Below, one piece after another: positions 1-24,000 of a stretch of DNA of 24,000 nucleotides. Position numbers and translations under genes: made by a program. Below the pieces are notes generated by a model, which worked only from the letters and a program-made list of their open reading frames with translations, ran no database searches and had not been told where the DNA came from. The stretch's first letter is position 1. Each line of letters opens with the position of its first letter. Source of the DNA: Candidatus Saccharimonadota bacterium (GTDB lineage Bacteria > Patescibacteriota > Saccharimonadia > Saccharimonadales > UBA4665); NCBI GenBank assembly GCA_037200105.1, contig JBBCHN010000003.1:53987-77986 (forward strand), in the 5' to 3' direction.

Positions 1-391
1 TCACTCTAACGCTATTACAACTGGACTAAAACAGTTTGCCACTAAGCCACTAGGCACGGGACCTGGAACAGCGGGGGCCTCTTCTGTATATAATAATCAC
101 CCAGCCAATATCCCTGAAAACTATTATCTGCAGATTGGTCTTGAAACTGGTTGGCTAGGCTTAGTTGTATTTCTAGCTATCAACCTACTAGTAGCGCTAT
201 CTCTTTGGAGAAGAAGGGGCGATGCTCTAAGCCTGGCTCTACTAATAAGCCTCATTGGTTTAATTGTTTGTAATCTATTACTTGAAGCTTGGAGTGATGA
301 TACTCTTTGTTATCTATGGTGGGGACTGGCAGGTATTGCTATAGCCATAAAACCAAAAATCGGTGCGAGTAAGAACAACTGGATAATCTAG
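1..391 (+). CDS. O-antigen ligase/polymerase (Wzy_C-like) family membrane protein, C-terminal part; 5' end lies outside the window
   Basis: Frame 2 is open from 2 to TAG 389-391. Translation ...GPGTAGASSVYNNHPANIPENYYLQIGLETGWLGLVVFLAINLLVALSLWRRRGD...LWWGLAGIAIAIK carries the H..(E/N).YLQ...E.G..G signature followed by TM helices, as in O-antigen ligase family proteins. It is absent from the ORF track because there is no in-window start. Confidence 0.55.
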   Translation, partial: HSNAITTGLKQFATKPLGTGPGTAGASSVYNNHPANIPENYYLQIGLETGWLGLVVFLAINLLVALSLWRRRGDALSLALLISLIGLIVCNLLLEAWSDDTLCYLWWGLAGIAIAIKPKIGASKNNWII

Positions 392-1332
392 TTTACTTGG
401 GTAGTAAAGACGATAAGCCGTTCACTAAAGCTGCTAGTACCAGGGATAACATCACCGGTACAGGTTATTAGATTAAGTCCCGGGCTACCGCTTACTACTG
501 GTTTTAAAGCTGCATTCATATCAACATTGTTAACTGAATATATCTGAGACTTAACTACCTTGTAGGTGAATGTAGTACCATCACCACGCTCAACTTGAAG
601 GGTGTCACCAGGAACCAGTTTATTAAGGTTATAAAAGACACCGTGTGAAGTCCAACTAGATATATGACCATCTATTAATGTAGCTCCAGGTTGTCCAGGT
701 AGGCTAGAGCCGTTATACCAGGCAGTGTCATATATATCCTCAGGTGTTCCTATAGCACCACCCTTCACTAAGCCAACGTTTAAGACTCTGGCGTTAACTC
801 CTATTTCTGGGATCTTTAAGTAACGGGGGGCAGTAGGGGCTACTGTGTAGCTAGCTAGAGTTGAGGCCGACACTTTAGCAGTACTAAGGCCACTATTGCC
901 GCTAGTAGTTGTGGCCTTGGAACTATCTGCTAGTCTAGTTAGACTAGCTGCCTGAAGGTTTGAGACCTTTATAGACTTTATCCCTATATAACTGTAGTAG
1001 CCGCCGCTAACTAAACAAAAGGCTGCTAGCGATAGCAAGATAATCTGAATTCTACCTAACTTTCTTCTAGCTCTCCTGCCAGCGACAGCTACATCAGGAC
1101 CAGAGTTAAATAAAATAGCCCTAAAGTACTCAGGGCTACTGAGCGGCCGTTTTAATCTGCTAACTTTAATAACTATTTTTGGAGAAGCCGGTGATGTAGG
1201 TGGCATAAAGCCATCTACCTGCTTTTTGGATAGTCTAGGTGCGATCCTTGAAACTGGACCTTGCATATATACAGTGTGAGGATCACCTCCTACAAACTGA
1301 TTATCTTGGGATGGTTCGGGATTGCCAGACAT
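388..1332 (-). CDS. sortase (class F-like cysteine transpeptidase), N-terminal membrane anchor
   Basis: 314 aa ORF with a TM segment IQIILLSLAAFCLVSGGYYSYIG. Catalytic-domain motifs are TLIDGHISSW (His), LNLITCTG (TLxTC-type Cys) and a downstream SERLIVFT (Arg). It starts 15 nt downstream of a gene encoding a sorting-signal protein. Confidence 0.85.
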   Translation of the reverse strand: MSGNPEPSQDNQFVGGDPHTVYMQGPVSRIAPRLSKKQVDGFMPPTSPASPKIVIKVSRLKRPLSSPEYFRAILFNSGPDVAVAGRRARRKLGRIQIILLSLAAFCLVSGGYYSYIGIKSIKVSNLQAASLTRLADSSKATTTSGNSGLSTAKVSASTLASYTVAPTAPRYLKIPEIGVNARVLNVGLVKGGAIGTPEDIYDTAWYNGSSLPGQPGATLIDGHISSWTSHGVFYNLNKLVPGDTLQVERGDGTTFTYKVVKSQIYSVNNVDMNAALKPVVSGSPGLNLITCTGDVIPGTSSFSERLIVFTTQVN

Positions 1333-1346
1333 TTAAGGCTATCCTA

Positions 1347-2597
1347 CTACTTTCTACTTGAAATAGATTTGTTTGATCGTCTAGATAGGGCAACTGAGCT
1401 TATAACAAGAGCGGCTGCGATTAAAACAACACCGATTACTTCCAGGTAAACACGATTAGCAGCTAGTGCCTCACCCAGTATCTGGAGCTTTAACCGTCGT
1501 TGTAGCCGAACCAGAGCTAGATGCAGAAGGTGTCACTATGGCTGTAGGTGAGTTTAGAACAGTGCTGGTGTTAGATAGTCCACTTAGACTAAAGCCGTTA
1601 TATACACCTCCACCAGTAAAGGTAAAGGTAGCAGTGTGTGCTGGTGGTGAGCCTTCGCCAACCGTATAGGCTCCGTTTACAACTACAGTGTTGCCGAGAA
1701 AGTTGCTTTGCCACTTAAGGTAAGAGTTGTATTAGCTCCAGTACAGCCCGAGCCGTTATCCAGACAAGATGTGATAGCAGCGTAGCGTGTGCCGCTAACT
1801 CCTGAACCTGCTAAGTTCAGGGTATTTGCTAGTGTGCCAGTTGTAGCAGTGCTGGAAATTAGTAATGCACCACCATTATTAACAGTAATTGAACCACTAC
1901 CTAGACCGTTAAAAGTATTACTGCTGTCCTCAGCTATGGCGCCCGAGTCAACAACTATTGGACCGCTAAGACCAGTATCTGCTTCAGTGAAGTTATATAG
2001 GGCTGTTTGCGTACCTCCGGGTGGGCTAGACATTGTTATTGTGCCAGTGCCGGAGACAGTACTATCGAAAGTCATAGCCGATGCCTTTGTAGCCAGTGTA
2101 AGATTAGCGCTACCTATATTTAGGGTACCGCTTATGAATAGATTATCGCCTGATTGATTAGTGAAGGATTGATTGGCAGTTAAGGTTACGTTGTTTGATA
2201 TAACTTCATTTAAGTTGCCAGTTATTGCGTCAGTAATACCACCATCCAAACTAAAATCGTCACCGCTTAGGTTATAGGCCCCTGTTCCACTACCAGTGAA
2301 TGTGATACTAGCGAGGTCTAACCCGGATATATTATCTGTTATGTTTAGTGCTGAATTCATGTTGGTGTTGTTAAACACTAGAACATCGCCAGAAACGGGC
2401 ACTTCTTGAGTCCCACCAGAACAGCTAGAGTTAGTGTTCCAGTTGCTGGCAGTATTAAAGCTACCGTTTGAGGAAAACTCACACCAATAAAGTGTAGTAC
2501 CGACAGCTTGTGCTTTACCAACTAAGGCTAAGGTAAATAAAGAGGCTAGTGCTAAAACAACAGCACTGCATAAAGCACTAAACTTTTTAATTGTCAT
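1347..2597 (-). CDS. secreted beta-helix-like surface protein with C-terminal cell-wall sorting signal (sortase substrate); two apparent frameshifts
   Basis: Signal peptide MTIKKFSALCSAVVLALASLFTLALVGKAQA, followed by G/T/S/N-rich repeats of the autotransporter-associated beta-strand type (GSGSITVNNGGALLISS, NLAGSGVSG). The track ORF ends at 1683. The reading continues in another frame (VVNGAYTVGEGSPPAHTATFTFTGGGVYNG...TTVKAPDTG). After a second shift at the CCC run 1474-1476 it reads EALAANRVYLEVIGVVLIAAALVISSVALSRRSNKSISSRK-stop (stop at 1347-1349). This gives an APDTG motif, a hydrophobic helix and a basic tail. Confidence 0.75.
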
Positions 2598-2717
2598 TTT
2601 GTTTCCTTTTTTGTTTTTCGTCGACTTCTATATCTTACTGGGAACAACACCGTAATAGCAAATAGTTATCCACAAGCACGTTGGCCTACTTAAGCACAAG
2701 CTGCAATAATATTAACT

Positions 2718-3184
2718 ATGATAAACAAATAGCGAACGAGAGTATCCGTCCAACCAAGAAACAACGAGAGCTACTTAACTTATTGAAAACTTTATTAACG
2801 AGCATGGCTATAGCCCTAGCTATAGAGAAATAATGTCAGGCTTAAACTACAACTCAGTAGCTACTGTTGCATTACATGTAAACAACTTGATGAAACGTGG
2901 TCATCTAAAGAAAAGAGATCACTCGGCCAGAAGCCTAGAAGTTATTAGCACTGAATCACCAGTTAAGGTTTCAAGCAATTATGTGGCTCCAGGCGAGGAG
3001 AAGTGGGCTGGTTGAGAAAGTTGAGAGTGCTTTTAATGATATTGAAAAACTTGGTAACAATATCAAGGAAACTAGCATTGATCATCTCTATGTACTAGTC
3101 GGTGCCTTAAAAGTACTAGAACTTCACGGCGCAGCTCAAAGTTTTATGCCTAGATTAAGCTCGCTAAAGCAAAAAACTAGATAG
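2718..3184 (+). CDS. LexA-N-terminal-domain (winged helix) transcriptional regulator, no peptidase domain; about 3 apparent frameshifts
   Basis: ...RPTKKQRELLN / IENFINEHGYSPSYREIMSGLNYNSVATVALHVNNLMKRGHLKKRDHSARSLEV matches the LexA DNA-binding domain pattern (T.KQ.E.L.FI......GY.PS.REI......S...V..HL..L..KG.I.R). The pieces lie in three frames, with breaks near 2730, 2775 and 3000. The C-terminal helical part is ORF 2981..3184. The start codon is uncertain: ATG 2718 requires one frame correction. Confidence 0.6.
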
Positions 3185-3261
3185 CTAGTTTATAGTCAAA
3201 AATACTATATCTAGCGTAGGCACTTAAGTGCTAGACTCTATATACCTTAACAAATAAAAAA

Positions 3262-3360
3262 GCTGGAAGAGGGGGTGAAACTCCCACACTGTGCCGCAAC
3301 GGTAATCGTTTATACGTAAGTCCGATACAGCAAATTAAGCCTCCCGAGCAGGAGCGAAGT
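3262..3360 (+). promoter_or_regulatory. cobalamin (B12) riboswitch-like aptamer, short class-II-like architecture
   Basis: Conserved core elements occur in the correct order: GGUGAAACUCC (3274-3284), CUGU-GCCGCA-ACGGUAA (3289-3305; compare CGCAGCGGUAA in the E. coli btuB leader) and a B12-box-like AAGUCCGAUACAGC (3318-3331). The terminal CAGC of the B12-box pairs with GCUG at 3262-3265. Identified by eye only. Confidence 0.6.
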
Positions 3361-3374
3361 TAACGAAAAATCTC

Positions 3375-3401
3375 AATCCTAGCTCGGAGCTAGGATTTTT
3401 T
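3375..3401 (+). terminator. intrinsic terminator (riboswitch expression platform)
   Basis: Perfect 10-bp stem AATCCTAGCT / AGCTAGGATT with loop CGG, followed directly by further T residues. The upstream segment CTCCCGAGC (3341-3349) is complementary to GCTCGGAG (3382-3389), which would give an alternative antiterminator pairing. Confidence 0.75.
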
Positions 3402-4733
3402 ATGTCACTTTCGAGCATGGAGTATCAGTCGCAACCACAACCAATGGAGGCTATTGTGGTGCCAATGATTTTATAGACAGACAAGAAGTCGAGACAATTG
3501 CCTGGAATCTAATTGATCAACGGAATCAGTTACCGAAAATTGAAGTAGAACTCAGGAACGTCGAGATAACGCCCGAACTGCCATCATGGAAGCTCTTACT
3601 GCTTCAGGACACCTATCGTCAGTAGAAATTAACGGTACATTTGATGAAATCAATGCCAGATTTTAAATCGCTTACTCAATGGTTGGGATGAATCCCTACC
3701 TGGGCACGAAAAGGATCGCCGCTTTGCAGAGCTTTGTAATGAACTGGTTATACAACGTGTCCATCATTTAATGATCGAAGGTTTTCTACCACCAGATACC
3801 GAGGTTTGTGAAATCTCAGATTATCCTGAAGCCTTAAGAGGACTTTCTTTAGGCTACCGAGATACAAACAAGAAAGGTATGGTTCGTACAACTGGCTTAG
3901 TTAGTCATGGTGATGGTCGCTATACCAGAGTCATTGAACAGGTTAGTCGTAGTAATGGATCTCAGCCTAGCACCTTTAATTTCTTGGGCAGCATTAATAT
4001 ACAAACAGAGAATAAGGCACGGATATTTCAGCTCTTGAAGCACCATCGATCTATTCCCGTCACGATTATGTCGATGGTGTAGTTGATGTCATGAAACGAC
4101 TGGACTACTACTCTGGCTCCGGAGTTATGTACGGAGATGATGATGAGCGGGTAGCTAAACATCCAGCCTACGAAAATCTACGTGAGGAGTCCGCAAGACG
4201 TGAGGAAGAGATGCTTTGCTACGTAGACGATCTAGCCGATTTAGAGGAGCAGCTAGACCAAGAACTAACTACAAAAGAGGAAGCCATGGAAATATATAAA
4301 GGTGAAGTCGAAAGAATTCTCAATGCTATTGCACTCTCAATCCGGGCTATACGGAAGATACTTTTGGCCCAGCAATGGTACAAGTCTTTGAGCAGGTTTC
4401 GGTTCTAACAGCACAAGGTCGCAATCAGGAAGCAATGATTTTACTACAAGACAACAATCATCTTAAGGAAACTGTAACTTTTTGTGGTATTTCAATTTCA
4501 GCTGAAAAAGCCAGTGAGATGGGACTAAGGTTAATAGCTATGGCCAACTAGTAGAAAAGGGCAAGGACAGTTGGAAATGGAAACAGGGTACTTGCGTAGT
4601 AAAAAGCTGCTCTACTAGGCCGGGCAAAACCGAAGTTGGTCCCTGTAGTGTCTGTAAGAGTTGTCAAAGAGACTTTGATAAAGGTAGAGACCCAACTAAA
4701 AAAAGCAGCGTAAAATATAAGCATGGATGTTAA
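3402..4733 (+). CDS. hypothetical protein(s) of unknown family; most simply one ~440 aa gene broken by at least 5 frame changes, with a C-terminal Cys-rich module
   Basis: Consecutive open segments in alternating frames join end to end:
- ...HGVSVATTTNGGYCGANDFIDRQEVETIAWNLIDQRNQL...
- RRDNARTAIMEALTASGHLSSVEINGTFDEINARF
- LLNGWDESLPGHEKDRRFAELCNELVIQRVHHLMIEGFLPPDTEV... (track ORF 3771..4082)
- GTDISALEAPSIYSRHDYVDGVVDVMKRLDYYSGSG... (ORF 4091..4408)
- NPGYTEDTFGPAMVQVFEQVSVLTAQGRNQEAMILLQDNNHLKETVTFCGISISAEKASEMG
- VEKGKDSWKWKQGTCVVKSCSTRPGKTEVGPCSVCKSCQRDFDKGRDP... with stop at 4731-4733.
No TM helix, signal peptide or Walker motif was seen, and I do not recognise the family. Confidence 0.35.
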
Positions 4734-4899
4734 CGCTGATATTGATCCTTACGAGGAGTTAGTTAAGGAGAAATCTCCTTATCTATTTTGTGATGCCTGT
4801 GGCTTTTACCCAATAGAACCACTACATGGTCATTTCGTTTGTCCAAGCTGTTATTTTCAAACCAGATGTTGCGAGGGAGCGCCACTAGATGAAAGCTAG
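4723..4899 (+). CDS. small zinc-ribbon protein (58 aa), below the ORF-track length cutoff
   Basis: ATG 4723 to TAG 4897-4899: MDVNADIDPYEELVKEKSPYLFCDACGFYPIEPLHGHFVCPSCYFQTRCCEGAPLDES. It has CxxC...CxxC plus CC. It overlaps the end of the upstream locus by 11 nt and the nadD start by 11 nt, which suggests translational coupling. Confidence 0.45.
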   Translation: MDVNADIDPYEELVKEKSPYLFCDACGFYPIEPLHGHFVCPSCYFQTRCCEGAPLDES

Positions 4900-5480
4900 A
4901 AAGATAGGTATTTACGCAGGTAGCTTTGATCCTATTCATTTAGGCCATATAACTTTTGCGCTTCAAGCAATTGAGCAGGCTGGTTTGGACAAGGTTTACT
5001 TTCTGCCGGAGGAGAGCACCACAAGATAAGTTCATCTACGAACACTTTGGTCACCGTGTAGCTATGATTAAAACCTCAATTAAGCCTCACTCCAAACTAG
5101 ACCTACTGGAGCTAGATAATAAGACATTTAGCGTTAGCAAAACTTTGCCTGCACTTGAGAGAATCTTTAAAAACTCGAAGCTAGTTTTTCTGTTTGGATC
5201 AGATAAAGCAGCGGGCTTAATGGACTGGCCTAACGCTAGTAGACTATTTGACTTAAGCGAGATCGTCATTGGTTTAAGGGAAGGCTCGAGCTCAAAGAGT
5301 ATAGAGATAGACTGCAAGAACTGGCCTAAGCAACCAATTAAAATTATTGAGAGCTATAACCCAACTCTACTATCAACAGAAATTCGTCAGTCACTTCAAA
5401 GTGGTCAGGCGGCTCAAGGTCTAGCTAAAAGTGTAGCTGCATATATTAGACAAAATTGGCTATACATTTCTATACCTTAG
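4889..5480 (+). CDS. nadD: nicotinate-nucleotide adenylyltransferase; one apparent frameshift near 5008-5015
   Basis: MKARKIGIYAGSFDPIHLGHITFALQAIEQAGLDKVYFLPE carries the GxFDPxHxGH nucleotidyltransferase motif. After a 1-nt shift it continues in ORF 4956..5480 (RAPQDKFIYEHFGHRVAMIK...LVFLFGSD...). Confidence 0.8.
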
Positions 5481-5508
5481 TAATAATATGTGCTTAAGGA
5501 GATAGTTG

Positions 5509-5799
5509 ATGGAAAGAAACACATCTGACCCAACTGTAGTTGCGAGCGCAGAGCTACCAAGAAGAGGCAGAGAGGATGAGCCGAGGCATGTCTATGTACA
5601 TGAAGATGGCCGAATTACCATGGAACTCAGAATGGATTATGAAGATATGGTAGGTCCCGATGCCTATCAACGATATTTACAAGGAGTAGACGCAAGGAGA
5701 GGCACCCGCTATGCTGATCCTAATTATGTGCCTTTTGAGCAGCCCACTAGACAACCTAAATTTAAGCGATTATTAAGTACAATTGGCATTCAACTTTAA
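5509..5799 (+). CDS. hypothetical protein (96 aa, charged, no recognisable domain)
   Basis: ORF with ATG 5509 preceded by AAGGAG at a suitable spacing; the track starts it at TTG 5506. Sequence MERNTSDPTVVASAELPRRGREDEPRHVYVHEDGRITMEL... has no family I recognise. Confidence 0.45.
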   Translation: MERNTSDPTVVASAELPRRGREDEPRHVYVHEDGRITMELRMDYEDMVGPDAYQRYLQGVDARRGTRYADPNYVPFEQPTRQPKFKRLLSTIGIQL

Positions 5800-5801
5800 T
5801 A

Positions 5802-5830
5802 TTGACGTAAGCATTATTAGACCTTACAAT
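5802..5830 (+). promoter_or_regulatory. near-consensus sigma-70-type promoter with no downstream + strand CDS
   Basis: TTGACG (5802-5807), 17-nt spacer, TACAAT (5825-5830). The next + strand gene is about 1 kb away, and the intervening genes are on the - strand. Confidence 0.4.
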
Positions 5831-6015
5831 CTTAAGAGTCTTGAAGGTGAAAACCTGAAAAACCAAAAAACATAAAAAATAAGCGAAGCCTCAACTAGTA
5901 TGGTTTTGGGCAAGAGAGGGCGTTATGCCAATTAAAGTAAAGATCATTAGAAGCTATACGGAACGAGTTCCAGTACACGTGGAACAACCCTCTTGGCGAA
6001 ACCTTGTCTCTTAAT

Positions 6016-6725
6016 TTATTTCTTAGTCTGCTGAGTAGTTCCAGCTGAAGTTGTAGTAGATGCACTTTGGCCAGCATTCTTTGCTATAGCTGCGTTAATT
6101 AGAGAATCAAAAGCTTGGGTAGTGTTATTAACCTGAATTTGTTTACCATTCTAGAATAAAGGTTGGTGTAGCGTCGATGCCTAGTGCGTTACCTGCGTTC
6201 TCGTCAGCAACAACCAGATTATTAACTTGGTCTGAAGCATATAACTGCTCGAACTTATTGCCATCAAGTCCGAGACTCTTTGCATACGCTACAAATGTTG
6301 GTTCAGGGTTAGACTGACCAATCCAGCCAGCCTGAGCACCATTAGAATTGTAATAGGCTTGGTTTTCCTCATAGAGCAAATCATGCATTTGCCAGAACTT
6401 ACCCATAAGCCAGCAGCTTCAGCAGCCCTAGCACCAGCAAAAGCAATTAGGGTGCAAAGACGTTAGAGGGAAGTTTCTAAACTGGAAAGTTATCTGAGTG
6501 TTGTAGTAGCCACAACTTGCTTAACGGTTGAGTAGTACTGACCACAGTATGGACATTGGTAGTCACCATACTCGACAAGAGCAACGTGGCTTGACCCAAA
6601 CCTTCAACATGTTGAGTTGCAGTTAACTTACTATCTGAGGAGTTATTACCTTTTGTAGTGAAAGCAAAGATTCCAATTAGTAAAACTACGATTACTGCCA
6701 CCACTATCCAAAAGTTCCTAGACAT
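6016..6725 (-). CDS. membrane-anchored DsbA-like thiol:disulfide oxidoreductase (thioredoxin fold); about 5 apparent frameshifts
   Basis: N-terminal anchor MSRNFWIVVAVIVVLLIGIFAF. The following pieces lie in shifting frames: VALVEYGDYQCPYCGQYYSTVKQVVA (CPYC active site), ITFQFRNFPLTSLHPN, AFAGARAAEAAGL, then ORF 6143..6406 (GKFWQMHDLLYENQ...IDATPTFIL), then NGKQIQVNNTTQAFDSLINAAIAKNAGQ... with stop at 6016-6018. Confidence 0.75.
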
Positions 6726-6836
6726 TTAGTTAGTATCTCCCTTTATTTATGATCAAAGTATACATTAAACAACATAAAATTGCTGTCACTGCCAAGCTTT
6801 AAAAAAATTAACTAAAAGTATAAGCTTAAAAGTACA

Positions 6837-7804
6837 GTGGCTGATTATATATATTCGCTTATATTGCTGATAATTGCCTTAGTTTGTATTGAACTTAGAA
6901 AAAGCTATCATGCTGTACCTAAAGCTGAACTTAAAAGACAGGCTAAAGCTGGTGATGTATTGGCAGACAAGATCTATCACGCTGTTTCCTACGAGGAGAG
7001 TCTAGAGACACTACTTTGGATATTAATAATCTTATGTGCTGCCGGTAGTCTAATTCTATTTAACCGAGTGGCCCCATTATGGTTAGACTTTATAGCTATC
7101 GTTTTGTTTATCTGGGTTGCTTTCGCTTGGCTACCAAAGAGACGCATGGACAGATTCAGTCTAAGACTAGCCAGTATTCTGTCACCTGTGATTGTTTGGT
7201 TACTTAATTATCTTCACCCTCTTTTTCAAAAGGTAAATCACTTTGGTTCTAAGGCAATCACTGTCCACACAGGCGTGTATGACAAAAAGGATCTAATAAA
7301 ACTAGTAGAAGCTCAAAAGAAACAAGCAGACAACCGGTTGAGCCTAAGGACCTGGATCTTATTAGAAAAGGACTTAAACTGTCAGATAAAACGGTTGGAG
7401 ACTACTACGTTAGCTGGTCGAAGATTCACCATACTCTAGCTCATGAAGCAGTAGGACCAATACTACTCGATGAACTTCATAAGTCAGGGCAACTATTCGT
7501 CCCAGTGCTGGAGGACAACCAGACAAAGAAAGTTGTCGGTATGATTAGCCTGGATGGTTTAGATATATCCAAGGTTGGTGAAGTTAAAGACCTTATGAAC
7601 CAGAACGTCCATTATCTAAGAGAAGACGATAGCCTCTTCCAGGCCTTTGAAGCCATAGCCGCAACAGGTAGTCCAGTCTTTATAGTCTTAGATAAGAAAG
7701 ATAGGCTAACTGGCATCATTACTCTAAAAGATGTTATGAACCAGCTAGTTACTTTTGAACCAAAAGCAAAAGTAGTAAAGCCAGAAAGCAAAGAAGAGTC
7801 CTAA
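6837..7804 (+). CDS. DUF21/CNNM-type membrane domain plus CBS-pair protein (HlyC/CorC-like); one apparent frameshift near 7335
   Basis: GTG start. There are three hydrophobic helices in ORF 6837..7439. After a shift the reading continues VEPKDLDLIRKGLKLSDKTVGDYYVSWSKIHHTLAHEAVGPILLDELHKSGQLFVPVLEDNQTKKVVGMISL...ITLKDVMNQL, which is CBS-pair-like and joins ORF 7505..7804. Confidence 0.65.
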
Positions 7805-7821
7805 TCTGGTAGAATAGGCCT

Positions 7822-9134
7822 ATGGAAAGAACTTTAGTTAGAGACCTTGCTGCTAATGTCGGTAAAACAGTTAGCGTTACAGCTGGTTACATAAGAAGCG
7901 TTTACTTGGTGGGCTGACCTTTATTAACTTGAGAGACAGAAGTGGCTTAGTACAGATCGTTATTAAAGACAAAGATCAGGTAGAAAAGTTACGTGGCCAG
8001 CAGGTAGGCAGTGTCCTAAAAGTTACCGGTAAGGTTAACAAGGAACCTAGGGCTCCAGGTGGTTTTGAGATGCATGATCCGTCAGTTGAAGTCTTAGTAC
8101 CAATTACTGCCGAACCACTTATTGAAATAGATAAGCCTCTGTCTCATGCTCCAGCTAATCTAGATACTTTGTTTGAATACCGTCCTATTGGTCTTAGAAA
8201 CCTGCAAGAGACAGCTATCTTTAAAGTCCAAGCAGCAGTGTTAAGAGCACTACGACAATACTTTTATGACAATGACTTTACGGAAATAAGGACACCAAAG
8301 ATACTAGCAGCGGCAACTGAGGGCGGAGCAGAAGTCTTTAAGTTCGATTACTTTGGTAAGCAAGCTACCCTAGCTCAAAGCCCACAGTTTTATAAACAAA
8401 TCATGGTAGGTGTTTTTGAGAGAGTCTTTGAAATCTCGCCAGTCTATAGAGCAGAACCAAGCGCTACGACTCGTCACATGACTGAATACAATTCAGTCGA
8501 TGCCGAGATGGGCTTTATTAATATTGAGGATCTAAAAACAGTACTTAGCGATCTGCTAAACTTTGTTGTCGACTACATCTGGGAAAACTGTCAGGCTGAA
8601 GTTCAGCTACTAAAGGTTGAAAAACCAGAACTCAAGAAAGCTATACCAAGTATGACTATGGCTGATATACATGAGAAGTACTCAAAGGAGACTGGTCAAA
8701 ACACGGTTGGTGAAAAAGACCTGAGGCCTGATGAGGAAAAATGGGCCTGTGATTACGCTAAGAAAAACCTTGGATCTGAAGCTGTCTTTGTTACCGACTG
8801 GCCCGCTAGTGAGATGAAGTTTTACCACAAAGCTCAAGCTGACAATGTTGAGCTAGCAGATAGAATTGACCTGCTTTTTAAGGGCGTAGAAATCGTAACT
8901 GGCTCAATGCGTGAGAACGATTACGACAAAGTTATCCAGCAGCTTAAAGACATGGCCAAAAGTGATCCCAACGATCCTGGGTTTAGGCCGTTACTTCTAG
9001 CCATGCAGGCTGGTATGCCGCCACATGGTGGATTTGGCATGGGGCTAGAACGACTAACCGAAAAGATGCTTGGTCTTAGTAACGTCAAAGAGGCCAGTCT
9101 GTTCCCAAGAGATATCAATCGCTTAGCTCCTTAA
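7822..9134 (+). CDS. aspS: aspartate--tRNA ligase, short archaeal/eukaryal-type (no GAD insertion); one apparent frameshift near 7880-7885
   Basis: MERTLVRDLAANVGKTVSVT, then a shift, then WLHKKRLLGGLTFINLRDRSGLVQIV (OB-fold anticodon-binding domain). Class II core motifs are FTEIRTPKI, QSPQFYKQ, YRAEPSATTRHMTEY and GGFGMGLERL, ending in FPRDINRLAP-stop. The total is about 437 aa. Confidence 0.9.
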
Positions 9135-9164
9135 GCATTTTCTTGGTTTAAAGAGTAAAATACT

Positions 9165-10234
9165 TATGGTAATAATGTTGATACTGTCACTTTTAACTTC
9201 CTGTAGTAGTGCATAAAGAGATTGTCGATTTACCAGAACCAGTTGGGCCGGATGTTAAAACCATACCGCTAGTTTGGGCAATGCCATGTCGAACTGCACG
9301 AAGAGTTCTGCCTCTATAACCCATGTCCTCAAGCACAAGCTTAGTACGAGATTTATCTAGTAACCTAATGACCACCTGCTCTCCCCATACTACCGGGGAT
9401 ATAGAGATACGAAGGTCAATCTTTTTCTCACCTTCTTTAATTGAGAACTCACCGTCTTGAGGAATTCTATGTTCATCAATCTTCATGTTTGATAGAATTT
9501 TTACTCTTGAAACTAGTGCAGGTTCAGTACTTTTTGGCAGCTTCATTATTTCTCTTAGGACACCGTCAATTCGGCAACGAATACGAAGTTCAGTTTCGGT
9601 TGGCTCCATGTGGATATCGCTGGCTCGGTTAGTAGCCGCATATTCTAGAATCGTATTTAGGGCTTTAGATATTGGTGAGTCCTGAACGATCGTTTTTATA
9701 TTGTGATCATCCTCAGCCTTTGCCTTGACCCTAGCATTGTTGTTGCCACCAGCCTCATCGGAATACTGCTCAACTGCACTATCATCAATCTTAATCTTGT
9801 ACTGTTTTAGAACGTTCTTAATACCCTCTTCACTAGCAGCGTAGACTTTTATGGGTTTAGCAATTTTATTCTGCAAAAAGTCGACAGCTTGGACATTATC
9901 GGCATCTAACATAGCTATTATTACTTTGCCGTCTATTTCACCTAATGGCACAGCCATGTAGTGCTCAGCAATGTCTTTAGATAGTAGTTCAAGTGAGGTT
10001 TGTTCGACGTAGGCGTCTCGAAGATTAACGTATGGCAAGCTATTGGCATGAGCTATGTACTTCGTTAGCTCTTCATTATTAACATAGCCACCCTTAACTA
10101 GGGTGCTAATTTATGGGAGTCTGCTCTTTATCAGACTTTTGCTTAGCTTCAGCTAATTGTTCGGCTGTTATTACGCCGTCTTTTACTAAGCTGTCCTGAA
10201 CTGATTGTTGTGTGTCTTCAGATAATACGCTCAT
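9165..10234 (-). pseudogene. pilB: type IV pilus assembly ATPase PilB/GspE, 3'-truncated shortly after Walker A; also frameshifted near 10110 and 9200
   Basis: MSVLSEDTQQSVQDSLVKDGVITAEQLAEAKQKS..., then a shift, then LISTLVKGGYVNNEELTKYIAHANSLPYVNLRDAYV (GSPII_E N-terminal domain)...RIRCRIDGVL...LTSGPTGSGKST (Walker A). After a further shift it reads SLYALLQEVKSDSINIITI. Similarity stops at about 9165, and aspS ends at 9134. The expected EDPVE, Asp box, Walker B and His box are all absent. Confidence 0.8.
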
Positions 10235-10235
10235 C

Positions 10236-10493
10236 TTAAAAGACCTTATTGAGCGGAACTAATGGTTGTTGGCTATTGTTTGGTGATATGTTGATTATCT
10301 GCGTTGGGTCAATAGCTTGGTTATTGAAGTACTGGCTTGATGGCTTAGGAAAACTAGTGGTTATTACAGGGACTACATCAACCAGTGTATTCTTAGCGCC
10401 AGAGTTAGAGAAGACATACTTGTCGGCGATGATTGATACGAATATACCAGCAATTACTGCAACTATTATTGGTACTATGTCTAGTTGTTTCAT
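10236..10493 (-). CDS. small single-pass membrane protein in the pilus operon (possible PilP-like accessory component)
   Basis: 85 aa with an N-terminal TM helix IVPIIVAVIAGIFVSII. Its start overlaps the pilO stop, and its own stop lies 1 nt before the pilB start codon. No family assignment. Confidence 0.45.
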   Translation of the reverse strand: MKQLDIVPIIVAVIAGIFVSIIADKYVFSNSGAKNTLVDVVPVITTSFPKPSSQYFNNQAIDPTQIINISPNNSQQPLVPLNKVF

Positions 10494-11147
10494 TACTGTA
10501 CGTTCTCCGTAGTTATATTAAACTGCTTAGCTGGCTGGAAGAAAGTTTGAGCAGTGACAGTTAGGTTAACATCTGATTGATCACCAGATAATGTTAGTGT
10601 CTGGAATTGGAATGGTCTTATTGATTTCTCAAAGATACCTATAACGTTTTGAACGTTCTGGTATGGACCATCAATAGTGAAAGTAAATGGCATAGCTACT
10701 GTGTAATTACTTGATGTGCCACTACCTACCGTAGCAGACTCATCAGTACCACCAATACTATCTACAGTTACTCCCTGATTGCTCAGCAGACTTTGAAGGC
10801 TATCTGTTAGTGCTGGGTAATCGTAAACGCTGGGTAGTGCATCTAAAACTATCTTTAGAGTTGTCGTTATCTACCCCACTAACAGTACCTCCTAGTAGAT
10901 TAGTCTGGGCATTATTGAAACTCTTGTAGCTGTTTGTTAGCTTATTAGCGGCCATAACGTCAGCCTGTAGTTGATTTCTAGCAGTTGTTTTATCACTAAT
11001 TACTTTGTTTTGGAAAGTCAGTTTATTCCAAAGTGCATGTGATGAGGAAAGACTAAAGATAAACAAGAAGGCAGCAATTGAAGCAAATTTAACCATGTTG
11101 CTCATGGATTTTTGGATTTGTAGTCGTTTAGCTATTTGTTGTGCCAT
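10493..11147 (-). CDS. pilO: PilO-like pilus alignment protein; one apparent frameshift near 10850
   Basis: ORF 10800..11147 has a TM helix (FASIAAFLFIFSLSS) followed by a coiled-coil region (ARNQLQADVMAANKLTNSYK). After a shift it continues ...IVLDALPSVYDYPALTDSLQSLLSNQGVTVDSIGG... into ORF 10493..10693. Its position after pilM-pilN and the AAGAGGA SD upstream of ATG 11147 support the call. Confidence 0.6.
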
Positions 11148-11159
11148 TATATTTTCCTC

Positions 11160-11865
11160 TTATGGTGTCGTTGAAGTTGTTGGCTTAGGGGCAGCCTTAA
11201 ATAAGTCCGGTTGGTTTAGGATTGATCGTGTAGTTATCTCGCTAGGTACAACCAAAGTTACGTTGTCAGCAGCGTTAAATAGGATAGGGTCAAAGTTAAA
11301 TGAAATTGTATATTGTGTTGCTGGTCACACCAGTGGTGCTACTGTTGTATGCGAATGAAGTTAGGACAACTGCACTAAAAGCTTCAACACCATTAGTTTT
11401 AATAGTAGCGTTGTTATATGTTGCGTACTTCAACGTATCAACAAAGGTGTTAACCGTATTCAGCGAGTCAGCTCCACCAGTAATAACAATGTTGTTGGCT
11501 GTATAACTAACGTCTAGTGTGGATATAGTTGCAGTAAGTGGAGTTAACTGAGAAAGATAGCCAAATAATCTAGAAGCTGTTGGCGATTGATTCTCTAGGC
11601 TAGGTATAGTTTTTAGCTGGTTTTGAACAGTCAGTATCTGGTTTAGACTCTTGTTAGATTTTAGCTGGGCAGTTGTCGTAGTTATATTATTATTTAGATC
11701 GTCTATTCTAACTTTTTGACCGACATCAACAAATACGAACAATAGAATAAATACTAAGATTGAAGCTGCACCGACTATAAACGAAGCCGTTATTACTAAA
11801 TACTCAAGACGTTTAGCCTTAAGGTGCTGTACCTTAACATCTGGAAGAAGGTTAAACTCAACCAT
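11160..11865 (-). CDS. pilN: PilN-like pilus alignment protein; one apparent frameshift near 11300
   Basis: MVEFNLLPDVKVQHLKAKRLEYLVITASFIVGAASILVFILLFVFV carries the (I/F)NLLP motif plus a TM helix, as in PilN/Fimbrial assembly family. The C-terminus continues after a shift (FNFDPILFNAADNVTLVVPSEITTRS...TTSTTP-stop at 11160-11162). The start overlaps the end of pilM. Confidence 0.7.
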
Positions 11866-12889
11866 TAGTTCTCTCCGCTAGTCCTGCTGCAATAGCAAAG
11901 TGATTAGATACAGTTAACAGTTCATTTTGTCTTGATGGATCATAAACTACATTACGCCAAGCATTACCAATTTCAACATTAACGCCAAACTTATTGGCTA
12001 GATAGACTGGGAACTCTGGTAGCGTTGAAGCTGCACCAGTTACAATAATTCGATCAATCTTAGTGTTTGCATAACGGGCTGCAAAGAACTTAAGAGACTT
12101 CTCTATCTCATTAATGATACTATCTACAGTACCAATTATTGCCTGGTGAACTTGACCTTCAAGCTTATCTTTACCTAGACCGAACTTGAAGATTAACTGT
12201 TCAGCTTGCTTCTCATCAACGTTTAGATTCTGGGCACCAGTTCGTATAATGGCTTCGCTACCGGTAGGTATTGATCTAGTTAGCCTTGGTGCATCGTTCA
12301 TAATAATAGCCAGATCAGTACTCTTACTGTCTATATTTATAATCATTTGGGGTGGTGCTGTACCTGGAGCTGTTAGAGCCCTACAAAGCGCCATAGTGTC
12401 AGGTTCAAAGGCAATAACGTTCAGTCCAATACCCTCTAACATATCCAAGTACTTCTCAACAAAGGCATTAGTTACGCTCGATAGTAATACTTCAACTTTG
12501 TTCTTGTCTACTGGTGAGTCACCTAGTAGCTCCCAATCAAATTTTGATTCAGCTATAGGAGTTGGGATTAAAGAATCAACCTGGAACCTTATAGACTTGG
12601 CTAGTTCGGCTTTGGGTATCCTATCCATATCAACAACAGTAGTAAATATTCTCTGAGCTGGTACACCAACAGCAACGTTTTTGGTAGATACCTGGGCCTT
12701 GCCTACTAGATCAGCAATAACCTCGGCCAGGTTTTGTTGGTCGCCTTTGGCATCACTTTGTGAGACCTTACTATCTATTGGAACGTAAGCATAACGCACT
12801 AGCGACTTACTGGTTGAATTACCCCTAAGTTGTACTAGGCGAATAGCTGTGGACCCTATATTTAAACCGAAGAAAATCAGATATCCCAC
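11858..12889 (-). CDS. pilM: type IV pilus assembly protein PilM (actin-like ATPase fold)
   Basis: 343 aa: FGLNIGSTAIRLVQL...VAVGVPAQRIFT...NIDSKSTDLAIIMND...IIVTGAASTLPEFPVYLANKFGVNVEIGNAW matches the PilM/FtsA-like pattern. The track uses GTG 12889. ATG 12902 is an alternative start if one frame correction is made. Confidence 0.85.
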   Translation of the reverse strand: MGYLIFFGLNIGSTAIRLVQLRGNSTSKSLVRYAYVPIDSKVSQSDAKGDQQNLAEVIADLVGKAQVSTKNVAVGVPAQRIFTTVVDMDRIPKAELAKSIRFQVDSLIPTPIAESKFDWELLGDSPVDKNKVEVLLSSVTNAFVEKYLDMLEGIGLNVIAFEPDTMALCRALTAPGTAPPQMIINIDSKSTDLAIIMNDAPRLTRSIPTGSEAIIRTGAQNLNVDEKQAEQLIFKFGLGKDKLEGQVHQAIIGTVDSIINEIEKSLKFFAARYANTKIDRIIVTGAASTLPEFPVYLANKFGVNVEIGNAWRNVVYDPSRQNELLTVSNHFAIAAGLAERTNG

Positions 12890-12959
12890 TCAAGATATTC
12901 ATATGGCTGATTATATCATAAGCATTTAGTTATGAATGATATAAAAAAACTATAATTTA

Positions 12960-13726
12960 CTATCTTCCGCTGCGAAGAAGTCCGGCTATTCTCTTTTTGG
13001 CACTATCTACTCGGCCAGCTCTTTGAGGTACTGACTGCTTCGCTCTTTCTGCGTCACCTTTTTCAACTATCTTTCTTTGTTCAGCGGTAGCAACAGTAGT
13101 AACTACTGTGCCTGATGTACCCTTGTCTCCAGTAAGTCGAAGACCACCCGTTGCCTTATCAAAGCCAACAACCAACTGACTGGAAGATACGGCGTCGTTA
13201 TGTATTACCTCTGTTTGGTGATCACCAGCATAAGGCTTACCAAAAGCATCATACCAACTCATATTATTTCGACTTCTACCAAGTAAGCCAGATTGAGTTG
13301 ATGGCTTAACGGTCGCAAAACCAGAGATAGTAGATTGATCAGCCATAACTACCATGTAAAGTGACTCGTCAGGATTGTAAGCCGCATCAGTCTCAGCATA
13401 ACCAAGGAATGATCGTAACTGCCTATTTTGATTATCAGGCTCTACTCTTACAACAAGGGCCTGTCTATCATGATTACCCTTTTCCATACCACCAAATTCC
13501 AGTTTAGCGACAACTGGTGCTCCATAAATATCACCAAAATCTATCCGTTGTGGCATCGGGGGCTATAACTATACTGTCACCTTCACCTATTTCAGCTCTT
13601 AGAACTGGGGTGATTACATCTTCATGCCCAACCTTTCTATATTCGGGTATAATCTGCCCATCAAAATGTTGACTAACTGGGGGCAACTTCCGGTGATGGA
13701 TATAGGTTGTGTTTTGGTGTTGTCAT
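12960..13726 (-). CDS. hypothetical protein with possible FHA-like C-terminal region; about 2 apparent frameshifts near 13560 and 13680
   Basis: MTTPKHNLYPSPEVAP / VSQHFDGQIIPEYRKVGHEDVITPVLRAEIGEGDSIVIAP joins ORF 12960..13556. The segment LLGRSRNN...VSSSQLVVGFDKATGGLRLTGDKGTSGTVV loosely resembles the FHA pattern (GR...VS..H..........L.D.GS.NGT.V). The tail is basic. Weak call. Confidence 0.4.
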
Positions 13727-13805
13727 ATTTTTACTCTACAATTACATTAGCATAAGCTTGATTAAATGTCAATGAAGTGTGACTCATATCTGCTAGAATT
13801 ACCTT

Positions 13806-14893
13806 ATGTCATCTTCAATTTCTTGCGGTATAGTCGGTTTACCTAATGTTGGTAAATCAACCCTGTTTAACTGCTTAACTAGGGCTGGTGCGCTAGTCGC
13901 TAACTACCCTTTCGCCACTATTGATCCTAATGTCGGCATTGTTGAAGTTAGTGACGAGCGGCTAAGAGTTTTAGCTAAAATGTTTGATTCAGACAAAATA
14001 GTACCAGCTACGCTTAGTGTTACAGACATTGCTGGACTAGTAGCTGGAGCCAGTAATGGTGAGGGTCTAGGCAACCAATTCTTAAGTCACATTCGGTCTT
14101 GTAAAGCCATAGTCCAAGTAGTGCGGGCATTTGAGGATAGCTCAGTTACTCATGTAGATAATGATCATAACCCTAAGAAAGATATTGAAGTTAATTAATA
14201 CTGAGCTTGTACTGGCTGATCTAGAGACAATAGATAAGCGAATAGCTAAAGTCCAAAAAGAAGCTAAGGCTAATCCTAAACTTGCTGGACTAGTAGCTCA
14301 GTACATTAAAGCTAAGGAAATACTGGATACAGGCGAACCGCTCTGGAATGTTGGTGAGGATTTTGAAGAGCTAAATTGATCTGCAGCTACTAACACTAAA
14401 ACCAGTGATCTACCTATTTAATATGGATGAGGCTGGACTGGCTGATGAGAATAAAAAGAAAGAGCTAGCCGCAATAGTTGCACCTACTCCCTGCTTATTT
14501 ATATGCGCCAAATTAGAAGCCGAGCTAAGTGAGCTAGACGAGGAGGATCAAAAGGAACTGCTGCTTAGTTACGGACAAAATGAATCTGCCCTTATTAAGC
14601 TGACTAAGGAGCTATATAAGCTACTTGGACTTCAAAGTTATCTAACGGCTGGTAAAACAGAGGTTAGAGCTTGGACTATTAAGCAAGGATCCAGTGCCCC
14701 ACAAGCAGCAGGTGCCATACATACAGATTTTGAACGAGGCTTTATAGCAGCTGATGTCGTTAGCTACCCCGACCTTATAGAAGCCGGCTCTCTAGTATCA
14801 GCCAAATCAGCCGGCAAAGTTAGAACAGAAGGCAAAACCTACATCGTTAAAGACGATGACATTATTGAATTCAAGTTCAATGTTTCTAAATAG
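13806..14893 (+). CDS. ychF: ribosome-binding ATPase YchF (Obg-family GTPase); 2 apparent frameshifts near 14195 and 14378
   Basis: [16 protein letters not shown] (G1), [31 protein letters not shown] (G3). The reading continues across three track ORFs (13806..14198, 14161..14379, 14405..14893). It ends with the TGS-like domain: [31 protein letters not shown]. Confidence 0.9.
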
Positions 14894-14916
14894 ATGAAGC
14901 TGACAAACGTCGTCTC

Positions 14917-15738
14917 TTAATACTTAGTATTAGGGGGCAACTTTGAGTAAGCAATCTTCAAGGGATTAACGTGAGTGCCATTAAAGTCTACCGAGCTTAG
15001 CTGTGTTGGTACTAGGGGCTGTGTAGTATCTACAGCGGGCTGACCAGTATCACTTTGGTACTTACCAAATATCTCCTTAATTCCATCCTCATAGAGCTGT
15101 GAGCTAGTTATACCAACAGCATCAGATAGTGGGTTGGTATCAGCAAAGTTAGATGCTGGTATGGCACCGTTAACTACGGGGGTTTTTGCTGCCTGGACAT
15201 TAGCTGACATTTGTGTAGATATTGCCATTGGCGCAGCTACGGCTTGGCTTTCCTTTCTCATGTCGTACTGACCTAGTAGGTATGCTCTGAGCTGCTCATT
15301 CATTTTTTGTGCATCATTCTGCTGATTAGCTTCCTCGGCTTTATGGTCCTTCTTTAGTTCGGCCATTCTATGCTGAACGTGGCTAATTAGTTTACGTAGT
15401 CTTGGTTGGTTATAGCTTCTAAATATTAGGTTCTTGCTACCGGCCGATACGCCTATGCTAGCGTTAAACATTCGGTGAGAGTAATCGATTTGAGTTATCA
15501 TATCAAACCTCAAGTCCTCAACATTCAAGAACTTAAATGGTTTCTTATCTATCAGCAACACTCTAACATTAGTGGCACAAAGCAATGCATATCCGCCTTC
15601 ATACCAACCATTCACACATTCAAATATTTCTTCATCCGGTAACAAGACTTCGGCTAGTTCTGCAGCTTCGGGTTTATTCCAACCACTGTTGAATTTTATC
15701 TTCCTTAGTTGGTCTTGGACTGACTTGGAGCTTACCAT
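14917..15738 (-). CDS. bacterial PH-domain (YokE/bPH-like) protein with a low-complexity C-terminal half
   Basis: 273 aa. The N-terminal 130 aa (LLPDEEIFECVNGWYEGGYALLCATNVRVLLIDKKPFKFLNVEDLRFDMITQIDYS...IGVSAGSKNLIF) fit the bacterial PH-like topology. The remainder is Q/A/P/T-rich. Confidence 0.55.
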   Translation of the reverse strand: MVSSKSVQDQLRKIKFNSGWNKPEAAELAEVLLPDEEIFECVNGWYEGGYALLCATNVRVLLIDKKPFKFLNVEDLRFDMITQIDYSHRMFNASIGVSAGSKNLIFRSYNQPRLRKLISHVQHRMAELKKDHKAEEANQQNDAQKMNEQLRAYLLGQYDMRKESQAVAAPMAISTQMSANVQAAKTPVVNGAIPASNFADTNPLSDAVGITSSQLYEDGIKEIFGKYQSDTGQPAVDTTQPLVPTQLSSVDFNGTHVNPLKIAYSKLPPNTKY

Positions 15739-15874
15739 AACTTGCCTCCTTATCTATCATCCTACTCGGGAACATTAAATATGGCTGTAATATGCATTAC
15801 TTGCTAAATGCTACATTTATCACAACCGACCTTAGAAACTGGACACCTCTATCTGACTAGTTCATAATAAACAT

Positions 15875-16534
15875 ATGTTGGCTAGCACCTCGCAATCCAG
15901 CCAAGTTGGTGGACCTATTCAAAGTTTCAGGCCTCAAACAAACATTCAAAAAGGGAGACTACATAATACGCCCAGGTGATGCACCTTCGGGCGTTTACTA
16001 TATAGAGGAAGGTTTAGTTAAAAGCCTATGACATAACTAAGTACAACGAAGAAAATCTTCTTATAATCCGTAAGCGACATGAGATCTTCCCGCTAATCTG
16101 GGCCATAACTGGCCAAGAACGTCACGTTATATACCAATCCCTAGCCCCAACTACGACCTGGCGAATAAATAGAAACGTATTACTACACTCCATAAACAAA
16201 GATCCAGCAGGCATGGCCATACTACTGGATATGACAATTGAAATGTATAGGCTACATAGCGAGCGAATCCTAAACCTGGAATATAGAACAGTTAGAGAGC
16301 GGATCATATCCTTCCTTATCACAATGTCTCAAAGGTACGCCGTAAAACAAACTTCTGATGGGACTAATGATAGAGGTACCGCTGAGACACCAAGATATAG
16401 CGAGCTCAGTTAACGCTTCAAGAGAAACAACCAGCCGAGAACTATCCTACCTAGAACGTAAAGGGCTAATAACCTCTAAGCAATCATTTATTGTTCTAAA
16501 AGATACTGATGCCCTAAAACACTATCTAAGATAG
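15875..16534 (+). CDS. Crp/Fnr family transcriptional regulator; at least 3 apparent frameshifts
   Basis: cNMP-binding-like region LFKVSGLKQTFKKGDYIIRPGDAPSGVYYIEEGLVK, then YDITKYNEENLLIIRKRHEIFPL. The C-terminal HTH is RTVRERIISFL...VPLRHQDIASSVNASRETTSRELSYLERKGLI. The pieces lie in shifting frames, and the stop is at 16532-16534. Confidence 0.75.
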
Positions 16535-16536
16535 CC

Positions 16537-17194
16537 CTACTGCCAGCTTAGAATATTACTGTTTATAAGCTTTGGTATATCCTCATGACTTGTACATCCT
16601 GAACATCATAGTAGTGATTATTATCTATAAAGTCCTCAACGACACTGAGACAGAAGATCTCGTCAGCAAAGACATGCATCCAGTCAACGGCATTAACGCT
16701 AGCTACCGGTGTAGCCACTATTATCTTCTCGTATTTAATAACCTTTATAAAAGTTCTAGCTAGATCAAGTTTAAAAACTACTGCCTACACCATCTGAGGC
16801 TAGGATAACATTATGTCCGGCTAGGATATTACGATCAACAATACCGGCATCAGCAACTAGCTTAATTAAGCTCATGGAACTTAGCTATCCTTTGTTGCTC
16901 TATGTAGCCTCTGTTTTCTTGAGCAAGCTCTTCTAGATCCGGCTGGGAGTACTGGGAGTTAAATACAAACTCTCCATCTTGAGTTAGACCACCAATAGCC
17001 ATTGGCTCCCTAGGTAAGTCTATTTCCTGAGTTAGCATCATATTGAGACCACAGTGCAGCTGCTTGGCTATCTCAGCACCAATAACTGCTCCACCATCAT
17101 CAAGAATAAGCACTGAGCAGTTTTCGTATCGATACTTCTCTACTAGCCTGCTAGCAAGCATCCTACCAGCCTGACTTCTACTGTGAAAATACAT
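16537..17194 (-). CDS. putative phosphoribosyltransferase (COG1926-type); 2-3 apparent frameshifts
   Basis: MYFHSRSQAGRMLASRLVEKYRYENCSVLILDDGGAVIGAEIAKQLHCGLNMMLTQEIDLPREP... matches the F.dR..AG..LA..L...vlalprGG..va.eiA..L pattern. It continues after shifts as GHNVILASDGV...IIVATPVASVNAVDWMHVFADEIFCLSVVEDF...-stop at 16537-16539. Confidence 0.65.
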
Positions 17195-17213
17195 TAACTA
17201 AATAGTAGACTAT

Positions 17214-17833
17214 CTACCTATGTATTACGAATTTGGCTCCTAGATATAATAAATAGAAGCGTTCTTTATTACCCTTGCTACCACTAATTATGGTGTCTGT
17301 CTTATCTAGCACTACTGCGTAGCCTTTAATCCAAAGCTCAAAGTTTTTTAGAATAGTACGTCTAATGTTTTCATTCTTAACAATACCGTGATTCTTGTCC
17401 TCCGTCCGTGCCTCAAACTGAGGTTTAACTAGCACTATAAGCTGAGTTTTAGAACCAACTAACTTAAAGGACATGTGGCAGTATCTTACGAAGTGAGACG
17501 AAGATAAGTCTACAGCCACTATATCCGGCACAAAGCTAAGAGCTAGACCATTCTTTGTCCCATGTGGCTTAACATCTAATATGTCCTGTTTTTTCATGCA
17601 GCTCTATGCGGCCGTCTAATCTTAAAACCTTATCCATTTGGTTAGTACCTAGTTCAATAGCTATAACTTTGCTAGCTCCATTTTTTAGAGCAAAGTCACT
17701 AAAGCCACCAGTACTACTGCCTATATCCAGAACTAATTTGTCTATAAAATTAATAGCAAATTTAGAGCAGGCTTGCTCTAACTTAATTGCACCTCGACCA
17801 ACAATAGGCACTAGAATCAACATTGTCTTTCAT
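17214..17833 (-). CDS. tlyA: TlyA-family rRNA 2'-O-methyltransferase (FtsJ-like), apparently lacking the N-terminal S4 domain; 1-2 apparent frameshifts
   Basis: VGRGAIKLEQACSKFAINFIDKLVLDIGSSTGGFSDFALKNGASKVIAIELGTNQM carries the SAM-binding G.STGGF motif. It continues after a shift near 17590 into ORF 17214..17597 (LIVLVKPQFEA...). The start is either ATG 17833 with one frame correction or TTG 17823. Confidence 0.75.
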
Positions 17834-17859
17834 AATCTACCTTCGAGAACTAGGCTGTA

Positions 17860-18427
17860 TTATACCTTGACTCGTTCTCTGTAGGCTCCTGAGGTTGTAT
17901 CAACAGATACTAAGTCTCCATCTTTTATAAAGGCTGGAACCTTAATAACTATGCCGGTTTCTAGAGTTGCATTCTTGGTTATGGAGCTTGAAGTATCACC
18001 TTTAACGGCAGCTTCCGTATAGGTTACTTTAAGTGGTACATTCTTAGGCAAGACTAAACCAATAGGCTGGCTAGAGAACAGCTGTAGATCAACTTTATCA
18101 CCTTCTTTTATATAGCTAGCCGCATCACCAACAATGTCTGATGGTACTGAGAATTGTTCAAAGCTCTGTTCGTTCATAAAATAGTGATTAGAATCATCAC
18201 TATATAAGTACTGAACGCTCTGCTGAGTTACATCAGCAGTGTTAAGTTGCTCATTACCTTTGAAGGTTTTCTCTAAAACTTTGCCATCTATAAGGCTTTT
18301 AATACGGACATTAACTATAGAGCCTCCACGGACCCATAACCTTCTGGTTGTAATCAACAACTTTAAAGGGCTGTCCTTCAAACTCAAAGACAGTACCCTT
18401 TTTAAGATCGGTAATAGAAAGAGCCAT
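17860..18427 (-). CDS. efp: translation elongation factor P; one apparent frameshift near 18325
   Basis: MALSITDLKKGTVFEFEGQPFKVVDYNQKVMG, then a shift, then RGGSIVNVRIKSLIDGKVLEKTF... through to ...GDLVSVDTTSGAYRERVKV. This covers the three EF-P domains with the typical KOW-like N-terminus. Confidence 0.9.
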
Positions 18428-18428
18428 A

Positions 18429-18632
18429 CTAATTAGAAGCTATGAATGGTAGTAGAGCTATGTGCCTAGCTTTTTTAATAGCTGAGCTCAAGTGTCGTTG
18501 ATGACTTTCGCTTAAACCAGTTTTCTTTCTAGGTTCAATTTGTCCGTAAACGTTAACGTACCTTTGTAAGGTCTTAAAGTCCTTGTAATCAAAGTAAGCT
18601 ACTTCAGTTCTATATTTAAATATCTTTGCCAT
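18429..18632 (-). CDS. rpsR: 30S ribosomal protein S18
   Basis: 67 aa: YFDYKDFKTLQRYVNVYGQIEPRKKTGLSESHQRHLSSAIKKARHIALLPF matches the S18 signature. Confidence 0.9.
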   Translation of the reverse strand: MAKIFKYRTEVAYFDYKDFKTLQRYVNVYGQIEPRKKTGLSESHQRHLSSAIKKARHIALLPFIASN

Positions 18633-18953
18633 TAATTCTCTCCTTCTTTTCTTATATCAACTCTACAGCCGTTTGCCTGCCATTGAAGCCAACCGTCAAC
18701 TACCACAGTGACCGCATCTACATCCACTACACCTTCGTAGGCTTCGGCTATTAAGTCAATCGTTGCTCCTCTTGATTTAATGGCTGGGCCGGTCTAGGTA
18801 GGCACCTGCTGCTGTTGCTATGTTTATTAATCTCTTCTGTTGCTCTTCGTCTAATGAATTTTCTCTAACATAATCAGCGACTACACATTCGTCACAGCTA
18901 TTTGCCCACAAACACTCCCATGTAAACTTCTCTGTTGCATCTAAGCTGGGCAT
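18632..18953 (-). CDS. hypothetical Cys-containing protein (~106 aa) inserted between ssb and rpsR; one apparent frameshift near 18790
   Basis: MPSLDATEKFTWECLWANSCDECVVADYVRENSLDEEQQKRLINIATAAGAYLD, then a shift, then PAIKSRGATIDLIAEAYEGVVDVDAVTVVVDGWLQWQANGCRVDIRKEGEN-stop. The stop overlaps the rpsR start (TAATG). It starts 10 nt after the ssb stop. Confidence 0.45.
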
Positions 18954-18962
18954 GGACTCTCC

Positions 18963-19443
18963 TTAAAATGGAATCTCATCTAAGTTAATAGGCTCATCAC
19001 CAATATCTTCAATGACTACGTCCTTCTTATCTGCTTTCTTTAGGACTAGCCTTCTTAGTTGTTCCGCTAGAGTCATCACCGACTAGGTCGTTAGCTTCAC
19101 CGTCTGATGGACCACGACTATCTAGAAATGTAACGTCGTTAGCTAGGACTTCAACTTTAGATCGCTTCTGTCCTTCTTGTTCCCAGTTTCGACTCTGCAA
19201 ACGTCCCTGTACTAAACAACGACGTCCTTTTGTAAGATACTGAGCTACTCGCTCAGCTAGTGGTCCCCAGGCAACGATGTCTACGAAATCTGTAGCTTCT
19301 TGCCATTCACCACTTTGATCCTTGTAACTTCTATTTAGTGCCAGACTAAAGCTGGTAACATTTTGTCCGTTTGGTGTTTGCCTAAAGTTCTGGGTCACGA
19401 GTAAGGTTACCATGAGTGTTACTTGATTTAAACTTCTTGCCAT
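18963..19443 (-). CDS. ssb: single-stranded DNA-binding protein; a compensating frameshift pair near 19383-19413 and a further shift near 19040
   Basis: MARSLNQVTLM...RQTPNGQNVTSFSLALNRSYKDQSGEWQEATDFVDIVAWGPLAERVAQYLTKGRRCLVQGRLQSRNWE is an OB fold. The segment read as VTLLVTQNF becomes the canonical GNLTRDPEL in the adjacent frame. The true C-terminus, ...EDIGDEPINLDEIPF-stop (acidic tip), lies in another frame and ends at 18963. Confidence 0.9.
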
Positions 19444-19518
19444 AATACCTCTCCTATCATCTATAACGTAACTTTAAAGTCATTTGTCGTCAAATTAAAG
19501 TAGTTATAAATTTAATAA

Positions 19519-19917
19519 TTAAGTCTCGCTCTCAGTGTCCTCTGACTCTTCGCTCTCACTATCTGATCGTTCACCACGCTTTGCGGCCTGCTCTGCCTTC
19601 TTAGATTTCTCAGCATCAGCCTTAGCAATTGCCTTAAGATCTGGCTTAGTTATTAAAAATCTAATAACTTCATCGGTAATATTAGTGTGGCATCAACTTT
19701 AGTAACAGCTAGGGCCGGTAATTCAACTGTATAGAAAACATAGATAGCATGTTCGTTACGAGCAATTGGGTAAGCAAGCTTTCGCTTGCCCCAGTTATCT
19801 ATATTCTTAACTTCACCACCGTTATCTGTAAAGATCTTCTTAACTCGATCCTCAGCTTTAGATAGATCTACTTCTAGATCTGGATCATAAAGTATAGCAA
19901 CTTCGTATTGACTCATT
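19519..19917 (-). CDS. rpsF: 30S ribosomal protein S6 with acidic C-terminal tail; one apparent frameshift near 19680
   Basis: MSQYEVAILYDPDLEVDLSKAEDRVKKIFTDNGGEVKNIDNWGKRKLAYPIARNEHAIYVFY matches the S6 pattern, with SD AAGGAG upstream. After a shift it reads NITDEVIRFLITKPD...SDSESEESEDTESET-stop. Confidence 0.85.
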
Positions 19918-19985
19918 CGTACTCCTTCTCTTGGTTCTAGGCTATGCACACTAGGGGTCATAACCTGAAGATTAATGGTTGACTA

Positions 19986-20014
19986 ATTATATGCTATCTG
20001 CCCTCTTTGGTCAA
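19986..20014 (-). promoter_or_regulatory. consensus-like sigma-70 promoter for the rpsF-ssb-X-rpsR-efp string
   Basis: On the - strand: TTGACC (20014-20009), exactly 17 nt, TATAAT (19991-19986). This leaves a leader of roughly 60 nt before the rpsF ATG at 19917. Confidence 0.55.
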
Positions 20015-20018
20015 TCTG

Positions 20019-20610
20019 TTAAGAGTCAGTTCTATGTACCTGCATAAGATCAGGTTTGAGCATCAGCTCTAAAGCCCCATCCGGGCTTCCCATCATAAAA
20101 AGAGTATCGTCTCTCACGCTTGGAGCTTGATCGAGTAAACCTCGGCACAAATCACATGGGTGAAGTGTGTTAGTTTGTACTCTGTTAACGGTACCCCGAA
20201 TCCGGAGGCCCGAATATAGCCAGACCCACAATCCAATCAAGACCCCGTTCATCCACCTTTTTTAAAATATCCATTTCAGCGCAATCCTTAGGTGCTCCTT
20301 GATACGGTGTGTTGTTAGCCCCAAAAAGATATGCCCCACGTGAGCCATCGTCAGTTACTGCAAATGCTGATGCCCCAACCTTAAAATCCCTATATGATAC
20401 TGCTCGTTCTTCAGCTGACCGTCTAGCTAGATCAATAAATCGTGGTATTTGTTGGTAAACAATAACTTCTGTGGGCACATTTATTCTAAAGGATGTATTA
20501 AGTGTTAGGTCAAAATCAACATCTCTTGTTGGAACGGCGTAGCGTTGTTGCAGAACTGTATTGTCTCCAGCGGCCACAAACATTAAATAAGTCTGGTTCT
20601 CGAGTATCAC
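20019..20610 (-). CDS. cdd: cytidine/deoxycytidine deaminase (zinc-dependent CDA fold) with an N-terminal extension; 1-2 apparent frameshifts
   Basis: SYRDFKVGASAFAVTDDGSRGAYLFGANNTPYQGAPKDCAEMDILKK carries the CAE zinc/catalytic motif. After a shift near 20215-20250 comes HPCDLCRGLL (PCxxC motif). A further upstream open frame (MGIEFVTPDLVNINGYTVEIR, ATG 20671) may belong to the same gene. Confidence 0.7.
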
Positions 20611-20736
20611 GGATCTCTACGGTATACCCGTTAATATTAACCAGATCTGGTGTAACAAATTCTATTCCCATGTTTGTAAGACTATACCTCTTGATGTTTT
20701 ATAACATTACCTAGATAAACAAGCAACTTCATATAA

Positions 20737-21345
20737 CTAGAAATCATAATATGGAGGACTACTACTAGGTGGTGGAGAGCTAGATACATATGGTATGACC
20801 AGTTCTCTTCCAACATAACCTGCGATATCGACTAAGTGACTCACATCATTTTCTCTGGCAAGTGCTGTTTTCGATGAAATAACATCCTCTATATCCATAC
20901 AAGGTACCCCATCGAAGAACTCAGCTTTAGGTCTATGTTCTGTAAAACTAATAGGGTAGTATCCGTCGCCCATATGTTCGGCGGCAGTTACAGGCACAAC
21001 CCGTTAGAGTAAAGGTGAACTGACATATTAGTTGCTCCCCTTGCCATAGCACTAAGCGGTGGATTATGGAGAGTGGCAGTAAGTCGATCTGCAAGTGTTC
21101 GAAAGCCCTTACCTGAAACCAACATGTCTATATCTGGAGTATCATCTAAAACACCTCTTACAAACAAGGCTAGCGCCGCCTATTAGTAAATAGTCATCCG
21201 AATTAATATCTAAGCCATGTAAGGCATCTAGTATGGCTGGCCAGCGATGAGGTGTTCTCGATGCATCACTCTCTTGTCTTTCTGGATAGCCTTTAACGAT
21301 ACCTACTTCTGTCATAAAAACAGATATTATTACCTTAGGCTGCAA
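20737..21345 (-). CDS. nucleotidyltransferase-fold protein (MNT/KNTase or Lnu-like small NTase); 2 apparent frameshifts near 21150 and 21000
   Basis: ...DDYLLIGGASLV, then a shift, then RGVLDDTPDIDMLVSGKGFRTLADRL gives the hG[GS]-x(9-13)-DxD minimal NTase signature. It continues after another shift into ORF 20737..20997. The start is uncertain (TTG 21345 or ATG 21315). Confidence 0.5.
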
Positions 21346-21386
21346 TTTACAAGCATCAGCACTTTATGTTTATAGCCTAGCAGTCT

Positions 21387-22838
21387 CTAGATCTCAAGTA
21401 TAGGTTTAGCGACAATAGTTTGCTTATTAGTCTTGTCACTATCAGTAACTTTCTTAGGTTGATGTATAACAAGTACAGCTAGTAATGCTGCAAATACCAT
21501 GAAGACTAAGCCAACTAGAATACTTACATCAAAGCCATGAACAAGCGCTGCTAGTTTTACTTAAGTGAACAGCTGCAGCAGTTACAGAAGCGGCAATGCC
21601 TGAGAGAATTGATAGACCTAAAGCCCCGCCCATCTGTTGGGAGGTAGTTATTAGCCCAGATGCTAGCCCAGACTCTTGAGGACGAACCCCTGATGTTGCA
21701 GCTGCTATAACTGGCATAAATGTCATACCTATGCCTATTGGTATAACAATTAAGGCTGGTAACAGGTTGAATAGGTAATTACCGTGTACAGGTAAACGAC
21801 TTAGCCAGATTAACCCTAGCCCAACAATTAGTGGTCCGGCTATTAAGAACCGCTTAAAGCCATACCTAGCTACAAGTTTTGGCATCCGGGTAGCCACGAA
21901 GCCTAAGACTATCGGCATTGGCAAGAAAGCTAGTCCAGTTTGAACTGGAGAATAATGAAGTACAAGTTGCAAGTATAGGGTTATTACGAAGAATAAACCT
22001 AACATGGTGGCATACATTGGCGCCATTATAAGGTTAGCTCCAGATACGTTTCGGATCTTAAATATAGATAGTGGAACAAGCGGATGTTTGGTTCTAGATT
22101 CATTGAATATAAATCCGGCCATTAAGACTATCGACTAGACCAAAGATGCTTAGTGTCGATGCGCTTAACCAGCCCCAACTTGATGCTTGGCTAAAGGCGA
22201 AGACCGTAGACATTAAACTGCCCGTAACCCAGCACCGCTCCTGGTAAATCTAGACCCGTGTACTTATCTTCCCTCTCATGCAGAGGTACAAAAGCAGCTA
22301 TTAGGATAGACATGATGATACCTATAGGTACATTTATAAAGAAGTTCCAACGCCAACCTATGTACTGAGTGATAACTCCACCAAGCAGTAGACCTAGTGC
22401 TGCTCCACCGGTTGCTACTAGTGTCCAATAACCAATGGCTCGGTTTCTACCAGGTCCGTCTCTAAAGGTAGTTAGAACAATAGATAGAGCTGCTGGGGAC
22501 ATAAAAGGCTGCAGCCATACCCTGGAAAGCTCTTAGAGCTATTAATAATACTGAGGAGTGGGATATACCAATTAAGAAAGAGAATGTAGTGAAAGCAATC
22601 ATGCCGCTAAGCAACGTTCTTCGTCTACCAAATAGGTCAGCTGCCCTACCACCAAGTAGCAAGAAACCACCAAATGTAAGAGCGTAGGCAGTAACAACCC
22701 ATTGCAAAGCACTGTTAGTAAAATGCAGCTGTTCTTTTATGGTTGGCAATGCAACGTTAGTAATTGCGCTGTCTAGAACCACATAAATTGAGCGATTGCT
22801 ACCAGTGTAAAAACAAGCCACTTTGATGTTGATTTCAT
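21387..22838 (-). CDS. MFS transporter, DHA2 (EmrB/QacA-like, 14-TMS) drug:H+ antiporter family; at least 4 apparent frameshifts
   Basis: MKSTSKWLVFTLVAIAQFM / VVLDSAITNVALPTIKEQLHFTNSALQWVVTAYALTFGGFLLLGGRAADLFGRRR (DHA2 motifs) ...AFQGMAAAF / MSPAALSIVLTTF...RNRAIGYW...GWRWNFFINVPIG... continues through track ORFs 22462..22821, 22191..22502 and 21529..22122. The C-terminal tail ends with a stop at 21387-21389. Confidence 0.85.
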
Positions 22839-22916
22839 ATTGTTATATTCCTTCAATGATTTAGATAATTAAACTAATTATATATCTCAACTATATATAT
22901 TGTCAAACTATTTATA

Positions 22917-23357
22917 ATGAGCTATAATGAGGCCATGATAAGTAAACGATTACAAGAAGAACTCAGTTTACTGATTATCCGCTCATCAATGAAAGGTAAA
23001 TACGCTATTGTTCAAATAGCTGAAGATAACCACATTACCCCTTATGCCAGCCATGACTTTGTGTTTACTAGAACCAGGACAACCCGTACCATGAAGTCTT
23101 TGGCAAAGTTTATGAGCTGTGACCCCTCTAACGTCACAGGAATTATTGAGCAATTAGTCAGTGAAGGTTTTGTTGACCGTAAAGAATCGTTAAACGATCG
23201 TAGGATAAAAACAGTTAGTCTTACTAATAAGGGGTTAGCTCTACGTGATAAATTCTTAGAGATTACAACAAGCACTCGCCTACCCAACCTCGATTCCCTA
23301 TCGGATGATGAAATAGAACAGTTAATCGCAATACTAGAAAAAGCTAACAGAAACTAG
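22917..23357 (+). CDS. MarR family transcriptional regulator, divergent from the MFS gene; contains a compensating frameshift pair near 23038-23092
   Basis: ...MKSLAKFMSCDPSNVTGIIEQLVSEGFVDRKESLNDRRIKTVSLTNKGLALRDKF is the MarR wHTH. The segment read as YASHDFVFTRTRTTRT becomes MPAMTLCLLEPGQPVP in the adjacent frame, which fits the MarR consensus much better. The true start may be ATG 22935. Confidence 0.8.
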   Translation: MSYNEAMISKRLQEELSLLIIRSSMKGKYAIVQIAEDNHITPYASHDFVFTRTRTTRTMKSLAKFMSCDPSNVTGIIEQLVSEGFVDRKESLNDRRIKTVSLTNKGLALRDKFLEITTSTRLPNLDSLSDDEIEQLIAILEKANRN

Positions 23358-23385
23358 CGCCACTCAGAGCGTAACAGTATAAATA

Positions 23386-23404
23386 CTATTCAGAATCTGA
23401 ATAG
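23386..23404. terminator. possible bidirectional hairpin between convergent marR and ftsK
   Basis: CTATTCAG-AAT-CTGAATAG forms a perfect 8-bp stem with a 3-nt loop. Flanks are T/A-rich on both strands but there is no clean U-tract. It overlaps the ftsK stop codon. Confidence 0.25.
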
Positions 23405-24000
23405 TCTTCTTCATTGCTAGCAGTATCTTCATCTATAGTATCCTCACTATCTAATGCTGCACCGCCGAAGACTTCGTCTAATGAACTAACAAGGACTTCT
23501 CTGGGCCTAGAGCCATCAGCAGCACAATAATGCCCTGTTCTTCCATAGTCTCGATAAGTCTAGCCGCACGGCCATAACCTATCCTTAGACGTCTCTGAAG
23601 AAGGCTAGTACTGGCTTTATGGCTGTCTATAACCACTCCAACAGCATCACGCCATAGGTTATCATCAGCCTCACGCCGCCACCGCCATCAGAAAGAATCG
23701 CACCTCGTCCACCACCTAGCTGTACTGGTTGAGAAACAACCTCATCATCATATTGAGGAGGTCTTTGCATCCGTATAAAGTCATTAACTTTAATAGTCTC
23801 AGCGTTCTCAATAAATGCAGCTTGAACACGCTTAGGTTTAGGCATATCGCTGGTTAGTAACAACATGTCACCCTTGCCCAGTAGTTTCTCGGCACCAATT
23901 CCGTCAATAATAGTTCGAGAATCTACTTGTGAGGCAACAGCAAAGGCAATCCTGGCTGGCATATTAGCTTTAATAAGACCGGTAATAACATCAACTGATG
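23386..24000 (-). CDS. ftsK: DNA translocase FtsK/SpoIIIE, C-terminal part (motor domain end plus gamma/wHTH domain); 5' end outside the window; at least 3 apparent frameshifts
   Basis: ...VDVITGLIKANMPARIAFAVASQVDSRTIIDGIGAEKLLGKGDMLLL is the end of the RecA-like domain. After shifts it reads DDNLWRDAVGVVIDSHKASTSLLQRRLRIGYGRAARLIETMEEQGII...DGSRPREVLV (FtsK gamma domain), followed by an acidic tail ...EEDYSDSE-stop at 23386-23388. Confidence 0.85.

What the first reader, a model, noticed from the sequence alone, without database searches (positions are those of the whole stretch)
3262..3401. Cobalamin-riboswitch-like leader with terminator/antiterminator switch in a CPR-like genome
**Aptamer.** Three hallmark elements of the B12 aptamer occur in the right order and spacing:
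- GGUGAAACUCC at 3274-3284
- the CUGU/ACGG helix closed by GCCGCA and followed by GGUAA at 3289-3305
- a B12-box-like AAGUCCGAUACAGC at 3318-3331, whose 3' CAGC pairs with GCUG at 3262-3265

The short distance between GGUAA and the B12 box suggests the compact class-II architecture.

**Expression platform.** Downstream there is a perfect 10-bp terminator hairpin followed by a T-run (3375-3401). CUCCCGAGC (3341-3349) can pair with the apical terminator sequence GCUCGGAG (3382-3389), which is a classic mutually exclusive platform.

**Why it matters.** Organisms of this type are not expected to synthesise corrinoids, and the controlled genes are of unknown function. The element may therefore point to a new B12-related function such as uptake, binding, salvage or a B12-independent isozyme.
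Basis: partly seen in the sequence, partly recalled or inferred. Interest (0 to 1): 0.7.

Follow-up and report, generated by a model that had tools for sequence, protein, structure and literature searches.

The report
B12 riboswitch before unknown Saccharibacteria operon
This is a genuine vitamin-B12-sensing RNA switch of the compact (class-II) type, which most likely stops transcription when B12 is plentiful; the switch is an ordinary kind, but in Saccharibacteria it always sits in front of a conserved protein of unknown function and unrecognised fold that is followed by the NAD enzyme NadD.

Summary
All the motifs sit at the stated coordinates, and the terminator at 3375-3397 with its T-run is confirmed.

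**Rfam.** No family reaches its gathering score in the window. The best match is AdoCbl-II (RF01689) at 3247-3338: 28.5 bits against a threshold of 36.5, E = 1.2e-4, over the full model.

**Related genomes decide it.**
- The downstream gene is about 450-470 aa and is broken by at least six frameshifts in this window. It is intact in 19 Saccharibacteria genomes.
- All 20 related loci that hold upstream sequence carry the same leader.
- Six of these leaders pass Rfam thresholds.
- On 50 sequences aligned to my own model, 96% of cells pair and 14 of 19 pairs show compensatory changes.

**Other copies.** Copies of the same RNA type precede NrdD, a PduO-type adenosyltransferase, a BtuF-like binding protein, CobG-like and DUF4430/DUF6580 genes.

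**Mechanism (inferred).** B12 binding lets L5 kiss L13 and fixes hairpin P13, so the terminator forms; the terminator also buries the ribosome-binding site. Without B12, the P13 sequence pairs with the terminator's 5' arm and transcription reads through.

**Novelty.** The RNA is a new member of a known kind. The controlled protein has no Pfam, NCBIfam or PDB relative, and nadD follows it.

The parts
3246..3250 (+). P1 5' strand (CUUAA); overlaps the conserved TTAACAA motif at 3247-3253
   Evidence: Complementary to UUAAG at 3335-3339 (sequence). The Rfam alignment places P1 here. P1 is only partly conserved in the orthologs.
3251..3261 (+). J1/3, an A-rich joining region
   Evidence: Position in the AdoCbl-II model alignment. 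Class-II riboswitches have a J1/3 element (PMC6158498).
3262..3265 (+). P3 5' strand (GCUG)
   Evidence: Pairs with 3328-3331. All 4 pairs show compensatory changes across 50 sequences.
3266..3270 (+). J3/4 (GAAGA; GAA in most relatives)
3271..3287 (+). P4 with loop L4 (UGAAACU, T-loop-like); one G-A mismatch, 3272 with 3286
   Evidence: 4 of 5 pairs are compensatory and 98% of cells are paired.
3290..3298 (+). P5/L5 (UGU-GCC-GCA); UGCCG at 3292-3296 is the proposed kissing-loop strand
   Evidence: CUGUGCCGCAAC is invariant in all 20 orthologous leaders that were found through the protein. The kissing interaction is inferred.
3300..3324 (+). P6 (CGG at 3300-3302 with CCG at 3322-3324), enclosing a mini-hairpin at 3307-3316
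   Evidence: The middle pair covaries, GC in 27 sequences and UA in 18. The region inside P6 varies in length among orthologs.
3318..3331 (+). B12-box-like J6/3 (AAGUCCGAUA) followed by the P3 3' strand (CAGC)
   Evidence: Aligned to GUCcGAGcGCCaC of the AdoCbl-II model and conserved among relatives.
3335..3339 (+). P1 3' strand (UUAAG)
3341..3354 (+). P13 hairpin (CUCC / GGAG) with loop L13 (CGAGCA, 3345-3350)
   Evidence: All 4 pairs show compensatory changes. In 44 of 50 sequences the loop is CGAGCA or differs from it only at the middle base.
3341..3389 (+). Antiterminator: 3341-3353 pairs with 3377-3389
   Evidence: It is the lowest-energy fold of the platform, -19.6 kcal/mol, and it forms as soon as base 3387 has been transcribed. 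The same complementarity is seen in the orthologs.
3375..3401 (+). Intrinsic terminator: 10-bp stem, 3-nt loop, T-run
3392..3404 (+). Ribosome-binding site (AGGA, 3392-3395) inside the terminator's 3' arm, and the start codon ATG at 3402-3404
   Evidence: Sequence. Read by eye in three ortholog leaders printed: in L002, L005 and L011 a purine-rich stretch in the terminator's 3' arm lies just before the start codon.
3402..4730 (+). Controlled gene: a conserved protein of about 450-470 aa with unknown function, here split over at least six frame changes
   Evidence: Six fragments match the family profile. It aligns end to end with the intact relative P0002. The family has no Pfam or PDB match.
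4723..4899 (+). Small Cys-rich ORF (58 aa) between the unknown gene and nadD
   Evidence: The same motif, CxxC...HGHxxCPxC...CC, occurs at the same position in L002, L003, L016, L020, L043 and L051.
4889..5480 (+). nadD (nicotinate-nucleotide adenylyltransferase), split by one frameshift
   Evidence: The intact ortholog in L017 reaches TIGR00482 with 120.5 bits against a cut-off of 112.45.

Best explanation
Window 3246-3401 is a cobalamin (corrinoid) riboswitch of the compact class-II type, joined to an intrinsic-terminator expression platform. It works as an OFF switch.

**With corrinoid bound.**
1. The four-way-junction aptamer (P3-P6, closed by P1) binds the ligand.
2. Loop L5 (UGCCG, 3292-3296) pairs with loop L13 (CG-A-GCA, 3345-3350).
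3. This fixes hairpin P13 (3341-3354).
4. The terminator (3375-3397 plus its T-run) is then free to form. Transcription ends before the ATG at 3402.
5. In any full-length transcript the same hairpin buries the ribosome-binding site AGGA (3392-3395).

**Without corrinoid.** The weak P13 hairpin loses to the antiterminator, in which 3341-3353 pairs with 3377-3389. The operon is then transcribed.

**What it controls.** An operon conserved across Saccharibacteria: a protein of unknown function of about 450-470 aa, sometimes a small Cys-rich protein, and nadD.

**Shown here.** The RNA family, its structure and its conservation; the terminator; the mutually exclusive pairings; the link to the gene.

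**Inferred.** Ligand identity and form, the kissing loop, and the direction of regulation.
For: **Family assignment.**
- Rfam's best family is AdoCbl-II, matched over the full model at E = 1.2e-4.
- Orthologous leaders pass the gathering score of RF01689 in L011 (43.1 bits), L017 (39.4), L018 (39.4), L021 (38.2) and L019 (38.1). L009 passes RF00174 with 34.4 bits.
- All 20 loci found through the protein that have upstream flank carry the element.

**Structure.**
- 23 sequences: 97.2% of cells paired, 11 of 19 pairs compensatory.
- 50 sequences: 96.3% paired against 72.2% in shuffles, 14 of 19 pairs compensatory, and at most 47% paired when the partners are slid.

**Ligand, by association.** Matches to the same model precede these genes:
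- NrdD and a likely NrdG (by its Cys motif; not scanned)
- a PduO-type adenosyltransferase
- a Peripla_BP_2 binding protein and a likely BtuC-type membrane permease (judged from its sequence; not scanned)
- CobG-like and likely precorrin genes (named from their N-terminal sequence)
- DUF4430 and DUF6580

**Expression platform.**
- The terminator is found by the scan.
- The antiterminator is the lowest-energy fold at -19.6 kcal/mol. P13 plus terminator gives -17.0, and P13 alone -4.1.
- In 17 of 19 orthologs with a recognisable terminator, the P13 region is far more complementary to the terminator's 5' arm (-11 to -22 kcal/mol) than to shuffled arms (-4 to -8). This holds although the terminator sequences differ.

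**Kissing loop.** That paper gives the L5 consensus as UCCCG. L5 here is UGCCG, and L13 (CG-N-GCA) carries the matching change. The bulged base varies: A in most, G in L004, U in L014.
Against: - The window copy itself is 8 bits below the RF01689 gathering score and was not reported in gathering mode.
- P4 has a G-A mismatch. J3/4 is 2 nt longer than in most relatives.
- The window is full of frameshifts, so the RNA sequence may carry indel errors. Alternatively the locus may be decaying.
- The leader as a whole does not fold unusually well (z = -1.4).
- L5 and L13 are nearly invariant within this set, so the set gives no covariation for the kissing loop.
- No ligand binding or termination was measured.
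- nadD is normally essential, so B12-dependent shut-off of its operon is puzzling unless termination is leaky or nadD has its own promoter.
- The alignments used for pair counts were fitted to the model, which favours the structure.
Confidence: 0.88

Rival explanations
1. The aptamer is as described, but control is mainly translational. The hairpin at 3375-3397 acts chiefly to hide the ribosome-binding site (AGGA, 3392-3395), not to terminate transcription. Alternatively both levels act together.
For: - The purine-rich site lies inside the 3' arm of the hairpin, 6 nt before the ATG.
- The same arrangement is seen by eye in three ortholog leaders printed: GAGGG in L005, AGGAG in L011 and AGCAGG in L002, each before the start codon.
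- The class-II riboswitches studied so far, such as env8HyCbl, are translational (PMC10327014).
- L012 and L018 (second copy) lack a recognisable terminator.
Against: The hairpin is followed directly by a run of 5-7 U in the window and in most orthologs. That is the signature of an intrinsic terminator and is not needed for hiding a ribosome-binding site.
Confidence: 0.3
2. The RNA belongs to the cobalamin-riboswitch clan by descent, but this Saccharibacteria subgroup senses a different ligand or a special corrinoid form. The subgroup is marked by the invariant L5 (UGCCG) and L13 (CGAGCA). That could explain the odd target genes, an unknown protein and nadD.
For: - Many copies score below the Rfam thresholds.
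- L5 departs from the published UCCCG consensus.
- The main target operon has no known B12 link.
- Class-II members are known to differ widely in selectivity between AdoCbl and MeCbl (PMC6158498).
Against: - RNAs with the same L5/L13 pair and matching the same model precede classic B12-regulon genes: NrdD, PduO, a BtuF-like protein, CobG-like and DUF4430.
- The conserved core nucleotides of the binding site align with the cobalamin model.
Confidence: 0.07
3. In this particular genome the element is a relic. The controlled gene is a pseudogene with at least six frameshifts, so the riboswitch no longer regulates anything useful.
For: The downstream gene, nadD and the upstream LexA-like gene are all frameshifted. 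The aptamer has a mismatch in P4 and a low Rfam score.
Against: - Frameshifts also hit genes for core functions across the window: ychF, pilB, an MFS transporter and nadD. That points to indel errors of a long-read assembly, not decay of one locus.
- The closest related contigs, L001 and L002, show the same kind of breaks.
- All helices and the platform are intact.
Confidence: 0.1
4. The resemblance to a B12 aptamer is a chance match next to an ordinary terminator.
For: There was no match at the gathering threshold, and the fold energy is unremarkable.
Against: - Conservation at the same position in 20 of 20 loci with upstream flank.
- Six orthologs above the gathering score.
- Compensatory changes in 14 of 19 pairs.
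- E = 1.2e-4 for the window copy.

Confidence: 0.01

Closest known systems
AdoCbl-II / class-II cobalamin riboswitch (Rfam RF01689, clan CL00101; type example env8HyCbl)
   Same: - P1, J1/3 and a P3-P6 four-way junction.
- GGAA-type J3/4 and a T-loop-like L4.
- A short P6 without the large class-I extension.
- A B12-box J6/3.
- An L5 loop with a complementary L13 loop downstream.
- A full-length model match; five orthologs pass the gathering score.
   Different: - The window copy scores 28.5 bits, below the threshold of 36.5.
- L5 is UGCCG, not the UCCCG consensus, and L13 is the fixed CGAGCA.
- The platform is a transcription terminator, whereas the studied class-II examples act on translation.
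- Some orthologs carry insertions of more than 100 nt in P6 or in L4.
- The host is a Saccharibacterium.
Priestia megaterium metE repressing corrinoid riboswitch (PMC10327014)
   Same: The regulatory logic is the same. The L5-L13 kissing loop stabilises P13. [quoted passage not shown] P13 alone is weaker than the antiterminator.
   Different: - Here the whole of L13 and both sides of P13 take part in the antiterminator.
- The terminator also contains the ribosome-binding site.
- The controlled gene is not a known B12-independent isozyme.
Cobalamin riboswitch RF00174 (class I)
   Same: Same clan and the same core. L001, L002, L009 and L016 score best on this model.
   Different: The window copy lacks the P7-P11 peripheral extension and fits RF01689 better.

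Membership tests
Class-II cobalamin riboswitch (RF01689 AdoCbl-II) | Curated Rfam gathering score. This is an operational threshold, not a structural feature. | tested here: not met
   The window copy scores 28.5 bits against 36.5, E = 1.2e-4, over the full model 1-81. Orthologous leaders at the same genomic position do pass: L011 43.1, L017 39.4, L018 39.4, L021 38.2 and L019 38.1 bits.
Class-II cobalamin riboswitch (RF01689 AdoCbl-II) | Four-way junction of P3, P4, P5 and P6, supported by covariation | tested here: met
   On 50 sequences 96.3% of cells pair. P3 has 4 of 4, P4 4 of 5, P5 1 of 3 and P6 1 of 3 pairs with compensatory changes. Slid controls pair at no more than 47%.
Class-II cobalamin riboswitch (RF01689 AdoCbl-II) | Conserved core sequences: GGAA-type J3/4, L4 UGNAAHU, and the B12 box in J6/3 | tested here: met
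   These are aligned to the model consensus and conserved across 50 relatives.
Class-II cobalamin riboswitch (RF01689 AdoCbl-II) | No large peripheral extension (P7-P11) on P6 | tested here: met
   In the window only 19 nt lie between the P6 strands, with a 3-bp mini-hairpin. Some orthologs (L006, L010) have long insertions here.
Class-II cobalamin riboswitch (RF01689 AdoCbl-II) | P1 helix and a J1/3 element | tested here: inconclusive
   The window has a 5-bp P1 (3246-3250 with 3335-3339) and an 11-nt J1/3. P1 is clear and covaries in one clade of orthologs (L011, L013-L015, L018, L019). It is weak or mismatched in others (L003, L005, L008).
Class-II cobalamin riboswitch (RF01689 AdoCbl-II) | [quoted passage not shown] | tested here: inconclusive
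   UGCCG (3292-3296) and CG-A-GCA (3345-3350) can form 5 pairs with one bulge. The two loops co-occur in 44 of 50 sequences, and the bulged base varies. Both loops are nearly invariant, so the set gives no covariation. The change relative to the UCCCG consensus is matched in L13.
Class-II cobalamin riboswitch (RF01689 AdoCbl-II) | Binds a cobalamin | not testable with these tools
   Only indirect evidence: matches to the same model precede NrdD, PduO, Peripla_BP_2, CobG-like and DUF4430/DUF6580 genes.
Intrinsic (Rho-independent) terminator | A G+C-containing hairpin followed directly by a run of U | tested here: met
   10-bp stem with 4 G-C pairs, a 3-nt loop and then TTTTAT. Orthologs have equivalent hairpins with U-runs.
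Terminator/antiterminator expression platform | An alternative pairing that excludes the terminator and competes with a ligand-stabilised helix | tested here: met
   In the window the antiterminator is the lowest-energy fold and forms before the terminator's 3' arm is made. Complementarity is conserved in 17 of 19 orthologs although the terminator sequences differ.

The most novel reading that the evidence does not exclude
The riboswitch marks an unrecognised protein superfamily with a B12-related job.

**The superfamily.**
- It appears to be largely confined to Saccharibacteria and related CPR-type bacteria.
- It shows a confidently predicted fold with no detectable relative.
- It has an invariant Cys-Gly in a flexible loop and a C-terminal Cys-rich or zinc-ribbon tail.
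- It is often co-transcribed with nadD.

**Possible jobs.**
- A B12-independent replacement enzyme made when B12 is scarce.
- A corrinoid-processing or trafficking factor.

**A wider group.** Several other unknown proteins behind the same riboswitch type share the Cys-Gly loop and the zinc-ribbon tail. They may be distant members of this superfamily.
Probability: 0.5. Interest if true: 0.8.

Novelty: new member of a known kind. Interest (0 to 1): 0.55.

Why it matters
**What it says about the organisms.** Saccharibacteria are ultrasmall epibionts with almost no biosynthesis. A B12 sensor conserved across the group implies that they monitor corrinoid supply, presumably obtained from the host or the community.

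In related contigs the same RNA type controls:
- a likely uptake pair (DUF4430 and DUF6580)
- an adenosyltransferase
- the B12-independent reductase NrdD

**The handle on an unknown protein.**
- A family with 482 clusters at 50% identity has no annotation and no structural relative.
- It is tied to B12 status and to nadD.
- Riboswitch-controlled genes of unknown function have repeatedly led to new transporters and enzymes.

**Practical uses.**
- This subgroup often falls below Rfam thresholds, so standard annotation will miss many copies.
- A native ligand-controlled switch could serve genetic tools in Patescibacteria, which a recent perspective asks for (PMC11665869).

Tried and rejected
- **Other genetic codes.** Reading UGA, UAG or UAA as sense did not mend the short ORFs. 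The breaks are frameshifts.
- **Phage origin.** No blastn match of 2600-4900 in the phage collection.
- **Function of the protein.**
  - Pfam and NCBIfam gave nothing for the family, for ten distant members or for seven other unknown downstream proteins.
  - A PDB profile search gave only a chance FliG match at E = 0.07.
  - Foldseek of a high-confidence model (pLDDT 91) against PDB and BFVD gave no match better than E = 0.1, with TM-scores of at most 0.15 on the query.
Rejected, because orthologs with ACUG at that place cannot form it, whereas P6 covaries.
- **TTAACA as a -35 box.** Rejected, because no -10 box follows it. In several orthologs a TAYAAT box lies 6-9 nt upstream, so the motif is probably the 5' end of the transcript.
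- **Literature.** Searches for a B12 riboswitch in Saccharibacteria or Patescibacteria found no report.
- **Automatic terminator finder.** It picked a wrong hairpin for the window and failed for L006, L012 and the second copy in L018. I evaluated the window separately.

Full report
**1. The observation**

- GGTGAAACTCC at 3274-3284
- CTGTGCCGCAACGGTAA at 3289-3305
- AAGTCCGATACAGC at 3318-3331
- GCTG at 3262-3265, complementary to CAGC at 3328-3331
- CTCCCGAGC at 3341-3349 and GCTCGGAG at 3382-3389
- a perfect 10-bp hairpin, 3375-3384 with 3388-3397

The hairpin is followed by a T-run that runs into the ATG at 3402. The terminator scan finds it independently.

**2. Direct test against Rfam**

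- At gathering thresholds nothing in the 24-kb window matches any of 4227 families.
- In E-value mode on 3100-3550, the best match is AdoCbl-II (RF01689) at 3247-3338. It scores 28.5 bits against a gathering score of 36.5, with E = 1.2e-4, and covers model positions 1-81 of 81.
- So the window copy is a significant match but below the threshold.
- The leader as a whole does not fold unusually well (z = -1.4).

**3. State of the window**

The window has 41% G+C. It carries Saccharibacteria-type genes, including a sortase and a type-IV pilus ATPase.

Many genes are split between reading frames:
- the LexA-like gene upstream (2681-3184)
- nadD (4889-5480)
- ychF, pilB and an MFS transporter

Alternative genetic codes do not repair this. 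Breaks in genes for core functions across the window fit an assembly with indel errors better than decay of this one locus. The riboswitch sequence may therefore also contain small errors. For example, its J3/4 is 2 nt longer than in most relatives, next to a G5 run.

**4. The downstream gene**

- Pieces in six reading-frame segments between 3402 and 4730 join into one protein of about 454 aa.
- It aligns end to end with the metagenomic protein P0002.
- A protein-guided scan of one genome per species found 19 loci. Nearly all are from records titled Saccharibacteria or Saccharimonadales, and 18 of the 19 genes are intact; L021's is split in two.

**5. Conservation of the leader**

- All 20 loci with upstream flank carry the invariant CUGUGCCGCAAC, a B12-box-like AGYCMGAY, and the hairpin CUCC-CGAGCA-GGAG just upstream of the gene.
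- L020 is the one locus without upstream flank.
- Five leaders pass the RF01689 gathering score: L011 43.1, L017 39.4, L018 39.4, L021 38.2 and L019 38.1 bits. L009 passes RF00174 with 34.4 against 31.5.
- L001, L002 and L016 fall just below RF00174, at 28.4, 30.5 and 29.9 bits.
- By Rfam's own criterion the element at this genomic position is therefore a cobalamin riboswitch. The window copy is a weaker-scoring member.

**6. Structure**

I built a covariance model from ten compact leaders with helices P3, P4, P5, P6 and P13. It finds 23 copies in the window and the first 21 loci. It finds 36 more in metagenome contigs that were fetched with the pattern CTGTGCCGCAACNGT.

| Set | Cells paired | Pairs with compensatory change | Controls |
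|---|---|---|---|
| 23 sequences | 97.2% | 11 of 19 | 78.1% in shuffles |
| 50 sequences | 96.3% | 14 of 19 | 72.2% in shuffles; at most 47% when partners are slid |

In the 50-sequence set, 225 cells carry a change on both sides, against 72 expected from shuffles.

Caveats:
- The alignments were fitted to the model.
- The metagenome set was selected for one L5 sequence.
- The set found through the protein was not selected on RNA sequence.

- The CUGU/ACGG helix is not conserved. The real helices are P5 (3290-3292 with 3296-3298) and P6 (3300-3302 with 3322-3324).
- P1 is CUUAA (3246-3250) with UUAAG (3335-3339). It is convincing in some orthologs and weak in others.

**7. Is the ligand a corrinoid?**

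Matches to the same model, mostly with the same L5 and L13 loops, lie in front of classic B12-regulon genes:

| Locus | Genes behind the riboswitch |
|---|---|
| L087 | NrdD (Pfam) and a likely NrdG (by its Cys motif; not scanned) |
| L075 | a PduO-type cobalamin adenosyltransferase, then a second riboswitch and an unknown protein of 468 aa |
| L023 | a Peripla_BP_2 (BtuF-like) lipoprotein and a likely BtuC-type membrane permease (judged from its sequence; not scanned) |
| L059 | a CobG-like protein, followed by likely precorrin genes (named from their N-terminal sequence) |
| L018 (a Saccharibacteria MAG) | a secreted DUF4430 protein and a DUF6580 membrane protein, then a second riboswitch and the unknown family |

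This is association, not a binding test. It does make a non-corrinoid ligand unlikely. Which form is sensed (AdoCbl, or MeCbl/HyCbl) cannot be read from the sequence, because class-II members span the whole range of selectivity (PMC6158498).

**8. Expression platform and mechanism**

Energies for the window's platform, 3336-3404:

| Structure | Energy (kcal/mol) |
|---|---|
| Lowest-energy fold, which pairs 3344-3353 with 3377-3387 (antiterminator) | -19.6 |
| P13 plus terminator | -17.0 |
| P13 alone | -4.1 |

- The antiterminator forms as soon as base 3387 is transcribed, before the terminator's 3' arm exists.
- In 17 of 19 orthologs with a recognisable terminator, the P13 region pairs with the terminator's 5' arm at -11 to -22 kcal/mol. 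Shuffled arms give -4 to -8. This holds although the terminators differ in sequence.
[quoted passage not shown] The kissing loop:
- L5 UGCCG (3292-3296) can pair with L13 CG-A-GCA (3345-3350) over five pairs, with one bulged base.
- The bulged base varies: A in most, G in L004, U in L014.
- L5 differs from the published UCCCG consensus at one position, and L13 carries the matching change.
- I therefore infer an OFF switch.

The purine-rich AGGA (3392-3395) lies inside the terminator's 3' arm, 6 nt before the ATG. I saw the same layout by eye in three ortholog leaders (L002, L005, L011). So the hairpin probably blocks translation as well.

**9. What is controlled**

- The family has 148 hits in the 90%-identity collection.
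- It has 482 clusters at 50% identity at E ≤ 0.001 in the larger library.
- All hits that carry a name are called hypothetical.
- It has no Pfam or NCBIfam domain and no relative among PDB sequences.
- An AlphaFold model built from 87 sequences is confident, with pLDDT 91 and pTM 0.88.
- Foldseek finds nothing in PDB or BFVD; the best E-value is 0.1 and TM-scores on the query are at most 0.15.
- Conserved features:
  - many conserved Arg, Lys, Ser and Glu residues;
  - an invariant Cys-Gly (C365-G366 of P0005) in the only low-confidence internal loop;
  - a C-terminal motif, C-x4-C-x11-C-x2-C-x2-C.
- nadD follows the gene directly, often overlapping it, in the window and 19 related loci. The L017 ortholog passes TIGR00482.
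- A 58-aa Cys-rich ORF sits between the two genes in the window and six loci.
- Several other unknown proteins behind this riboswitch type also end in a zinc-ribbon-like motif preceded by a small G/S-C-G/P loop. They too have no Pfam match. I noted this shared pattern by eye.

The function remains unknown. An OFF switch predicts a role needed when B12 is scarce. That could be a B12-independent substitute enzyme, or corrinoid acquisition and processing.

**10. Literature**

I found no report of a cobalamin riboswitch in Saccharibacteria or Patescibacteria in the held library.

**11. Verdict**

The RNA is a new member of a known class, and members of this subgroup often fall below Rfam thresholds. 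The interest lies in the conserved, uncharacterised operon it controls and in what this implies for B12 dependence in these reduced bacteria.

Noticed in passing
window 2681-3184, 3402-4730, 4889-5480, 13806-14893, 21529-22821 and elsewhere: Many genes are split between reading frames: the LexA-like gene, the unknown gene (six segments), nadD, ychF, pilB and an MFS transporter in three pieces. Changing the genetic code does not help. This looks like indel errors of a long-read assembly. L001 and L002 show the same kind of breaks.
   Followed up: partly
window 3247-3253: A TTAACAA motif (TT[ACG]ACA) lies 5' of the aptamer in 21 of 22 leaders. In one clade it is the 5' strand of P1. In another clade P1 is formed by different bases, yet the motif is still there, 6-9 nt after a TAYAAT box. 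It is probably the 5' end of the transcript. Its role is unexplained.
   Followed up: partly
window 3200-3245: An upstream block resembling AATACTAYAT...CTACTAG recurs in several orthologous leaders (L003, L004, L007, L017). It could be a promoter or an operator. The gene upstream has a LexA DNA-binding domain, and a similar protein C-terminus precedes the leader in L001, L002 and L012.
   Followed up: no
window 4723-4899: A small Cys-rich ORF of 58 aa (CxxC...HGHFxCPxC...CC) sits between the unknown gene and nadD. It is conserved at the same place in L002, L003, L016, L020, L043 and L051. It has no family match.
   Followed up: partly
L018 3344-6446: Two riboswitches occur in tandem in a Saccharibacteria MAG. 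The first precedes a secreted DUF4430 protein and a DUF6580 membrane protein, a candidate B12 uptake pair. The second precedes the unknown family.
   Followed up: partly
L075 6894-7937 (minus strand): Two riboswitches occur in tandem. The first precedes a PduO-type cobalamin adenosyltransferase. The second precedes an unknown 468-aa protein with a C-terminal zinc-ribbon-like tail.
   Followed up: partly
L030, L035, L044, L046, L047, L061, L075, L100, L101 (first ORF after each riboswitch): Unknown proteins of 300-500 aa without a Pfam match (L047 and seven others were scanned; L061 and L100 were not) share a short G/S-C-G/P loop and, 30-90 residues later, a CxxC...CxxC tail at the very C-terminus. 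This echoes the FCG loop and Cys-rich tail of the window's family. They may form one wide superfamily. This was seen by eye.
   Followed up: partly
L006 4512-4670; L010 4620-4723; L013, L014, L015, L049, L078 (L4): Some orthologous riboswitches carry insertions of 100-160 nt inside P6, or structured insertions of 10-30 nt in loop L4. Peripheral elements are therefore gained and lost within this one lineage.
   Followed up: no
window 3392-3404: The ribosome-binding site lies inside the terminator's 3' arm and the T-run abuts the start codon. One hairpin could therefore act on transcription and on translation. Three orthologs checked by eye (L002, L005, L011) share this layout.
   Followed up: partly
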